Part shown: one piece after another, positions 1-64,000 of the stretch | How the letters are laid out: each line of letters begins with the position of its first letter | Numbering within the stretch: position 1 is the stretch's first letter | From: a virus | Strand: one strand, 5' to 3' | Virus record (IMG/VR): IMGVR_UViG_3300050821_008688 | Span: 35,669 to 99,668 of that record | Length of the DNA stretch: 64,000 bases | Notes under the pieces: model-generated | Told to the model about the DNA's origin: nothing | Databases searched by the model: none | The model's input: the letters and a program-made list of their open reading frames with translations, nothing else | Position numbers and translations under genes: made by a program

Positions 1-16
1 TCGCGGAGCGAATCAA

Positions 17-292
17 GTGAGCAATCTTACCGAACTACGTTTTCGTGTACAGACCTTAGCGGTACTGCTGGATAAACCATATCCGGGACTGGCATCGTGG
101 CGCACTGCATACGAAGCCGCGTCGCGTAGCATCTTAGACTTCTACGGCATCAACGTTGAGAGAATTAAAGCTGAGACTTGGACGCTAGCGGTGGAACAAA
201 CCATCGGTGATATGGAGCGGCGTAAATCTCGACGGTCGTTGTTTGACGCGCAGCCAAATATTGTAGGGGCTCCAACTAAATTAGATTTGTAG
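17..292 (+). CDS. hypothetical phage protein
   Basis: 91-aa ORF closely followed by the RBS of the next gene. Confidence 0.6.
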   Translation: MSNLTELRFRVQTLAVLLDKPYPGLASWRTAYEAASRSILDFYGINVERIKAETWTLAVEQTIGDMERRKSRRSLFDAQPNIVGAPTKLDL

Positions 293-301
293 GAGGAAAT
301 C

Positions 302-562
302 ATGGGTGCGTTTATTTTGGGATTGCTTGTCGGGGGCGGGCTGGCGTGGGTAGTGTCGCTGTTTGTTCGTACTCACGACGCATGGTTATTGCGTCAAGCT
401 GTGTTTTATGGTCCGTATACGTGTTTGGAGTGCGGGCGAATGATTTGTGAGTCGTCGTTTGAAGATGGTAGGAAAGCGTACGACTACCCTGAAGACGGCC
501 CCATCTACCCCAACACGCGATGGAACCGTCACGAGTGTGCGGCGACGGACTACAATTACTAG
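302..562 (+). CDS. hypothetical membrane protein with CxxC
   Basis: AGGAGG RBS; N-terminal hydrophobic helix; CLEC motif. Confidence 0.65.
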   Translation: MGAFILGLLVGGGLAWVVSLFVRTHDAWLLRQAVFYGPYTCLECGRMICESSFEDGRKAYDYPEDGPIYPNTRWNRHECAATDYNY

Positions 563-1122
563 GCGAACGTGATGGCGTTGACCACGGTCTGCGCGCGACT
601 CGTGTCATTTTCCTTGAGGTAACAGAGCGCAGTGGCGGGAGACCGGTGTTGCAAGAAACCGGAGACCGCGCCGAGTCTCTGGGTCTCGTCAAATATCTTC
701 ATCGCGATTGAGTGTCGGAAGACGTGAGAGTGACCGAAATCGCTGTGGAGCCCCGCCGCGTCGCAATAAACTTTCAGACGGTCGTTGAAATTCTGCCGAT
801 GGCTGGTGCTGAACAACAGATTCGTGCGCCGAGTCGCGGCCAGCCTGACCAGTGGCGTCATATCAAAGGCTGGGTCCGCGTCAAAGTGCAAATCCTTGAA
901 GGCTTTGCTACCGCCCTTGCGCGCGTGAATCTTGACCACGAGACGACCGTCAGCTTCAAAAATATCCTCACCCTTGAGGCTGAGAATCTGAGAGATGCGA
1001 GCGCCGGTAAAATAGCCGAGGAGCGCAATCAGGTGGTCGTTTTTGCTGGCGTCGCTGGTCTTGCTCGCCTCGTGAATCGTGCGAAATAACTTGCTCAGGT
1101 CTTTGGTTTCGAGGTATTCCAT
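559..1122 (-). CDS. tyrosine recombinase (catalytic domain only)
   Basis: TGARISQILSL, HSHVFRHS and LQHRSPATALCY give the R-HxxR-H-Y catalytic set; ATG at 1122 is coupled to the upstream stop. Confidence 0.9.
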   Translation of the reverse strand: MEYLETKDLSKLFRTIHEASKTSDASKNDHLIALLGYFTGARISQILSLKGEDIFEADGRLVVKIHARKGGSKAFKDLHFDADPAFDMTPLVRLAATRRTNLLFSTSHRQNFNDRLKVYCDAAGLHSDFGHSHVFRHSIAMKIFDETQRLGAVSGFLQHRSPATALCYLKENDTSRAQTVVNAITFA

Positions 1123-1376
1123 TAGCGCACCGCCTCGTTGAATTCCTCGTTGTCCAGTTCTTCGGTGAGGGAGCCGACGTAAGGGTCTAGCACAGGTTTC
1201 GGTGCCAAAATTTGCCCCATGAGTTCGTTGTAGAGTTTGGCCCATTTGTTGGTGTCAGAAAAAACCACGAATTTGGAATCGGTCGGGATGCCTTCAAATT
1301 CGCAGGCGCGAGCCCAGACCAAAGAAACAGATTGATAAACCGTGATGTGTTTTGTGGTCATTGTCGTGTTCTCCAT
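1122..1376 (-). CDS. hypothetical early protein
   Basis: ATG lies 6 nt after the -10 of TGGACA-N17-GATAAT; alternative SD-led start at 1361. Confidence 0.65.
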   Translation of the reverse strand: MENTTMTTKHITVYQSVSLVWARACEFEGIPTDSKFVVFSDTNKWAKLYNELMGQILAPKPVLDPYVGSLTEELDNEEFNEAVR

Positions 1377-1466
1377 GACTCCATTATCACTTTTGGGTTG
1401 GATTTTGTCCATAGTACGGAAGTACCGAAAATCCTTAGTACGAGGCACTGTGTAAATTTTACACGG

Positions 1467-1625
1467 TTACCGCAGATGTTCCTTGCGCACAAAGTCCAGC
1501 ATAGTCTCGGCGACCCGAATCTCTTCCTCCGTGGCCTGCGGGTTCCTGATAATCGCGTCTAGGCGTCGCGCCTCGCGGTTCCATTGCTCAATGAGCCAAT
1601 CCTGATTTTGCTGAACGTCGCTCAT
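1467..1625 (-). CDS. hypothetical protein (52 aa, not in ORF track)
   Basis: MSDVQQNQDW...KEHLR; ATGA overlap with the upstream gene. Confidence 0.55.
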   Translation of the reverse strand: MSDVQQNQDWLIEQWNREARRLDAIIRNPQATEEEIRVAETMLDFVRKEHLR

Positions 1626-1816
1626 GATTGCGCTGCTTTCGCCGCATAGACTTCGCGAATGAATTCCGCGACGCCTGCACGGTATCCGCGAGAATAATTA
1701 TCATCGGGCGTTTCGGGTTGCAGCATCTGCATAACTTTGAGGCAGCGGCCTGCGCGCGCGTCTTCGAGCCCGTGCCACTTGCCGCTTTCGTGGGTGGTCA
1801 TTGGTGTGTCGCTCAC
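1622..1816 (-). CDS. hypothetical protein
   Basis: GTGA-coupled to the DUF2958 gene. Confidence 0.6.
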   Translation of the reverse strand: MSDTPMTTHESGKWHGLEDARAGRCLKVMQMLQPETPDDNYSRGYRAGVAEFIREVYAAKAAQS

Positions 1817-2151
1817 GATTGCACCGCCTTACGAACGGTCGGCGGATAAGTGGTGGTGTCCAGAACCATTCCATCAAAGTACATATCGCGTTCAATTCCC
1901 AGACCGAGGCGGCCTTTGTAATTCGCCAATTCGGATAGGAGAAAATTTCCCAGTTCGGCTTCGTGGCCTTCAACGAGCCCGAAGAACAGCCAATCGCCGT
2001 CTTCTTGCAGTTCGCCTTCCGTGGCGTACCATGTCCAGTTTCCGGTTGGATTGAAAAACTTCACGATGATTGGGCGGGTCTTGAGACCATCGGTTGAGCC
2101 GAGCGGTGATTTCTTCAACTTTGCGATTATCGCGGCAGTGAGTAGCTTCAT
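1813..2151 (-). CDS. DUF2958 family protein
   Basis: VKFFNPTGNWTWYATE...FFGLVEGHEAELGNFLLSEL...IERDMYF; GGAGG RBS; own sigma70 promoter. Confidence 0.8.
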   Translation of the reverse strand: MKLLTAAIIAKLKKSPLGSTDGLKTRPIIVKFFNPTGNWTWYATEGELQEDGDWLFFGLVEGHEAELGNFLLSELANYKGRLGLGIERDMYFDGMVLDTTTYPPTVRKAVQS

Positions 2152-2225
2152 TGGTGTTGCCTCCTGTACTGTGATGATAGTATGCGGAGCCGCCGCCCCG
2201 GTCAATAGTACTAAAGTACCGACTT

Positions 2226-2780
2226 TCAGTCGGGATTTGCGTTGGTGATTTTGTCGAGTATAGCGACGCGCGCCTCCGCGCGGGTCTTTCCCGTTTGTAT
2301 CATGACGCGAGTGACCCAGTCTTTTAGAGCCTTGCCTGCAACGTGTTCCCATCGAGTTTTCATGGTGTCTCCTAGACAATCGCTTTGACGTTCAGGTCTC
2401 CCGGTTCGTTGCGAAGCCCGAAAGCCTTCTCCAGTTCATACATCAGCGTATGAAACCCGCCAGTATCGCCACAGTTCGGGCATCCGCCGTGGTCATTGTT
2501 GTAGCCTGCATTGCTCAAGCCAGCGTCAAATATTTTGCGTTGGACCTTGAACACCTCAGCTATCTTTCGTTTTTCTTTCAGACTGAATGAAGTTTTCATA
2601 GTGCCTCCATTATTTTTTCAGATTTAATTCTTCGAGCAGGTAGTCCGCTAGACTTATCCAGTTGTCGGAGAGGTACGAGCCGACTCCGCTGTATTCCGCA
2701 TAGTCCGCTTTTGTGTTCGCCAACTCAGTGACGAACGCGAGCAACTTTTGCGCCTGCTCTTGCGTTATGGGTTCGGCCAT
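2226..2780 (-). other. three small hypothetical genes (2610-2780, 2372-2599, 2226-2363)
   Basis: each has a GGAG(G) RBS and they are tightly packed. Confidence 0.55.
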
Positions 2781-2803
2781 CGTATCCTCCTCGAAAATTT
2801 TGC

Positions 2804-3024
2804 GGGCTCTTTTTCGCTGATGAGCCTATGTAGAGTCGGCACCTTGCGGTGGGCAACTCCTCACATAGCCAGCGATGGAGCCCTTACGACGGCGCGTCTT
2901 ACCCATTAGGCCGCGCGCCGAAGATTGGTGGCTTCTACGTTGCCCGGTGGAACAATCCACTGTGGAGTCTTGTGTTGCTGCGACCTTACCGGGTGAGAGC
3001 AGGATTTCCGTCCCGCGTCTCCAC
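2804..3024 (-). ncRNA. candidate structured RNA
   Basis: intergenic; long hairpin capped by CACC-GCAA-GGTG plus further stems; G-U pairs mostly favour the minus strand. Confidence 0.45.
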
Positions 3025-3092
3025 TCTTTTGACCCGTCTTATTCGCATTCTCCATCGCGGGGCGATTCGTCGTAGTGATAGCGCCACCGATG

Positions 3093-3290
3093 TTAAGAAA
3101 CTTTTTTGATGAGCCCGTTTTCCATTGTGACTTCGGCGAACCAGTTGCGCTTGTATGGCGACGGCCCGACCACACAGAACTTGCCGTCTGTTTTGAATTC
3201 AGGGCCGAATGCGCTGGTTTCCTCGTAGCGCAACGGCAGGCCGACCGCCGCTTTCAGGGCTTTCTTGGTCGCGTAATTGGCTCCCATCAT
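3093..3290 (-). CDS. hypothetical phage protein
   Basis: AGGAGG RBS; downstream of promoter TAGACA-N17-GATAAT. Confidence 0.7.
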   Translation of the reverse strand: MMGANYATKKALKAAVGLPLRYEETSAFGPEFKTDGKFCVVGPSPYKRNWFAEVTMENGLIKKVS

Positions 3291-3379
3291 TGTCGTGTGC
3301 CTCCTGAGATATTGTGGCGGTCGCCGAGGGCAAGTAGCACTACATTGACTACCGCATCTTCTCTGGTTTCCGCCACAAC

Positions 3380-3469
3380 CCATTATCACTTTTCCTGAGA
3401 TTCCTGTCTATAGTACTTTAGTACCGATTTTTTGCTTGACAAGGAAACTCACGGGTGTACACTCAGTTC
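3380..3469. promoter_or_regulatory. divergent sigma70 promoters with a GTAC-N4-GTAC operator
   Basis: leftward TAGACA-N17-GATAAT, rightward TTGACA-N16-TACACT, operator at 3413-3424. Confidence 0.7.
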
Positions 3470-4801
3470 ATGTCAACGTTTTCCATCTCAGGCACTATCT
3501 CTCCTGCGTCCTTTGTGAATCCTGCCACTACCATCGTGACATGGAATATGGGTTTTCCTCACTGGGGGAATGTGTCGCCTGCGGCTGACGGTACATACAC
3601 GATTCCTAATTTGGCTCCCGGAACCTATATCATTCAGGTAACCGGTTCAAATTTTTTGTCTCCCGCACAAACAGTGATTGTGAGCAATGCCAACGTGACT
3701 GGAATAAATTTTGTTTGTACGGCTGCTCCGAATATAGGAGTTTTCACGCCAATTTTTTCGGATTCTTTTCAGCGAGCGAATGAAACTCCACTTGGTAGCA
3801 CAGTAGGACATCAGCAGTGGTCACCGCCGAACGGCAGTCCGGGGCTTATTACTTCAACGTATCCTGAAATTTTGAACGACCAAGCGATAAGCGAACTTAA
3901 TGGTACGCTTGACGGAACGGCGGTGTATCTGGATGTTGCTCCATATCCTGTGCTGCCTGCGGACCAGTTCTGTCAGTGGACATTCAAAACTCTGAAAAAC
4001 GGAAATGCGTGGATATATGTTCGCAGCACACTGCCCGGTACGGGGTCAGGCAACAACGCACTTGAAGTTAATTGGAGTTTTTTTGCGATAAACGGAGCCG
4101 GTGTTCGTGGATGGGGATTTGCACCGGAAGACGACAATTCCGGTAATATTCCATACAACTTTGTTCCATTTCAGCCGTGGCCTGTTAGCGAAGGTGATAC
4201 TTGGGCTGTTGGGATTGCGGGACAAGGCGTCAACAGCGTTGCATATGTTTTTGTGAATGGCGTGTGTATATGGCAAGGGTCTCTAGCACCGAATCCAGAT
4301 TTGAATAAGATGTTGCCGAATGGCACCGTTGGAATTCAAATAAATCCCTACTCTACTCCGCCATTGGCGAGCGATATAGGCATAATCAATTTTGTGTCTG
4401 GGGCTTTTTCTGTGACTTCTCCCTCAGTTCCGAGCGGGATTCGCGGTATTCTTTCGTTTAGCAAACGCACTACGACCGCCGTTACAGTTTTTGCGTGTCT
4501 GGGTGCAGCAACAAAAGCATTTCATCTCGCTAACACCCCGAGCATAATGAATTCGCTGCATCTTGAACACGTGGAGCTATTCAGTTTGTATCGCCGAGTT
4601 TGTCACCAAGATAAAATGAATCAGGCTGCGGATTTGGATGCCACTATCGCGAAAATCGTCACCGTGGTCGGGCAACTGAATGCGACGGTACAATTAATCA
4701 CGCCGACGTTTCGGAATGCTGTAGAAGTACAAGAAGTTCAAATTGTGATTGCGAATGCAGCGCAGACTATGAATCTAGTTGTACTCGCGGAGACTCCATG
4801 A
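3470..4801 (+). CDS. Ig/carboxypeptidase-regulatory-like plus lectin-like beta-sandwich protein
   Basis: DGTYTIPNLAPGTYIIQVT...VTGINF, then DSFQRAN-type beta-rich domain; leaderless ATG. Confidence 0.6.
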   Translation: MSTFSISGTISPASFVNPATTIVTWNMGFPHWGNVSPAADGTYTIPNLAPGTYIIQVTGSNFLSPAQTVIVSNANVTGINFVCTAAPNIGVFTPIFSDSFQRANETPLGSTVGHQQWSPPNGSPGLITSTYPEILNDQAISELNGTLDGTAVYLDVAPYPVLPADQFCQWTFKTLKNGNAWIYVRSTLPGTGSGNNALEVNWSFFAINGAGVRGWGFAPEDDNSGNIPYNFVPFQPWPVSEGDTWAVGIAGQGVNSVAYVFVNGVCIWQGSLAPNPDLNKMLPNGTVGIQINPYSTPPLASDIGIINFVSGAFSVTSPSVPSGIRGILSFSKRTTTAVTVFACLGAATKAFHLANTPSIMNSLHLEHVELFSLYRRVCHQDKMNQAADLDATIAKIVTVVGQLNATVQLITPTFRNAVEVQEVQIVIANAAQTMNLVVLAETP

Positions 4802-6379
4802 AAATTATAAGGAAAGAAGCAGGTGATGAGCACACGGTGCCTTACGAGGTATTTTGCGAGGAGCACAACACGCAATTTCCTTTCAAAATTAGTTTCTTCG
4901 CACTATCTGCGGCTCCTAGTCCAAGAGCATTGATTGAGGAGATTGCAAGTCAGGTGTTGCGGAGTTGTTGTTCTGGATGTAGAGGATTGGACGCGCCGTT
5001 GCCACCGACACGCTGGCCGAACGCGGGGGAACCGGGAGGAGCCGAACTGTGAAAGACCCACTGATTGATAATTATCGGATGCAGGCTGCGAGACACTATG
5101 TTGAAGATTGTTTAGTTTTTATAGACGGTTCTATTGAAGCGGGCATAAGGCGTATTGGTACGGATGGATTTGAAAAAATAGTACGGGATGTTTATAAAGC
5201 AATGCCGGGGAGAGCAAATGAGCATAGCAAGATTTGCATCCAAGATTGAAGCCACGAAAGCCCACTGGTTTTCTCGCAGACACGAAACCGGTGGCCCAAA
5301 CTCTGACGCGCGCGAAAAGTACAAAGCAGAACAGCAAGCAAAGCGCGACCGCGCCACAGGTCCGAGGGTCTAATGTTCAAACGAAAAGAACCAATCAAAC
5401 TCGACATAAGCCTCGGTCAGTTTCCACACTGCGACCAGCGTATTCTTCACGCGCCTAGAGAATGCCAGTACTGCGATAAACATCAGGATTGGCAAGCGCT
5501 GCGCGTTGCATGGGGCATCGCTTTTACTGACTACGAGCCTGAAGGAACTGAGCTACCGTGCCCTGCCGATTATGCGCGCAGTGACAAACACAAATTGTGG
5601 GGCGGTAATATAGCTAAACCAGCGGAGCCCAAATCATGAAATACATTTACAAGGTTGAGTGCGATGGTGACTCGCTGTACATTCTCGCGGAGAGCCAAGA
5701 GTCGGCGAGACAGCGCCTGCACGCAATCTGTGGCCGGGTGCCTGAGTATTTGGTGAAATGGACTATTGTTACGGCGCTGCCGAAAGGCGAGGAGTTTCTA
5801 TGAAATATGTTTCGCAGTCAGGCACCGTTGTGGAAGCGCACAAGATTAAAGCATTCGGGAACGACGCGATTGGACCCTACGTGGTTTTTGAAAACGGAGA
5901 GCATCATTCGCGTCCCCTTGTGCATGGATTCATTCCAAGCGTTGGCGACTACTTTGTGCAAGATGCGCCACACACTGTGGACACAGTTCCGGCTTATGTT
6001 GAAGCGGGTGCCACGGCCATCATTGCGGCTGCAATTTTCAATAAGCTGTATACACCACAGGAATAGGAGGATTCAAATGGACTTGAAAGATTTTCGTACG
6101 GCAATAATTACGAGTACTGAACAGCTAAGCTTGTTGCAGGCGGTGAACGAGGGCTATGAATTTTTGGCGGAACACATTTTCGCTGAGGTAGCTCCGAGCC
6201 CCCAGCGTACGATTGCGCTGCATCGGCTGCTTGAATCAAAAATGAACTTGGTCCACGGTATTACGCATCCGCCGCAGTACCTTGCACCTGTGGATGTGTT
6301 GAAACCGCGCCGAGATGCGAATTACGAATTCGGAGAATTAAGAAAGTCAGCGGAGTACTCTAAGAATGAGAGTCGGTGA
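4798..6379 (+). other. block of about 7 small hypothetical genes
   Basis: coupled ORFs at 4798, 5049, 5218, 5373, 5637, 5800 and 6077 with RBSs. Confidence 0.55.
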
Positions 6380-6551
6380 TGCGCCGCCTCTGTGTGTTCT
6401 ACTACAAGGCGGCAGAGTGGCAAGGTAAGCCTGTTCAGTGGATTGTATGTACAAAATGCCGTGCGAAGATTCGCCACTGTCAGTTGACCAGTTTGTTGAA
6501 AGATGCAGCGCGACGCGCACAGTTCGCGGACAGCCAATATGGGAGTGAAAA

Positions 6552-6743
6552 ATGATAATTGATGACTACACGTTTTCGTATCTGATTAAGCGGGTTCTGG
6601 GCTCTGGTGTGTCAGTGAACGAATTAGCAGAAACGCTGGGTGTGAGCGGATACACCGTGCAGTGGTGGGCAGGTGGGAGAAGTTTACCGCACCCAGCGAT
6701 GCGCCAAGGGATTCGAGAAGCAATCGATTCAATATACGGATAG
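6552..6743 (+). CDS. XRE/Cro-type HTH protein
   Basis: SVNELAETLGVSGYTVQWWAGGRSLP. Confidence 0.8.
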   Translation: MIIDDYTFSYLIKRVLGSGVSVNELAETLGVSGYTVQWWAGGRSLPHPAMRQGIREAIDSIYG

Positions 6744-7492
6744 GGAGAAATCATGAGCAGACAATCAGTACGAGAAGAGAAGCATGAAATGCGTGTGATG
6801 CGAGTACTCAGCAAAGCGGTGCATGCGATGCAAAAGCTGACTGCACACGCACGCGTGGTTGACACGTTTCCAAACACGACCAAAGAAGCGTGTATTGAAC
6901 TGATGAATGTAGAAGCCCGTACGCGAATCCGATTTGCCATGAAAGATTCAGAGGCGGTCTAAACATATCAGGACTACGTCCTGCTGCTTCATTGCAGGCT
7001 AGCGATGATGCTCAACGGCGCGCGGATGGGTTCCAGCACCTCCTTTCCTGTCCGCGCGACGAGCGAGGCGAAAAAGTATGGCTGAAGAATTCATGACGCC
7101 GGATGGATTGCGTGCGGCGGTCAAGCAACTGATGGGCGAGGCGCGTGGAGCAGGCGAGTTCCAAGTGGGCTTGGCGCGACAAATGGAAGAGAAATATCTT
7201 TGGCGTCACGGGCGTGCGTGGATGGTGTGGCGCGTCCAGTACCTTGATGGTGAGTGGTCACCGTGGCATGTGCGAGCTACAGCATTACCGGAGGTTCCGT
7301 TCGTGGAGATGAAACCGTGATTAGAGAATTCGCATCTATCGAATTGAAATGCGATAACGCGCCATGCAATGCCGTTGTGTATGTAACCGAAGCCAGTCTT
7401 GAATTGTGCAACGAGAAGTTGCTTCATATGGGCTGGCGTATTTGGAGTCAGCGAGAACAAATTCTGTGTCCGATGTGTGTAGCGAGGAGAAA

Positions 7493-7927
7493 ATGGTTAT
7501 CGGAATCGTAGGTGCAGAGGCTGCAAAATTCACGCCGTTCACTGAGATGCAAGCGAAAGCGATTATTCGCGCGCTGCTATCAGGTCCGTACGTCACCGGC
7601 TATTCAAGCGGCCACTGTCATCTTGGCGGTGTGGATATTTGGACTGAAGAGATTGGAAACGAATTGGGATTGAAGCCGTTTATTTATCCACCAAAAACTT
7701 TGTCATGGGCCGATGGATACAAGCCGCGCAATCTGCAAATCGTAGCAGCCAGCAATGAAGTCCACTGTATCACTGTGGAAAAGCTACCCGTAGGGTACAA
7801 AGGCATGGAGTTTGATAGTTGCTATCACTGTAAAGGGCGTAACCGAGAGCACTGCAAAAGTGGGGGATGCTGGACCGCTTGGAAGGCAGCAGCCGTTGGA
7901 AAGCCTGCGTACTGGCACATCATATAG
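7493..7927 (+). CDS. SLOG-family (YspA/DUF2493-like) protein
   Basis: IGIVG...SSGHCHLGGVDIWTEE...GYKPRNLQIV; C-terminal Cys/His cluster. Confidence 0.6.
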   Translation: MVIGIVGAEAAKFTPFTEMQAKAIIRALLSGPYVTGYSSGHCHLGGVDIWTEEIGNELGLKPFIYPPKTLSWADGYKPRNLQIVAASNEVHCITVEKLPVGYKGMEFDSCYHCKGRNREHCKSGGCWTAWKAAAVGKPAYWHII

Positions 7928-8072
7928 GAGGATTTATTTTAGTTCTAACAGTTTGCAAACGGTCAGTCAGACCGGTATGAAGGTGGGGAGCCGCGAGGCA
8001 TACCATTCTTCTTATGACTATCTCGGTGAGCAATTCCGAGCGCAGCGCAAGTCAGGCGAGAGAGATGGCATC

Positions 8073-9741
8073 TTAGGCGTGTTTCGGTTCTAGTTTTGGT
8101 TCGATTTGAAAAGCAGCACGGATGCGTTTGTTCTTTTTGCAGTTCAAAACCTCACGGTCTCGCACCACACAAAAATGATTGCTGCAATGGATGAAGAATT
8201 CGCCCTCGGGAAATGCCAGTAAGAACTGACGCATTGTTGTTGGTGTAGGATGGATGCGACGCACGGTGCGATGTTCATGAATTCGAGTAAGTAAATCTGA
8301 AAGATGCATGCCATATTTTGGGCTGGCTTTCAAGTCATCGGTCGGCACGTTCAGATTGTCCAGAGCTATGAGCCCGCAGTTGTAGCTGTTGCCTGCCATG
8401 CCGTTTTGACTGTCTTGATTCATGATGTTAGTCCACCTCTTGGGCTTCGTACGCGCCGGGGAGAATCTGAATCGCTGCGAGCCCGTTCGCAACGCGTATC
8501 GGGTTTGCCCAAGCTACGCAGTCGGCGCAGATGGGCTTGCGAAAGCCGTTGACCGTGACGCTAGGCACTAAATTAGGATTGAACGAAAACAGTTTGTGGC
8601 ATCGCATGCACTCGCCTGTAGCCAGCATGAATCCCATTTTATAATCCTTCCATCACAATTCGCGAAGCATAGCGGTAGACCTTCAGTTCTAGCGCCGCTG
8701 CGTATTTTTCAACCAGTCGTCTCGCGGCCTCGGCTGCCTTGTAGTCTTCCTCTCCAGCACAATAGTGAAACAATTCAATGTGGTCTAGTAGGATTTGCAT
8801 CAGCGTGCCTCCACGGTCTGAGTGTGTTTCTGGTTCTTGAAATACGTAAGCCACTTCGGAGTGGCGTGCAGCCGTGCTTCTTCTCGCTTCCATTTCAAAG
8901 TAGCGGCGCGGTCAAAGCCTGAGATGCTGGAACCGCAGGTGCATCGGGCTTCGTAGCGCATGTTAGCTCACATCCGCAGGCAACAGGTTAGCGTCGGCAG
9001 GAACCAGGAATACATCGTAGGTCTTGTGCTTGGTTTCCACGATGAACACCAGTTCGTTGCTCGGTAGGCGATAGACGGTATGCGTCGGGCTGTAGGCATA
9101 CGGCGAAGTAATCGCCGCGACGCGTGGGATTGCGTAGTTTGTGTCAGCCAACGTCGCGAGAAAGCGCGCGTGACCGACGTGTGAGGTAATGCGCTTGATG
9201 CGCTTCGGCATGGGTTCGCGGCCAATGAGTTGAAAGCGGATATCGGCATCGCGATAACCGGGGCGTTCACGATTCACTTTCACTGCCTGTTCAGCGAAGG
9301 CTTGCGCCTCTTCGTATGTGCCGAACCATGAAGAGTGATGTTCGCGAATGCCGCCGAGCAGCCAGCCGTTGTTATGCAGCAGAGTGATAACCGCTTTGTA
9401 TTGGGTTGTCATTATCGTGTTCTCCATGTCAAGAGTATAGCGATTATCACATTTCAGTGCAATGGTACTTTAGTACTGTTTTTTAGTCGCTTCGCAGATG
9501 GGATATCGCAGGTGGCAGTTAGGATTGGCGTTGCGATTTTCGTGTCTGGGTACGCGACCTGTTTTCGTGAGCCGCACTCGCACTCCGCAGCGCGGGCAGT
9601 GAACAGTCATGACTTCCCCCGTGGCTTTTGGCCGACGCGGATGTGTTGCTGAGTGTCGCGCAGTTGTGTGCCGCGCCAGCCCGCGAGACCGCGATAGACC
9701 GTCGTGCCTTGAATCTTAGTGGTGATGAATACTGGCTTCAT
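8073..9741 (-). other. leftward block of small early genes
   Basis: ORFs 9607-9741, 8963-9427, 8428-8637 and 8073-8423, with sigma70 promoters near 9434-9462 and 9748-9776. Confidence 0.6.
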
Positions 9742-9799
9742 GTAGACAGGATACCAATCATCACATTTCAGGTCAATAGTACTTTGGTACCGAATTGTG

Positions 9800-10930
9800 A
9801 TGGTAGTGAACGATATTCACGGGCAGTGATTGAAATTCATGGCGCAAGGCGCGCTTGCACTCCGCAAGGCTCGGTCGAGGCATATTAGTCGAGCAGCATT
9901 TCAAAGCGACCGCGACCCGCCAGTTATGTGGGTCAGTTCGTACAGGTATACGCTGTGAGGCACAGGAAGGTATAGTAGAGAGGTAGAGGCCGAGAGAGTA
10001 GCAGAGTGGCACAATCATACTGTGTGCGCGGTAGCTGGCTTCTAAGGCGATGCTCGCTACACAGACTATCAGTAGTGAGCAGCGCGAGGTATATCACCAG
10101 ATTAGAGGCTTTCACCGTTTGCTGAAACACACCATCACACTGTGTTCGTGATTACTCATGCGAACGCATGCGGCGTGTTATCACATTTGATGGAGACGAA
10201 CGTGTGTGGCGTTGGGCGCAATTTTGATGCCAAACTATTTTTATTTTGCGTTGAGGTGTGTAAATTTTACATACTGTGTAATTTTTACATAGTAAATTTT
10301 ACATAGTGCGCGCCGCCGAGCACGTTTGATGCCAATCACCGTGTAATTTTTACATAGTCGGTCAAAGTGATAGTGGCGATGTCGCCAATACACGTCGCGT
10401 ATCTCGTGTGCTGTCAATGAATTATTCCAAATTGGTATTTTCGCATAGTCAGGCGCGCAGCTAAGTGCTGCGTTATCATGCAGCGCGCGCTCGGATGGCG
10501 AGATTGTGCTGACCGCGCGCATCGCAATGTCCATCACTCGCGCGCCCCACGCAACTAATTGATTGCGCGATAGTTAAAACATTTTCGTTTGGCCCTGTTC
10601 GTGCGTGCGCACATTTTTTCGCAATGGCCCTAAAATTGCGAGGACCCTTTGGCACTCCACATGCGGGCAAAAACGCCCCACGGAGGTCGCCTGCCAGCCG
10701 AGCCTAACTACACCCCCCTAACAGAGTTTATTTAATCTGCTTACGATTTCGCTTGACAAGTTCTAGGCGCTCGCGGTATCCTACAAAAGTTCCAAGGTCT
10801 GGGTTCTCAGGTGATTTCAAAAGCCCCCGAAGTCGGACATTAGAACGGACATCGTGTAAAATTTACACGGTGCGCCGTAAGTGTCGTTCAGGCGGGCCTT
10901 GGGACTATGTAAATTTTACATAGTGGGAGC
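9800..10930. promoter_or_regulatory. large non-coding control region, possible genome terminus or pac region
   Basis: strand switch; no credible ORF; six TGTAAWWTTTACA-type palindromes, IHF consensus at 10552-10564, five sigma54-like boxes, and TTGACA-N18-TATCCT at 10753. Confidence 0.65.
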
Positions 10931-10934
10931 ATCC

Positions 10935-12566
10935 ATGAGCGTTCCAAAAGTGATAGTCAAAATCAAAAAGCGATTCGGTATCTTCGTTCAGGACACCAAC
11001 CCTCCCTATCGGTCGCATGTCTATCCCCGAGCCTACACCAGCCGCGCCCATGCGAAGCGTGCGATACTTGATTCTATCGTCTACGAAGTGCGCCCACTTT
11101 CTCTGGCGCGTCCATTTTCTCTTCGAGGTGAAAAGTGATAATCAAGAAAGCGAAACAAGTTTGGGTCATCTGGTATAAAATCGAGTCCGGTGGCTTTCGG
11201 TCTTTGAATGAGGGAACCACGGACACGTACGAGACCAAGGCCGCAGCCGAGGAAGCGTTGAAGAAGTATCTCGCCACGTATCCACCTGTGCTTCCCGGCT
11301 CTCGGTACGACGTACGCCCGCTTTGAAGTGAAAAGTGAGGAGAGAAAAATTATGAGCAAACGAAAAGTCATACGAAAAGCGCGGTCGCATCGGTTTGGTG
11401 TCTTCGTTAATGACGGCCACGGTACTGGCGTACGGTCGTATTCTCTGCCGAAGGTCTATGGTAGCGCAGTGAGAGCGCAGATAGCTGCGGAGGCCAAAAG
11501 TCTCGCGCTGATAGAGAGAGTGGATATGTTTGTTGTCCGCGAACTGCGGCAGGGAGAAAAATAATGGTAGAGCGAATCATTCTTCGCAGTGGTAGAAGTA
11601 TTGAAGACCCAACTGATTCGGCACCGATAACCTTGACTATGACGGGCGGCACTCCGGTTTTTCTGGCCGCGATTGGCTGGCCCGTTAGATTAGCGATTTG
11701 GGTTTTGCGGCGCTATGTTCGGAGGATAACCGAAAATGAAAATTAAAATTAGAAAAGCAATCACGCGCTATCGCGTCGCATTGGGAAATCTGGGCTGGTC
11801 GGCAGACCTTCCTGACTTTTACAAGTCGCGGTTGGCTGCTACTCGTGCGGTCACGAAACATCTGAAAGAAATCCACGGGACGGCAGCGGAGATGTGCTAT
11901 AGTGTTGAGAGGGTGATACTGTGAAGGGCGGCGCGCAGTTCTACAATTCGGAAATCGTGAAGGGATACCAGACGTACGTTATTGGAACAAAAGCGTGTAT
12001 GTTTTTGGATGAGCGAAAGCTACCGTCGTCGTTCCGTATTCGGTGGCGTGTGCTGGACATTGATGAGTTTTATTACGCCTTGCGTTTTGAGGCGGTTGAG
12101 ACTAAGATGGGTTTCACGAAAGAGAACGGCGTGTTCCAATGCCGATTCGCAATGAAGGCGGTGTCATGATGGCTAAGAAGTATGTTATCACGTTCAATGC
12201 GGCGTGTATGTTTGGTCAGGTTGAGCGAAAGCGTTCTGGAAGTATTCCCTATGAGTTTGATACGCGCGCCGAGGCTGAAGTTGCGCTTACAAATTCGCTT
12301 CGGTTGCATCCTCTTCGGGTTTGCACGCCGGAACAAATAGACTACCAAGTAGTGGAGGTGAGCGAATGAGCGCCAAAAAGAAAGCGAAGAAGTTGCCGGT
12401 GCGTTATCAGGTTGTGTACGAATCGGATGCGACGAGAAAGACAGAGCCATCCACAAATTATCCCGGAAAGTTTAAGACGCGCGCCGAAGCCGAGCAGCTT
12501 CTTAATGGACTTGATGAGTGGTTTCGCGAGTCAATGGGCTACCGAGTTCAAGAGGTGCGCGCGTGA
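10935..12566 (+). other. tandem array of six related 60-70 aa proteins plus two unrelated ORFs
   Basis: ORFs at 10935, 11135, 11352, 11736, 12166 and 12366 share a basic N-terminus, (Y/F)x(S/T)xxxAxxA and C-terminal (Y/F)xVxx(L/V). Confidence 0.7.
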
Positions 12567-12793
12567 TGATTCTTATCGCGCTCGGGATTGCGGTGTCGTG
12601 CTGGATATATGTGCATCATCCGCCAACGAGGTTCCGATGAAAATTCTTTTGATTCTTTTGATTCTCGTGGTTCTGTGGCTTTTGAGTGGTCCAGACAACG
12701 ACGACGATGATGATGGCGGTTGGGCATGATTTACGTGGCGATTCATTTTTTGATTGTTCTTGAATTGATTCGTGAGACGAAGGGGATGAAGAT

Positions 12794-13921
12794 ATGACCG
12801 AGAGCGAGTACCGACTGAGCGATGACCCGAACAGATTTATTGATGGCTGTCCATGCATCGCCTGTGAGCGCGGGCGTGAGCATGAACGTGAGTGGAAATT
12901 GGCGATTGAAAAAGAAACCGCCGCCGCAACAGAAGCTCTTGCGCCCGCACTAGCTGGTGAACCGCGCGGCTATTGCGCCAAGTCTACCCATCCACATCCG
13001 AAGTACACGCTATGTGTAGACTGGAATCCATGCACTACGCGAGGAACTTGTTTTCTTCTTGACACTCCGCACACGCGATGCGGCAATTTTGATTGGAAGC
13101 CGGTGCTTTCAATGTCGTATCCGAAAGACGCCGTAGAAAAATTGAAGTTAGCTATTGCTCCGACGTACGGAACGTGCGACGAGTCAAAAGTTCCGCACAC
13201 GAATTGTGGCGGGAATACGAACTGGACGCCGTCGCCGCAGTACACGGTGCCGACCGGGGCGGATGGCGATGACTTGCCGAAAAAAATCGGCGGGCAGACG
13301 CAAATATTCGTTCCGAAGCCCGTGCTGGGAACTTGCGACTTGGACGTAAAGACAGCGGGACCGCATCCGCAATCGGTGTGCTGTTTGAACTGGAAGCCGC
13401 TGTCTGGGATTTTGACCGAGGCAGAAAACAGAGCAGTCGTTCTTGGAACAGTGCCGATGCTTTCAGAGAAGCGGCCTGCACCAGACCAATGCGCCGACGA
13501 AACGCCGTATACCACTTTTATTTTGCCTCCTGCACTGTGTGATGAGATTGTTGAGCAGCCCGTAATGCCGATTTACGACGCCGCCACTGGACAACTCAAA
13601 GTCGATGACCCGTGGATAGAGGGGACTCCACTTGAGCGGGAGATAGACCAATTTTCTATGATTAATTTTCCGTATCTCCGCTTTGATAGTTTCTTAGTCA
13701 AACAGTTAGCAAAATTTGTTCAGCGTAAGATTGATAAGGCTACCGAAGACGAGCGTCGTCTCCATGCGCCGAAACTACCCGGACAGTACAGATACCTTGT
13801 TGATGATGCTGATATTATTCCAGCGCCTGTGCCGGTCACCAGACTGTTGGGGCGGTGTGACAACGGAGTTTTCCCGCATGTGAAAAATAACGATTGCAAA
13901 AATTGGGTGCCTATGCGATAG
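12794..13921 (+). CDS. Cys/His-repeat protein
   Basis: five GxC...PH...C..WxP repeats. Confidence 0.75.
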   Translation: MTESEYRLSDDPNRFIDGCPCIACERGREHEREWKLAIEKETAAATEALAPALAGEPRGYCAKSTHPHPKYTLCVDWNPCTTRGTCFLLDTPHTRCGNFDWKPVLSMSYPKDAVEKLKLAIAPTYGTCDESKVPHTNCGGNTNWTPSPQYTVPTGADGDDLPKKIGGQTQIFVPKPVLGTCDLDVKTAGPHPQSVCCLNWKPLSGILTEAENRAVVLGTVPMLSEKRPAPDQCADETPYTTFILPPALCDEIVEQPVMPIYDAATGQLKVDDPWIEGTPLEREIDQFSMINFPYLRFDSFLVKQLAKFVQRKIDKATEDERRLHAPKLPGQYRYLVDDADIIPAPVPVTRLLGRCDNGVFPHVKNNDCKNWVPMR

Positions 13922-13923
13922 TA

Positions 13924-13939
13924 GACTTTCTGTTCTATA
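13924..13939 (+). promoter_or_regulatory. putative late promoter GACT-N7-CTATA
   Basis: same motif and spacing at six intergenic sites ahead of late genes. Confidence 0.65.
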
Positions 13940-13951
13940 TTAGGAGCATCT

Positions 13952-16256
13952 ATGAGCGAACGCTTGCAGCCCACGTATTTCGTGAAGCATATTGACAACT
14001 CGTATTCTATCGCGGAACCGCAACCTGTCTACGTCCCCGCAAGTGAGACCGTCACTTGGCAGAATATGGGTCCAGTTGGCTGGTCGGAAGACCCGAGTCG
14101 TGTCGGTACTCCGGGACGATTGATTAGTCAACTTCGATTCATCGTGGACCAAGCGCCGATGCTGAATGTTCCCACGGGTCAGGATGCTTTGGCGCGTCTG
14201 AACAATTCAGTGGTGCCGTACATCTATATGAATCCGAAGACGTGGGAGTCGCTTTCCGAGCCACTGTTTAATGTGGGCCAAGCGCGACCGAAGCTGGTGT
14301 ACTACCGTCTCTCGTTCAAGTGTCCGACGAAATTTGTGCCTCTCGATTTGATACCCGAGGGCCGAATGCTTTGCACGTCAAACAAAATTCCGGGGGTGGA
14401 GGGGTTGTGATGAAGCATTGTCCTACAGATTGTCCGTGTCGTTTTCCACGTAGCCGAACACTGACGGGGCAGGACCACATTCGGATGGAGTACAATCATT
14501 TTGATGAGACCGGTGAGCCGCGATACCCGCAGACGGAAACCACCCCGCCGCAGGGCGAGGTTCATTGGTTAGACTGGCACGAATCGGAGGAATGATGAAA
14601 GAGACACATGCAATTTTCGTGCGGGGCCGCGCATATAATGTGTACGAGTGCGCGGGCTATGTGAAGGCAAGCATGGACGGAATTTTCGGCTGGTCCTCCG
14701 TGTGGGCTGAAGACGAATTTCATTTGTTGATGCGAATCGTGACGGCGCTGGACGGCGAGCAATGAAAATTGTAAAGTATGGCAAGGTTATTCTTGAACAG
14801 GGCACGGTGCCTCGCATTGAGGGCTGGCTGATGATGCCGGAGATAGAAGACCCACCCGACGCTTCGCCGGAGCAACTGGTTGCAGCGGTTGCTGCGGAGT
14901 GGGCGCTGAAACATTTGCAGGCGGTGTACAGCGGAGCCGTGCTAGACGGGCTGATTCAGGCGGGAAAGAAAATCAAAAAGGAACCGTCATGACACCCGAT
15001 GATGGTCTCAGAGGCTTGGGGCTTTGCTTCGCAATTCTGGGAACCCAAAAAGAATTGGCGGAAGCGGTGACAGCAGACAATTGGAAAGAGCGGTGCGTTC
15101 TTTCAATTCGGTTGAAACGGTTGGAGGGAGAATTAGATGCGCTACGTCGTGAGATTGAACCCACACTCGTACAATCCGCTCACGAAGAAAGTCATGGTAA
15201 ACAAACTGTGGGAAGTTGAGCAGCGCGCGGACAAAGATAGCGAGAGAGTAATTTGGCATTGTGCGAACGTGCGGATTGGCGTGAACCCGATTGAGTATTT
15301 TTTTACGGTTCCGAAAAAGAACGAGCCCCCGTGGGAGTTGCATTACCAAGGAACGTGTTATACGGACGGGCAGGATAACGCGATTGTGATTTTGGGGGTG
15401 CCTGATGTCAATTAGTTTGAAACCAATCTATCAGATGTTCGCGCCGGTTGACGGTTTCGCGGAGTTTGTAGTTTTGGTGTCGCTCACGGCGATTATCGTG
15501 CTGGCCTTCATGCATATTCTCACGGATGCTTTTGCTATGGCGCTCACAGCCGTTGGTGGTCTCGGAGTTGTTCACGATAATTGCGCTGCGTATTTGGCGA
15601 GTCGCGCGGAAAGATTCTCGCATCCAGAGGGAGACCATGAAGGTCACTGATAAAAATGAAACGTTGCAGCCACCAAAGGGTTTTGAGGCGTACGATGTAC
15701 GAGCCGATGGCGCATATCTTCGGCTAGAGTACAGCCAAACCAAATACGTTCCTGACCCCACGGATAAATGCATGGGGCAGAGGATGGACGGTTGGACTAC
15801 GGTGGTAATTTATTTGAACGACCAAGGGCGCGAAGTTCTTCGCACTGAGGTGTACACTAGAATGGCGTTACCACTGCCGGATGCGATTCCAAAGCCGTGG
15901 TACTTTAAGTTTGCTGATATGATTTTAGATGCATTTAACGCATAGGAGGCTTTATGAGTCAGGAAGAAATCAGTCGTAAAGTAAGACGGACGTGCGAAGG
16001 TTGCGGGAAGGCAGTTGAATACGAGTTTATTGGAGCAACCGATGCTGCGCTTGTCGAAATGATGAGTTGGTACACGATAGTTCGGCAGTTTCTGATTAAC
16101 GGTCGGCCAGAAAAACTCATGGTGCAGGCGTGTTCTATTACCTGTGTTCCAGCGGCGGCGCTAAAGTTGGAAGCAGTTCCGTCCGGGTTAGATGAGCCCG
16201 CCGACCAGATTGATTTGTCTACGTTGCAGGTCAATCCAGACCCAACGGTAAACTAA
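13952..16256 (+). other. block of about 9 small hypothetical genes, including a two-TM membrane protein (15405-15650, possible holin)
   Basis: translationally coupled ORFs; 15405 has two hydrophobic helices. Confidence 0.5.
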
Positions 16257-17845
16257 TGAGCAAAACTATCCAACATGGCGATACAGCACGTCAGTCAATT
16301 CTCCGGGGTGTTGATTTCCTCGCGGACGCGGTGAAGATTACTGAAGGTCCGCGCGGGCGCAATTGTATTTTGGGCCAGCGTGCGTTAGGACAAAGCCCGA
16401 AAGTTACGCGTGATGGTGTGACAGTTTCAAATTACGCGGACCCGATGGACACGACTGAACAACTCGGAGCCGACCTTGTGCGCGAGGCCGCGCAGAAGAC
16501 CGACAACTCCGTGGGAGATGGTACGACCGCAGCAATCGTTCTCGCGCAGGCAATGATTCACGCCGGTTTTGATTTGATAAAAGATGGCGCAAATCCGATG
16601 GCGATGGAGCGCGGAATTCACAAAGCGACCGAGGCTGTAATTGCGCGTCTTCAAAAGATGGCGGTGGAAGTTTCGGGCGAAAAAGTTTTTCAAGTCGCAA
16701 CTGTGTCGGCCCACGGGGATGCGGAGATTGGTAAACTCGTTGCGACTGCGGTTGAAAAGGCGGGTAAGGATGGAGTGGTTACCGCCGAGCCGTCGTCAAC
16801 GTCGGACACGTACATTGAGACGGTCGCAGGAATTGAGCTAGAAAAGTCCAGTCTGATATCGGCGGCGTTCATTACAAACCCGGAAGAAATGAAAGCTGAG
16901 TTACCTGACTGCCGAATTCTTTTGTGGGAGGGAGTGATTGGGACAGCGAAATCATTGGTTCCGATTCTTGAGCAGGTTCATAAAACTTCAACGCCGCTGC
17001 TTATCATCGCGGGCGGATACGAGCAGGAAGCCTTGGCGTGCATCATCAACAATAAATTGAAACTGCATCTGCCGCTGATTGCCGTTCGCATGGAAGCGTA
17101 TGGAGAGAGCCGAAAAAATCTGATGGCTGATATATCAACACTGATTGGTGGCACGGAGTACACTGAAGACAAGGGGATGAAAATAGAAAACGTAAAAATT
17201 GAAAATCTAGGTTCGGCGCGTAAAGTCGTTACGAGTATGTCAAAGACTCAAATCATCGGCGGCAAAGGTAGTCAGACTGAACTGGCTGGACGCGTTCAGC
17301 ATCTTCGCGAAGCTATAGATATATCTGAACCGGTGCTAAAGCCGAGCCTCAAACGACGGCTGGCGGCGTTGCTGGGCGGCATCACGATTATCAAAGTCGG
17401 CGGCGTCACCGTCACCGAGATGGAAGAGAAGAAAGACCGAGTGGTTGATGCAATGTCGGCGGCGAAGGCCGCAGTTGAATCGGGAGTCGTGGCTGGTGGC
17501 GGAATGGCACTGTTGGAAGCCTCGCATATTCCTGTACTCAATGTTCCGAGCGGCGAAGAAGCGAAAGGTGTACAAGTGGTGCGTGTTGCGTGTCAGGCTA
17601 TCGTCAAACAAATCGCGGAGAACGCGGGCGTCAGCGGCACGCTAATATTGGACCAACTGATGGCGACACCGGATTTGGGATTCAATGCGATGACTGGTGA
17701 GTTTGAAAATCTCGTCAATGCTGGAATTATTGACCCGGTTAAGGTCGTGGTGGAATCGCTTCGGAATGCATCCGCTGTTGCGTGCAGTATTCTTACGATG
17801 GGCGCAACGGTCGCAGAGAAGTCCACGGAGAAAATCGATGGCTAA
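16256..17845 (+). CDS. groEL: chaperonin GroEL (phage-encoded)
   Basis: LADAVKITEGPRGRN, VTRDGVTV, VGDGTTAA, EMEEKKDRVVDA, GIIDPVKV. Confidence 0.97.
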   Translation: MSKTIQHGDTARQSILRGVDFLADAVKITEGPRGRNCILGQRALGQSPKVTRDGVTVSNYADPMDTTEQLGADLVREAAQKTDNSVGDGTTAAIVLAQAMIHAGFDLIKDGANPMAMERGIHKATEAVIARLQKMAVEVSGEKVFQVATVSAHGDAEIGKLVATAVEKAGKDGVVTAEPSSTSDTYIETVAGIELEKSSLISAAFITNPEEMKAELPDCRILLWEGVIGTAKSLVPILEQVHKTSTPLLIIAGGYEQEALACIINNKLKLHLPLIAVRMEAYGESRKNLMADISTLIGGTEYTEDKGMKIENVKIENLGSARKVVTSMSKTQIIGGKGSQTELAGRVQHLREAIDISEPVLKPSLKRRLAALLGGITIIKVGGVTVTEMEEKKDRVVDAMSAAKAAVESGVVAGGGMALLEASHIPVLNVPSGEEAKGVQVVRVACQAIVKQIAENAGVSGTLILDQLMATPDLGFNAMTGEFENLVNAGIIDPVKVVVESLRNASAVACSILTMGATVAEKSTEKIDG

Positions 17846-18167
17846 GTCAGTTTTGGAACCGGCAACAGACCATGTTATCGTGGTTGATGAACCGCGCTCG
17901 GTAACCATTGGTGGGATTGAACTGCCCGACAATGTGAAAGGTCTGGAGCTATTTTACGGCACCGTAGTGTTTGTTGGTCCTGCTGTAAATAAAATAATGA
18001 CTCAAGTTCGGGATGTGGTGTGTTATGGTCCCTACGCCGGAAAGATGGCAGTCATCAACGGCACAGAGTTTCGGATTTTGAAAGAGAGCCAGATTGAAGC
18101 ATATGTGCGGCCAGTAGAGGAGGAGACGTATCCTGCTGGTGGCAGTGGAACGGATTTGACGGAGTGA
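17838..18167 (+). CDS. groES: co-chaperonin GroES
   Basis: LEPATDHVIV, TIGGIELPD mobile loop, GTVVFVGP, YAG...INGTEFRILKESQI. Confidence 0.9.
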   Translation: MAKSVLEPATDHVIVVDEPRSVTIGGIELPDNVKGLELFYGTVVFVGPAVNKIMTQVRDVVCYGPYAGKMAVINGTEFRILKESQIEAYVRPVEEETYPAGGSGTDLTE

Positions 18168-18170
18168 TGT

Positions 18171-18686
18171 ATGGAAGAACTAACGAAGAGAATGTCGGTG
18201 GAGGATTTGAAAAAGACGCCTGAGTTCCAACACTTGACTCAGAAGCAGCGGCTATTTGTGGCAACATACTGCGCGGGCGGGCTGTTGGATGGGAACTATG
18301 ACCCTATTGCGGCGACACGAACGGCGTACAACTGCAAGAACTACGAGTCTGCGCGCTGCATGTCGTATCCCATCATGCAGAACATCCGAATCGTGGCCGT
18401 GCTGAATTTGCACTTTGGTCGGACGCCTATTGAGGATTTCATCGTGCTGCTTGACCGGGCCATCAACAATAAGAAACTGACCAACGCTCAGCTGGGCGCG
18501 CTGCGACTGAAATCCGATTTGCTGCGTCGCCCATCCGCAATTCCTAACCGCGCCAACGTGGGAGTTTTACCAGAAGACGTGCGCGCCGCAGAAAAGAAAA
18601 AAAAATCAAAAAAACCCAGAGAAAGCCAGCCTCCTGATATCGGTGAGTACGTCAAGCAAGCTCAAAGCCTGAAAGTTCAAAAATAA
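18171..18686 (+). CDS. terS: terminase small subunit (putative)
   Basis: LTQKQRLFVATY...AATRTAY HTH typical of TerS; lies upstream of the structural module. Confidence 0.65.
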   Translation: MEELTKRMSVEDLKKTPEFQHLTQKQRLFVATYCAGGLLDGNYDPIAATRTAYNCKNYESARCMSYPIMQNIRIVAVLNLHFGRTPIEDFIVLLDRAINNKKLTNAQLGALRLKSDLLRRPSAIPNRANVGVLPEDVRAAEKKKKSKKPRESQPPDIGEYVKQAQSLKVQK

Positions 18687-18702
18687 GACTTTTCTTTCTA
18701 TA
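18687..18702 (+). promoter_or_regulatory. putative late promoter GACT-N7-CTATA
   Basis: repeated motif. Confidence 0.65.
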
Positions 18703-18718
18703 GGTGAAGAGGCCATCT

Positions 18719-18979
18719 ATGCCCGATTCGCCTATTTCCGTCCACGAGTCGGAGACTAAACAGCGCCTCTTAGACTATCAGATGGAGTTGTCTGTTTGGC
18801 CCGATTTGGAGACAATCATTATGGCTGCTAAGATGGGGAAGGCTCAAGCGTTCCACGAAGTATTCCACAACAAACCAAAGACAGTTGATACCAGCAAGTC
18901 TGCGACGGGCCAGCGTAAACAAATGATTGCGATTGCTCTCTCAAAGGCTGGTCTATCAAAGCCCGGAAAAGGGAAATAA
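18719..18979 (+). CDS. small basic protein (DUF6496-like C-terminus)
   Basis: RKQMIAIALSKAG. Confidence 0.55.
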   Translation: MPDSPISVHESETKQRLLDYQMELSVWPDLETIIMAAKMGKAQAFHEVFHNKPKTVDTSKSATGQRKQMIAIALSKAGLSKPGKGK

Positions 18980-18982
18980 TTT

Positions 18983-20764
18983 ATGGCGAATTCAATCATC
19001 ATAGGCCAAGGTGGAAGCGGTGTAGGTGGCGGGTCTAGTACAAACCTATCAGTCGGCCCGAATGGTGGGACCGGGCCTACCAGTTCAACTCAAATTGGAG
19101 ATGTCGTTGCTGGAGTTTTCACGCCGTTTGGTCCTAGCAATCCTATACCGATTTCAGGAACCATTACAGCATCTAACCCATCGGTCGGTGCGACAGGAAG
19201 TGCCGCGCCCGCATTTGCGACTGAGATAGGTGTCATCAACGCTGGTGGTCTTCTAGAAGGCGCGAGCGCGTCAAATCCTGTTCGCATTGACCCGACTGGT
19301 ACCACGGTTCAGCCGGTGAGCGGAACCATCACGGCGCTTCAAGGTACTTCGCCTTGGGTCGTGAGTGGAACGGTTACAGCCACTATAGCAACTCCTACGG
19401 ATTGGGGCACGGCTCCTGCGACTTCGGTTTTGGTTCCTGCGGTTAATGCTGAACTTTTTGCAGGACAGGTTCTTCTTGCAGCCGCACCTGCGAGTACGGT
19501 TGCAACTGCGGTGCAAACTTCTCTTGTCGTGCAGGTTTCTCCAAATCAGCCGTCCGCGCTTTTTGCTGGAACCGTTCCGGGTACGCCGCCGCTCAATACT
19601 ATTTTGACGGGCATGATTTATAATTCTTCTGCTCCGGCTCCAACTGCGGGACAGACTCTTCCGCTACAATCTGACGTAGTCGGAAATTTGAAGGTCACCG
19701 TAGCTACTTCTCCGAGTACGCCGCTTAATGATAATATCGCCGAGTGGGGTAGTGTTGCAGTCGCTGCCGCCACGAACACAATGACAGTGGGAACCGAGAG
19801 TGCTCCCGTTGTCCGACCGATTCAAGCAAAACACTGTGTTATCTTGACCACTACACCCCTTGCGGCGAACGGAGTATTCACATCCGCATCAGGTACAGGT
19901 CCGAGCGGGTGGTTTGATACGGAGGTTACTGGTGACACTTTCGTATTTGCTCGCGCATTATCCAACGTTGGCAGCGCCAATCCCGGTTTCGCGATTCAAG
20001 TTTCTGACGACCCGACAAATGCAGGACTAACTCAAGCGTTGGCTCAAGTAACGACATCAGCAAACGTCGTTGGTACTGTCAATTGTAGTATTCCGACTCG
20101 CTATTGGAGAATTGTTTATACTAACGGCGCGACTCTGCAAACCACTTTTGAACTCGCCGTGGTGAGTGGCCCGATGGGTGCCGCGCTTCTTGGACAAGGT
20201 ATAGTAACGGCAGCGGGAGCTACATATAATCTTACTCCGGTATGGGCGGTTCAAAATAACACTGTTGGTGACGCGAGTACAGCTAATGGATGGGAAAATT
20301 CATCTGGTCTAGCGTCGGCGGCTGCGGTAGCGGTTGGATACACCACTGGTCCGCAGTCAGCGGGTGCTAACTATTCTGCTGCAAGAACTCCGAATATTTT
20401 TCACACTGCCTCGGTTCCTGCTACGGCTTCTGGCAACACCGCAGTATGGACTCCAACATCCGGCAAGAAATTTCGTCTAATGCGATTTCAAATTACAGCG
20501 ACGGATTTATCGGCGACAGCGGCGGCGCTCCTCACCATATCGTTTCAAGACGCAACTACAGCAATTGGTATTGGAACGTACGATGTGTGGATACCTGCGA
20601 CTGCGAGTCTCGCGTCGGGTATTACTACAGTGTCTGCATGGGTTGATATAGGTAATGGTTATCTTTCAACCACTATAAACAACGTACTAAATGCAAATAT
20701 TAGCGCCACACTCTCGGGCGCGACCGGAACGTTTCGTGTAAACGTTTGCGGGACAGAGGAATAA
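18983..20764 (+). CDS. virion structural or fibre-like protein
   Basis: 593 aa, rich in A/T/G/S/V; QPVSGT motif shared with the next gene. Confidence 0.6.
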   Translation: MANSIIIGQGGSGVGGGSSTNLSVGPNGGTGPTSSTQIGDVVAGVFTPFGPSNPIPISGTITASNPSVGATGSAAPAFATEIGVINAGGLLEGASASNPVRIDPTGTTVQPVSGTITALQGTSPWVVSGTVTATIATPTDWGTAPATSVLVPAVNAELFAGQVLLAAAPASTVATAVQTSLVVQVSPNQPSALFAGTVPGTPPLNTILTGMIYNSSAPAPTAGQTLPLQSDVVGNLKVTVATSPSTPLNDNIAEWGSVAVAAATNTMTVGTESAPVVRPIQAKHCVILTTTPLAANGVFTSASGTGPSGWFDTEVTGDTFVFARALSNVGSANPGFAIQVSDDPTNAGLTQALAQVTTSANVVGTVNCSIPTRYWRIVYTNGATLQTTFELAVVSGPMGAALLGQGIVTAAGATYNLTPVWAVQNNTVGDASTANGWENSSGLASAAAVAVGYTTGPQSAGANYSAARTPNIFHTASVPATASGNTAVWTPTSGKKFRLMRFQITATDLSATAAALLTISFQDATTAIGIGTYDVWIPATASLASGITTVSAWVDIGNGYLSTTINNVLNANISATLSGATGTFRVNVCGTEE

Positions 20765-20765
20765 A

Positions 20766-21755
20766 ATGGCAAACACTGTTATAAATTATGCTACTTTTCT
20801 CATTCAGGGTGACGGGTCGTCGCTAACCGCGACCATTCCTCTCGGCTACACCCCTACATCTGCTGTTCTTATAGATGCTGCAAATAATTTGGGTGTGGAT
20901 GTCTCGGCGAATATTTCTAACATCACGATAAGCGGCACAAATCTTCTTGTCAATTTTGTGGCCGCTTTCTCGTATCTCGCAACGCTACTGATAAATATTC
21001 AGCCGATTGAAGTTTCTGCGGTTGTGGTGCAACCGGTCAGCGGTACAATTTCTGTTTCAAATTTTCCTGCGACGCAGCCAGTATCTGGGACAATCGCAGC
21101 CACGCAATCGGGAACGTGGAACATTGGCACGATTACGACTGTGACTACGGTGGCCGCAGTGACCGCGATTACGAATGCGCTTCCTGCGGGCGCAAACACG
21201 ATTGGCAAAGTGGATTTACTTGGTAACGCAGGCGCTATACTTGATGGTGTGATTACGGCGGCTACGGCTCCGGCGAACGGACTCGTTGGTTTGTCTGTGT
21301 ATGAATCTACCGCGCCTTCTCTGACAACCGGGCAATCTGTTGCACAGCAATGTGATTATGCAGGAAGTGTTTTTGTTAAGCCTGTTCGTCGGAGTCAATC
21401 GGCTCAAGCGAACGGAACAATAGCATCCACGACAGCCGCCACCATGTTGGCTGCGCAAGGCAGCGGTATTTTTGCCGACCTTGCTAGTCTCGTGCTGACT
21501 GTAACCGCCGTCAGTACGGCGGCAATCATCACGGTGAACATTTCAGACGGCACGAACACATATAAATTTGCGACGGCACCGAACCAAAGCGGTACAGGTA
21601 CTAGTGCCGAACAGGTGGGATTTGCTCCGTTCACTATGAATTGGAACATTCCAATTCCCGCAACGACCGCTAACGTCGCTTGGACCATAGCACTGAGCGC
21701 GGCGGATTGCACTGTGGCATATGTAGCAACTTTCACTTTGCAGAAGGCAAGTTAA
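20766..21755 (+). CDS. virion structural or fibre-like protein
   Basis: QPVSGT repeats; LPAGANTIGKV. Confidence 0.6.
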   Translation: MANTVINYATFLIQGDGSSLTATIPLGYTPTSAVLIDAANNLGVDVSANISNITISGTNLLVNFVAAFSYLATLLINIQPIEVSAVVVQPVSGTISVSNFPATQPVSGTIAATQSGTWNIGTITTVTTVAAVTAITNALPAGANTIGKVDLLGNAGAILDGVITAATAPANGLVGLSVYESTAPSLTTGQSVAQQCDYAGSVFVKPVRRSQSAQANGTIASTTAATMLAAQGSGIFADLASLVLTVTAVSTAAIITVNISDGTNTYKFATAPNQSGTGTSAEQVGFAPFTMNWNIPIPATTANVAWTIALSAADCTVAYVATFTLQKAS

Positions 21756-21764
21756 GGTGCGCTG

Positions 21765-22481
21765 ATGGCTCCAGCCTTCGTTCAGGCGTGCGTAAATACG
21801 AATACCGGTATAGCGACAGCGACCGCTACGTTTGGTAGTAACGTTACAGCCGGAAACTTGCTTGTTGTCTTGGCGTGCTCTACTCAAGCCACGACTCCGG
21901 CGTCTTCTTTTTCTCTCTCGGATACGCTCGCCAACAAATGGAACCCTGTTTGGCCTACGCCACAGAATCCATCTGGTGGCTCTATCGCGAAATTTATTCA
22001 GGGGTGGTGGACGATAAACACAACTACGGGAGCCGACACTGTTACCAACGTGACGAACCAGACTTTGTTTGGCACCAACATTTTATATGCCGCCGAGTTC
22101 TCTTTGGGATTTTCCTTGGCGGGAGTGGACCAAATGTTAGCCGCTGCGGGAGCCGGTTCTTCTTCTGTGGACCCGCTGAGTTTTACTACTACGCGGAATA
22201 ATGAAATTGTTTTTGTTTTTGGTTTTACCAACCCAACAATAAGTTGGAGCGGGGTCACGGTTAACTCACCGTTTGTGTTTGCGGCGTCCACGGGCGCTTT
22301 TGATGGTTTTTGTGCGTACGCTATCGCTCCCACAGCGGGAGCGTATGGATTCGGCGGCACGTATACCGGGTCAGGTTCTGGCGCGAACACTAACGCATCG
22401 GCGGGATTTTCAATTGGTCCAGCTACTATTCCCGGTACGGCACAGGGACCATCTTTGATGCAGTTTGGACTTGGAATGTAG
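21765..22481 (+). CDS. beta-rich virion protein
   Basis: AFVQ...FGSNVTAGNLLVV...SDTLANKW pattern. Confidence 0.55.
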   Translation: MAPAFVQACVNTNTGIATATATFGSNVTAGNLLVVLACSTQATTPASSFSLSDTLANKWNPVWPTPQNPSGGSIAKFIQGWWTINTTTGADTVTNVTNQTLFGTNILYAAEFSLGFSLAGVDQMLAAAGAGSSSVDPLSFTTTRNNEIVFVFGFTNPTISWSGVTVNSPFVFAASTGAFDGFCAYAIAPTAGAYGFGGTYTGSGSGANTNASAGFSIGPATIPGTAQGPSLMQFGLGM

Positions 22482-22802
22482 ATGGAGGATGCTATGAGCA
22501 TTGAACTGATTTTACTTTTTGGGATTGCGCTACTGGCGTCGGGAAATCTCTACGCATCTATATCGCTCTTGCTGCGGAAGTCTGCGATTGTACCGCACGC
22601 GACTGTATCGCAGCCGCAACCGGTTCCCGCGTCACTGCTCGCTTCTTTGTCTGCACTAACACAGCCTGCGGGGAAAAATACTATCCTTACGAGCGCGCCG
22701 CCCGCGCTGGCTGCAAATACAAGAGAGTGTGCGGTATGTTACCGAGTAGTGGCCCGATATAACGCAAATGGGGTTTGTGCTAACTGCGCTCCACCGAAAT
22801 AA
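22482..22802 (+). CDS. membrane-anchored protein with C-terminal zinc finger
   Basis: N-terminal TM; CAVC...CANC. Confidence 0.55.
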   Translation: MEDAMSIELILLFGIALLASGNLYASISLLLRKSAIVPHATVSQPQPVPASLLASLSALTQPAGKNTILTSAPPALAANTRECAVCYRVVARYNANGVCANCAPPK

Positions 22803-22818
22803 GACTTTCTGTTCTATA
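22803..22818 (+). promoter_or_regulatory. putative late promoter GACT-N7-CTATA
   Basis: repeated motif. Confidence 0.65.
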
Positions 22819-22835
22819 GGTGAGAGGCTACTTCT

Positions 22836-24090
22836 ATGGCTGTTCTGTCGTCTGCGACTCGTAAAGCGATGCCGAAAAAGCAGTTTGCGCTTCCCGGAAA
22901 ACGGGAGGGCGGGAAAGGTGGCTATCCAATCCCAGACGCGACCCACGGGCGTAACGCATTAGCGCGCGTAGCGCAGCACGGTACTCCCTCGGAGAAGGCT
23001 ACGGTACGCGCAAAGGTACACGCGAAGTTCCCCGGCATCGGTGGGTTGTCTAAACCGGGCGCAAAAGCAGGAAAATAATCCATGCTGAAGGTGAAGATTA
23101 AAGCCGAGGGCACGGAAGCGAAAAAGATTTTGATGAAGTCGGGAATCAAAGGTTTGAACAAACCGGCTTCTAAGGGAAAAAAAGATGGCAACGGAAGATG
23201 ATGGCGGGGTCACAAAAGCAGTTAGTGGCGCGAAAGCTGCGCTAACGCAAGCGCGCGCAAAATTTCCGCAGCCAAAAGCGGTTCCGTCTGCGACGCCGCG
23301 CATCGCGTCGCCCACGATGACGCCTGTGGCGAAACCAAGTCTTGGTGATGAGTTGAAATCAAAGTCAACCAACATAGACCAGTATATACAGTCCGTTCCG
23401 AAAATGCATACTGGTGGGCCGGTTAAGGTATCCGGTATTTATCATCTGAAGGCGGATGAACACGTTCTTACGGCCAAAGATGCGAAGAGTTTGAAAGACG
23501 CGCACGGCAAAGCAAAAACAATTCTTTCAATGACTCAGGGATTGAAATCTTTGCATCGCGCGGGAGCGATGCCGCCTCCAGCGCCGTCAAATACTGAAGG
23601 TTCGCTGTCAACCGATAAGACGGAAAATAATTCAATGTCTATTGAGACGCCGAAGCCCGTACCGCCGAAGGGTAGCGTTGAACCGAAACCAAAAAGTAAT
23701 CCCTCGGGATACCCTGTGGAAACACCGGGACATCGCGAGGAAAAGGCTTAATTTTAGAGGAGTACCACAATGATTATGGCAAAAGGAAATTCTGGCGCGA
23801 ACAAAGCACCTCAACCGAAGCACGTTTCGGTTTTTAAGGGAATTAAGGGTCTGGTCGCCTCGGGTCCGGGAATGACAAAGGCAGTGAAGCACGGTGTGAT
23901 TCGTCCCGAGAGCAACCCTGTCCACATTGACGCGGGGAACCTGAAGAAATCCACGAGTGTGTCGGCGACTCCTGCGGGCGCTCCGAAGAAAATTACAACG
24001 AGCGGTCATAAGGGCGTGCTTGTTCCGCATAATCCCGAGCCTGCAATTCGCCGGGACTCTGCGAGCGTCGTGAAACCGTTTAAGAACTAA
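22836..24090 (+). other. four small Lys-rich late proteins (22836-23078, 23082-23201, 23185-23751, 23770-24090), candidate internal head proteins
   Basis: highly basic; YPIPDATHGRNALARV in the first; shared GL(S/N)KP tail in the first two. Confidence 0.55.
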
Positions 24091-24101
24091 GGGAGAGTCA
24101 A

Positions 24102-24764
24102 ATGGGAATTCCACGTACAATCGGTGCTGTAGCTGTGGGGGCTTTGCCTCCTACTCCCGTGTATCATGGGCCGATTATTCCGGCTGTCAGTTTTTCAATT
24201 CTTAACGGTATCGCCACGATTGTGCTTAACGTGGCGGGGTTGACGCCGCCCGCTTTTCCAACGAACGGCTATAATGGGCCGAACGGTTACCCGCTCCCGC
24301 TAAACTTGGGGAATAACGGGCAGTTTGATATTCACGGCGGCATTAACGTCGCGAACGCGGGCAGCGGTGGTCCTGCGGGCGGGCAGCAAGTCACTCTGTG
24401 GGGTTTCACGACTGCGACATATTTCAATGGTAGAACCGTCACAGTTCTTGATTGTAACCCTGCATTAAATTCATTCCGATTTTATTTCAATAACGCGAAC
24501 GTTGCGTCAACAGCGGATGCAGGCAATACCGCGACTTCGCCGTTCCAGCACTATCGTGTAGTTCGGCTTGAATGCAGTCAGACTCTCGGCACCGATATTA
24601 TTTATGTCGGCGACTTGAACGTTTCCTCGACGCGATATTTTGCGGCGCTTTCTTTGGCGGGTCAGTTCTCAATTGAAGTGGCGAGCGAGAATATTCCTGC
24701 CGACCGAATCTGGATAACGGGCACGGGTCCAACAGACTCAGTACAAGTGTCGTTGATTTATTAA
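24102..24764 (+). CDS. virion structural protein
   Basis: beta-rich; GGAG RBS; late module. Confidence 0.55.
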   Translation: MGIPRTIGAVAVGALPPTPVYHGPIIPAVSFSILNGIATIVLNVAGLTPPAFPTNGYNGPNGYPLPLNLGNNGQFDIHGGINVANAGSGGPAGGQQVTLWGFTTATYFNGRTVTVLDCNPALNSFRFYFNNANVASTADAGNTATSPFQHYRVVRLECSQTLGTDIIYVGDLNVSSTRYFAALSLAGQFSIEVASENIPADRIWITGTGPTDSVQVSLIY

Positions 24765-24777
24765 TTGAGGAGAGTTC

Positions 24778-25251
24778 ATGGCGGTAATCGGCGGAACAGA
24801 GATTATAGAAACTCGGGGAAGCGGCGGCGCGCCTCTTAATTCTCCCGCGTTCACCGGAACACCAACCGCACCGACTGCGGCTCCGGGAACTAACACTACT
24901 CAAATTGCAACCACGGCCTTTGTCACGGCGGCAGTTTTAGTAGAAACGAATCGTGCGGAAGCAGCGGAAGCCGCACTTCCACAGCGAATCGCTAGCGGTA
25001 CCGCCGCATTGGGAACAACCGCTATCCCGGCCAATACCGCAGAAGCCACGGTCACCGTTGCGGCTGCGGGAGTTCTTGCTACGGACTCTATTGAGTGGGC
25101 ATTTAATGCTGCGCCGGGAACGGGATATGTTACGGGTCTATATGTTTTAGCGTACGTTACCGCAGGCAATGTGAACTTCGTTGTTGTGAACCCGACTGCG
25201 GGGGCGCTAACACCTGCGGCGGCAACTTTGAACTGGCGCGTAATCCGCTAA
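24778..25251 (+). CDS. tail-fibre-repeat protein
   Basis: APLNSPAFTGTPTAPTAAPGTNTTQIATTAFV, a common phage fibre repeat. Confidence 0.75.
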   Translation: MAVIGGTEIIETRGSGGAPLNSPAFTGTPTAPTAAPGTNTTQIATTAFVTAAVLVETNRAEAAEAALPQRIASGTAALGTTAIPANTAEATVTVAAAGVLATDSIEWAFNAAPGTGYVTGLYVLAYVTAGNVNFVVVNPTAGALTPAAATLNWRVIR

Positions 25252-25273
25252 AATTACTCGGGGGAGCAGCCTC

Positions 25274-27181
25274 GTGAATCGTAATCACCTTCAAGACTAT
25301 ATAAAATCTGTTGACCTGACAAATTTCCCTCGCGGGTTCATGACGTGGTTTAATCAGGCAAAAAAAGATACCCCAGAGAAAATTGAACAGTGGTATAAAG
25401 ACCGCTACGAGTGTTTGTGTGACCCGATAGCTTTGGGCGGGTATGCTCCGGTAACACAGACAGACCCGGATGCGCCTGAAGAATGGGTACCAATTCTTGG
25501 AATGGACTTTCAAGAAAATCCACATAGGCTTCTGTTCAGCCAGTTTGTTCAGACGAAGCCGGGAGAGGGCGTTGTATTGTCTAACTTGGACACGACGGTC
25601 AAAAAGAGAATGATTCTATGGCAGCGCGGCGTATTCAAAACCAGCGCAGTCCGCGTAGACATTGTTCAGAAAATTTTAAACTACCCCAACATTCGTATTT
25701 GCTTCCTCACGGGTGGCGACCAACTTGCCAAGCGGCAACTCGCGACAATCAAACAATTTTTTGAGAAGCCGACCCCGCGTTTCAAATTTCTCTTTCCCGA
25801 ATTTTGTCTGAAGAGTGTACAGACTAAGAAAGCAATAGGTATAGATAGCGACGGCGAGCCCGTACGCGCGTGGGAAGACCGGCTCTGCAAAATGGGTACC
25901 GCCCACGAGTTCACGGTACCTGCGCGTACTAATACGACGTTCCCGGAACCTACGTTTGCTATCTCCACGGCGAAATCAGTAAAGGCGGGCTCTCACTACG
26001 ACATAATTTACATTGACGACCTTGTGAACGAGACGAACTATCGTAGTGTGCCTGCACTAGAGAAATGCTATCAGGACTATATAGACATTTGCCCGCTGCT
26101 CACGGTGACGGGCTACATGATTTTGACGGGTACTCGATATAGTTTTGGTGATACCTACGAGCGCATTCAGGAGTTAGCCAAACAAGAAGAGACGGAGACG
26201 GGTAAAACTATTTGGAAGTTTTCAATTCGAGACTGCTGGAGTCTTGGTTGCGCGAACTGCTCGCACACGGATGTCTACCACGACAGAGGTATCAACATTC
26301 TTGAGCCTCCATGCACTGTGGAGGGTTGTAAGTGTATCGGATTTGCTCCGAATGGTGTGAAAGGGGTTTTATTTCCAGAAGCGATAACACATGATGGAAA
26401 TCCAATTGGCGATACGGTAGAGTCGCTAGAAGCCAAACGCCGTGAATTGGGCGCTGAATTTTTTGCGAATCAGTACGAAAATAATCCAATTGCTTCGGGT
26501 ACACAGACGTTCACTCAGGAGATAATTGACGTTCAAACGCTTCATCATCTCTCGCAGTTTCCGCAGCCTAATCAGTCTTTTGTTTTCGCGGTTGGTGACC
26601 TTGCGTACGTTGGAGAAGAGGGGCGAGATTTTTCGGTAATTTATCTGTGTCGCCTGTTTCAAGGACAAATTTTTGTTTATGACTGCATGTTCGGTAATTG
26701 GGACTCAGGCAAAGTGTCTGACATTACGATGGATATTTTACTGAAACACCGGCCTAACATCATCTACTACGAAAAATTCAACGGGTGGGAGTCGTACAAC
26801 AACAACATCACGGCGAAAGCGGCAGCGATGGGCATTCAGAAGGTGCCTATTGAGTGGGTAAAAATCTCGCACGTAAAGAACGCCAAGCTGATTCGCATCG
26901 GGTCCATCAAAGGTGTGCTTACAAACCACCGGCTCTGGTTGTATGCAGGGATGTTGGGGTTCGCTAAACTGGTTCAGCAACTTTTGAAATGGCCTAAACT
27001 CGGGCGTCACGACGATTTTGGAGACTGTTTGGGGCAGGTTGTAGCTGCGCCGACCGGCTATCAGCTTACCGTTCCGCCTACACAAGTGGCCGTATCAAAC
27101 TGGTTGCGCAAACTCAATCAGGCAGCCCCCGTGGACGACTCATACACCGACAACGGCTGTGGAACTGGCATTATTTGTTGA
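25274..27181 (+). CDS. terL: terminase large subunit
   Basis: QRGVFKTS Walker-A variant, GSHYDIIYIDD Walker B, GTRY, QYENNP, VGDLA, HDDFGD. Confidence 0.92.
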   Translation: MNRNHLQDYIKSVDLTNFPRGFMTWFNQAKKDTPEKIEQWYKDRYECLCDPIALGGYAPVTQTDPDAPEEWVPILGMDFQENPHRLLFSQFVQTKPGEGVVLSNLDTTVKKRMILWQRGVFKTSAVRVDIVQKILNYPNIRICFLTGGDQLAKRQLATIKQFFEKPTPRFKFLFPEFCLKSVQTKKAIGIDSDGEPVRAWEDRLCKMGTAHEFTVPARTNTTFPEPTFAISTAKSVKAGSHYDIIYIDDLVNETNYRSVPALEKCYQDYIDICPLLTVTGYMILTGTRYSFGDTYERIQELAKQEETETGKTIWKFSIRDCWSLGCANCSHTDVYHDRGINILEPPCTVEGCKCIGFAPNGVKGVLFPEAITHDGNPIGDTVESLEAKRRELGAEFFANQYENNPIASGTQTFTQEIIDVQTLHHLSQFPQPNQSFVFAVGDLAYVGEEGRDFSVIYLCRLFQGQIFVYDCMFGNWDSGKVSDITMDILLKHRPNIIYYEKFNGWESYNNNITAKAAAMGIQKVPIEWVKISHVKNAKLIRIGSIKGVLTNHRLWLYAGMLGFAKLVQQLLKWPKLGRHDDFGDCLGQVVAAPTGYQLTVPPTQVAVSNWLRKLNQAAPVDDSYTDNGCGTGIIC

Positions 27182-27187
27182 TTTTAA

Positions 27188-27203
27188 GACTTTTTGTTCT
27201 ATA
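27188..27203 (+). promoter_or_regulatory. putative late promoter GACT-N7-CTATA
   Basis: repeated motif. Confidence 0.65.
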
Positions 27204-27216
27204 GACGAGAGCAACT

Positions 27217-29445
27217 ATGTCCGATAAAGACGCTATCACTACTGTCCATTTCAAGGATGAAGGGCAAATCCGTATCCTAGACCTTCCCGGAGCCGTAGAT
27301 TACGGGATATTTGCGCTTCCAATTGGTCCTACTGAGGTTGGATTTGCTGACCAACCGCGTGATGACGTGTCAATGTTGAAGGAAGCGAATCTCAACCGAG
27401 AGGAATCGGAAAGTTTTATCGCAACTCGTGGTTTAATCGGACGCTGGAACACCGCTGAACTTATGCTTCGCGCGTGGGTTGAGCCGATTAAGTGGAAAGG
27501 TAGCGAACAGTTTCGGTCTCACCTCGGAATTCCGCTTGTCGCGGAACAATTTTACAGTATTCACAGTGTTGTGAACCAGACTTTGTTTGGCGGCTATCGA
27601 GTTTTCAAAATTGACGCTACTTCTGGCACGCCACTAGAGTGCGCGCTGGCGCAGGAAGCTATTTTGAAAGCTGAATTGCGAACCTGCGGCTTTAAAGGTG
27701 TGTCTGCGAAGTCCGAGATGCGGGAAATTACATACGACGGAATTTTTTACGGTTTCGGCGTCGCGATGATTGGTTGGAAAACAATCAAGCAGAACATCAT
27801 CAAGAAAGTTCAGAAACTGCACACACAAACAACGACCATTAATGGTATTTTAATTCAAGTTCCAGACCCAGACCAAGACACTATCGATGACGTGGAAGAT
27901 AAAGTCATCGGCATTCAAGAATTTAACTCTCCAGTTTTGGAGCATGTGCCTCTTCGTCGCGCGCGCTACGCACCAGACCTTCGCCGAGGAGACCCGCGCT
28001 GCGCAGAATGGTTCGGACGCATCATTTATCCGACCGGATACGACCTTGACGCGCTCCGCAACACTGTGGGATGGAAAATTCCGGCTCGTCCAGACCTTGT
28101 AAAGTTGACGACACCGCAAATGCAGGATGAAGCCGCTACAAATCCGCTGGAAACTCTCGGGTCTAACACTGGGAACCCGATTTTTCAGCAAACAACGACT
28201 CCACAGAAGGCGTATCCTGAAAATTATACCGAACGCACCGCGCACGACCCGCTGATGCGGAAATTTGAGGTGTTTGACTACTGGACTGCGGTTCGGCACT
28301 GTGTGATTTTGAATAAACAGTACGTTTTGCTAAATGAAATGCATAAATTTGGTCGTGTACCGTTCTTGGGCTTTTGTTTCCGCAACGCTCCTGACTCTGC
28401 GAACGGATATGGCGTCGCTTTTTGGCTCACAGACTTTCAGCGGGTTTGTCAGGGCGTTATCAACGCCTATTTGGACGACATGAACCTGAATTTGATGGGC
28501 GTTTACACTTCTCCGGCTGGCGCGAACAATTCTGCGCAAGCCCAGTGGATTTTCCCCGGAAAAGTTTTCAAATCTGACCCGCAGGGCAAGGTTGAAGCCT
28601 TGGAACGCAACGGAGTGGACGCAAAAGAACCTCTGGCGGTCATTGCGCAAATGAAAACGTGGGCGGCGTCGATTGTTGGCGGCGGTCCCGGCACTTTAGG
28701 CTCAAATCCCGGCGCTGCGGGCGATATGCGTACACCTGCGGGTGTCGCGGCCATCTCGGGCGGTGAAACCGTCAAGATGCAAGACTTGATTGACGTGATT
28801 TCTGAACAGGTCTTCATTCCGTTCTTGGAATTTTGTGTGGAGCACAACAAGAAACTAAAGCCGTCGCAGGTTCGTGACATGCTCTCACAAGAACTGGGTG
28901 ATGCTTTCAGAGAGACACCACTGAACGTACTTAATGGCACTTATAAAATAGAAATCTCTGCCGGAACTAAACTTGCGGCGCGCGAACTACTCAACAAGTA
29001 TATGGGTGTTCTCCAAACGTTCCTACAATCACCGGGCACTGTTGAGAATCTTGCTGTGCAGGCGATGAAACTTGATTATAACGCCATGTTTGAGGCGCTT
29101 TATGACAGCTTCGGTGTGCCGTATAAGGAAAAGATTATCGTCCCGATGAACGCCGAGGATAAACAGCGCGCGATGATGAATACTCAAGCCGCTGCAATGC
29201 AGGGGAAAGCGGCTATTGAACAGTTGAAGGGTCAAGTAAAGCAGAGCGTGGATAATAATCAGTCTGAGAATCGTATGATTATTGAAACCGGTAAGCACAC
29301 GTTGAAGTCTCAAGGTACCGACCACGAGGCTGCGATTGACGCGGCGCAGGCGAAGGCGGAAGCGGCCACACCAGAAGCGCAGGGGCTAGACCGCGCGGCA
29401 CGCAGTTCATTTGCGAAATCCGATTCAGTTGCGTTTGGTAGCTAA
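27217..29445 (+). CDS. portal protein
   Basis: 742 aa, directly after TerL; helical; YGFGVAMIGW and GYGVAFWLTDFQRVCQGVINAYLD; Q/A-rich tail. Confidence 0.8.
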   Translation: MSDKDAITTVHFKDEGQIRILDLPGAVDYGIFALPIGPTEVGFADQPRDDVSMLKEANLNREESESFIATRGLIGRWNTAELMLRAWVEPIKWKGSEQFRSHLGIPLVAEQFYSIHSVVNQTLFGGYRVFKIDATSGTPLECALAQEAILKAELRTCGFKGVSAKSEMREITYDGIFYGFGVAMIGWKTIKQNIIKKVQKLHTQTTTINGILIQVPDPDQDTIDDVEDKVIGIQEFNSPVLEHVPLRRARYAPDLRRGDPRCAEWFGRIIYPTGYDLDALRNTVGWKIPARPDLVKLTTPQMQDEAATNPLETLGSNTGNPIFQQTTTPQKAYPENYTERTAHDPLMRKFEVFDYWTAVRHCVILNKQYVLLNEMHKFGRVPFLGFCFRNAPDSANGYGVAFWLTDFQRVCQGVINAYLDDMNLNLMGVYTSPAGANNSAQAQWIFPGKVFKSDPQGKVEALERNGVDAKEPLAVIAQMKTWAASIVGGGPGTLGSNPGAAGDMRTPAGVAAISGGETVKMQDLIDVISEQVFIPFLEFCVEHNKKLKPSQVRDMLSQELGDAFRETPLNVLNGTYKIEISAGTKLAARELLNKYMGVLQTFLQSPGTVENLAVQAMKLDYNAMFEALYDSFGVPYKEKIIVPMNAEDKQRAMMNTQAAAMQGKAAIEQLKGQVKQSVDNNQSENRMIIETGKHTLKSQGTDHEAAIDAAQAKAEAATPEAQGLDRAARSSFAKSDSVAFGS

Positions 29446-29465
29446 GGTTGACACAGAGCAACATC

Positions 29466-29888
29466 ATGAGCGACGAGAAGCAACCGGAAGTAACTGTAGC
29501 TACACCAATCATACCAAGAACCACTCCGAATATTGAGCGCGCCAATCGGCTTATGAGTTTGAAAAGCCACCCCGGCTTCTATGACTGGCTCCGCATCTCG
29601 CAAGAACTTGTGGACGAAGCCGCCGCCGTTTCTATTGACTACGGTGGATGGGACGCGCAGCAAATTACTGTTCTGAAGTGTCGAGCGCAGGCTGCGAAAG
29701 AGCATCACCAGCTTATGATTGCCAAAATGTTGGATGCAATTCGGATTGGAGTAGAGGAAGCCCGAGTACAAATGACCGTGGAGCCTCAAAAAACAACCGC
29801 CGAAATGATTGAACAGGGTGACTTGGTCAGAATAAAAACGCTGGAACATTTTGACGAGATGGACGGACGCGTGGCTGGAAGTTATTGA
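29466..29888 (+). CDS. hypothetical protein between portal and scaffold
   Basis: LKSHPGF helical protein in a conserved position. Confidence 0.6.
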   Translation: MSDEKQPEVTVATPIIPRTTPNIERANRLMSLKSHPGFYDWLRISQELVDEAAAVSIDYGGWDAQQITVLKCRAQAAKEHHQLMIAKMLDAIRIGVEEARVQMTVEPQKTTAEMIEQGDLVRIKTLEHFDEMDGRVAGSY

Positions 29889-29915
29889 GTTGTTGAAAAC
29901 TTATTACAAGTTTTG

Positions 29916-29931
29916 GACTAATCAACCTATA
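29916..29931 (+). promoter_or_regulatory. putative late promoter GACT-N7-CTATA
   Basis: repeated motif. Confidence 0.6.
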
Positions 29932-29949
29932 GTGTAGGGGAGAAAAATC

Positions 29950-31083
29950 ATGTCTGAACCTTCTGTTGAAGTGGTGATGACCGAAGAAATGAAAGCCGCC
30001 GTTGCTGCGGCCACGAGTCCCGAAGCAATTCGTTTGGCTGTTATGGCTGGAGTTGAGAAGCAGTTTGCAGACTTGAAGGCGAAGAATGCTGAAGCTGAAG
30101 CTACTGCTGCGGCGACCGCTGCTGCTGCCGCTGCTGATGCCAACGCTCCGAAAGTTTTTACGCGTACCGAGACCATTAACGGTCGTGAGTTTATTTTTGA
30201 GGCTGAGAGTGAATTGGAATTAGAGCGCACGGTTAATAATGCACTCCGAGTTGGCATGATGGTACAACAGCCGACTGAGCAGCCCACGGTGGTTGTTGAA
30301 GACCCCGGTGCTGCGCGCGCGGCTGCGGCTGAAGCTGCTACGGCTGCTGCGGAGCAAGCTGCTGCGAATGCCGAGCTTGAATTAAAGTTCAAACGTGGTG
30401 AGATTGACGTAAAAACTTATCTGGAACAGTCGGGAGCCGTGCGCGACTACCTCGCGCAACAGGGCATTCCTATTGATGATTTGAAGGCTTCGGTTGAACA
30501 GACGCAGAGCAAAACCTACGAACAGTCGTGGGCGGATGCTACGGAAGAATTTTTGAATGGTCCATACGGTTCGGACTGGCCGGGTGGAGACCAAAATCGC
30601 GAAATTTTGGGAATGAAACTTGTGCAGCTTGGATTGGAAGACGCGCCTGATAAAGTTCAGGCGTTGGCTCAAGCCTATGCTGCACTGAAATCCAGTAAAA
30701 CACTTTTTCCGTATGTACCTCCGGCTGATACTCCGGCTGCAACTCCTACTGCCGCACCTGCGGCAACACCGACTGCGGCACCTGCGGCTACTCCAACGGC
30801 GGCTCCTCCGGCTGGTACGACTACGGCAACGCCTGCGGCACAAGTTGCAGCGGCAACACGACAAGCACCGCAGACTGCGCCAACTTCTTCGACAATATTT
30901 AGCGCGAGTTCTGGCGTGGGTGCGGGTACTCAGGTCACGCCGCATCAAGTAGAGGCCGCGAAACTAATTCCTCCTGAAGCAACGCCTCAACAGATTCTTG
31001 ATGAGTGGAAGCAGCAAACTTTACGAGCAGGAAAGAATCTGGATTCTGAATTTATTCAGACCTATAACGGGCGACCGGCCTAA
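29950..31083 (+). CDS. capsid scaffolding protein (putative)
   Basis: acidic and Ala-rich with PAATPTAA repeats; immediately precedes the capsid gene. Confidence 0.7.
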   Translation: MSEPSVEVVMTEEMKAAVAAATSPEAIRLAVMAGVEKQFADLKAKNAEAEATAAATAAAAAADANAPKVFTRTETINGREFIFEAESELELERTVNNALRVGMMVQQPTEQPTVVVEDPGAARAAAAEAATAAAEQAAANAELELKFKRGEIDVKTYLEQSGAVRDYLAQQGIPIDDLKASVEQTQSKTYEQSWADATEEFLNGPYGSDWPGGDQNREILGMKLVQLGLEDAPDKVQALAQAYAALKSSKTLFPYVPPADTPAATPTAAPAATPTAAPAATPTAAPPAGTTTATPAAQVAAATRQAPQTAPTSSTIFSASSGVGAGTQVTPHQVEAAKLIPPEATPQQILDEWKQQTLRAGKNLDSEFIQTYNGRPA

Positions 31084-31099
31084 AATTCTTTAGGTTTGT

Positions 31100-31115
31100 G
31101 ACTATCGAATCTATA
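31100..31115 (+). promoter_or_regulatory. putative late promoter GACT-N7-CTATA
   Basis: repeated motif. Confidence 0.65.
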
Positions 31116-31135
31116 ATTGAGAGAGGTATCATACC

Positions 31136-32131
31136 ATGATTCTGCCGCCCGGAGTTCAGTCAACAACCCTTGCTGCTTTCCCGCAGATTGCGTACGACCG
31201 CACTGCGATTTTGGAGTGGCAGTTCAACACTCCGTTCCTTGAGGAACTTTGCGACTTTCGTCCGCTGCCTCGCCGGTCTGGTCGGACGCTCCAGTTCTAC
31301 GGCCAACAGCCGTATGCTGCTGCGACCTATGACCTGTCCGAAGGTATTCCGGGACCGTCGCTGCAACTCAACCAAGTTTTCTCTGATGCATTCGCCGATG
31401 AATATGGCGACTGGATTGGAATTTCAAACGTCGCTCAACAGATGTTCCTCGCGGACATTACGTTGGACGCAAGCCGCAACTTGTCGTATCGGGGCGCTCT
31501 CACGAGCAACTTGATTGCGATAAACGGCTTTGAAGCGGCTGCGACGGCGCAGGCTTCCGCGCGTATCGATTTGCTTGACAACGAATACATGTTGTCAAAC
31601 ACGATTCGCAAATCTGAGTCTCAGTTGATGGGCAACGCGGTTCCGGGGCGCGACGGCGGGTTGTATACGTCGGCGATGCATCCGTATGTTGTTTATGACT
31701 TTTGCTCAGATAACAGTGCGGGTTCCGCAGTTGACGTTATGAAGCGCGTCGAGTCGGGTCAGGCGTTTTTCAAGTCCGACATGACGAAGGGCTACTCAGT
31801 TTTAGAATGGGCTGGAGTTCGTATCATCCGCACGCAGACCGTGCCGACGTACGCGAACTATCCGTCCACCGGCAAGACGGGCTACGCCACGTATGTGGTT
31901 GGCCGCGAAGCAATGATGGCTTCCGAGCTACTGGGAAATCGCGTTCCGCGTAATCCCAGTTTCAAGGTGAACGTCAAGACCTTCGGCGACAACGACATTG
32001 ATTTGAGCAACCCGATGTTGCAGACCCGAGCAATCGTTTCGTACGATTGGTTCTTGGGCGTAGTCGCGCGTCCCAACACGAACAACACTCCGGGCTTTCG
32101 CCGGATTCGTGGTGAAGTGAGCGCGGTCTAA
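31136..32131 (+). CDS. major capsid protein (N4-gp56-like, HK97 fold)
   Basis: PLPRRSGRTLQF, LSEGIP, EYGDWIGIS, MHPYVVYD, WAGVRII, NPMLQ. Confidence 0.88.
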   Translation: MILPPGVQSTTLAAFPQIAYDRTAILEWQFNTPFLEELCDFRPLPRRSGRTLQFYGQQPYAAATYDLSEGIPGPSLQLNQVFSDAFADEYGDWIGISNVAQQMFLADITLDASRNLSYRGALTSNLIAINGFEAAATAQASARIDLLDNEYMLSNTIRKSESQLMGNAVPGRDGGLYTSAMHPYVVYDFCSDNSAGSAVDVMKRVESGQAFFKSDMTKGYSVLEWAGVRIIRTQTVPTYANYPSTGKTGYATYVVGREAMMASELLGNRVPRNPSFKVNVKTFGDNDIDLSNPMLQTRAIVSYDWFLGVVARPNTNNTPGFRRIRGEVSAV

Positions 32132-32194
32132 ACTTTTGCTCTATCCAAGAGGGGTAGCATAAAACCCTGCCCAACTTTTTAAGGGAGAATTAAA

Positions 32195-32803
32195 ATGTCG
32201 AATGCTTCTACAGTTCGTCGGCAGATTGCGGGAACGCAACAGTTGACCATCGCTCCGTTGCTGGGCACGGTCATTACGACTACGCCGACCGCGTTTCAGT
32301 TGAATAACAACGGCCTGACGCTGACTGGTGGCGGGGTTATCCCGCTGTCCGCTGGTGTTACTGGTCTGTATGCGGGTACGGGCGAGGTGTTGAGGTATCG
32401 CGCTACTGGCACGTACACGGGCGCAACGGCGGCTTCAACCACGTTGAAACTGCAAGCCTATGAAATTCCTGCGGCTTTGCTGCCAATCGCTAATACATTG
32501 GTGGCCGCGCAAACGTTTACAAACTGGAATCCAATTGTTCCAGCTTCTAACGCGACAGCGGTTGGTCAGGCCACGGGTTCTTTTGCTGTTGACCTTCGCG
32601 TGCAGTTGGACGCCTTCGGCAATTTGAGCGGTTCTATCAAGTTTCTTATTGATGGCACGGTGATTGTGCCAGAGACCGCGATTACCGTGGTCACGGGTTT
32701 GGTCGGTGAGGCCGATTTGAACTTTGTGATTGTGGCGACGCTGGGGACGGCAACAACGGGAGTCATTCTTACTCTAGATGAGTTTGGTCTGGACCTTGAA
32801 TAA
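32195..32803 (+). CDS. capsid decoration or cement protein (putative)
   Basis: beta-rich, directly after the MCP, followed by a terminator. Confidence 0.55.
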   Translation: MSNASTVRRQIAGTQQLTIAPLLGTVITTTPTAFQLNNNGLTLTGGGVIPLSAGVTGLYAGTGEVLRYRATGTYTGATAASTTLKLQAYEIPAALLPIANTLVAAQTFTNWNPIVPASNATAVGQATGSFAVDLRVQLDAFGNLSGSIKFLIDGTVIVPETAITVVTGLVGEADLNFVIVATLGTATTGVILTLDEFGLDLE

Positions 32804-32845
32804 GTCGGGCGCACGATAAACGAATCGGGCGCAAGCCCAATTAAC

Positions 32846-32878
32846 ATGCTCTGGGCTAAAACCCAGAGCATTTTTTTT
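32846..32878 (+). terminator. rho-independent terminator
   Basis: ATGCTCTGGG/CCCAGAGCAT stem followed by a T run. Confidence 0.85.
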
Positions 32879-32892
32879 ACAGGAGGTGTAAG

Positions 32893-33830
32893 ATGTCAGG
32901 TTACCTTTATCCGTATGCTTTTCCAGCAATGAGTGCGCAGGGCACCGAGGCGTTTGGAAAACTCATTGACCCGGTGACGGGTCTCATTACCACACCGAAC
33001 AGCCAGATTACCGATACGCCCGCGAACGTTGCGAAGGCTATCTCGGCGGTGTATGCAGGCGAGGGGCAAAACGTTTTTCCGTTGCTCCGTATTACAAAGT
33101 AAATTTGAACGGAGGAAAAATGAACCTTTTCATCGTGGCGGCTATTTTGGTGTCTATTGCGGCATTCTTTGACCAGTTTACCACGCAGTTGTGTATTAAG
33201 GCGGGTGACATTGAGGCCAACCAAGTGCTGGACTGGTTGTATCGCACGAATAAACCGACACCACTACAGGGCTACGGGTTCAGCGTTCTTGCAATTGCTG
33301 CTGAGATTTCATTGTACTTGGCGCTGTATCATTTTTTTGGGCTTTGGATTGGCGTAGGCATCATACTATTGTCGGCGGAAACCGCAGTGCATGTGGCTTG
33401 CGCTATTAGCAACTACAAACTCGTGAAAACAGGCAAGGCATTGTTTGTACTGTAAGGGAGACACCATGATTTCTCTAATTTTGATTCCAGTGAAATTGGG
33501 TATTTGGCTCGCAGTCGCGGCCCTTGTACCGGCGTCATATTATGGGGCGCTATTTGTAAAGCAAGTTATTTTCAAGAAACCGGGTGGATTGTTTACCGCC
33601 AAGTTTTAAGGTCTCGCAGGAGGGATGTTATGACGCTTATAGTACCAGTTGTGAATCCGAGTTTGGCTCTGATTACGCCCGGTTATCCTTTGGTTGTTAT
33701 TCCAAAGTCAAATCCAACGGCGGGGGCAGAACTGGCTGAACCGCCACAAAATCCAACGGGTGTGGCTCAATCGGCAGTTAAACAAAAAGCCATTGCTCAG
33801 GCTGGTCATCAAAACGACCGGGTGATATAA
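32893..33830 (+). other. four small genes (32893-33102; membrane proteins 33120-33455 and 33466-33609; 33630-33830)
   Basis: GGAG RBSs; 33120 has the D..TT...G..EAN pattern of DUF5658-like membrane proteins. Confidence 0.55.
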
Positions 33831-33858
33831 AATTTTTATAGGGGGAATAATCCCACGA

Positions 33859-33975
33859 TACTGGCGGGCTGCATCTTTCAAAGCGACGCTAGGCACGGTC
33901 GGATGTTGTAGCGTTCGGCACGGCATTTCGGTCGCCACAGGTCATTGCAGGACCGGGGTGCAGCCCAGACCAGTA
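33859..33975 (+). ncRNA. unannotated structured RNA 1
   Basis: TACTGG/CCAGTA and GGGCTGCATC/GGTGCAGCCC closing stems, with internal arms. Confidence 0.6.
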
Positions 33976-33983
33976 AACAGTTT

Positions 33984-34061
33984 CGCGGGGTCGTCTAGTC
34001 CGGTCTAAGACGCGGGTCTCATAAACCTGCATCGTGGGTTCAAATCCCACCCCCGCTACCA
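33984..34061 (+). tRNA. tRNA-Met(CAT), initiator-like
   Basis: cloverleaf, C1:U72 mismatch, anticodon CAT, TTCAAAT T-loop, encoded CCA. Confidence 0.92.
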
Positions 34062-34066
34062 TTTTC

Positions 34067-34141
34067 GCGGGCTTGGCCTATTGGCAGGGCATCTGCCTTC
34101 CAAGCAGAAAAAAAAGAGTCCGATTCTCTTAGCCCGCTCCA
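34067..34141 (+). tRNA. tRNA-Gly(TCC)
   Basis: GCGGGCT/AGCCCGC acceptor, CTTCCAA loop, U73, CCA; T-loop TCCGATT. Confidence 0.9.
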
Positions 34142-34190
34142 TATTTTTCTTGACTGGACAGGGAAGTGAGGAGTAGTATCAAACGTATAT

Positions 34191-34320
34191 CAGGGTAAGG
34201 CCCGCGTGGATTGCGGCATGCAGCGGAGTGATAGGAATAGTACCTCTGGCCGAGGGAAGACCCAATCAACTCAAACAGACATGCGAATCCTAAAGCCTTG
34301 TAAGAGGGGCGGGCCTCCTG
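34191..34320 (+). ncRNA. unannotated structured RNA 2
   Basis: promoter TTGACT-N18-TAGTAT upstream; AGGCCCGC/GCGGGCCT, GGATT/AATCC and GCATG/CATGC stems; GTAA tetraloop; T run after. Confidence 0.6.
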
Positions 34321-34330
34321 CTTTTTCTAT

Positions 34331-34403
34331 GCCGGTGTGATGATAGACGCTAGGAACCTACGGTGAAATCCACCACAGCCTCCGGGAGAGGCAACCGGCT
34401 CCA
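34331..34403 (+). ncRNA. tRNA-like RNA 3 with CCA end
   Basis: GCCGGT/ACCGGC followed by T-CCA; GCCTC/GAGGC hairpin in the T-arm position. Confidence 0.6.
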
Positions 34404-34409
34404 TTTTTG

Positions 34410-34474
34410 TGGAGTGGGTGCATACGAAGACCATTGGCGACGTATGCATGGTTAGAGACCGAACCACTCCAGCC
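34410..34474 (+). ncRNA. tRNA-like RNA 4
   Basis: TGGAGTGG/CCACTCCA, TGCATACG/CGTATGCA, GGTT/GACC. Confidence 0.55.
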
Positions 34475-34537
34475 TTTTTAGGAGTACTGAGATGATTGAC
34501 GTGTGTGATGGAACGATAACAGGTGGCGTGACAACTC

Positions 34538-34612
34538 GCCCCTGTAGCGTTAAGGCAGAGCGCCGCACCCGTAATGCGGAGGTTGGTGGTTCAAGTCCAC
34601 TCAGGGGCTCCA
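34538..34612 (+). tRNA. tRNA-Thr(CGT)
   Basis: cloverleaf, loop CCCGTAA, TTCAAGT T-loop, CCA. Confidence 0.88.
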
Positions 34613-34615
34613 TTT

Positions 34616-34691
34616 TGGGATGTGGCTCAACTGGTACAGCAGGTGATTGTTAATCACCCACTTGTAGGTCCGATTCCTACCGTCCCAGCCA
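34616..34691 (+). tRNA. tRNA-Asn(GTT)
   Basis: cloverleaf, loop TTGTTAA, G73, CCA. Confidence 0.88.
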
Positions 34692-34705
34692 GTTCGGAGA
34701 ATGTG

Positions 34706-35362
34706 ATGATTAATATGGCTCCTGATTGTGAATTGATTGGCTATATTTTGCGGCACGGTGAGACAGTTCTGAACGCCAATAATTGTTGGCGCGGTTGGGA
34801 AAACCCGCCGCTCAATGAAAAAGGTACGGAGGCTGCCGAAGCTGCCGGTCACTATCTCGGGTTTCAAAAGCTAGGCCGTATTGTCAGTTCTGATTTGCTG
34901 CGCGCTTCGCAGACCGCAGAAATTGTTATGAGTTGCGCGAGTGTGGAATGCCCGTACATTTCCTACGACCCCAACCTTCGCCCGTGGGCTATTAGTAGTA
35001 AATTTGCCGGAATGGAAAAAACAGCGGAGCGATTGAAAGATTTCAAGTTTTATATTGACCACCCAGATGTACCGATTCCTCCAGACGGTGAGTCTTTGAA
35101 TCAACATCGTGACCGCAACGAAGTTATTTTTCCATATCTGGCTACACCGTATAAAGGTCTTCCGACTTTAGTCGTCTGTCACACAAGCAACGTGACTGCC
35201 GCTGTGCGACGCATCGATGAAGAGACGTTTCAGCAAGAAGAGTGGACCGATGTGGTTGAGCCCGGAGGATTAATTGCGGTGTATATGGATGGCAAAGGTA
35301 CTCTTAGCGTAATACCTGTTTTGGGCGCAGTGAAAACAGAACCACAACCGGAAGCATCCTAA
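34706..35362 (+). CDS. histidine phosphatase (phosphoglycerate-mutase family)
   Basis: LRHGET, SSDLLRASQTA, DGES, VVCH. Confidence 0.9.
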   Translation: MINMAPDCELIGYILRHGETVLNANNCWRGWENPPLNEKGTEAAEAAGHYLGFQKLGRIVSSDLLRASQTAEIVMSCASVECPYISYDPNLRPWAISSKFAGMEKTAERLKDFKFYIDHPDVPIPPDGESLNQHRDRNEVIFPYLATPYKGLPTLVVCHTSNVTAAVRRIDEETFQQEEWTDVVEPGGLIAVYMDGKGTLSVIPVLGAVKTEPQPEAS

Positions 35363-35373
35363 CGAGGTGATGT

Positions 35374-35937
35374 ATGGCAGACGAGCAAGCACCATATCAA
35401 GACCCGGCGACGCCGATTCTATCGCAGTCAACCGATATAGACGACGAAAAACGCGCCGACCTATTTGATATTTTCCACAACTCAAAAGACCACAACGAAC
35501 TGGCGCGCAAACTTCAGCCCGTGGCGGCTCCAGACCAGTTGAAATCGCAATTATTTGAAGCAAAAAAGAAATTTACTGTTACGGACCCCGCCGAGCGCGC
35601 CGCCGCGTCAATTGAGCGACTGGCGCAAATCAAACCTGAAATCTTGGACCTAGCCGAAAACCATCCAAATGTAATGAAGGCTTTTATGGCGACCGCTACA
35701 AAGGGGGAGGAAAAAGCCTCTGGGGAGCCCGCACAGGCGGGCGGGAAGCAGCCGGGGGGAAAGAGCCAAGGAACCGGGAAAGCTGCCCCAGTTGTCGTCC
35801 CAGACGTGCCGCCGACCCCTTCAGGGCATGCTCTGGTTAAAACCCGAGACCACGCAATCCATCACATCCCGGTAGAGAACATTGATAAAGCGCGCGCCAT
35901 TGACCCCGAATTGCAGGTTCTTCATGTGGAGCCCTAA
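35374..35937 (+). CDS. hypothetical protein, possible internal virion protein
   Basis: GAGG RBS; coupled to the next gene. Confidence 0.55.
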   Translation: MADEQAPYQDPATPILSQSTDIDDEKRADLFDIFHNSKDHNELARKLQPVAAPDQLKSQLFEAKKKFTVTDPAERAAASIERLAQIKPEILDLAENHPNVMKAFMATATKGEEKASGEPAQAGGKQPGGKSQGTGKAAPVVVPDVPPTPSGHALVKTRDHAIHHIPVENIDKARAIDPELQVLHVEP

Positions 35938-38799
35938 ATGTCTAGTTCGTCCACGTTGCCGCCTACCGTTAATACGCCGCCTGCTCCTAGTATTGCTGAT
36001 TTGTATGGCGACACAGGCCGACTTGTAGTCGCGCCGCCCGCGCCACCTGCCACAGTTACGGAACCGGACCCGAACCGTGTTCGTCCCGTTGAAGCCCTTG
36101 ATGCGGAATCCCCGTTTCTTCAGCACGTTGGTAAAGCTGTAGAAGGCGCGGGTCAGATGGTTAAATCTGTTGTGGCTCCCAAGGGCGCAACGGAAAAAGA
36201 ACGACTCAAAAATATTGCCAACGAAGCCCTGATTGAACCCGAAAAACAACAGACAATCAAAGCAGGCGAAGCCTTGAATCGCGCGGACGCCGAAAAAGCA
36301 GCGGGGCATCCTGTGCGCGCGGCCCTCGCCAAAGTGGAAGCGGGTGGACACGCGCTTGCGAGCGGTGTGCCCTTGGTCGGCCCGTGGGCTGCTGGTGTCG
36401 CTGAAGAAGCTGGACAGGAAATTGGACGGCGTGAGTACGGAGCCGCCGCTGGAGATGTGGTTGGAAACGTGGCGGTCGGAAAAGCATTAGAAGAGGGTGG
36501 CGAGGCAACAAAGGGCGCAGTAGAGAGCGCAGTGAGTCATGCGGGTGAGACTGCGAAAAATGCTATCAGTTCAGCGGGTTCTGAAGCGGGTAGGATGGCG
36601 CGTGCGACCGCTCCCGAAGGAAGTACAGAGGCAGGCTTTGCTAAGTTGGGCGGTAAGAAAGTAAGCGCCGCCAAGCCAGCCGCCGAACCTGTGGACTTGA
36701 GTCCTGCGTATGGTGCCACAGGAAAAGCAATTCCAGAAACTGAAGTTTCGCATACCGGTAATGCGGGCTCCATCAACGAAGTAAAAGTAAAACAGGGCGG
36801 CGAGGATATCGGGGCTCTGCATTTTACGCACGAGGGTGATGTCGCGTCGGTCAACGATACTTGGGTGGACCCGAAGTCGCAGGGTCAAGGTCACGGCCAG
36901 CGTCTGATAACCGAAGCTGCGGCTGCTGCAAAGAAAAACGGCGCGAAAGTTTTCACTTCGGACCCGAACGGCGAAACCAGTCCTGCTGCGGCTAACGCGT
37001 GGGATGCTCTCGTTCGCAGAGGGCAAGCTGAGGAAACGGGAAGTACGACCGGTCCAAAATATCAAATGAATCTAGAAGACCAAAGCGACACGTCTTTCAA
37101 GTTTGGCGAGAACATAGAGCCTGAAAAGTCTACGACCGTGCCTGATTTTGCTCAAAAAGCTGCGGACATTGCGAAGACACAAGGCGGCGGATTCACTATA
37201 GACCCACGCACGGGCGAGGTTCCGAAGACTGGCTATCAAATTGAAGCGGCTCCCGAACAGCGTGTGACGCTGGACCATCCTGCGACCGCGAAAGATATTC
37301 AAGAATTCGCAAACAAGAACAGAGACCTACTCGACAAACATCCTGAGTTGCACGTCGGCGGCTACGGCAATGAGTTGAACATTAGCGCAAAGGTGGACTC
37401 GCTAGAGGCTGCGAAGCAGGTGGCAAAAAAACTTGACCAGATTTCTGTTTGGGATAACGCCAAAGGCGAAGAAGTTAAGACGGGCGGCACGAGTCAGCGT
37501 CAGGAGTTTTCAAATTACCCACTGGCCGAACGGCTTAATGAACTGAAGGGAAACACCGCTTCTGATATTCCGGGGTTTGAGCACCTGTCAAAAGATTTCC
37601 ACGATAACATGGAGCCCGATGAACGCGAATACTTGAAAGGCAACAAACTCCTTCAGCGGAATGCGATGAAAGAGTACCACAAACTTTCTCCGTCCGTTCC
37701 TGAGACCACGAACGCGATGCAGGCGGGTGCGGCGCTGGGCGGCTGGTGGCAGCGGTACATCGATGTGTTCCACGATTTGACTGACGGCGGCAAGGAAGTC
37801 GCCAACACCGTGGGTCCGTCACACGCGGAAACTTTGAAGCAATGGCATGCGGCGCTCTCGGGAAATAAATCCGTTCAGGACGCGAACAATATAGCGTGGC
37901 ATTCTTACGCCGACTGGCTTGATGCGGGAAAGCCGACTGACCGACCGAGTATTGATGCTATTGTTCGGAAAACCGGTGCGCAGCCCGAGGGTAGTGGCAA
38001 GAGAGGTAACGCGGCTATTTCTGACACGCTTGATAAAAAAGGTAAAGTCAAACATGAAGGTTTGGATACAACCAAGCTATTCAATCTCGTAAATAGTCCT
38101 GAAATGAAAGGTGAGCGTCCTTTCTCGGGTAATGCGTTTGATGAGGGCTCTAAAAACCCACTGATGGGAACGACCGAGGGTGCGCGCAAAATTCCCTCGA
38201 TGGGCGCGACTGTTGCTGGTAAGGGGAATTTGAATCGTCTTGTACTTGATGCCCATATGCGAGACTTTTATGGACTCAGCACAACTCACGGTCCCGCTGC
38301 GCAATATATTGCTGACTCCGTGCATCTGCGGCAGGCGGCAAAAGCCCTTGGATTGAAGGGCGGCGAGGGGCAGGAACAACTGTGGGGGACGGTGCTTGGT
38401 TTGAAAACGCTCATAAAAGAGGGATTGACAAACCCGGAAGTTAGTGGTAAGTTGAACGCAGACGTAATCAATAAGATTGGTAAGGATTACGCGGAGGTAA
38501 TGGCAAATGACCCAGAAATCAGTCAACCCGGTGGCGTCCTCGACCGGCTCAAAGACAAATACGGCATTGGACGCGGAGCGGCTGGCGCTAGCGAAGCGTA
38601 TAGCAAAGCATCAGGCACCCGTACAAGTAAAGCTGGACCCGCAGGCGGCGAAACTCCAGTTAATCAGGCTCTCCTCGCAAAAACTGCTGAACGCATTAGA
38701 GGCCAAATCTCACCCTCAAAAATAAAGAAGCCTGCCGCTGCGCCGACTGAAGGTGGTTGGCTTTCCATGCTGAAAAATCCCGGTTCTAAAGCAAAATAA
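35938..38799 (+). CDS. large polyvalent or ejection-type protein with a GNAT domain and an HhH-glycosylase-like domain
   Basis: Ala/Gly-rich N-terminus; WVDPKSQGQGHGQRL (GNAT motif A); AALSGNKSV...LVLDAHM...QEQLW. Confidence 0.65.
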   Translation: MSSSSTLPPTVNTPPAPSIADLYGDTGRLVVAPPAPPATVTEPDPNRVRPVEALDAESPFLQHVGKAVEGAGQMVKSVVAPKGATEKERLKNIANEALIEPEKQQTIKAGEALNRADAEKAAGHPVRAALAKVEAGGHALASGVPLVGPWAAGVAEEAGQEIGRREYGAAAGDVVGNVAVGKALEEGGEATKGAVESAVSHAGETAKNAISSAGSEAGRMARATAPEGSTEAGFAKLGGKKVSAAKPAAEPVDLSPAYGATGKAIPETEVSHTGNAGSINEVKVKQGGEDIGALHFTHEGDVASVNDTWVDPKSQGQGHGQRLITEAAAAAKKNGAKVFTSDPNGETSPAAANAWDALVRRGQAEETGSTTGPKYQMNLEDQSDTSFKFGENIEPEKSTTVPDFAQKAADIAKTQGGGFTIDPRTGEVPKTGYQIEAAPEQRVTLDHPATAKDIQEFANKNRDLLDKHPELHVGGYGNELNISAKVDSLEAAKQVAKKLDQISVWDNAKGEEVKTGGTSQRQEFSNYPLAERLNELKGNTASDIPGFEHLSKDFHDNMEPDEREYLKGNKLLQRNAMKEYHKLSPSVPETTNAMQAGAALGGWWQRYIDVFHDLTDGGKEVANTVGPSHAETLKQWHAALSGNKSVQDANNIAWHSYADWLDAGKPTDRPSIDAIVRKTGAQPEGSGKRGNAAISDTLDKKGKVKHEGLDTTKLFNLVNSPEMKGERPFSGNAFDEGSKNPLMGTTEGARKIPSMGATVAGKGNLNRLVLDAHMRDFYGLSTTHGPAAQYIADSVHLRQAAKALGLKGGEGQEQLWGTVLGLKTLIKEGLTNPEVSGKLNADVINKIGKDYAEVMANDPEISQPGGVLDRLKDKYGIGRGAAGASEAYSKASGTRTSKAGPAGGETPVNQALLAKTAERIRGQISPSKIKKPAAAPTEGGWLSMLKNPGSKAK

Positions 38800-38826
38800 A
38801 AAAAGGAGCCCCAACTTCAGGGCTCC
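38798..38826 (-). terminator. rho-independent terminator between convergent genes
   Basis: GGAGCCC/GGGCTCC stem preceded by an A run. Confidence 0.75.
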
Positions 38827-38852
38827 AATTAGCCTATTTCGCCGCATAGTGG

Positions 38853-39714
38853 TTAGCTTTTCTTGCTTTTGCGCTTCTGCTTGGGCTTGTTTCCTTCGGT
38901 CAACAACGGCTGTGCCTCAATCGCAGGCACTTCAGTCGCGGGTTCCGCTGCCGGTAGCTCTGTCGAAACGACGTACTTGCTTTTTGGTAGCTCTGTTGAA
39001 ACAGCGAAGTCTACGTCTCGAACCGTTTCCGTTGCCGACTCTGCTATCTCGTTTGTGTTTCGTACTCCAGCACGACGAACGGCGATAACAGTGTGCATGC
39101 CTTCGGCGTCTGGGAACTTCAAGCGAACCACCGCCACCAGTTCTGTTCCTTCCGGCACTAAATTCGCTGGTAACAACTCTTCTATCAGCGATTGCGGCGG
39201 AAGAAAACTTTCCGCCACTAACTTGAGAAGTTGAACGAACCGTGACTGCGGTACTTCTTGCTGCTGTGCTGATTCTTGGCTCATGTTTACCCCCTCCTGT
39301 GGGATTGTTTCAAATTTACTTCTCAATAATTCTTTGGACTTATACCGAAAAGGTTCGCCACGAGTGTTTGACCACCTCGCGTTTTTGCTTCGCGGTGTCT
39401 AACGTAATCCAGAATTCCTCGCCGTCTGGAAAAAGTTCGTGATTGTTTATGAATGTAGCGAACGATTCCGCCAAGCGCAGGTTGTCAAATTCCATCGCTT
39501 GGGACTTATCGTGGGCTACGATGATTCGCGGCGAGGCTCCTTTTTCTTTCTGTTGAGCGATAACAAAGTAGCGCCGCTTCGCAACCGGTGCATCTGGTCT
39601 TGGAGTGACCAGATAAAAACTTTCGGTGCATCGGGGTTGAATTGGAAGTTCTGATACGTCATCTACATGGGCTCTAAACGCATGCGGGGAATACACCATC
39701 GCTGGTTTGTTCAC
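38853..39714 (-). other. two hypothetical genes (38853-39326, 39340-39714)
   Basis: coupled ORFs in a leftward operon. Confidence 0.6.
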
Positions 39715-39938
39715 GCTGTTCTCCGTTGTGCGAGTTTTGTACGGAATGCTCGGATGTGGTCACAAATCAAATCGCGAAACTGATTGTGCTCACAGGAGCA
39801 AATCCATCTGCGACCCCGTTTCACGACCGTATGATTGACGCGGGTGCCGCGCGACCGAGATTGGACTATCCCGTAGGCGATAACACCGAACCTTCGGGCC
39901 TTTGCGATTCTGACTGATAATACTTTGGGTAGTTTCAT
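39711..39938 (-). CDS. SWIM zinc-finger protein
   Basis: WICSCEHNQFRDLICDHIRA; leaderless from TTGACA-N17-GACACT. Confidence 0.75.
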   Translation of the reverse strand: MKLPKVLSVRIAKARRFGVIAYGIVQSRSRGTRVNHTVVKRGRRWICSCEHNQFRDLICDHIRAFRTKLAQRRTA

Positions 39939-40046
39939 AACGCTAGTGTCTCAGCAAACGGTCGCGGTGTCAAGAGAATAACGACAAAACGAAAGTACCG
40001 ATTTTTAAGGCTTGACACCAGTACGTTCGTTTGGTACTATTCACAA

Positions 40047-40370
40047 ATGTCGCCACGCCTTGCGGACCTTCTAGCTCTCCTAGCGATTCCAGAGTTTTTA
40101 GTATTGGTGTGGATTGCCATTCAAGGGCAGGTGGTGTGGCATTACGAGCGAGAAACATATAGGATGGCGAAAGAGCGGTATGACGAGAGGGCCAAATGGC
40201 GCGAACAAAAAAGGCAACAACTCCTGAAGAAAGAGAACGAGAAAAAGACCGAAGGCTCCAGCATAAATACAATATCACCCTTGCCGGTCGAAACCAACTC
40301 GCTGTCGAGCAAAATTTCAAGTGTAAAATCTGTGGCGGCCCCCTCGACCAGTTCGGACCTTGTTGCGTAG
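40047..40370 (+). CDS. membrane protein, overlapping the endonuclease gene
   Basis: leaderless ATG 6 nt after TACTAT; N-terminal TM followed by a charged helix. Confidence 0.55.
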   Translation: MSPRLADLLALLAIPEFLVLVWIAIQGQVVWHYERETYRMAKERYDERAKWREQKRQQLLKKENEKKTEGSSINTISPLPVETNSLSSKISSVKSVAAPSTSSDLVA

Positions 40371-40699
40371 ACCACTATCACTTTAAGGTGCGGGCGTCTC
40401 TTGAGATTCATCCATACTCAAAGGATGTAAAATGGCTTGCGCAGACGTATAATGAACAGGGTAACATAGTTGATGTTCGGCACGCGAAGACGAAGGCGGT
40501 GGCTATCTCGGACGCGAAGCGCGCAGGCTTGAAGTGGGCTATCCGTGGGCTGCTCTGCGTCAAATGTAATTATGGACTGGGCTGTGTTGAGAGATTCTTT
40601 GACGCGGCGGCGCACCCGGAAAATCTGGACCCGGTGCGGACGTATCTCTCAAATCGCCTGTACCATCCGAATTCGCTTGACACGAAACCAGTACTTTAG
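40196..40699 (+). CDS. recombination endonuclease VII family
   Basis: KYNITL...QNFKCKIC...VDHYH...IRGLLCVKCNYGLG. Confidence 0.88.
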   Translation: MARTKKATTPEEREREKDRRLQHKYNITLAGRNQLAVEQNFKCKICGGPLDQFGPCCVDHYHFKVRASLEIHPYSKDVKWLAQTYNEQGNIVDVRHAKTKAVAISDAKRAGLKWAIRGLLCVKCNYGLGCVERFFDAAAHPENLDPVRTYLSNRLYHPNSLDTKPVL

Positions 40700-40713
40700 T
40701 ACTATCCGAAGTG

Positions 40714-40782
40714 ACGGTGAGCCCCATGTTTTGTCAACATGAGGACGCGTTGGGGTACCACCAGCGGAAACGGGCTCACCGT
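40714..40782 (+). ncRNA. three-way-junction leader RNA
   Basis: 11-bp ACGGTGAGCCC/GGGCTCACCGT stem enclosing two hairpins, just after a promoter. Confidence 0.55.
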
Positions 40783-40813
40783 ATCGTGTAATTTTTACAT
40801 AGTTGGAGGCACC

Positions 40814-41569
40814 ATGTCATCTTCCCCTGTAGCACCCATTTCCACCGTGGTTAGAGACCTAGATTGGATTCGCACACACGCTATCATCGCATTAGCGGCC
40901 ATCGCAATAATCGCAGGCTGTATCATTGGCGGCGTCGGTTTATTTAATCATTTGGAAGAGGTACACGACGCGCGTGTCGCAGCAGCCGATTTGAAGAAAG
41001 AAAATATTGACACGTCGGCGCAGCAAGCTTTGGTCACAGAGTTAGCAAAAGAGCACTCTGATGACCAAGTACGCGACGCACAGCAAACCGCCACAATTCA
41101 GAATCTTGTCGCGCAGATGATTGCGCAGCGCGCGCAGACGGCCAAGCAGATTGCAACGGACGCCACGCTGAATGCGCAGGACGCGGGTGCGCGCCTCGCG
41201 AGTCAAACTCACGCAGGCACCGGCGACATTACTGCGGCTAACACTTCAGTTACTATGTCTCTTCCATTAACTCGCATCGTGATTCAGGACTTGGACCAGC
41301 TACAGCAATCGCAGAGCGATGTGACCAATCTTACCGGTCAGTTGGCCGCGCAGCAAGTTATCACGACGGATGCAAAGACCGAACTAGCGACAGCGAATCA
41401 GGTAATCGCGGCAGATAAAACGGAACTAGTCGCGACAGTCAAAGCAGACAACTCGGCATGCGTTGCCAGCACAAAAATCGCGGTGGATGCGGAAGCTGCT
41501 AAGGGTCGCAAGCGCGGTTTCTGGATAGCCGTGGCGAGTATCGTTTTTGGTTACGCGATTCACAAGTAA
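40814..41569 (+). CDS. membrane-anchored coiled-coil protein (spanin-like?)
   Basis: N-terminal TM, long coiled coil, C-terminal TM. Confidence 0.5.
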   Translation: MSSSPVAPISTVVRDLDWIRTHAIIALAAIAIIAGCIIGGVGLFNHLEEVHDARVAAADLKKENIDTSAQQALVTELAKEHSDDQVRDAQQTATIQNLVAQMIAQRAQTAKQIATDATLNAQDAGARLASQTHAGTGDITAANTSVTMSLPLTRIVIQDLDQLQQSQSDVTNLTGQLAAQQVITTDAKTELATANQVIAADKTELVATVKADNSACVASTKIAVDAEAAKGRKRGFWIAVASIVFGYAIHK

Positions 41570-41583
41570 TTAAGGGAGACCAG

Positions 41584-43197
41584 ATGGCCGCGAAGGATAC
41601 GAAAGTTACCAACGAGCAGGTAGCAGCAGCGTTCAAAGCAGCAAACGGTAGCATTCGGGAAACAGCAAAGAGGCTCGGCGTATCGCGACGCACGGTGGCG
41701 CGACACATCCGAGCCGTGGGGTTGGGAAAAAAACCAGTAGCCAGTGGGTCAACGCACGGCGTTAAAACTGCTAAGAGAGCCTTGCCGGAAAAAGGCAAAA
41801 TTCGTCGCTACATCGTAACATCCGCACAAAATAATACTTACGTCCACGACCGTGTGTGGGAGAATATCCTAGCGTTGGCAAAGTACCACGACGCTGAAAT
41901 TATCGTCGGTACTTTTTCGTACAATCAAAATAATTACGGCCCGCTTGCGGTGAAGCGCGGTAAAAAAGCTGAGTACGAGCGCACATTGTGGTATGATGAG
42001 AAGATTGAGCCGTATCTTAACGATGAACGTGTGCAACTTGGCAAAGGTCTTGTTTGGTGCGGTGAAATGAATATCATGCCGACCGCAGAAGACCCACTGT
42101 CAGGACTTGAAACGTACTCGGGTCGGCAGTCTGCTATATTTCCGCATGCGAAGATTGCAATGCGTTCTATTGCATCAATTCAAGGTAGTGGTGCGAAGTT
42201 AAATTACACTACTGGCACGGTGACAAAGCGCAACTACATTCAGAAGAAAGCGGGATTGGTTGCAGAATTTCATCATACGTATGGCGGGCTGATTGTTGAG
42301 GTAGACGATGCGGGTATATGGAAGGTTCGCCAGCTTGATGCCGAAGATGTTTCTGGCACAATCTATGACCTAACGTTGAAAGTTGAAAACGGCATCGTGA
42401 CCGACGGGCATCGCGTTGAAGCCATTACTTGGGGCGATATTCATGCGACTACTATAGACCAGACGGTGTTTGACCTTTCGGCGATACGTCCCGGCAACAT
42501 GCTTGATGTTTTGAAGCCGAAGTATCAGTTTATCCACGACCTGATGGAAGGGGTGTCGGTCAACCATCACGATGTACGCAAGCCTCTGGAACGATTCAAA
42601 GCATCACTGCGTGGACTGAGTATGGTTCGTACCGAACTGATTCGGAGCGCGGAGGTTCTTACTCAGTATCACCGAGACGGCACAGAAATGATTGTGGTAA
42701 ATTCCAACCACGACCGGTGGCTTGACCGATGGCTTGACAATTATAATCCGCAGTTAGACGACCCACGCAACGCGGAAATTTACTACGATGGTAATGCGGC
42801 GCGGTATCAAGCTGCGCGCGAGGGCTCGGATTTGAATGTTCTAGATTACTTGATTCGTAAACATGGTGGTCTAAAAATTTCTGCGCGATTTCTTGGTCAG
42901 GATGAATCATTCTTGACATGCAACAAGCGCATTGAAAACGGCCAGCACGGGGACTTGGGACCAAACGGTGCTAAGGGTTCTTCAACGGCTCTAGCCAAAT
43001 GCGGTCGGCGGTCTATCATCTGCCACACGCACACGACTGGTATTTGGGATGGTTTGTATGTCGCAGGCACCAGCACCAGTTTCCGTATGGGGTATAATCA
43101 CGGACCCAGCGGATGGACCCACAGTCATGTGCTTACCTACGAAAACGGGAAACGCGCTATAATCACGATGTACAAGGATGCGTGGCGAGCAGAGTAA
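41584..43197 (+). CDS. T5 A1-like protein (HTH plus calcineurin-like phosphoesterase)
   Basis: N-terminal HTH; RYIVTSAQNNT, NYIQKKAG, WGDIH, IHD, SNHD, HGDLGPNG, HTH. Confidence 0.8.
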   Translation: MAAKDTKVTNEQVAAAFKAANGSIRETAKRLGVSRRTVARHIRAVGLGKKPVASGSTHGVKTAKRALPEKGKIRRYIVTSAQNNTYVHDRVWENILALAKYHDAEIIVGTFSYNQNNYGPLAVKRGKKAEYERTLWYDEKIEPYLNDERVQLGKGLVWCGEMNIMPTAEDPLSGLETYSGRQSAIFPHAKIAMRSIASIQGSGAKLNYTTGTVTKRNYIQKKAGLVAEFHHTYGGLIVEVDDAGIWKVRQLDAEDVSGTIYDLTLKVENGIVTDGHRVEAITWGDIHATTIDQTVFDLSAIRPGNMLDVLKPKYQFIHDLMEGVSVNHHDVRKPLERFKASLRGLSMVRTELIRSAEVLTQYHRDGTEMIVVNSNHDRWLDRWLDNYNPQLDDPRNAEIYYDGNAARYQAAREGSDLNVLDYLIRKHGGLKISARFLGQDESFLTCNKRIENGQHGDLGPNGAKGSSTALAKCGRRSIICHTHTTGIWDGLYVAGTSTSFRMGYNHGPSGWTHSHVLTYENGKRAIITMYKDAWRAE

Positions 43198-43222
43198 ATT
43201 AAGTTCTGACTAGGAGCAAGTC

Positions 43223-43759
43223 ATGAATTTTTCTGAGCGACCGATTATAATCACCGATTTTGAAACTACTGGACTGGACTCACGAACCCAAGATATCATC
43301 GAAATCGGGGCTTTCAAAGTAGACCAGAAAAATCTCGTGGTGAGTGGATTTTTTGATACGAAGGTGCATATTCAGCATCCGAACACTATTTCTCACGAAG
43401 CCTTGGCGGTCAATGGGTACACAAAAGATTCTTGGGGCGACGCTGTTTTCCTCCCCCACGCTATACAAAATTTTTCTAAGTTTGCAGCGGACGGTGTGCT
43501 CGCGTCGTGGAACATCACGTTTGAGTATGATTTCTTAGCGGAAGCCTTTCGCCGAGTAGGTTTAGCCAACCCGATGGACTACCATCGCATTGATATTCCT
43601 AGTATCGCGTGGTTCAAATTTTCTCCCATCAACAAAATCTCTCAGGACGCAATCGGGGCTTTGCTGGGACTTCCAGAAGAAATCAAGCCACATCGCGCGC
43701 TTCAAGGCGCGCACTACGCACTAGACATTTTACGAAAGCTAAGAGGATTCAATGTCTAA
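43223..43759 (+). CDS. DEDDh 3'-5' exonuclease (DnaQ-like)
   Basis: [24 protein letters not shown]. Confidence 0.88.
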
Positions 43760-44768
43760 AGAAACTGAGAAAGAAATCGGTGGCACGATTGACGACGCCA
43801 TTGCTGGAATTGAGAAGCAGTTTGGCAAAGGCTCTATCATGCTGCTTGGTAGTAAGAAATTCGTGCCTGTCTCGGTGATTCCTACCGGTTCGCTGGCGCT
43901 GGATGAGGCTCTTGGCGTCGGCGGCTTCCCGCGTGGGCGTGTGGTTGAAGTATACGGGCCAGAATCCGGTGGTAAAACAACCCTCACACTGCACGTTATA
44001 GCGCAGGCTCAGAAACTTGGCGGTCAGGCTGCGTTTATTGACGCGGAGCACGCCTTGGACCCCGCCTACGCCCGCAAGCTGGGTGTAGACGTGGACAACC
44101 TGCTGGTGTCGCAGCCGGACAACGGCGAACAGGCGTTGGAAATTGCTGAAGCGCTGATTCGGTCGGGCAAAGTTGATGTGATTGTGGTGGACTCAGTTGC
44201 TGCCTTGGTGCCGCGCGCCGAACTCGAAGGCGACATGGGTGACGCGCAGATGGGTTTGCAGGCGCGCCTCATGTCTCAGGCGCTGCGGAAGCTAACCGCA
44301 ATTACCAATCGCACTAAAACGTGTTTGGTTTTTATAAATCAAATTCGTGAAAAGATTGGTGTGATGTTTGGCAACCCAGAAACCACCACGGGAGGCCGCG
44401 CGCTGAAATTCTATGCCTCCATTCGGCTTGATATCCGTAGAATTCAAACTATCAAAGACGGTGACAAAGTGATTGGCGCAAAGACTCGCATCAAAGTAGT
44501 TAAGAATAAGGTGGCGGTGCCATTTCGTGAGGCTGAAGTTGATATTATTTACGGTGAGGGCATCTCTCACGAAACGGATTTGCTGACAATTGGCGAGCGC
44601 GAGCACACAATTGAAAAGAGCGGAACGTGGTACGCGTATAAGAACGAACGAATCGGTCACGGAATTGAGGATGCACGACGATTTTTAGTGCAGAACCCCG
44701 AGGTAGCTGCTAAGATTGAAGCAGAGTTGCGTATTAAGTTGTTCAAGGGAGATTCACATGAGAATTGA
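43752..44768 (+). CDS. recA: recombinase RecA
   Basis: [35 protein letters not shown]. Confidence 0.98.
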
Positions 44769-45294
44769 AGACGTGAAGGTCGGACAAACAGTTCGTCGTA
44801 TATATGAGGATGGTCCCGGACGTGCGGTTGGGCTTGTTGTGAGCGTTGATATGCGTAATGACCATGTGACGCTGCATTATCCCACTCGTGACCGATGGCT
44901 TTCTTGTGCAAATGCGATTGATTTGGTGGAAGACGTGCCGGTTGTTGTGACTCATCCACTTCTGCCTGCCGATGCTGCCGCGCGAAAAGAAATTCCAATT
45001 GGGACCGGCGTGTTGGATTATTTTTCTGCCGCACTCGCGGAAGTTGCCAAAGTTTCGTTTGAGGGAAACAAGCAACACAATCCGGGACAGGAGTTGCATT
45101 GGGCGCGCGGAAAGTCCAACGACCAGTATGACACGATGATTCGGCACTCGCTGGAACGCGGGACACTTGACACAGATGGCGTACGCCACTCCGCGAAAAT
45201 GGCATGGCGTGCGCTGGCAGTTCTGCAACTTGAATTGGAAGCAGACGGCGCACCGATGTCGCGCGGCTCGCGGGAGCCCGAGGAGAAGAAATGA
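44758..45294 (+). CDS. dATP/dGTP diphosphohydrolase-like protein (DUF5664)
   Basis: [20 protein letters not shown]...RH...[16 protein letters not shown]. Confidence 0.75.
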
Positions 45295-45752
45295 ACTACG
45301 CAGCCGAGAATTTTATTTTCAATTTCATGCAGGTACAGATGTATGCAGCCGAAATTAATCACAAGAGCGGGTTTGATAAACCGGATTTGTTGATTGCCGA
45401 ATTTGAAAGATATCTCGCGAGTTTAGGTGAGCCGTCGTTGATGAGACGGCGTTTCTCTCCGCTGATTGATATGTTTAAACAGGCGCGCGCAGGACAGAAA
45501 CTTATGCTCACCACTGGAGAGTTAAGCGAAACGTTGGAAGCGGTCAGAAGGAATCTGGGACCGGATGAGCATATTCCCGCGTTTACTTCTGAAGAAGCTG
45601 AAGTTGCGGACGCGATTATTCGGCTGATGAACTACGCAACTGAACGTAAGTTGCGGCTGGCCGAAGCTATTATCTCCAAAATGGAGTTTAACAAGACTCG
45701 GTATGACCACAGTGAAACGGGGCGTGCAGAGGTTCACGGGAAACAATTTTAG
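45291..45752 (+). CDS. MazG-like NTP pyrophosphohydrolase
   Basis: GELSETLEAVR...EEAEVADAIIR...KMEFNKTR...HGKQF. Confidence 0.85.
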   Translation: MNYAAENFIFNFMQVQMYAAEINHKSGFDKPDLLIAEFERYLASLGEPSLMRRRFSPLIDMFKQARAGQKLMLTTGELSETLEAVRRNLGPDEHIPAFTSEEAEVADAIIRLMNYATERKLRLAEAIISKMEFNKTRYDHSETGRAEVHGKQF

Positions 45753-45760
45753 GAGGCATC

Positions 45761-46339
45761 ATGAGATACGGAATTGATTTGGATGGTGTTCTTGCCGATT
45801 TCACCGAGCGGGTTATTGGGATAGCTAATTCCCTTTGGCCGGGGAAGATGCCCATCAATTACGTCCCAAATAACTGGGACTATACGGGCATACTGTCAAA
45901 AGAAGACTGGGCTGAAGTCTGGGCTCGCATCAAAGTGACGCCTTATTTCTGGGAGGATATCGTGCCGCTTCGCGGGTTGCGTGAACTTCAAACGAGCAAA
46001 AACGCGAACGACGAAATTTTCTTCATTACATCGCGCGCCACAACCGTGGGCGATTCGCCGCTGGTGCAGTCGGCTCGCTGGTTATCAACTTACGGTATGT
46101 ACCCGCGCGCCGGGTATAGCGTCGTCCTGCCGGTAAGCGACCCTGCGTTTAAGCAGGATTTATTCCGAGGGCTAGGTTTGAGATTCATGCTGGACGATTA
46201 TCCGCCGACCGTGGAACAACTAAACAAGATTGAAGGGATGCATGCTTTTCTTCTTGATGCGCCGTATAATCAGTATGCGAAAGATTTGCCCCGAGTCTAT
46301 TCAGTTACGGAGTATCTGGAAAGAATCCGGGTACAGTAA
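45761..46339 (+). CDS. HAD 5'(3')-deoxyribonucleotidase
   Basis: IDLDGVLADF, ITSR, LDD, APYN. Confidence 0.88.
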   Translation: MRYGIDLDGVLADFTERVIGIANSLWPGKMPINYVPNNWDYTGILSKEDWAEVWARIKVTPYFWEDIVPLRGLRELQTSKNANDEIFFITSRATTVGDSPLVQSARWLSTYGMYPRAGYSVVLPVSDPAFKQDLFRGLGLRFMLDDYPPTVEQLNKIEGMHAFLLDAPYNQYAKDLPRVYSVTEYLERIRVQ

Positions 46340-48595
46340 ATGGAATACGAATTCCTCTTCCTTGACTACGAGACCTTCTCCCTCGCAGACTTGAGCGAAG
46401 TCGGTCTTGATAACTACGCCAAAGACCCATCCACGGGCATAAGTGTGCTTGGATGGGCGCTGGACCGCGAACCAATTGAGCAGTGGTACCCGCATGTTGC
46501 TCGCCCTCCGAAAAAACTTCTCACCGCGATGCGTAATCCGAAAATTTTGAAGATTGCATGGAATGCTCAGTTTGAGTTTGAAATCACGCGCCGGGTTATG
46601 GGTCCACGATACATGGGCGAAGCGTTTGAGGTTCCCATTTCTGAATTCAGAGACCCGATGGTTTTGGCTCACGGTCTGTCGTTGCCGGGAAAACTTGAAA
46701 AAGTTGCGCAGCTTCTGAAGACGAAGGAACAGAAAGACCCGCGCGGCGACGTTTTGAAGCATATGTTTTGCAAACCCGTGAGCAAAGGCGGCGAGGAAAC
46801 TCTGTTCGGTATCTCGCCACCGTTGTTCCGAGACCACATCAGCCACCCAAAAGAATTCGCGGAGTACATGAAGTACAACGAGCAAGACGTACGCGCCGAA
46901 CGCGACCTATGGTACCGGTTGATTAAAATTCCTTTTCCTGACGCTGACTGGCAGTGCTGGATACTAGACCAGAAAATTAACGCCTTTGGAATGCCGGGAA
47001 ATCGCGAGCTAGCTAAAAAAATGTATCGCCTCGCTGAACGGTACATATTAGAACAGCGCAAGCGAGTGCAAGAATTAACCGGACTGAAAAATCCAAACTC
47101 TCGCGACCAAATGATAGAGTGGGCACAAGCACGCGGCTATCCGTGGAAGTCTTTGCTCGCAAGTTTCGTACAAATGGAGTTAGATAATCCCAACTCTCCA
47201 ATTACACCCGAGTGCCGTACGGCATTAACGATTCGTGCGACTTGCACACGGTCTTCGCATAAAAAATTGGAAAAATTCCTTCTCACGTTATCGAATGACG
47301 ATAGACTGCGCTACCAATTTCGATACATGGGTGCCCCACGGACAGGCCGATGGGCGGGCGGCACCGAAGACGGGAGCAGTTTCCAAGCCCAGAACATGCC
47401 GCGTGGTATGAAGGCTGTGAAAAAATTCCTAGAGCGAGCTCTAGAGTTGGTGCGCACAGAAGACTACGACGGTATTATCCGAGAATTCACCAACACAAAA
47501 AATCCGAAAGACTCCGTGACGGTCATCGAGTTAATCATCACGCTTCTGCGTTCGCTGTTCCAAGCCAAGCCGGGAAAGAAGTTGGTGGTGGCTGACCTGA
47601 ACGCCATTGAAAACCGCATGTTAGGCTGGGCTGCGAGTTGCTGGAATATTTTGGAGGTGTTCACCCATAAGCCGGAAGACGGCGGCGACCCGTATCTTTC
47701 GTTCGGCTGCCGCTTGTATAATAAAACCTACGCAGAGATGTGGGCGAAGTATATCTCGGGCGATGTAGACGACCGCCAGAATTCAAAGCCTGCCGTGCTG
47801 GGCGCGGGCTACGGTCTCGGCGGCGGCGAGATGAAGAAGAACGACAAAGGCGACATGGTGCGTGGCGGTCTGTGGGGATATGCGCTTAACGTTTGCGGCG
47901 TTGACATGTCGAAAGACTTGGCTCACAAAGCCGTGGATATTTTCCGAACTGCGTATCCTGAAGTTGTTCAGTTCTGGACAGACTTAGAAGAAGCATTTAA
48001 GCAGGTTCTGACCCGTGGCGGCGTGATTCAAGTTGGTCCGTTTACTTGGGATAAAAAACAGCGCGCGTGGGTTAAGAATCCAAAATTTTTAGGTTGTGTC
48101 CTCACTTTTAGTCGCATGAAAATGGAAGGTGGTGGTTACACCGTTTGCATGAAACTACCTTCGGGTCGCTCGCTCCACTATTTGAATGCGACGCTGGACG
48201 CTGAAGTAAAGCAGAGCAAAAAAACCGGCGAACCATACACCGTCCAAACTATTCACTACGACGGTATTGAACATAGCACGTCAAAAGACGCCACGGGACA
48301 GGATGAAAAGAAAACACACAAGTGGGGTCGGGTCAAGACGTACGGCGGAAAGATTTGCGAGAATGCGATTCAGGCGATGGCGCGCGATATTTTGCGAGAT
48401 GGTATACTGGCGGCTGACGAAATGGGTTTCCATATTTTTGGACTTTTCCATGACGAACCGGCCTGTGAAGAAGACGACGATATGTTTGGACTAGGCGTTA
48501 ACGACCTGATAGACTGTATAACGCGGGTTCCTTGGTGGGCTCCTAGACTACTCTTGGGCGCTGACGGGTTCGAGAGCTACGTCTACCACAAGTGA
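46340..48595 (+). CDS. DNA polymerase, family A
   Basis: LDYET exonuclease, TGRWAG, ADLNAIENR, RQNSKPAVLGAGYG, ENAIQAMARD, FHDE. Confidence 0.95.
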   Translation: MEYEFLFLDYETFSLADLSEVGLDNYAKDPSTGISVLGWALDREPIEQWYPHVARPPKKLLTAMRNPKILKIAWNAQFEFEITRRVMGPRYMGEAFEVPISEFRDPMVLAHGLSLPGKLEKVAQLLKTKEQKDPRGDVLKHMFCKPVSKGGEETLFGISPPLFRDHISHPKEFAEYMKYNEQDVRAERDLWYRLIKIPFPDADWQCWILDQKINAFGMPGNRELAKKMYRLAERYILEQRKRVQELTGLKNPNSRDQMIEWAQARGYPWKSLLASFVQMELDNPNSPITPECRTALTIRATCTRSSHKKLEKFLLTLSNDDRLRYQFRYMGAPRTGRWAGGTEDGSSFQAQNMPRGMKAVKKFLERALELVRTEDYDGIIREFTNTKNPKDSVTVIELIITLLRSLFQAKPGKKLVVADLNAIENRMLGWAASCWNILEVFTHKPEDGGDPYLSFGCRLYNKTYAEMWAKYISGDVDDRQNSKPAVLGAGYGLGGGEMKKNDKGDMVRGGLWGYALNVCGVDMSKDLAHKAVDIFRTAYPEVVQFWTDLEEAFKQVLTRGGVIQVGPFTWDKKQRAWVKNPKFLGCVLTFSRMKMEGGGYTVCMKLPSGRSLHYLNATLDAEVKQSKKTGEPYTVQTIHYDGIEHSTSKDATGQDEKKTHKWGRVKTYGGKICENAIQAMARDILRDGILAADEMGFHIFGLFHDEPACEEDDDMFGLGVNDLIDCITRVPWWAPRLLLGADGFESYVYHK

Positions 48596-48813
48596 TGATG
48601 GAGAATCAGGTTCAGCGGGAGTGTACGACTGAGAGACCACAAGGCAATGTTGGCGTGCTTCCCAGTTTCCCAGTTCGGCGTGGGTCGGTAGCCACATGCC
48701 TTTGAAGTCATAGCGGCAGTCCGGGTCGGCGAGTAGCGCCTCGTGGACGCGGTTCACTATCACTTTGCGGTCAGAGATTTTGAACGTTGGTGCGTTGAGA
48801 AGGTTAGCTTCGC

Positions 48814-49080
48814 TCACAGGGAACCTACCTTTCGTGCGAATTCGTTTTCCACGTTGAATGTGTTCCATTCTTCGGCTTCGTGGGCGACTCGGGCGGCGGT
48901 GATTTGCATACGGTACCATTCGGCGGTGCGTTCAGTGAACGCCCGAATGACCGCGATTTCTGGGCCGTCGTCAGCAGGGTCTGCGAGTGGCAAGTATGGA
49001 AGATTTTTTGGGACATCGAGCCACGTCTTGTCGGTCATATATCGGTACGGGAAGTCATCTTGCATCGGTGTTTCCTCCAT
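48814..49080 (-). CDS. hypothetical protein (a second small gene follows at about 48548-48817)
   Basis: promoter TTGACT-N17-TACCCT; ATGGAGGAAACACCGATG start. Confidence 0.6.
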   Translation of the reverse strand: MEETPMQDDFPYRYMTDKTWLDVPKNLPYLPLADPADDGPEIAVIRAFTERTAEWYRMQITAARVAHEAEEWNTFNVENEFARKVGSL

Positions 49081-49086
49081 ACACAC

Positions 49087-49169
49087 AGGGTATCGCAGAC
49101 GGGATTTGGAGTCAATAGTACTAAAGTTTAAAAAAAAGGCTTGACAATAGTTTGGTACCAAAGTACTAT
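49087..49169. promoter_or_regulatory. divergent sigma70 promoters with GTAC-N4-GTAC operators
   Basis: TTGACA-N17-TACTAT at 49141 overlapped by the operator at 49155-49166. Confidence 0.75.
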
Positions 49170-49188
49170 TGCCTATATCGGAGTATTC

Positions 49189-49452
49189 ATGAGCGCACAG
49201 CAATCCCGCTCCATCTTAAAACGTCTTGTCTCCCAAGCAGGAGCCCAGTGGGTCGGTATCCAAGAAACCGTTCCGCCTGAGCCGCACGTATTGTTATTCA
49301 ACAGTCCCGCGACCGGGTCAACACTCGCCATTCATTTGGAGCCTGATATGGCTCCTCGCGAGATAATCGAAGCAATTCAAAAACGTCTTGCAGCAAGCAA
49401 CCAAGAATTTTTAAAGGGGAAGAAAAATGTCACTACTCGAAAAACTGAATAA
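49189..49452 (+). CDS. hypothetical protein
   Basis: GGAG RBS; first gene of the operon. Confidence 0.6.
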   Translation: MSAQQSRSILKRLVSQAGAQWVGIQETVPPEPHVLLFNSPATGSTLAIHLEPDMAPREIIEAIQKRLAASNQEFLKGKKNVTTRKTE

Positions 49453-50419
49453 AATTTACGATGCGATTGACCACATTGACAAGAAAGGTCGCAACAAATC
49501 GCAAGGCTATGATTATATCCGGTCAGTGGATGTGACTCGCGAAATTCGCAAACAATTCATCGAACAAAAAATCTATGCCGAAATTGATTTTGATTTTGTC
49601 GGCCTACCCTACACTATCGCACGCGAGAAGGCACCGAATGCACCATTTGCAGCGGTAAACGTGAAGTGCATCGCCACTTTTCATGATTTGGAATCCAAAG
49701 ATGTAGCGCGTGGCAGTGGTCTGGGTACGGGTGCAGACCTTGGTGACAAGGCTGCGTACAAAGCTCAGACTGGTGCGCTGAAGTACGCTCTGAAAAATTC
49801 TTTCCTCATCCCGGATGAAGCGGACCCAGAGGCCGACGAATCAACGGACGCAGGCTCAAATGATGAAACTCAGGAACGCGGTGACATGCCTGATTTCGCG
49901 GAAGCCAGCCACGAAGCACCGAAGAAAGCAGAATCCAAAAAGACTGTGGAGAAAGCATCGCGCCCTACACCAGCCGCAGCATTGGCGACAGTGCCAGCGG
50001 CGGTGTTACTGCCGCCCTTGAATACCTCGACTACCTCCGAGAACTCGGAATCTGCATCTGCGACTCGGACATCGGCTCCGGCCTCGGTCCCTGCCTCTGC
50101 CCAATCCACGCCGAGTAGCGCCACAGCGGATATCACGCTGCCAAACGCTGCGGAGTTGACTGAATTTCGGAAACTGTTCGCCAAACTCGGCGACGTGCTG
50201 TCAACCGATGGGAAGCTGAAAGCGAGCAAGCATTTGCCTATTAATCAAAAAAATCTCGTCTTCCTGCTCTCCATTACGGGAGCGAAAGACCCGAAGAACA
50301 TCACGAAGGCTCAGTGGCTTGACTTTTTCGCACGAGTGGAAAAAATCAAGACATTGGAGGGCGGCATGATTGCTCTCGCGAAGATGGTCAACGAGAGAAA
50401 CGGCATTGAAGAAAAGTAA
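49427..50419 (+). CDS. ERF-family ssDNA annealing protein
   Basis: KKGRNKSQGYDY, GADLGDKAAYKAQTGALKYAL...DPE. Confidence 0.85.
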   Translation: MSLLEKLNKIYDAIDHIDKKGRNKSQGYDYIRSVDVTREIRKQFIEQKIYAEIDFDFVGLPYTIAREKAPNAPFAAVNVKCIATFHDLESKDVARGSGLGTGADLGDKAAYKAQTGALKYALKNSFLIPDEADPEADESTDAGSNDETQERGDMPDFAEASHEAPKKAESKKTVEKASRPTPAAALATVPAAVLLPPLNTSTTSENSESASATRTSAPASVPASAQSTPSSATADITLPNAAELTEFRKLFAKLGDVLSTDGKLKASKHLPINQKNLVFLLSITGAKDPKNITKAQWLDFFARVEKIKTLEGGMIALAKMVNERNGIEEK

Positions 50420-50431
50420 AACGGAGGCACC

Positions 50432-50731
50432 ATGTTGACATTCTTGGAAGTGGAAGGATTGATTGAAACTGAACGACGGTATCAGGACCGAACGTACAAG
50501 CCTGAAGAAGCAACTAGCACCGGCGTGACTCGTGCGGTTCGTGACTTGGACCCGTCCACAGGAATTCTGATGCTGGAAGCCTACGTCCGCAAGGCGACAG
50601 ATGCGTGGGTGAACGACAGAGTGAGTAACACGCCTGCGTTGCAGCAAGTCGCCAAGATTGCGGCCATCGCAGTTCGGATTTTAGAGCGTGCGGGCGGCAG
50701 CGAGAAACTGCTTGAAGTCGGTCTGCGGTAG
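50432..50731 (+). CDS. hypothetical all-alpha (MazG-like fold?) protein
   Basis: ERRYQD...KIAAIAVRILE. Confidence 0.5.
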   Translation: MLTFLEVEGLIETERRYQDRTYKPEEATSTGVTRAVRDLDPSTGILMLEAYVRKATDAWVNDRVSNTPALQQVAKIAAIAVRILERAGGSEKLLEVGLR

Positions 50732-50759
50732 AATTAAAACTCAAAACGAGAGGTGATTC

Positions 50760-51227
50760 ATGTCTGTGTCTATGAACAAAGTAATTCTTATTGGTCGGTT
50801 GGGAAAAGACCCGCAGGTACGTGAGGTGGGCGACACGTCCGTGGCGAATTTTAGTCTTGCCACAGACGAGTCATACAAAGACCGGGACGGCGAGAAGCAG
50901 AAAAAAACCGAGTGGCACAACATAGTCGTGTGGGGCAACTCGGCGAAAAATTTCGTTGAGCCTTATCTGCATTGCGGCGACCTGATTATGGTTGAAGGTA
51001 AACTCCAGACTCGCAAGTGGACCGACAAAGATGGGAACGACAAGTACACGACTGAAATCAACGTAACGAATATTCAGCCCGTCATTACCGGTAATAGCGG
51101 CGCGGCACAAGACCGTGGCACCAAGTCTGCTACGACAAAGGCCAAGCCAAAGACGCAAACGAAGGCGCGGGAGCAAGAGCCTGCGGGGGATACGGGCGAT
51201 GTTGAACGCGGAGAAATTACCTTCTGA
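50760..51227 (+). CDS. ssb: single-stranded DNA-binding protein
   Basis: NKVILIGRLGKDP, TEWHNIVVWG, VEGKLQTRKW, acidic tail ending in F. Confidence 0.96.
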   Translation: MSVSMNKVILIGRLGKDPQVREVGDTSVANFSLATDESYKDRDGEKQKKTEWHNIVVWGNSAKNFVEPYLHCGDLIMVEGKLQTRKWTDKDGNDKYTTEINVTNIQPVITGNSGAAQDRGTKSATTKAKPKTQTKAREQEPAGDTGDVERGEITF

Positions 51228-51383
51228 CATTCTCTACCTGATTTGGGCGGGACTGTGGCAGGGGATTGGTCTTGAAATATCGTTTCTTTTTTTCTGGATT
51301 GGCTGGCACGCTTTGTACCGGCGCGTTGCGCATAAGTTTGACCCAGATGCGTTTTTTCATGTAATCCACGACTACTTCACAAA

Positions 51384-52961
51384 ATGAGCGACCTAGACCG
51401 CGACCAACAGGCAATAGTTGATTCCCCGGAAGGGGTTCGTATTGTGGTAGCTGGTCCCGGCACCGGCAAGACTACCACGATGGTGGAATTGATTCACTCG
51501 TTGCTAGACGCGGGGGTTTCTGCTTCAGATATCCGCGCGGTCACTTTCTCGAAAGAGATGGCTGATGTTTTAGAAAAGCGTACGAAAGTGGCGGGCATCG
51601 TTTCCACACTTCATAGCTTGGGATACAGAATTTGTTCCGAGACAGACCGTAAACCAGTTGAACCTGAACTACGACACCGGCTAATGTGCAAACTAATTCG
51701 CAAGTGGCACGTTGACTACAAAGAGCTAGACAATTTCATCGCAAAGATGCGTCGAGAAAACTTGGAGCCTCGGGAGGCAGCGGAATGCGGAAAATACGAT
51801 TACGGCTTTATCGGAGCCTACAGCGAGTACGAACGTGTCAGACGGGCGGAAGGTTGGATGGACTTCGACAGTATGTTGCACGATTCCGTACAAATGTTAG
51901 AAAATGCACAAACTCGTGCAAGGTGGCAATCCAAATACCTGATTGTGGACGAAGCGCAAGATACGGACGATTTGCAGTGGCGGATGATGCAACTCATGTC
52001 GGAGAAATACGGCAACGTCACCGTGGTCGGTGACCCAAATCAAGCCATATACGGTTTTCGTGGAGCAAAACCAGAGAATATTACTGAGTTTGAGAAATGG
52101 TTTCCCGGTGGTAGGAATCTTTATCTCGGGAGAAACTATCGCAGCACGCGCAACATCGTGAAATTTATTCGAGAAAATGCGCCGAAGGGTACGCCGAGAG
52201 AGTTGTTGGACAAAATGGTGGCAGTGCGCGACGAAGACGGGCCGATAATTGGTTTGAAGATGTACTGGAACGAGGATGTGGAGGCTGAATCGGCGTTGAA
52301 ATTGGCATCAGCGGACCCACTGAACAGCGTTATTCTGGCACGCACCAATCGGATGGTCGGTTTGTTAGAACGAATCTGCAACCGCCACAGTATTCGGTAT
52401 CACTTGTTGGGGAAGACGAGCTTCTGGAAGCAGAATGAGATTCGCAAGGCCGTTGATGCGCTGAAAAACTACCCGACTCTTTTGACTGAAGCCGCATGCA
52501 ATGTAGCACTACCGCATATTGAAGCGAAATATGCAGTGGAAGACCGCACCGACCGGGATAACGATGCGCTCGAAAATCTGGCGGTGTTGCGCATTATCGG
52601 TAAGGATTATAAGATGGCGCGCGATTTTGTAGTTTATGCCAACAAGATGATGCACCGTCGCAATGACCCGCGCGGGATAACGATTTCCACGATTCACCAA
52701 GCGAAAGGCGGCGAGTGGGACAACGTTTATCTCATTGGCGCGAATGCCAAGATGATTCCACACGTTAAGGGTGACCCGCTTGAAGAGGAGCGGATTTATT
52801 TCGTGGCGATTTCTCGCCCGCGCAACTATTTGCGTATTTCGTTTGCAGGAACGCCATCCCCGTATCTGCGGAAGTATCTGACCGAGGAAATTTTGGACAA
52901 GCTGACGGCATGCGCGGACGAGGTTCAGCGGTTAGGGGAACAACATGAACTTTTCTCTTGA
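51384..52961 (+). CDS. UvrD/Rep SF1 helicase
   Basis: AGPGTGKT, VDEAQD, VGDPNQAIYGFRGA, NYRS, TIHQAKGGEW. Confidence 0.95.
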   Translation: MSDLDRDQQAIVDSPEGVRIVVAGPGTGKTTTMVELIHSLLDAGVSASDIRAVTFSKEMADVLEKRTKVAGIVSTLHSLGYRICSETDRKPVEPELRHRLMCKLIRKWHVDYKELDNFIAKMRRENLEPREAAECGKYDYGFIGAYSEYERVRRAEGWMDFDSMLHDSVQMLENAQTRARWQSKYLIVDEAQDTDDLQWRMMQLMSEKYGNVTVVGDPNQAIYGFRGAKPENITEFEKWFPGGRNLYLGRNYRSTRNIVKFIRENAPKGTPRELLDKMVAVRDEDGPIIGLKMYWNEDVEAESALKLASADPLNSVILARTNRMVGLLERICNRHSIRYHLLGKTSFWKQNEIRKAVDALKNYPTLLTEAACNVALPHIEAKYAVEDRTDRDNDALENLAVLRIIGKDYKMARDFVVYANKMMHRRNDPRGITISTIHQAKGGEWDNVYLIGANAKMIPHVKGDPLEEERIYFVAISRPRNYLRISFAGTPSPYLRKYLTEEILDKLTACADEVQRLGEQHELFS

Positions 52962-53051
52962 CATGTTTTCAGAAGTTTGGTCTACTAAGTAAGAGTCTGA
53001 CATATACGCACGTTGTGTGGGGGACTCGGAGCATTCAGACAGGAGCATATT

Positions 53052-53981
53052 ATGAATTTCACCGTTGTACGAAAAAACATACCAATTGATGTTTCTCTGG
53101 TCAAATCCAACGAATTTGATGTTCGGGACGAGGCAGGTAAGGACCAATCGGCAATTGACGAATTGGTGGCTCAAGGATTTCTTTCTCAACTTCCAATTCT
53201 TACCTCGGATTATGTTCTTCTTGACGGACGAACGGGTTTTGAGGCTGAGAAAGTGTTGGATGGAAAGTTTGGCGAAGACGGCAAGTTAGTGGCACTCGCC
53301 ACTGTCGTGCGGGTAGACTTCGTTGGATTTGCGTGGGCGTCATTAACCCCTGAACAGAAACAGGAAGCCATTACATGGGCTCTTCAACGAAACTTACCCA
53401 CCTATGGTTTTTCACGCCCTGCCACTCAAGCGGACGTCCAGCATGTGGCGGTGCAGTTGATGGGGCAGGGGGCAGATAAAGCGAAAACAATAAAACTTCT
53501 GGTTTCGGCGGGCGTAAAGATTAGTCGCGCCACGAAGTTAAGTCAACTTGCCGAGAGTGAGATAAACGCTCGGGACACCCGTACCGCTGACACGTACAGT
53601 AAACAGCACGATGTCAGCCCAAGCGCGGCAGTATCAGCATTGGTGCGCCAAGGTGTAATTGCTCCTGCCCGTGCCGAAAAAGTGAAAGAAATGGTCAAGA
53701 ACTACGGGCAAAAAGGAAAGGTAAACCGTCCTCAGAGTACGTCATACGTTCGGACATCGCAAACGGCCCTGACGGATGCGATTGCCGCAGTGAAGCGGTA
53801 TAATGACGCCAATCTGAAAAAGTTTTTAGACGACAGCCACAAGTACACGGGAAAGTTTGTGGTTGACGTGGCTGATATCCATGTTCGGACGGCGGCGAAG
53901 ATTCTTGCTCAAGCCGAGCGTGGAGCAGACCGGATTCGGACGGAAGTGAATAAGCGGGTTCCATCCACACACCGCTTTTAG
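53052..53981 (+). CDS. ParB-like N-terminal domain protein (degenerate)
   Basis: SNEFDVR...IDELVAQGFLSQLPIL...LLDGRTGFEA; helical C-terminus. Confidence 0.5.
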   Translation: MNFTVVRKNIPIDVSLVKSNEFDVRDEAGKDQSAIDELVAQGFLSQLPILTSDYVLLDGRTGFEAEKVLDGKFGEDGKLVALATVVRVDFVGFAWASLTPEQKQEAITWALQRNLPTYGFSRPATQADVQHVAVQLMGQGADKAKTIKLLVSAGVKISRATKLSQLAESEINARDTRTADTYSKQHDVSPSAAVSALVRQGVIAPARAEKVKEMVKNYGQKGKVNRPQSTSYVRTSQTALTDAIAAVKRYNDANLKKFLDDSHKYTGKFVVDVADIHVRTAAKILAQAERGADRIRTEVNKRVPSTHRF

Positions 53982-54016
53982 CGTTTGCTGTTGTACATGT
54001 TTTAGCCTTTTCAGTT

Positions 54017-54086
54017 GCAGGGCTCGTCCAACAAGGACACTCGGTCCTCCGAGGGAATATCGGTTTGACTCCGATGCCCCGCTCCA
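54017..54086 (+). tRNA. non-canonical tRNA(Gly)-like RNA with a 4-nt anticodon loop
   Basis: GCAGGGC-TC-GTCC-AACAA-GGAC-A-CTCGG-TCCT-CCGAG-GGAAT-ATCGG-TTTGACT-CCGAT-GCCCCGC-T-CCA. Confidence 0.8.
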
Positions 54087-54103
54087 GTTTTACGGGGAGA
54101 ACT

Positions 54104-54718
54104 ATGTCACTTGAGCAATACACGGAAACAGAACTAGTCTTGCCCGAAAATCTTCCGAAAGACCAGTGGATTGCCGTAGGGGTGCGCCTGCGACTAGACC
54201 AAAAATCTATCCAGTGGTGGATTGGCGACTGGATAAACTACGGCGAAAAAGTTTACGGAGAAACGTATAAACTTGCGGCGAGTGCTACCGGGTATGAAGA
54301 AAGTTCACTTCAAACTATGGCGTCGGTCTCCAAGCGTGTTGAACCTTTGTTACGTAACAAGGATTTGTCTTGGAATCACCACAAAGAAGTAGCTTCGCTC
54401 GACACCCCTGAACAACAGCGATACTGGTTGAACTGCGCCGCCCAGAAACCGCCTCTATCTGTCCGAGAACTCCGAGACATGATTCACCAGAAACCCGAAG
54501 CACCTCGGTCAGAAGAAATTTGGCGGTTGCGGGAGTGGATTAAACAAAATTGTCCATCAGTACAGGCGTATGTTCAAAATTCAACGTATGATGTGGTTGA
54601 ACGCTTGAAGACAGGGGATGTGGATAAATTCGATTTAGAGATTCGTCTAGTATCGGCGGACGATGTTAAAGTAATTTGCGCTCGACTAGCGCAACAGGGG
54701 TTCCCCATTGAAGCGTGA
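54104..54718 (+). CDS. LmbU-like DNA-binding protein
   Basis: WWIGDWINYGEKVYGETY...TGY...LSWNHHKEVA...LSVRELR. Confidence 0.75.
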   Translation: MSLEQYTETELVLPENLPKDQWIAVGVRLRLDQKSIQWWIGDWINYGEKVYGETYKLAASATGYEESSLQTMASVSKRVEPLLRNKDLSWNHHKEVASLDTPEQQRYWLNCAAQKPPLSVRELRDMIHQKPEAPRSEEIWRLREWIKQNCPSVQAYVQNSTYDVVERLKTGDVDKFDLEIRLVSADDVKVICARLAQQGFPIEA

Positions 54719-55727
54719 ATATGACACCGAGCGTAAAGACTACGCTACAAGCACGGCATTAACACTAATACACCCTGACAAAATTCGGGTTCTTACTACT
54801 CCATCCAGCGTGATTGCTTTTTATCAGAAAAGAATGTCTAAAGCTGATTGGCGTCCCGCTCCGGGTAGAAAACTAGGATTTCTTGTAGTTCAGGATGACT
54901 ACCTGCTAGGTCTTTTATTTTTAGCCACGCCTGTTATTCGCATGACGGTGCGGGACGATTACTTGTTCCCTCCAAGTGTTCGGTTCAAGTGGATGATGGA
55001 GCATAACGCATCTATTTTTAATATAGGACTCGCAACTCGGGACTTCATGGACCTATCTGTTTGTGTATCCGCGCAGCCTATTGGGTGGCACTGGAACCTT
55101 GGAAAATTGATGGCTCTTATAGCGCCCACGCTTGGGGATTTTGTGAACGCTCGATACAGCCAAGATACTTTTCGCGGAGTCATCACCACCTCTGTGTGGG
55201 GACGAAGCGTTCAATACAACCGTGTCTATAGATTTTTAGGCTTGTCCAAAGGAAACGGGCGCGAACAATATGATGACGCTGCCGTTGCCCGCATGGTTCA
55301 GGAACTACGACAGCGCTGTCCTCACTGCAATGAACGCCGACTCGAAGCCGACGAGTACTATGCAATTCACCCATTAAGTAAAACACGGCGCGCGTATCTT
55401 CATGCCCGTGAACTTCGAGATAAATTATCTGTAGGGGCACTCAACAAAGAATACGCCGACTTGTGTCTTGTGCCGGGACAACGATTTGGAGAAGGAACTA
55501 ATTCAGTCATGAGAAAAATAGCAGCATACCGCCAAATGACAGGGGACAAGTCCATCACCCTTAAACATGGAAAAGCCCGAGGCGTGTACTACCACCCCGC
55601 CGTGCCTTCCACTCAACGTGCCGAAGTTATTCAACAGTGGTTTACCCGCTGGGGTTTGCCGAGGTATGAACGGACCAAAAATGAAATACCCCCGTATCAA
55701 AACGGGCTGGAAGGGAGACCAGCATGA
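54708..55727 (+). CDS. DUF4338/DruA-like protein (possible Mom-like DNA-modifying transferase)
   Basis: PGRKLGFLV, LATPVIRMTVRDDY, GKLMAL, TTSVWGRSVQYNR, FLGLSKG. Confidence 0.7.
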   Translation: MKREYDTERKDYATSTALTLIHPDKIRVLTTPSSVIAFYQKRMSKADWRPAPGRKLGFLVVQDDYLLGLLFLATPVIRMTVRDDYLFPPSVRFKWMMEHNASIFNIGLATRDFMDLSVCVSAQPIGWHWNLGKLMALIAPTLGDFVNARYSQDTFRGVITTSVWGRSVQYNRVYRFLGLSKGNGREQYDDAAVARMVQELRQRCPHCNERRLEADEYYAIHPLSKTRRAYLHARELRDKLSVGALNKEYADLCLVPGQRFGEGTNSVMRKIAAYRQMTGDKSITLKHGKARGVYYHPAVPSTQRAEVIQQWFTRWGLPRYERTKNEIPPYQNGLEGRPA

Positions 55728-56854
55728 AACCGCATCTGTACATCAACTCGAAGGGATATCCGGTGAACCGCCATAGCTACTCGGGGAGCGATTCCTTCAA
55801 TTTCTGCGCGCGCAAGTATTATTTGGAGCGTATTCAAGGTTGGGCTGAAAAAACCGAGCGGTCGTCTAAATTTTTCGGCACCGCGATTGATACCTGTGTT
55901 CAATTCTACCATCAGCATCGCATGGACCTGACCGCTACTCTTGCGGAATTCCAACGGCTGTGGGCAGAGCACAAAGACCAGCCGTACCTATATAACAAAA
56001 CCGACAAAGATTGGGCGACCCTGAACGTGATGGGTCAGCAAATGATTCGTCTCTACGCTATCCGCTACCCGACACTCCCGTGGATTGTGAATAATCCCGA
56101 AGACTTTCAGGTTAAAAATAGCTTCGAGGTTTTTCCGGGCACAAAGCTGGCGGGTCTTGAATTCACTTCATACATTGACTGCATTGCGCAACTGAAAAAC
56201 ACGTTTGAACCCCTTATCATTGATTCAAAGACTAGCGGCAAAGACGTACCTGAGTTTACTGTGCTAGACCCACAACTCCGCAGTTACGCGTGGGTGCGTC
56301 GGCGTCCCGAAGATGCGGTGACCGCCGTAGCGTTCCTATGGCTTCGTAAATGCGGGCTTGAAGTTTCTAAGGGTGATAACGCAACGCTGCTAGAGGATGC
56401 TGGTGGTTTGCATGCGGGTGATGACGTGATTGTGCTGGCGTCAGACGCCTTTGGACTCTGGGTTACGCAGAATCCACAGGTTGTTGATGACATGGACGCG
56501 AAATTTAAAGGCAGCGCGAAAGCTACGGTTGCGGCGCGTACCGAATACATTCAGGCTAATGGCATCGGCGTCGCAGAACGTGCAGTCACGAAGCAAAAAG
56601 TCCAGTTCAAGATAGCATACATCACGAAAGAGAGCGCCGAAGATATCGGACGCTCAATTAAACAGGACATCATCAACATCGTCAAAGCAACCGAGAATGA
56701 TTTCTTCCCGATGCAGAGCGGTGTGCGTTTTCCGAATGAGAAGTGCCCAATCTGTCCGATGCGCGGAATTTGCGCCAACCGGCCTGATTTGCGGGATACG
56801 CTCCTAGTCCGAAAGCAGTTAGATGAATTTGATTTCGGAAAGGAAAGCGAGTAG
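55724..56854 (+). CDS. PD-(D/E)xK RecB/Cas4-like exonuclease
   Basis: SYS...CARKYYL, YIDCI...IIDSKTS, QLRSY, CPICPMRGIC. Confidence 0.85.
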   Translation: MKPHLYINSKGYPVNRHSYSGSDSFNFCARKYYLERIQGWAEKTERSSKFFGTAIDTCVQFYHQHRMDLTATLAEFQRLWAEHKDQPYLYNKTDKDWATLNVMGQQMIRLYAIRYPTLPWIVNNPEDFQVKNSFEVFPGTKLAGLEFTSYIDCIAQLKNTFEPLIIDSKTSGKDVPEFTVLDPQLRSYAWVRRRPEDAVTAVAFLWLRKCGLEVSKGDNATLLEDAGGLHAGDDVIVLASDAFGLWVTQNPQVVDDMDAKFKGSAKATVAARTEYIQANGIGVAERAVTKQKVQFKIAYITKESAEDIGRSIKQDIINIVKATENDFFPMQSGVRFPNEKCPICPMRGICANRPDLRDTLLVRKQLDEFDFGKESE

Positions 56855-56863
56855 AATCTCATC

Positions 56864-58849
56864 ATGAATAATTACGACGCGGTTCCTGAAATCCTGAAGG
56901 ATTTGCCACAGTGGATTGTCTGGAAGTTGGAGCGGCGCAACGGCAAAGCTACAAAACTTCCGTACGACGCTAAAAAAGCAGGAGTATATGCCAAATCAAA
57001 CGACGAGACTACGTGGGCAACTTTTGACGTGGCTCTTGACACGGCCTCCAACATCACAAACGACTATGATGGTGTTGGATTCATGCTTCACGGAACCGAT
57101 TTGGTTGGAATTGACTTCGACGGCGTCCTACATGATGGTTCTCCCGAACCGTTCGTACTCGAAATCCTCCGTCATCTTGGCGACCCGTATAGCGAAATCA
57201 CTCCATCCGGCAACGGGCTGCGGGCGTTCGTTCAGTGTAAAACTTTGCCGACCGGACAACGCAAATTTAGTGGCAACAAATATGGTGCCGAAATCTATAG
57301 CGGGTCTGAGGGCGGGCGATATCTCACAGTAACCGGCAATCAATTTTCCGGTACTGGTGTTCCAAAAATTGAAAATATTGACATCGCCTACTTCATGGTG
57401 ACGCAGATTCGCAACGCGAAGCTGAAAGCCCTGTGGATGGGTGACACTTCGGAATACAATAATGACCAATCCGCAGCGGACCTAGCTCTCCTCAACATTC
57501 TCAAACATCTTTTCAATGGCGACCCACAGAAGATGGAGCGATATTTCAGTGCGTCCGTGTTGGGCCAGCGCGAGAAGTGGACGCAGCGCGAAGATTATCG
57601 CAAGCGCACAATCGCTCGCGCGCTCGACGGCGAGACCCAGCCTGAACCTGAACCCGCCGCCACGAAGAAAAAAGCGAATGCACTTCCTGCCGCTGAAATG
57701 ATTGCGATAACGGGCGATAAAATTGTGCCGAAGAGAGTAAAGTGGCTGTGGCGAGACCGCGTTCCGTTTGGCAAAATCACGCTGTATGCGGGCAATCCTG
57801 ACAACGGAAAATCATTGGCGGGAATGGACCTTGCCGCGCGCGTTACGACTGGTCGAAGTTTTCCGCTGGGCGATGAAAATAAGTATGAGCCCTTCGATGT
57901 TTTGATGCTACTAGGCGAAGATGATTTGGATGATACTGCGGTGCCGCGTCTTATGGCTGCGGGCGCGGACATGAAGCGTATTCATTTTCCCGAAGGCGTC
58001 GTGCGACCCAACGACTCGGACTCTGAAGTCAGATTGGACTTGGATTTGCCTGCTCTTGACGCCTACCTCGACAAAAATCCCGCCATCAAGCTAATCGTTA
58101 TTGACCCTATCACCAACTATCTGGGCGAAGTCCACATGGTGGCGGAGCAGGAGGCTCGCTCGATTCTTATTCCCTTGAAACGGCTCGCCGCGAAGCGGAT
58201 GATTGCCGTGGTGATGGTGATGCACTTGAATAAAAAATCGGAACAGGACGCAATCTCCCGCGTCGGTGGCGCGATGGCGTTCATCGGTGTAGCGCGATGC
58301 TCTTGGATGTTCATTCGAGACTCTAGTACTGGCGAGGGGGAAATCAAAGACAGCTTTTCTATGGCGCGCATCAAAAACAACCTGACCAAAGCGTCGGGTA
58401 GTGGCATCGCCTATCACATTGACGTTCATAAAATAGAAATCCCCGGCGAATTGGAACCTGTGTGGGCTCCGTACGCGGTGTGGGATGAGTCTATCAACAA
58501 AACCGCTGACGACGTGCTAGACGAACGGCGCGAAAAGTCTGGGGGTGGAAGGCCAAAAGGCACGGATGACGTGCTACAGGAAGCCGTACGCTGGCTGGAA
58601 GGGGTTCTGGGCACGGGTGCCAAGGCTGAGAAGTGGATTGCCGACCACGCAAAACACGAAGCGGATATTTCCCCCGCGACTTTGCGGCGCGCGAAGACGC
58701 AACTGAAGGTGAAATCGCGGCAGGCAGCAGGCGGTTGGATATGGGAGATGCCAAAAGTGATGGCGGTTGAACCGAAAAGTGATGATGAGTGGGCTCCGCA
58801 AGATGAGGATGATATCAATCCCGAGACCACGGAGTTTGAACTTCGATGA
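56864..58849 (+). CDS. primase-polymerase fused to an AAA/RepA-like helicase
   Basis: LPQWIVW, GIDFD, EITPSGNGLR, DQSAAD, GNPDNGKS, IVIDP, HLNK. Confidence 0.9.
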   Translation: MNNYDAVPEILKDLPQWIVWKLERRNGKATKLPYDAKKAGVYAKSNDETTWATFDVALDTASNITNDYDGVGFMLHGTDLVGIDFDGVLHDGSPEPFVLEILRHLGDPYSEITPSGNGLRAFVQCKTLPTGQRKFSGNKYGAEIYSGSEGGRYLTVTGNQFSGTGVPKIENIDIAYFMVTQIRNAKLKALWMGDTSEYNNDQSAADLALLNILKHLFNGDPQKMERYFSASVLGQREKWTQREDYRKRTIARALDGETQPEPEPAATKKKANALPAAEMIAITGDKIVPKRVKWLWRDRVPFGKITLYAGNPDNGKSLAGMDLAARVTTGRSFPLGDENKYEPFDVLMLLGEDDLDDTAVPRLMAAGADMKRIHFPEGVVRPNDSDSEVRLDLDLPALDAYLDKNPAIKLIVIDPITNYLGEVHMVAEQEARSILIPLKRLAAKRMIAVVMVMHLNKKSEQDAISRVGGAMAFIGVARCSWMFIRDSSTGEGEIKDSFSMARIKNNLTKASGSGIAYHIDVHKIEIPGELEPVWAPYAVWDESINKTADDVLDERREKSGGGRPKGTDDVLQEAVRWLEGVLGTGAKAEKWIADHAKHEADISPATLRRAKTQLKVKSRQAAGGWIWEMPKVMAVEPKSDDEWAPQDEDDINPETTEFELR

Positions 58850-58851
58850 CC

Positions 58852-59039
<188 letters not shown>

Positions 59040-59074
59040 TACCTACTTTCTTGTTGAGCATCTGGGAGGGTCCA

Positions 59075-59560
59075 ATGTACTCGTTGATTAAGGCACTGCC
59101 GAAAATTGCGGCGCGGGAGATGCAGAACACCCACGTCTTCCCGAAAAACCTGAAGGCGAAGTACGAACTGATTGCAGAAGCTTACGGAGCCGCCGCCGTC
59201 GAGGATGACTTTACGGACTGGTGCCGCGAGGTTCGCGACCGGAATCCCCGGTACCCTATCACCGAGTACATCAAGGTGGTGGACGCGCGCCTCGGTCGGG
59301 CGTTTGAGGAAGCGAAGGCTGACCTGAAAGACCCACGCATTCCCGAAATCGCGGCGCTGACTTATGACCTGACCGGCTATGTCCCGACGTTTCGTTCCGT
59401 GGGAAACATCTTGCTCTCGTTTACGCAGGAAGAAATTGAGGGCGCGCTGCGCGAATATGTTTCTACTTTGGACGACAAAGATGTTAAGATGGGAATGAAG
59501 ACGTTTTTCATGGAGGGCGGTGCGACGACTGTGATTCTAGCGCGCCAAAAACGAAAATGA
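59075..59560 (+). CDS. hypothetical protein
   Basis: GGAGG RBS. Confidence 0.65.
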   Translation: MYSLIKALPKIAAREMQNTHVFPKNLKAKYELIAEAYGAAAVEDDFTDWCREVRDRNPRYPITEYIKVVDARLGRAFEEAKADLKDPRIPEIAALTYDLTGYVPTFRSVGNILLSFTQEEIEGALREYVSTLDDKDVKMGMKTFFMEGGATTVILARQKRK

Positions 59561-59922
59561 TTACCGTCGTGAGAATTAGTCAAACACATTTGTGCGACCA
59601 CACGCGGTATATTGGCAGACCGTGGGCTGGACTGCCGGGGTCTATGTATTGCAATCCATTTCATCTTCAGAAGTATGCAAATCGGGAAGACTGCTTGCTT
59701 GATTTCGCGGAATATTGGTACTCGCCCGAGAAAAAGTGGTTGCGCGATGCAGCGGTGCATGATTTTGCAGAGAATGAAATTCTTGGCTGCTGGTGTCACC
59801 CGTTATTGTGTCACGGGGATATTGAGGCGGGTTATGTGAACTGGAAGCGTCACCCAGTACCGCCGCAGGAGATATTTGATTTTGGAGGGCCACCGAATGT
59901 GATTCTGGCGCGCCAAAAATGA
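59557..59922 (+). CDS. DUF4326 family protein
   Basis: YIGRP...NPF...LGCWCHPLLCHGD. Confidence 0.85.
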   Translation: MITVVRISQTHLCDHTRYIGRPWAGLPGSMYCNPFHLQKYANREDCLLDFAEYWYSPEKKWLRDAAVHDFAENEILGCWCHPLLCHGDIEAGYVNWKRHPVPPQEIFDFGGPPNVILARQK

Positions 59923-60079
59923 AAATGATGCAATGCAATTCATGCGGAGCGTTTGAAGGGTTAGAGTCGTGTCAGTACTGCGGGCTACTAATTTGTACTC
60001 GATGCAGGCATCCACATTCTGAAGCCTGCAAAGTTCATCAAGCGCGCAGAGGGCACGGACAAACAGTGAAGGAAATAAA

Positions 60080-60718
60080 GTGAGTGATTTCAAAACAGCG
60101 GACGAAGGCGGGCGGCTTCTGTGGGAGGCACAGGAGAGCGCGAAGGTGATGGCGGCGTACGAAGCCAACATCGAAAGTGGCTACGCACTTCTTGGCTGGA
60201 AGATGCTGGAAATTTCTGAGATGCAATACTGGCGCGTCGGCTACGCTACGTGGCGGGAGTATGTCAAAGTGGTAGCAGAGCACGCGCATAGAACACCGGG
60301 GCAAATTATGCAGTACTTTCTCACTGTTCGCGATTTGAGCGACACGTTCAGTATAAAACAAATGGAGGAGATGGGAATCACGAAAGCGGTAAAGTTGCGC
60401 GGCGCGAAAGATTACCTCCTGATATTTCCTGACGAGATTGTGGAAGCTGCGCTGGACCCGAAGGTGACGGTCAAGGAATTGAAGCGTATCATTGATAAAG
60501 AAATCAAGGCTCCTGAAGAGGAAGGCGATTGGTATGACGCGGAGATGGAATTCATGGTGACGCCAGAGCAGCGGGAACTGTTTGATAGCACAATAGAGAT
60601 TGCGATGCGTACGGACCCGCAGACAAAAACCACGATTTCAAAATCAGCGCAGATGTGCGACGTGTTTGAAAAGTTATGTATGGAATTCAGAGGTGCGCAT
60701 TCGGGAGACGGAAATTGA
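60080..60718 (+). CDS. hypothetical helical DNA-binding protein
   Basis: GYATWREYV...MGITKA...VTVKELK. Confidence 0.6.
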   Translation: MSDFKTADEGGRLLWEAQESAKVMAAYEANIESGYALLGWKMLEISEMQYWRVGYATWREYVKVVAEHAHRTPGQIMQYFLTVRDLSDTFSIKQMEEMGITKAVKLRGAKDYLLIFPDEIVEAALDPKVTVKELKRIIDKEIKAPEEEGDWYDAEMEFMVTPEQRELFDSTIEIAMRTDPQTKTTISKSAQMCDVFEKLCMEFRGAHSGDGN

Positions 60719-60731
60719 CACATACAGAGTA

Positions 60732-61152
60732 TATGCGGACGTGGCGAAAAACCCACCGCAAGCAGTGTCGAAAATACGATAAGAACTGGCGACACGCACA
60801 TCGCGGAACGGCGTTGGAGAGGAAAAGGTTAGAAAGGAAACTATATCCGATAAGTTACATGCTTCGTCGCGTGAAATATCGTGCCGCAAAAAGGCATTTG
60901 AATTTTAATCTCACCTTGGCGCACTTGGAGAGTTTGAAAGTGGATGTTTGCCCTGTTTTGGGTATAAAACTTCAATACGGGGGTGGTTCTTTATCTGACA
61001 ACTCCGCTTCGGTGGACCGCCGAGACAATACCAAAGGCTACATAGTAGGGAATGTTTTCATTATATCCCACCGCGCCAACGTCATCAAAAATTTCGGCAC
61101 CGTGGATGAACACCGCCGAGTCATTAAATATATGCAGGGAGACGGACAATGA
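60732..61152 (+). CDS. HNH/His-Me finger endonuclease
   Basis: CPVLG...SVDRRDNTKGYIVGNVFIISHRANVIK. Confidence 0.8.
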
Positions 61153-61490
61153 AAGAGCGAATAGTTTGGGTTCAGATTGACAGCATGACGCAGAAGCCTG
61201 TTCGGATATTTAAAAACAGCAAGGCTGCGTTTGCATCTGAAGGGTTGATAACTTCCATGCGATATTCCGCAGCGGTGGAAAGTATCCGTCACGATTTGTT
61301 TATTCGCTCAGGCGGATGGTGTGAGTTGTGTGGCGACAGGGTCAGTGAATGCAGCGGCCACATGCATGAGCAAAAATTTCGCGGGAAGGGTGGTGAAATC
61401 AGTTTAGAGAACAGTGTTTTTATTTGCGCGAAGACTCATAAAGACGCGCACAAAGATAGGAACCCACAGTTTACGAGGAGAACACGATGA
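61149..61490 (+). CDS. HNH endonuclease-like protein
   Basis: CELCG...HMHE...RGKGG...LENSVFIC..H...H. Confidence 0.7.
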   Translation: MKERIVWVQIDSMTQKPVRIFKNSKAAFASEGLITSMRYSAAVESIRHDLFIRSGGWCELCGDRVSECSGHMHEQKFRGKGGEISLENSVFICAKTHKDAHKDRNPQFTRRTR

Positions 61491-61816
61491 CCGCCTATAT
61501 AAAAACGGACGGCGTAGTCGAACAAGACCAAGCGCGATGCATCGGAAAGCGAGGGGTCGGGCGCTGCACAAATATTTCGCCGAATTATCCGCACTTGCCA
61601 CCGTACCCCGAGCATCCAACGTGGCCGTATCTCTGTTCTGATTGTGCGAACGAGCCCGCGCGGAAAGGCAGCTATAACACCCGTGGAATTGTGGAAGAAA
61701 AAAAGGCTTGACAATGAAACGCGTTTCTGACAATCTGGATACTGACCTGTACAAGCGCAGGGGCGGGAAGTGAGGTGGGCAGACTTGCTTCCCGCTAAAA
61801 TTTCGGAGGAATTAAA

Positions 61817-62251
61817 ATGAGCGAATCAAAGAATAGTAGCGCCGCAGCCAAAGCTGTGGCGAAGTCGCAGAAGAAAGACGTAGTAGAACTTACCCCCATT
61901 GAAACAATCGCCAACGTTCGCAAGAATTTGGAAATCAAGTGGGCGATACCACCGCTTGCGGTCGCAGTTCTTCTGAAGGCGTACGACAACTCTCAAGTGG
62001 CTCTTGTTCAGACGAGCAACATGCTCCAGAGCGTAACTGAAACCCTTCAGGATGCGCAGAGAACCATTGAAGAGTTGCAGGTTGTGAACGTGGACCTGAA
62101 GGCGAAGAACGAAGAGTTTCGCATGGTGTACGAACAGGAAAATCGCAGTGTGGTGTTCAAGGTTGAGCGGTTTGTGGACGGGGACAGCCCGTCCGATTTG
62201 GTTCAGATTGAGGGACAGACTTTGCCTCTCGTTCAATCGAGTGGTGAGTAA
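61817..62251 (+). CDS. coiled-coil hypothetical protein
   Basis: GGAGG RBS; heptad-like segment. Confidence 0.65.
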   Translation: MSESKNSSAAAKAVAKSQKKDVVELTPIETIANVRKNLEIKWAIPPLAVAVLLKAYDNSQVALVQTSNMLQSVTETLQDAQRTIEELQVVNVDLKAKNEEFRMVYEQENRSVVFKVERFVDGDSPSDLVQIEGQTLPLVQSSGE

Positions 62252-62604
62252 TGCCGCATCCAGCATCCCGAGCGGCCAAGCGTAAGAACCACGCGCCACC
62301 GAATGCGGCGCATGTGAAGATGGCGGCGCGCAAAGCCGCGAGTAAACTCGGTGTCCCGAAATTCGTGGTGACCTATGCCTAACAAGGCTCCTGAAAAAAA
62401 ATTCAAAGAAGAACCCAAGAAAGAAGTACTCGTAATCGAGGTTGCGGCGAAGCCAAAACTTGCGAAGGCGAAGGATGCTGGGCTTGTGCTTCGGTTCTGC
62501 AATTGCCGGTCGGCGTTTCAAGACAAAAAATATGGCGACGGCAAGCGCGTGTTTACCTGTGGCCCGAAAAACGGTCTGCATTGCACTGTCTGTGGAGCCC
62601 GAGG

Positions 62605-63084
62605 ATGAGCCGCTTTGAACAATTTCTTCGGCGACACGTTCGGTACGAAGAAATCGGTTGGAAAGAAATCGGCGAGCATTTTACCCGATTTGTTCTTGCC
62701 AAAACTCCGTGGTTCAATATTTACTTGCATCGTCTGGACGCGCGCACTTGGCACCCTGAGTGCCATGACCACCCGTGGGGATTTGTTGCGATTCTATTGA
62801 AGAACGGATATCTGGAACGGGCTGAAGAGTATGAATGGGATGAAATGGGGGTAGGTGGTGGCCCGCGCTGTGTGATACGTGAACATAGGAGACGCCCCGG
62901 CAGTATTCTTTTTCGCCCCGCAACCTTTTTGCACAACGTTATTACTCCGTACGGCGTGTCTTGGTCAATAATTTTCACGACGCGGAAGACGCGAGATTGG
63001 GGATTCCAACCATGCGACCGAAGCAAATCGCCGTTGCCGTGGGATTTGTACCGAGCGACACATCGTGCAAAGAGGATGCTATGA
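62605..63084 (+). CDS. cupin-like protein
   Basis: YLHRL...HDHPWGF...GYLE...H.V. Confidence 0.7.
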   Translation: MSRFEQFLRRHVRYEEIGWKEIGEHFTRFVLAKTPWFNIYLHRLDARTWHPECHDHPWGFVAILLKNGYLERAEEYEWDEMGVGGGPRCVIREHRRRPGSILFRPATFLHNVITPYGVSWSIIFTTRKTRDWGFQPCDRSKSPLPWDLYRATHRAKRML

Positions 63085-64000
63085 ACACAGCCCGTCTGAA
63101 TTTTGTTGAACTTATAGTTCCTCCTGAACGTAAGACAAGAGTTTGGGAAATCCGAAACCAAGCAGACGACACGCTCGGGCGCGTGACGTTCCGTCCACAG
63201 TGGCGTGCGTATGTTTTCGAGGTGCCGACTGGCGGGACTATCGGGCTCGAATGGTTCGACGCTTCTTGCTTGCAAGAAATTGTGGATTTTGTGAAGTTGG
63301 AAACGTATAAGTGGCGGGGTGGTCGATGAACGGCTCTACGGTCAAGATTGTGCAGCACGACACATCGGTCGAGACTCGCGTGATGGCGTTCGACCACAAT
63401 CCGTATTCGGTTAACCCGAACGGTGCGCCGGATGAAATCGCGGATGCGGTTCGGGCAGGGTTTGGTCTCAATATTCCAGAGTTTGACGCACGTCAGACAG
63501 AGTGGTCCGAGGAGAAAATTGATGTACAACATTCACACCGAAATACCTTCAGGCGCAATATCTCGCGGATACGAAGTGTCCGAGAAGGAAAAAGCTGACC
63601 TGTTTTTTGGAAGTATGGTTCGGCAAATTACCAGCATGACCGGTATGGTTGCCGATGTGGTGATGGTCGAAGACGGGCAGGAAATTCAGCGCCGGAGGAT
63701 TGGCGATGCTTCGTGATAAAACAGGCAGCCGGTTGTTTAAGTCGGTGAACATCAAGATTTATTTTCCTGATAAAATTTTTCCAGACAAGAAGCTGGCACA
63801 GCGTGCGCCGCCGAAGAAAGGTTTCTCGTCTGAAAATATCGACGACATATTGATGGAGGTTGCCGACCGGCTTGAAACTCTTTACCCGTGGTGGGAATTC
63901 AAGATGATGGAACTGGCTCCTACGGGACGCGCGGCCAATTTTATTTTCACTTTTGCGGGCTATCGCGCGGGTTCATTTCCCGCCGCGAAGCCTGAAGATT

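Follow-up and report, generated by a model that had tools for sequence, protein, structure and literature searches.

Four small structured RNAs without Rfam matches interleaved with tRNA genes in a phage genome

Stable RNAs in phage tRNA clusters and other tRNA-like RNAs

The tRNA clusters of phages are usually viewed as aids to codon usage or as substitutes for tRNAs cut by host defence systems, and the stable RNAs that some of these clusters also contain have long been unexplained. Among them are the species 1 and species 2 RNAs of T4 (rnaC and rnaD), to which the four RNAs described here (RNA1 to RNA4) can be likened by position, being also non-tRNA RNAs located within a phage tRNA cluster. 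Folding of the 139-nt rnaC in this work (z score −4.6) gave a closing helix with long arms inserted in it, along with a hairpin beside the 3′ strand. However, rnaC keeps a canonical T arm, GGUUCGAAUCC, whereas RNA1 to RNA4 have neither the T-loop consensus nor an Rfam tRNA score, and blastn against 50,697 phage records (INPHARED) revealed no sequence homology to rnaC or rnaD, the region matching nothing except tRNAs.

The C4 antisense RNA of phages P1 and P7 is an RNase P substrate with paired ends and a 3′ CCA, while its loops do the regulatory work. Among the known systems compared, it comes nearest to the mechanism proposed below, namely a tRNA-like processing substrate with working loops, but it differs from RNA1 to RNA4 in size and fold, the region here has no Rfam match to it, and no partner or target was found for the long arms. 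In the engineered tRNA scaffold of Ponchon and Dardel, a payload RNA reportedly replaces the anticodon arm, with the frame giving processing and stability. That scaffold is a laboratory device, and the present locus suggests by analogy that a natural version of the same trick may exist, with a frame for processing and stability and a payload where the anticodon arm would be.

The tRNA-like domain of tmRNA, to which the original prediction had likened the RNAs, is alike in topology: an acceptor helix is joined by a hairpin resembling a T arm, and D stem and anticodon arm are both missing. No tmRNA model matched at E ≤ 10, no ARAGORN call, tag frame or T-loop consensus was obtained, and the alanine determinant G3-U70 is absent, with the 3:70 pair being C-G in RNA3 and G-C in RNA4. 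Likewise, no Rfam match to Y RNA or YrlA was detected on RNA1 to RNA4 at E ≤ 10, and no TROVE (Ro60) domain was found in the complete 99.7-kb genome by a search that detected its positive controls. The RNAs do not belong to the tRNA class either, for which a cloverleaf with a D arm, an anticodon loop of 7 nt and the T-loop consensus are required; they gave no tRNA match at E ≤ 10.

Irregular tRNAs of the 8/4 and 9/3 types, together with tRNA polycistrons, are described from Acidobacteria-type sequences of peat and forest soil in the account of Mukai et al. (2017; PMC5389517), where some of them are said to be charged without serving translation. Going by that account, both the habitat and the probable host phylum are similar to those of RNA1 to RNA4, both sets occur in polycistrons with tRNAs, and the 8/4 type resembles the family that includes RNA4 (family Z) in its 8-bp acceptor and 3–4-bp T-stem equivalent. 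The irregular tRNAs nevertheless keep both D and V arms and a 7-nt anticodon loop as described there, while families Z and V have no D arm or conserved anticodon loop, a comparison made by description only. In a survey of 2023, the candidate structured RNAs listed from IMG/VR number about 8,500, some of them tRNA-like (PMC10690425). Judged against Rfam and these published descriptions, the four families described below (X, W, V and Z) and their co-occurrence within 616 nt appear to be new.

The tRNA cluster and its relatives

The window analysed is a 64,000-nt stretch (positions 35,669 to 99,668) of the IMG/VR record IMGVR_UViG_3300050821_008688, a complete virus genome of 99,668 bp with direct terminal repeats. 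The host phylum of this phage is probably Acidobacteriota, a phylum with almost no phage biology. The RNAs are situated between the head-gene module, with an SU10-type portal gene at 27217–29442, and a gene of the histidine-phosphatase family. Four true tRNAs (Met, Gly, Thr and Asn) were the only tRNA calls, with RF00005 scores of 51.7–61.4 bits (54.7 for tRNA-Met and 61.4 for tRNA-Gly). The features of the cluster, in window positions, are as follows.

33852–33857, + strand: leader CCCACG directly 5′ of RNA1, nearly invariant in the 15-sequence alignment A2
33860–33974, + strand: RNA1, member of family X, from fold z score and alignment A2
33984–34061, + strand: tRNA-Met(CAU) with encoded CCA, ARAGORN and Rfam RF00005
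34067–34141, + strand: tRNA-Gly(UCC) with encoded CCA, ARAGORN and Rfam RF00005
34150–34179, + strand: promoter of RNA2, sigma70-type, TTGACT-18 nt-TAGTAT
34190–34324, + strand: RNA2, member of family W, from model R2 and alignment A7
34331–34403, + strand: RNA3, member of family V, from model R3 and the tRNA-frame descriptor; ends in UCCA, then TTTTT
34410–34475, + strand: RNA4, member of family Z, from model R1 and alignment A6; ends in G-CC, then TTTTT
34479–34537, + strand: spacer with AGGAG and an ATG at 34492 that opens a Thr-codon-rich mini-frame into tRNA-Thr
34538–34612, + strand: tRNA-Thr(CGU), ARAGORN and Rfam; its acceptor end is copied by RNA3
34616–34691, + strand: tRNA-Asn(GUU), ARAGORN and Rfam; its acceptor end is copied by RNA4
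34706–35362, + strand: histidine-phosphatase-family gene, Pfam PF00300, E = 3.5e-25

An RNA ligase gene (PF09414, genome positions 227–727) is also present in the phage genome, in which no gene for a CCA-adding enzyme, RtcB or Ro was found. At least six promoters in the window resemble the TTGACT-18 nt-TAGTAT of RNA2.

Related loci were collected with the portal protein as query, yielding 41 viral-contig loci with 69–82% identity, and with a phosphatase alignment, yielding 49 metagenome loci and 33 further viral loci. Together, the two sets represent about 48 distinct tRNA-cluster regions, all of them from peat, bog or forest-soil samples. The phosphatase gene was detected by tblastn in 19 of the portal-derived loci, and in seven of the ten clusters of relatives listed it comes directly 3′ of the final tRNA, with other sequence intervening in loci L002, L009 and L016. 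The clusters of the relatives are mosaic in make-up and contain, besides tRNAs, homing-endonuclease and small zinc-ribbon genes, sigma70-type promoters and several recurring non-tRNA elements. Families W, V and Z each occur in only three to four of the roughly 48 clusters. The relatives combine the families in the manner of accessory genes.

The tRNAs alone were conserved by blastn, with no match to RNA1 to RNA4 in 41 and then 90 related loci; the homologues were detected solely by motif, descriptor and covariance-model searches. At the gathering threshold, Rfam gave tRNAs only in the window and in the clusters of eight relatives, and at E ≤ 10 over 33780–34720 it gave nothing on the four stretches and otherwise tRNAs and chance matches. 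That the RNAs are unannotated, as the original prediction held, was in this way borne out. Loose descriptors (an acceptor helix with two arms, or an acceptor with a T-like hairpin) were dropped after hundreds of chance matches. The strict tRNA-frame descriptor, consisting of an acceptor helix, an adjacent 5-bp hairpin, NCCA and a T-rich tail, gave 35 matches in 972 kb on both strands, 25 of which were tRNAs; RNA3 was the sole non-tRNA match located inside a tRNA cluster. Three wider scans were unproductive: the collection scan for the W motif gave 12 loci with one genuine and already known (L056), that for the Z arm gave a single match that is a tandem-repeat artefact, and the genome-contig scan gave a single match on an apparently chimeric contig of a Methanoregulaceae bin without a tRNA cluster.

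Four structured RNA families

The presence of four structured RNAs among the tRNAs at the predicted positions was confirmed, for RNA1 and RNA4 by fold z score together with covariation, and for RNA2 and RNA3 by covariation. Covariation among homologues was found in families X, W and Z, where none of 500 shuffles scored as high in each case, and more weakly in V (19 of 500). These compensating changes indicate that RNA1 to RNA4 are selected structured RNAs and not dead tRNA genes, which places four selected non-tRNA RNAs absent from Rfam within 616 nt and offers small, concrete candidates for the roles of the long-unexplained stable RNAs of phage tRNA clusters.

Family X is the family of RNA1. 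The fold z score of RNA1 is −4.95, with none of 200 shuffles as good, and its single-sequence fold combines a closing helix (about 19 bp) with an inner arm and, in addition, a hairpin of 4 bp and a 7-nt loop. Alignment A2 contains 15 distinct sequences and 16 pairs, with 99.2% of cells paired, eight pairs changed on both sides and none of 500 shuffles as high on any measure, while slid controls were 22–59% paired. The 16-bp basal helix of the family is made of a 5-bp helix, a C-G pair and a 10-bp helix, the invariant C of the 5′ strand pairing with the G in a 3-nt segment (A/C-G-A/U) of the 3′ strand. The structure was assigned to the + strand because its G-U pairs fit that strand only. The apex is usually AAGAACA with a variable hairpin. 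The sequence of the window is the most divergent of the family, with all pairs kept, and its apex is an 81-nt insert that holds the inner arm and the 4-bp hairpin with its 7-nt loop. Upstream of RNA1, an A/T-rich, −10-like box AATAAT (33846–33851) precedes the CCCACG leader, and a promoter-like match with 9 of 12 positions was observed at 33822–33851; TATAAA, TATAAG or TAAAAG boxes occupy the same place before family X in relatives. The family usually follows tRNA-Ala or a −10-like box and lies 5–9 nt before the next tRNA in most relatives, and the collection scan revealed no member outside this phage clade. RNA1 is a clade-wide bulged hairpin with an apex free to vary, and no specific tRNA mimic. 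Since the conserved part is the basal bulged helix heading the tRNA run, RNA1 may serve as a leader, processing or protein-binding element, and action in cis or as a protein-binding leader is the more likely role.

RNA2 belongs to family W, which has three members of about 135 nt (RNA2, L076 371–507 and L056 2800–2936); none was added by the model in 54 loci or by the motif in IMG/VR. Its elements, with P5 and the outer closing pairs 34192–34195 read directly from the sequence, are listed here.

34192–34205 with 34309–34320: closing helix
34208–34212 with 34286–34290: P2
34216–34220 with 34280–34284: P3
34226–34232 with 34265–34272: P4
34239–34258: P5 hairpin, flanked by AGUA and GAA
34296–34307: GUAA-loop (GNRA) hairpin
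34322–34326: U-run, terminator-like match

The fold z score of RNA2 is only −1.8, and folding energy alone gives no support. After realignment to model R2, the family (A7) shows 33 pairs, 87.8% paired and 13 changed on both sides, and none of 500 shuffles was as high. The members have in common GGAUUGCGG, AGUACCUC-loop-GAGGGAA, GAAGACGGAA and the GUAA-loop hairpin, with the closing helix wholly different in sequence. The sigma70-like promoter that the original prediction ascribed to RNA2 is indeed present and is conserved in both homologues, with TTGAC-17/18 nt-TAnnnT 7–12 nt upstream of all three members (TTGAC-17 nt followed by TATGAT or TATGCT in the homologues, at the same distance as in RNA2). 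A U-run also lies downstream of all three, preceded by ACCA in L076, while RNA2 itself has no CCA end in the window. Because both promoter and U-run are conserved in every member, RNA2 is probably a self-standing small-RNA gene; running from promoter to U-run, it is no tRNA mimic in the specific sense.

For RNA3 (family V), the fold z score is only −1.5, so folding energy alone again gives no support, and the minimum-energy fold was superseded by the comparative reading: a 6-bp acceptor-like helix, a 6-bp inner helix around the conserved blocks GAUAGACG, GGAACC and GUGAAAUCC, and a short 5-bp hairpin beside the 3′ strand of the acceptor. The single-sequence model R3 retrieves L095 3338–3407 (E = 7.7e-6) and L051 68–157 (E = 3.9e-4). 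All three members carry these same blocks, which are invariant while the helices vary, as well as the end GGCUCCA; the inner helix measures 6–8 bp around the blocks, with a hairpin inserted in L051, and is accompanied by a short GCC/GGC hairpin. Across the three sequences, 17 pairs are 97.9% paired and four are changed on both sides; with 19 of 500 shuffles as high, the comparative support is the weakest of the four families. In both relatives, a −10 box, family V and tRNA-Thr follow each other in this order. The V core recurs in the tRNA cluster of an unrelated 360-kb jumbo phage, on the tRNA strand and within a different outer frame.

Family Z has four members of 66–76 nt, RNA4, L071 1799–1864, L110 2903–2978 and L118 3029–3095, with L003 9412–9486 and L021 18103–18169 being the same elements as the L110 and L118 copies, respectively. 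In RNA4, the acceptor-like helix has 8 bp and the long arm 9 bp, the latter with a 14-nt loop, and a 4-bp hairpin and a GAA linker complete the fold; the z score is −4.81, with none of 200 shuffles as good. The family layout runs from an 8-bp acceptor-like helix through a long arm and a 3–4-bp hairpin to an AA linker and N-CC(A), with no D arm. Alignment A6 to model R1 reveals 18 pairs, ten of them changed on both sides, and none of 500 shuffles was as high. Between the L071 and L003 copies, 20 and 19 bases are identical in the arm and short hairpin, but of their eight acceptor pairs four are different, three of them by two-sided changes. RNA4 aligns with the L003 copy across the arm and the inner acceptor pairs. 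The long-arm loop varies in length: 14 nt for RNA4, 4 nt for the L118 copy, and 7 nt for those of L071 and L003, which both read UUCUAGG; a reading of UUCUAGG (anticodon CUA) as an amber suppressor was rejected, as RNA4 and the L118 copy lack that loop.

Shared frame, acceptor ends and alternative readings

A Y-shaped topology is common to RNA1 to RNA4, with a closing helix formed by both ends, a long arm and a short hairpin beside the 3′ strand. The single architecture originally proposed therefore stands as a topology but not as sequence, the four RNAs having no sequence in common and forming four unrelated families. The U-CCA end predicted for RNA3 and the G-CC end predicted for RNA4 are both present, each followed by a U-rich spacer as in the adjacent tRNAs, and no such end was observed in RNA1 or RNA2. 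T-rich spacers follow tRNA-Met, tRNA-Gly, RNA2, RNA3, RNA4 and tRNA-Thr, so the uniform spacing claimed earlier applies to three of the four RNAs but less so to RNA1. Compared with a tRNA-type frame (an acceptor of about 7 bp, a discriminator, CCA and a stacked hairpin), the acceptor, hairpin and end are 6 bp, 5 bp and UCCA in RNA3 and 8 bp, 4 bp and G-CC in RNA4. As regards the frame, the proposal of tRNA mimics is supported for these two, but not for the bulged hairpin of RNA1 or the gene of RNA2, and the interpretation first given is overall partly supported.

The short hairpins of all four RNAs lack the T-loop consensus, and no anticodon-like loop is conserved family-wide in X, W, V or Z, which argues against decoys for anticodon nucleases and narrows the decoy idea to mimicry of the acceptor end. 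In families Z and V conservation is lowest in the acceptor sequence, and in W, V and Z the most conserved sequence lies in the long arm; the conserved cores are nothing like tRNA.

The reading that we prefer, and hold tentatively, is that of four small non-coding RNAs from four conserved families in one tRNA operon, combining a tRNA-type frame with a long-arm payload. The closing helix and short hairpin, the N-CC(A) ends, the U-rich spacers and the conservation of the long arm in V, Z and W all point in this direction. The closing helix and short hairpin would serve as the frame, and the tRNA-processing enzymes of the host would probably excise and stabilise the RNA, with RNase P, whose recognition of the frame is assumed, acting at the 5′ end, and the CCA enzyme and either RNase E or exonucleases at the 3′ end. 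The long arm would be the working part, binding a partner. In addition, RNA2 would be a gene of its own from promoter to U-run, whereas RNA1 would be the exception, a cis-acting or protein-binding leader at the head of the tRNA run; the frame idea does not explain the free variation of its apex. In relatives, −10 boxes precede V and X, and conserved promoters precede W.

It is possible, if rather unlikely, that RNA3 and RNA4 are instead mimics of the acceptor end, whose acceptor helix and N-CCA would be bound and perhaps aminoacylated, through synthetases, aminoacyl-tRNA-dependent transferases or toxins attacking the tRNA 3′ end, so that they act as decoys or non-decoding carriers. RNA3 resembles the tRNA-Thr of the window in G1-C72, C2-G71, C3-G70 and U73-CCA, RNA4 resembles tRNA-Asn in U1-A72, G2-C71, G3-C70 and G73 (UGG...CCA-G-CC), and the Thr-type pattern GCC...GGC-U was observed in five of the seven V and Z members, although it may be mere inheritance from a tRNA-Thr ancestor. 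RNA4 and the L003 copy agree in the inner five pairs of the acceptor, whereas the top three are all swapped, which speaks for the alternative; against it stands the low conservation of acceptor sequence in Z and V. Nor is CCA always encoded, with one Z member ending in G-UCA and RNA4 in G-CC-U, in a genome where no CCA-adding enzyme was found. The threonyl and asparaginyl synthetases (ThrRS and AsnRS) normally read the anticodon, and the loop that they need is not found family-wide, UUCUAGG being present in two of the four Z members. The encoded RNA ligase, a look-alike of tRNA-Gly (anticodon loop of 4 nt) elsewhere in the genome and the irregular Acidobacteria-type polycistron tRNAs, charged yet unused in translation by the account in PMC5389517, speak for this alternative. 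If the copying of acceptor ends is functional, the phage might interfere with, or make use of, systems that charge tRNAs or target tRNA ends in Acidobacteriota.

A further reading, which we regard as speculative and improbable, is an exchangeable kit of at least five tRNA-framed families (X, W, V and Z, with Y in relatives), in which the acceptor would be retuned to a resident tRNA, mostly of Thr type and in RNA4 of Asn type, and the long arm would carry the payload. Charged or bound as that tRNA, the RNAs would be non-decoding carriers or baits for attackers of the 3′ end, and would act alongside the RNA ligase, the cluster-adjacent phosphatase and the tRNA-Gly look-alike.

A purely cis-acting role for all four RNAs is doubtful, though it suits RNA1 best. 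They would then be operon elements with no role in trans, such as sites for RNase III, RNase E or RNase P, 5′ stabilisers, or an antitermination leader bound by a NusG-type factor. Family X heads the tRNA run after a −10-like box and CCCACG with only its basal bulged helix conserved, every unit is followed by a U-rich spacer, and in E. coli RNase E is described as cutting just 3′ of the encoded CCA (in the account of PMC2190699). However, mere punctuation needs no invariant loops as in V, no 20-nt identical arms as in Z and no six-helix W with promoter and U-run, and the limited occurrence of W, V and Z among the clusters implies that the operon works without them.

Neutral decay of duplicated tRNA-Thr and tRNA-Asn genes is very unlikely. 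The tRNA-like ends, the mosaic clusters with homing-endonuclease genes, and tRNA-like genes missed by ARAGORN in relatives, such as L056 2621–2699, whose anticodon loop carries CAU and whose T arm is aberrant, would fit such remnants, but every helix has been kept through compensating changes, the conserved cores are unlike tRNA, the fold z scores of RNA1 and RNA4 are near −5 and the promoter of RNA2 is conserved. A protein-coding or DNA-level feature (small ORFs, an origin or a packaging site) is scarcely credible, given that the ORFs of 30–57 codons that overlap the region on both strands have no ribosome-binding site and no conservation, that the G-U pairs of the X helix become A-C mismatches on the other strand, and that the minus strand folds less well than the + strand for RNA1 and RNA4.

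In one soil RNA library, contigs of 100% identity cover 33503–33715, 34435–34585 and 34573–34722 at a depth of 2–4; RNA1 to RNA3 have no contig cover, and such gaps are uninformative. The contigs at 34435–34585 and 34573–34722 are compatible with read-through from RNA4 into the tRNAs, with DNA carry-over being another possible source. Complementarity among the RNAs, judged by eye and uncounted, was set aside as chance-level or unconserved (7 nt between RNA1 and the RNA4 loop, 7 nt between the RNA3 core and RNA2, and 6 nt between the X and Z loops). A leader like that at 34479–34537 was also observed upstream of an unannotated tRNA-Thr(CGU)-like gene in the relative L002.

Element Y and unusual tRNA-like genes in relatives

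A fifth recurring element, Y, of ~75-115 nt was found in at least eight relatives and is absent from the window. Its predicted fold consists of a closing helix and three hairpins, resembling a cloverleaf, with a conserved block of GAGUUCAnCCAUGAGGGAACAGCGUACG and a 3′ end of CACCAG or CCAGCCA, and Y was without a match in Rfam.

Positions of element Y in related loci (L numbers; mostly phage tRNA-cluster regions from peat, bog or forest soil)
L023 11920-12035
L076 592-704
L002 15516-15590
L010 8205-8360
L016 14855-14920
L049, L056 and L084, weaker matches

Two of these loci also harbor unusual tRNA-like genes. At about 11805-11920 of L023, a promoter is followed by a canonical T arm and a 3′ acceptor strand with a CCA end, and ~50 nt beyond this end lies an apparent 5′ half of a tRNA that includes a D arm (GUCGUCUAGUGGUUCAGGAC). 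The region is possibly a tRNA gene in permuted or split form. The tRNA-Met-like gene at L056 2621-2699, for which ARAGORN made no call, has an acceptor helix, a CAU anticodon loop and an ACCA end; its T arm is aberrant. The conserved core of the RNA3 family (AGACG, a hairpin, GGAACC and GUGAA) was also observed, with a different frame, in an unrelated 360-kb phage (L148, IMGVR_UViG_3300024331_000007; reverse strand, about 2436-2655), which has 17 tRNA calls within 10 kb. Several calls in this cluster are over-long (80-90 nt), and it contains uncalled tRNA-like genes as well.

The tRNA-Thr(CGU) gene, its leader and the promoters of the window

34479-34537: leader with a mini-frame, strong AGGAG and ATG (ATG at 34492)
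34538-34612: tRNA-Thr(CGU), anticodon loop CCCGUAA

The mini-frame is rich in Thr codons (ACG, ACA, ACA, ACT) and reads directly into the tRNA, and a comparable leader (M-T-D-..-D-G-T-T) was found at about 15940-15990 of L002. The AGGAG-ATG mini-frame might be translated as a leader to which expression of tRNA-Thr is coupled. The loop CCCGUAA is likewise shared with a tRNA-Thr(CGU)-like gene at L002 15988-16062, where ARAGORN makes no call. Position 33 of the window tRNA is C, where U is near-universal.

The RNA2 promoter is of the same type as a family of strong sigma70-type promoters in the window (gcTTGACA, 17 nt, then TACTAT or TATCCT), several of which are flanked by the palindrome AGTACT.

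3436, 10753, 40012, 40677 and 49141: plus strand, sigma70-type promoters
2205, 9776 and 49115: minus strand, sigma70-type promoters

Genes beside and within the clusters

34706-35362 of the window: histidine-phosphatase-family gene
G000:C1:227-727 (L145, coordinates on this phage's own complete genome), near the left end: RNA ligase (PF09414)

These two genes might form a putative tRNA-repair pair. Among ten clusters from relatives, seven lead directly into the phosphatase gene, while in L002, L009 and L016 other sequence precedes it. In relatives, homing-endonuclease genes of the HNH type and small zinc-ribbon ORFs with a CxxC...CxxC pattern have been inserted between the tRNAs, which agrees with mosaic turnover of the clusters.

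L007 about 15990-16440: inserted HNH-type/zinc-ribbon genes
L016 14420-14760 and 14930-15340: inserted HNH-type/zinc-ribbon genes
L009, L016 and L021: small ORFs

One contig binned as a Methanoregulaceae archaeon (L146, CAWDZO010000026.1) joins ABC-transporter genes to a fragment of this phage clade, which lies at the end of the contig and comprises a zinc-ribbon ORF and the start of the phosphatase gene; the contig is probably a chimeric assembly or mis-binned.

Follow-up and report, generated by a model that had tools for sequence, protein, structure and literature searches.

The DUF4338 locus of a soil phage

We analysed a 64,000-nt stretch (the window) of a complete, 100-kb phage genome from soil. 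Within it, a gene for a DUF4338/DruA-like protein is surrounded by genes for a UvrD helicase, a PD-(D/E)XK exonuclease, a primase-helicase, SSB, ERF, RecA and NT5C. A 309-aa open reading frame, a small RNA, a helix-turn-helix protein gene and the DUF4338 gene follow one another in this order, all co-directional and tightly packed:

34067..34141, + strand: canonical tRNA-Gly(UCC) of the phage, for comparison (ARAGORN; in the four-tRNA cluster)
52958..52963, + strand: TTGACA hexamer, candidate promoter of the initial annotation (perfect hexamer, poor -10)
53052..53981, + strand: 309-aa protein with a possible ParB N-terminal-like domain (a lead), upstream of the RNA
54017..54086, + strand: 70-nt tRNA-Gly-like RNA (MFE cloverleaf, covariance model R1, covariation)
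54104..54718, + strand: 204-aa helix-turn-helix protein of LmbU-family type (NCBIfam NF038070), between the RNA and the GNAT gene
54708..55727, + strand: DUF4338/DruA-family protein, 339 aa, TTG start (PF14236, broad family profile, AF2 model)

The initial annotation had described a glycine-type cloverleaf at 54017-54086, remote from the tRNA cluster of the phage, and this observation was confirmed. The cloverleaf is the MFE fold of the 70-nt RNA (-27.7 kcal/mol, 73% of the ensemble, z -2.3). Its 7-bp acceptor stem pairs G1:C72, C2:G71 and G4:C69, with A3.C70 mismatched, and is followed by a D arm (stem GUCC/GGAC) whose loop, AACAA, lacks GG, an anticodon arm (CUCGG/CCGAG) with a loop of only 4 nt (UCCU), the variable region GGAAU and a T arm (AUCGG/CCGAU) with the deviant loop UUUGACU. 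The 3' end, U73-CCA, is encoded in the DNA and precedes a U-rich stretch. ARAGORN made no call at this position, reporting for the window just four tRNAs (33984-34691), ∼19.3 kb upstream, and an Rfam search of 53900-54200 at E<=10 returned zero family matches, the tRNA model included. Under covariance model R1, the 70-nt RNA scored 89.7 bits, compared with 35.9 bits for the highest-scoring true tRNA, the phage's own tRNA-Gly(UCC).

The neighbouring genes had been proposed as parts of one module, transcribed from a promoter at 52958. Although the TTGACA hexamer there is perfect, a consensus promoter scan called no + strand promoter at this site because the -10 is poor. The LmbU-like label of the 54104-54718 protein was borne out by NF038070 (LmbU_fam_TF; 93.4 bits, E 1.5e-26), at a score below the 125-bit cut-off; weak Pfam matches were to HTH_ParB and DUF1016_N. 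For the 309-aa protein, searches of Pfam, PHROG and NCBIfam gave no match and the AF2 model was unusable (pLDDT 47), but its ESM Atlas neighbours carry ParB_N and a 33% identical homologue at locus L037 shares its DGRxG motif, so that ParB-like is best read as a lead. Neither gene is a conserved part of the module. Among the loci compared, homologues of the LmbU-like protein occur only at L085 and L070, and at L037 the homologue of the 309-aa protein lies between the RNA and the GNAT gene.

Conservation of the RNA and its linkage to DUF4338 genes

The initial annotation had suggested a relaxed search near DUF4338 homologues as a way to look for linkage. Using model R1 on 68 non-redundant phage or MAG loci with a DruA-like gene, we detected the element at 23 loci, on the same strand as the DruA-like gene every time. 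It lies immediately upstream of the enzyme gene (10 loci), one gene upstream (6, the window included) or immediately downstream (6), and its distance to the start codon is often <40 nt. Model R1 found no element at the other 45 loci, at least 16 of which have flanks of >=2 kb on each side. The remaining neighbour genes differ by locus, and co-occurrence is restricted to the RNA and the GNAT gene. At L038 and L087, the sole common stretch is 96 nt (97% identical) and corresponds to the element, the other DNA being unalignable.

The 23 elements (that of the window and 22 more) are distinct, with completely diverged stem sequences. Nonetheless, 90.4% of cells were paired in the structure-fitted alignment compared with 66.9% in shuffles, 19 of 21 base pairs showed double changes, and the covariation score was 0.586 compared with 0.169 in shuffles (reached by 0/500), slid controls giving <=0.10. 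Parsed arm by arm, the elements were 95.7% paired. Decoding features, in contrast, are degraded: loops are shrunken or carry A33, GG is missing from most D-loops and T-loops are degenerate. Of the elements, ARAGORN called only one as tRNA-Gly; another was called with a 4-base anticodon, its tRNA type undetermined. Relatives with a normal 7-nt anticodon loop, which the initial annotation had listed as speaking against its reading, do occur (loop length is 3 to 8 nt among parsed elements), but shrunken loops recur in at least nine members, on different stems.

In all 22 parsed elements, G1:C72, C2:G71, purine4:pyrimidine69 and U73 are invariant, and CC is present within the anticodon-arm loop. 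This is exactly the set of published determinants of bacterial alpha2beta2 GlyRS (PMC10464925), in agreement with the initial claim that glycine identity elements are kept. The bacterial enzyme tolerated altered G18-U55 elbow contacts and exchanged loop sequences, but it also requires the whole L-shape (PMC10464925), so the 4-nt loop and missing elbow of the 70-nt RNA may lower its charging. Overall, these comparisons support the view that the RNA is a selected, probably non-decoding tRNA-Gly derivative whose linkage to the DUF4338 gene holds in diverged phages.

The DUF4338/DruA-family protein

The DUF4338 label of the 54708-55727 protein was upheld. The single sequence scored 26.1 bits against PF14236, just below the 27-bit cut-off, and weakly with the PADLOC DruA model (Pfam and PADLOC DruA scores of 24-26 bits are marginal), but a broad family profile matched it at E 5.8e-74 and PF14236 is present in all of its >245 homologues. 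The protein also carries the DruA family signature (GR, S.CV..QP, GGK, TTTS...QYNR, HG..RGVY, W..RW..R), which it has in common with DruA (DUF4338, PF14236) of type I Druantia. Unlike in Druantia, DruB-E neighbours are absent here and the gene belongs to a phage replication module. To our knowledge, DruA has no known function, and the resemblance therefore offers no mechanistic explanation.

Modelling with AF2 was confident (pLDDT 88.9) and predicts a GNAT fold with a ∼100-residue insertion (∼185-285) ahead of the last strand and a C-terminal helix. All top matches in structural searches were GNATs. Mom of phage Mu (PDB 8bv8), to which the initial annotation had likened the enzyme, was the first-ranked solved structure in both searches, with a lead over generic acetyl-CoA GNATs of <1 Z unit. 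By E-value, Foldseek ranked TmcA, a tRNA cytidine acetyltransferase, first (2e-4) and also listed NAT10, but their alignments to the model have an rmsd of about 19-24 Å and TM <=0.27. The proposed kinship with Mom has no counterpart in sequence: hhalign of DUF4338 against the Mom family gave a probability of <=0.7% in three profile set-ups, Mom PF25680 did not match the protein, an HMM search of PDB sequences with the DUF4338 family had no match, and we were unable to place the essential Mom residues R111, S124, D149 and R151 on the model. Where the CoA-pyrophosphate motif of GNATs sits, the family keeps a Q-P-x-G...G-K loop, and Tyr170 is invariant; an acyl-CoA donor is thus possible for the DUF4338 enzyme.

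A putative glycine donor and the alternatives

We consider it about an even chance that the RNA feeds a tRNA-dependent GNAT transferase, acting as its private Gly-tRNA-like donor unfit for the ribosome; the likeliest putative acceptor is DNA. As a dedicated non-decoding glycine carrier, the 70-nt RNA would be transcribed inside the replication-module operon, excised like a tRNA and glycylated by the bacterial-type GlyRS of the host, which would recognise the invariant acceptor-stem pairs, U73, CCA and the CC left from the anticodon. Its 4-nt anticodon loop and lack of G18G19/T-loop elbow contacts would exclude it from EF-Tu, the ribosome and hence translation, and the DUF4338/DruA-family GNAT would take the Gly-RNA as acyl donor for glycyl transfer, much as aminoacyl-tRNA serves Mom, Fem transferases and DhpK. 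The least secure step is the identity of the acceptor, which would most probably be DNA because of the Mom analogy and the position of the gene among replication and recombination genes. The RNA and the DUF4338 gene point to an enzyme system that supplies its own activated glycine, possibly for DNA modification, and our literature search found no paper describing such a pairing of a tRNA-Gly mimic with DUF4338. Overall, the initial interpretation is partly supported.

Mom moves glycine from Gly-tRNAGly onto N6-adenine in dsDNA (PMC13219725), as the initial annotation had correctly stated; it draws on the host's ordinary tRNAGly isoacceptors rather than a private, phage-encoded and linked RNA, and its insertion has ∼35 residues. 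A precedent for a private donor comes from Staphylococcus aureus and S. epidermidis, where the non-proteogenic tRNAGly NP1-NP3, which bind EF-Tu and the ribosome poorly, serve the GNAT-fold Fem transferases FmhB, FemA and FemB (PMC7826273). Like these, the window RNA is an extra tRNA-Gly(UCC)-derived species with GlyRS recognition elements kept and D and T regions altered, and both have A49-U65 and U50-A64. The NP tRNAs, however, are cellular and full-size, with an intact anticodon loop and no gene linkage to their transferase, whereas the window RNA is phage-encoded, has a shrunken loop and is physically linked to the enzyme gene, which is of the DUF4338 rather than the Fem family.

With the same donor chemistry, the glycyl group could instead go to something other than DNA, whether a protein, a nucleotide, a precursor of the cell envelope or a different small molecule, in the manner of FemXAB, L/F-transferase or DhpK-type enzymes. 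Most known GNAT-fold transferases that depend on aminoacyl-tRNA use non-DNA acceptors (PMC7826273; PMC13219725), and DUF4338 lacks sequence homology to Mom. We nevertheless regard this variant as unlikely: the gene lies in a module for DNA replication and recombination, the top structural neighbour, Mom, has a similarly placed insertion, and DUF4338 domains, which define DruA of Druantia, have also been reported in fusions with DndF, a DNA-phosphorothioate restriction protein (PMC10853773), both belonging to DNA-directed systems. Somewhat more doubtful is a role of the RNA as substrate or partner of the enzyme, which would use acyl-CoA to acylate either a base of the conserved CC (TmcA/NAT10-like) or the attached glycyl group (TacT/AtaT-like). 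The Foldseek matches to TmcA and NAT10, the CoA-loop-like motif with its invariant Tyr and the existence of Gly-tRNAGly-specific GNAT toxins (PMC13219725) fit this idea, yet TmcA and NAT10 align poorly, modification of a non-decoding RNA has no obvious benefit for the phage, and the invariance of G1:C72, C2:G71, 4:69, U73 and CCA is unexplained unless charging matters.

The element might also act in cis, as tRNA-like punctuation that would be cut by RNase P or RNase E and set enzyme mRNA levels, or as a decoy for host tRNA-directed factors, in either case with no bearing on the enzyme's chemistry. It is always on the strand and in the transcription unit of the enzyme gene, often close to the start codon, and has a U-rich stretch behind CCA; at L011 and L029, the enzyme's open reading frame runs through the whole element, which would fit a cis role. 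We hold this to be improbable, as the position varies between upstream, one gene away and downstream, a processing signal does not require invariance of the loop CC, U73 and purine4:pyrimidine69, and a decoy leaves the exclusive linkage to DUF4338 genes unexplained. A decaying tRNA-Gly pseudogene or assembly artefact hitch-hiking beside the gene is scarcely credible. tRNA finders do reject the 70-nt RNA, and a normal tRNA-Gly(UCC) is already present in the phage, but compensatory changes keep all four stems in 23 distinct sequences, which effectively refutes decay. Recurrence of shrunken loops on different stems excludes pseudogene decay or an assembly deletion; the A3.C70 mismatch is found again in three different contigs, and L038 and L087 keep a near-identical element in otherwise unalignable DNA.

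The RNA also resembles viral 3' TLSs, mascRNA-type processed elements and mini-tRNAs, which are likewise tRNA-shaped RNAs within a longer transcript. As with TLS and mascRNA-type elements, tRNA-processing and charging enzymes may plausibly recognise it. Unlike in them, its cloverleaf is complete, with all four arms and an encoded CCA, its glycine identity is specific and conserved, and its coupling is to one enzyme family instead of genome replication or RNA stability.

A tRNA-Gly-like RNA within a phage replication block

The phage genome, recovered from a soil metagenome, is a single contig of 99,668 bp with direct terminal repeats and was judged 100% complete; the window covers its bases 35669-99668. 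A 70-nt RNA resembling tRNA-Gly and the gene of a DUF4338/DruA-like GNAT protein are located within its DNA replication/recombination block, which also encodes an RNase T-type exonuclease, RecA, an NT5C deoxynucleotidase, ERF and SSB. The features around the element are as follows:

51384-52961, UvrD-type helicase
53052-53981 (+), 309-aa open reading frame
54017-54086 (+), 70-nt tRNA-Gly-like element
54104-54718 (+), helix-turn-helix (HTH) protein
54708-55727 (+), DUF4338/DruA-like GNAT protein, 339 aa
55724-56854, PD-(D/E)XK exonuclease
56864-58849, primase-helicase

The element has exactly the sequence given in the initial annotation and, in isolation, its minimum-free-energy fold is a cloverleaf (-27.7 kcal/mol, 73% of the ensemble, z -2.3). 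The 7-bp acceptor stem (GCAGGGC/GCCCCGC) contains an A3.C70 mismatch and is followed by a D arm (GUCC-AACAA-GGAC), an anticodon arm with a 4-nt loop (CUCGG-UCCU-CCGAG), a 5-nt variable loop and a T arm (AUCGG-UUUGACU-CCGAU) that leads into U73-CCA. All four arms, the discriminator base and CCA are therefore present, and each of the four helices is supported by covariation. As the A3.C70 mismatch recurs in two related loci (L040 and L060), it is a genuine feature and no sequencing error. The element departs from an elongator tRNA in that UCCU replaces the 7-nt loop with U33 and the G18G19/U54-U55-C56 elbow is missing (D-loop AACAA; T-loop UUUGACU, with U56). In the window, ARAGORN called only a Met/Gly/Thr/Asn cluster at 33984-34691 and nothing at 54017-54086, and no Rfam family, RF00005 tRNA included, matched the element even at E<=10. 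It is intergenic, beginning 36 nt past the stop codon of the 309-aa ORF, and the following gene, which has a GGGGAG ribosome-binding site, has its ATG 18 nt beyond the end of the element. The promoter proposed at 52958 found no support: its -35 box is perfect but its -10 box is poor, and a promoter scan made no call there.

Among 50,697 phage records searched by blastn, none matched the 2.8-kb region, and a search of sequencing runs returned three DNA metagenome runs only, one of them probably the source of the phage, and no RNA run with the sequence. Elsewhere in the replication module, 45761-46339 (+) encodes the NT5C-type 5'-deoxynucleotidase, which we regard as a lead only; in phages that modify their DNA, such enzymes can go together with changes to the nucleotide pools. 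The adjacent gene (46340-48595 (+)) encodes a 751-aa protein without a Pfam match that may be a divergent phage DNA polymerase, judging from faint NCBIfam similarity to bifunctional 3'-5' exonuclease/DNA polymerases. Downstream of the primase-helicase lies a gene for a DUF4326 protein (59557-59922 (+)).

Linkage, covariation and glycine identity of the element

Homologues of the DUF4338-like protein (54708-55727) were drawn from IMG/VR, JGI metagenomes and GTDB genomes. Two of the loci, L001 and L005, carry a clearly homologous tRNA-like element immediately before the gene, with different stems and the same D-loop, T-loop and CGC-U-CCA end. With R1, a covariance model derived from three of the elements, we detected elements in 23/68 non-redundant loci, in every case on the strand of the DruA-like gene. 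They lie immediately upstream of it in ten loci, one gene upstream in six (the window, L037, L040, L060, L078 and L085) and immediately downstream in six, and the rest are within 0.8-1.3 kb. ARAGORN recognized these relatives only as one tRNA-Gly(tcc) and one "tRNA-??? aacc". The linkage anticipated by the initial annotation was thus found with the covariance model, but the four-part module that it had proposed was borne out only for the RNA and the DUF4338 gene. The 309-aa ("ParB-like") protein appears again only in L037 and the HTH ("LmbU-like") protein only in L085 and L070; as the other neighbours vary by locus, the constant pair is the RNA and the GNAT gene. The window places this pairing in a group of ~100-kb soil phages, linked to Acidobacteriota via the MAG contigs L087 and L088, with the element one gene upstream within the replication module.

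Several loci show how the element behaves relative to its surroundings. Two contigs that are otherwise unalignable (L038:1707-1799 and L087:3090-3185) share a 96-nt stretch of 97% identity that is the element itself, which would imply either very strong constraint or a recent exchange of the element alone. One metagenome contig, L060, has two Gly-type elements upstream of its DruA-like gene: a 76-nt, near-normal one (158-233) with GG in the D-loop, the T-loop UUCAAAU and an AACC-containing loop, and a 68-nt, short-loop one (994-1061) with the A3.C70 mismatch. In L011 (3881-4792) and L029 (3914-4885), the DruA-like frame is open across the whole element, starting at an ATG that precedes it by 13-28 nt, and in L011 no ATG, GTG or TTG in this frame separates the element from the conserved N-terminus. 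In these two loci, ribosomes would either translate the element into an N-terminal extension or compete with the processing of the RNA.

R1 found no element in the other 45/68 loci, even with its filters turned off for the closest relatives (L047, L064, L069, L070 and L072). Reading the gene flanks by eye (180 nt upstream, 170 nt downstream) yielded no additional elements, and a loose descriptor scan returned noise only. The enzymes of these element-less loci, two thirds of the total, may use host Gly-tRNAGly as Mom does, an RNA encoded elsewhere, or variants of the element not recognized by R1. In a more distant clade (35% identity; L031:3514-8608 and L032), the DruA-like gene sits within a cluster of ordinary tRNA genes, with a normal tRNA-Gly(tcc) ~1.3 kb downstream and no mimic detected by R1.

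In the alignment fitted to the model, which includes two true tRNAs of the window, 90.4% of cells were paired compared with 66.9% in shuffles, two-sided changes occurred in 19/21 pairs, and the covariation score was 0.586 versus 0.169 for shuffled alignments (reached in 0/500 shuffles; slid-register controls <=0.10). Because of this fitting and the two true tRNAs, we separately parsed 22 elements arm by arm, using our own script because, for the short class, MAFFT and cmsearch set the anticodon arm one column off. In this parse, 95.7% of cells were paired and 18/21 pairs showed compensatory changes. The tRNA-like element is far beyond chance.

Amid this turnover of the stems, G1:C72, C2:G71, purine4:pyrimidine69 and U73 are invariant (each 22/22), and every anticodon-arm loop contains a CC dinucleotide (22/22; UCC, ACC or CCC). 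CCA is encoded in 19/22 elements. The bacterial tRNA-Gly identity set (G1:C72, C2:G71, U73, C35, C36 and purine4:pyrimidine69) is accordingly present, at the level of sequence, in the window element and in 22/22 parsed elements. These same positions are reported as the determinants for alpha2beta2 GlyRS of bacteria, the 4:69 rule being a recent addition (PMC10464925). In that study, charging by GlyRS was unimpaired by changes to the G18-U55 elbow contact and by swaps of loop sequence. The overall L-shape is noted there to matter (PMC10464925), so that the element may be charged less efficiently.

The window element and most relatives lack the 7-membered loop with U33, having either a shrunken loop or A33 (L011, L051 and L065). 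The loop measures 5 nt in nine elements; shorter ones have 3 nt (five elements) or 4 nt (three), and longer ones 6-8 nt (five). D-loops are mostly without GG, and T-loops are degenerate. The "full-size" elements of L045, L048, L054 and L078 also permit a fold with a 7-nt loop of the CUUCCAG type, and tRNA-Gly not uncommonly pairs 32 with 38 (PMC7826273). Loss of decoding is therefore firmly predicted for the short-loop class only, to which the window element belongs.

A GNAT fold shared with Mom, and the flanking proteins

The DUF4338 label of the 339-aa protein was upheld: as a single sequence it scores 26.1 bits against PF14236 (cut-off 27), the broad family profile gives E 5.8e-74, and the signature motifs are present. 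More than 245 close homologues were found, with PF14236 annotated on 120/120 of those listed, and the profile reaches 1091 cluster representatives, many of them cellular proteins of 380-1100 aa. G68, K133, G165 and Y170 are invariant throughout the family, and near-invariant positions include G53-R54, P124, G132, T160, S162, R291, W311 and R319. In structure searches with the AlphaFold2 model (pLDDT 88.9, pTM 0.85), every significant neighbour was a GNAT, and the top VIA match was Mom, the DNA-modifying enzyme of bacteriophage Mu (PDB 8bv8), over chain residues 29-223. The model has ~100 residues inserted between the strands 175-179 and 291-297, and thereby the predicted arrangement of the Mom family, a GNAT core with an insertion between its last strands; in Mom, the topologically equivalent position is occupied by an HTH-like insertion that is essential (PMC13219725).

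By sequence, no relation to Mom was detected: there was no PF25680 match, hhalign probability was <=0.7% with the single sequence and with narrow and broad profiles, and the DruA-like family HMM matched no PDB sequence. For the Mom catalytic residues R111, S124, D149 and R151 (paper numbering), a weak and unreliable hhalign stretch sets a Mom R against Val118. The proposal of a Mom-like transferase thus stands for the predicted fold and fails for sequence, and "Mom-like" applies to the modelled protein at the fold level only. DUF4338 has previously been called a GNAT domain (PMC10853773), and DruA-like proteins were noted in Synechococcus phages (bioRxiv 10.1101/2025.08.05.668817); we found no paper, these two included, that ties DUF4338/DruA to tRNA. 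None of the Druantia type I partners (druB, druC, druD and the DruE helicase) was found, the PADLOC Dru call being a weak DruA match only. In contrast to type I Druantia, the neighbours of the window gene are the UvrD helicase, the PD-(D/E)XK exonuclease and the primase-helicase.

The protein encoded at 54104-54718 matches the LmbU family (NCBIfam NF038070) with 93.4 bits and E 1.5e-26 against a curated cut-off of 125, and by this match is probably related to that family, below certified membership. The 309-aa protein has no Pfam match, PF02195 included, even at E<=10. Its Atlas neighbours carry ParB_N (TM 0.53-0.60, feature score 0.93), its AlphaFold2 model (pLDDT 47.5, from a 2-sequence alignment) is too poor for use, and a homologue search returned only itself.

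A candidate private glycyl donor

We also considered three other roles for the RNA and rejected each of them. A remnant of an attP or integration site is at odds with the lack of a nearby integrase and with a full cloverleaf that has diverged between phages; a T-box or an uncharged-tRNA mimic that induces GlyRS fits poorly with an anticodon loop that is truncated and an elbow that is missing; and a primer for the adjacent primase-polymerase would not account for linkage to the GNAT gene rather than to a primase. The simplest account, by analogy with known systems, is that a conserved, chargeable-looking, non-decoding tRNA-Gly derivative would serve as a private glycyl donor to the adjoining DUF4338 GNAT. 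Mom moves glycine from Gly-tRNAGly onto N6 of adenine in dsDNA, recognizing 3'-end features of the tRNA together with the amino acid (PMC13219725), and staphylococci keep non-proteogenic tRNAGly that bind EF-Tu and the ribosome poorly for GNAT-fold Fem transferases (PMC7826273). Compared with the latter, the A49-U65 and U50-A64 pairs, absent GG and shrunken loop of the window element are analogies of sequence only.

As the acceptor of a glycyl group we favour DNA, because of the DNA-metabolism context and the DNA-related company of DUF4338 (Druantia, DndF fusions). The donor may instead be acyl-CoA, as the family retains a Q-P-x-G...G-K loop at the site of CoA-pyrophosphate binding in GNATs, and the enzyme frame running open through the element in L011 and L029 leaves room for a cis-regulatory component in its role. 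The private-donor reading of the initial annotation is thus supported in part: comparison gives a solid footing to the link between RNA and enzyme, to the glycine identity and to the GNAT fold, and the likeness to Mom extends to fold and not to sequence. We consider it rather unlikely that all DUF4338/DruA proteins, including the DruA of type I Druantia, are aminoacyl-tRNA-dependent transferases of glycine groups to DNA, some phages supplying an orthogonal, ribosome-blind Gly-tRNA mimic as private donor. If so, such phages could hypermodify their DNA without competing with translation, or survive host attacks on tRNA-Gly.

DUF4338 is the signature domain of DruA in type I Druantia and is widespread in phages, and we know of no activity for it; a glycyl transfer would be its first testable biochemical function. 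To our knowledge, Mom is the sole enzyme that modifies DNA with a charged tRNA. A second, unrelated GNAT family with a dedicated donor RNA would make tRNA-dependent modification of nucleic acids or other targets a broader phage strategy. The RNA would be a natural tRNA reduced to its aminoacylation identity, that is, the acceptor-end determinants and two anticodon cytidines, with loops of 3-8 nt, which is relevant to substrate recognition by GlyRS and to the engineering of orthogonal carriers. As standard tRNA finders miss such elements, current annotation is blind to them.

Further observations concern the tRNA cluster of the phage. Directly after it, a gene for a 953-aa protein (35938-38799 (+)) encodes a classical GNAT domain at residues ~284-340 (Acetyltransf_1/7/CG), a second GNAT of the same phage with no relation to the DUF4338 gene. 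A His_Phos_1 (histidine-phosphatase) domain is encoded by a mechanical ORF (34574-35362 (+)) that starts inside tRNA-Thr/tRNA-Asn, so that its true start must be further downstream. Two of the four tRNAs called by ARAGORN, Gly-UCC (34067-34141 (+)) and Asn-GUU (34616-34691 (+)), have the T-loop UCCGAUU with C at the near-universal U55, indicating that even the 'canonical' tRNAs of this phage are slightly unusual.
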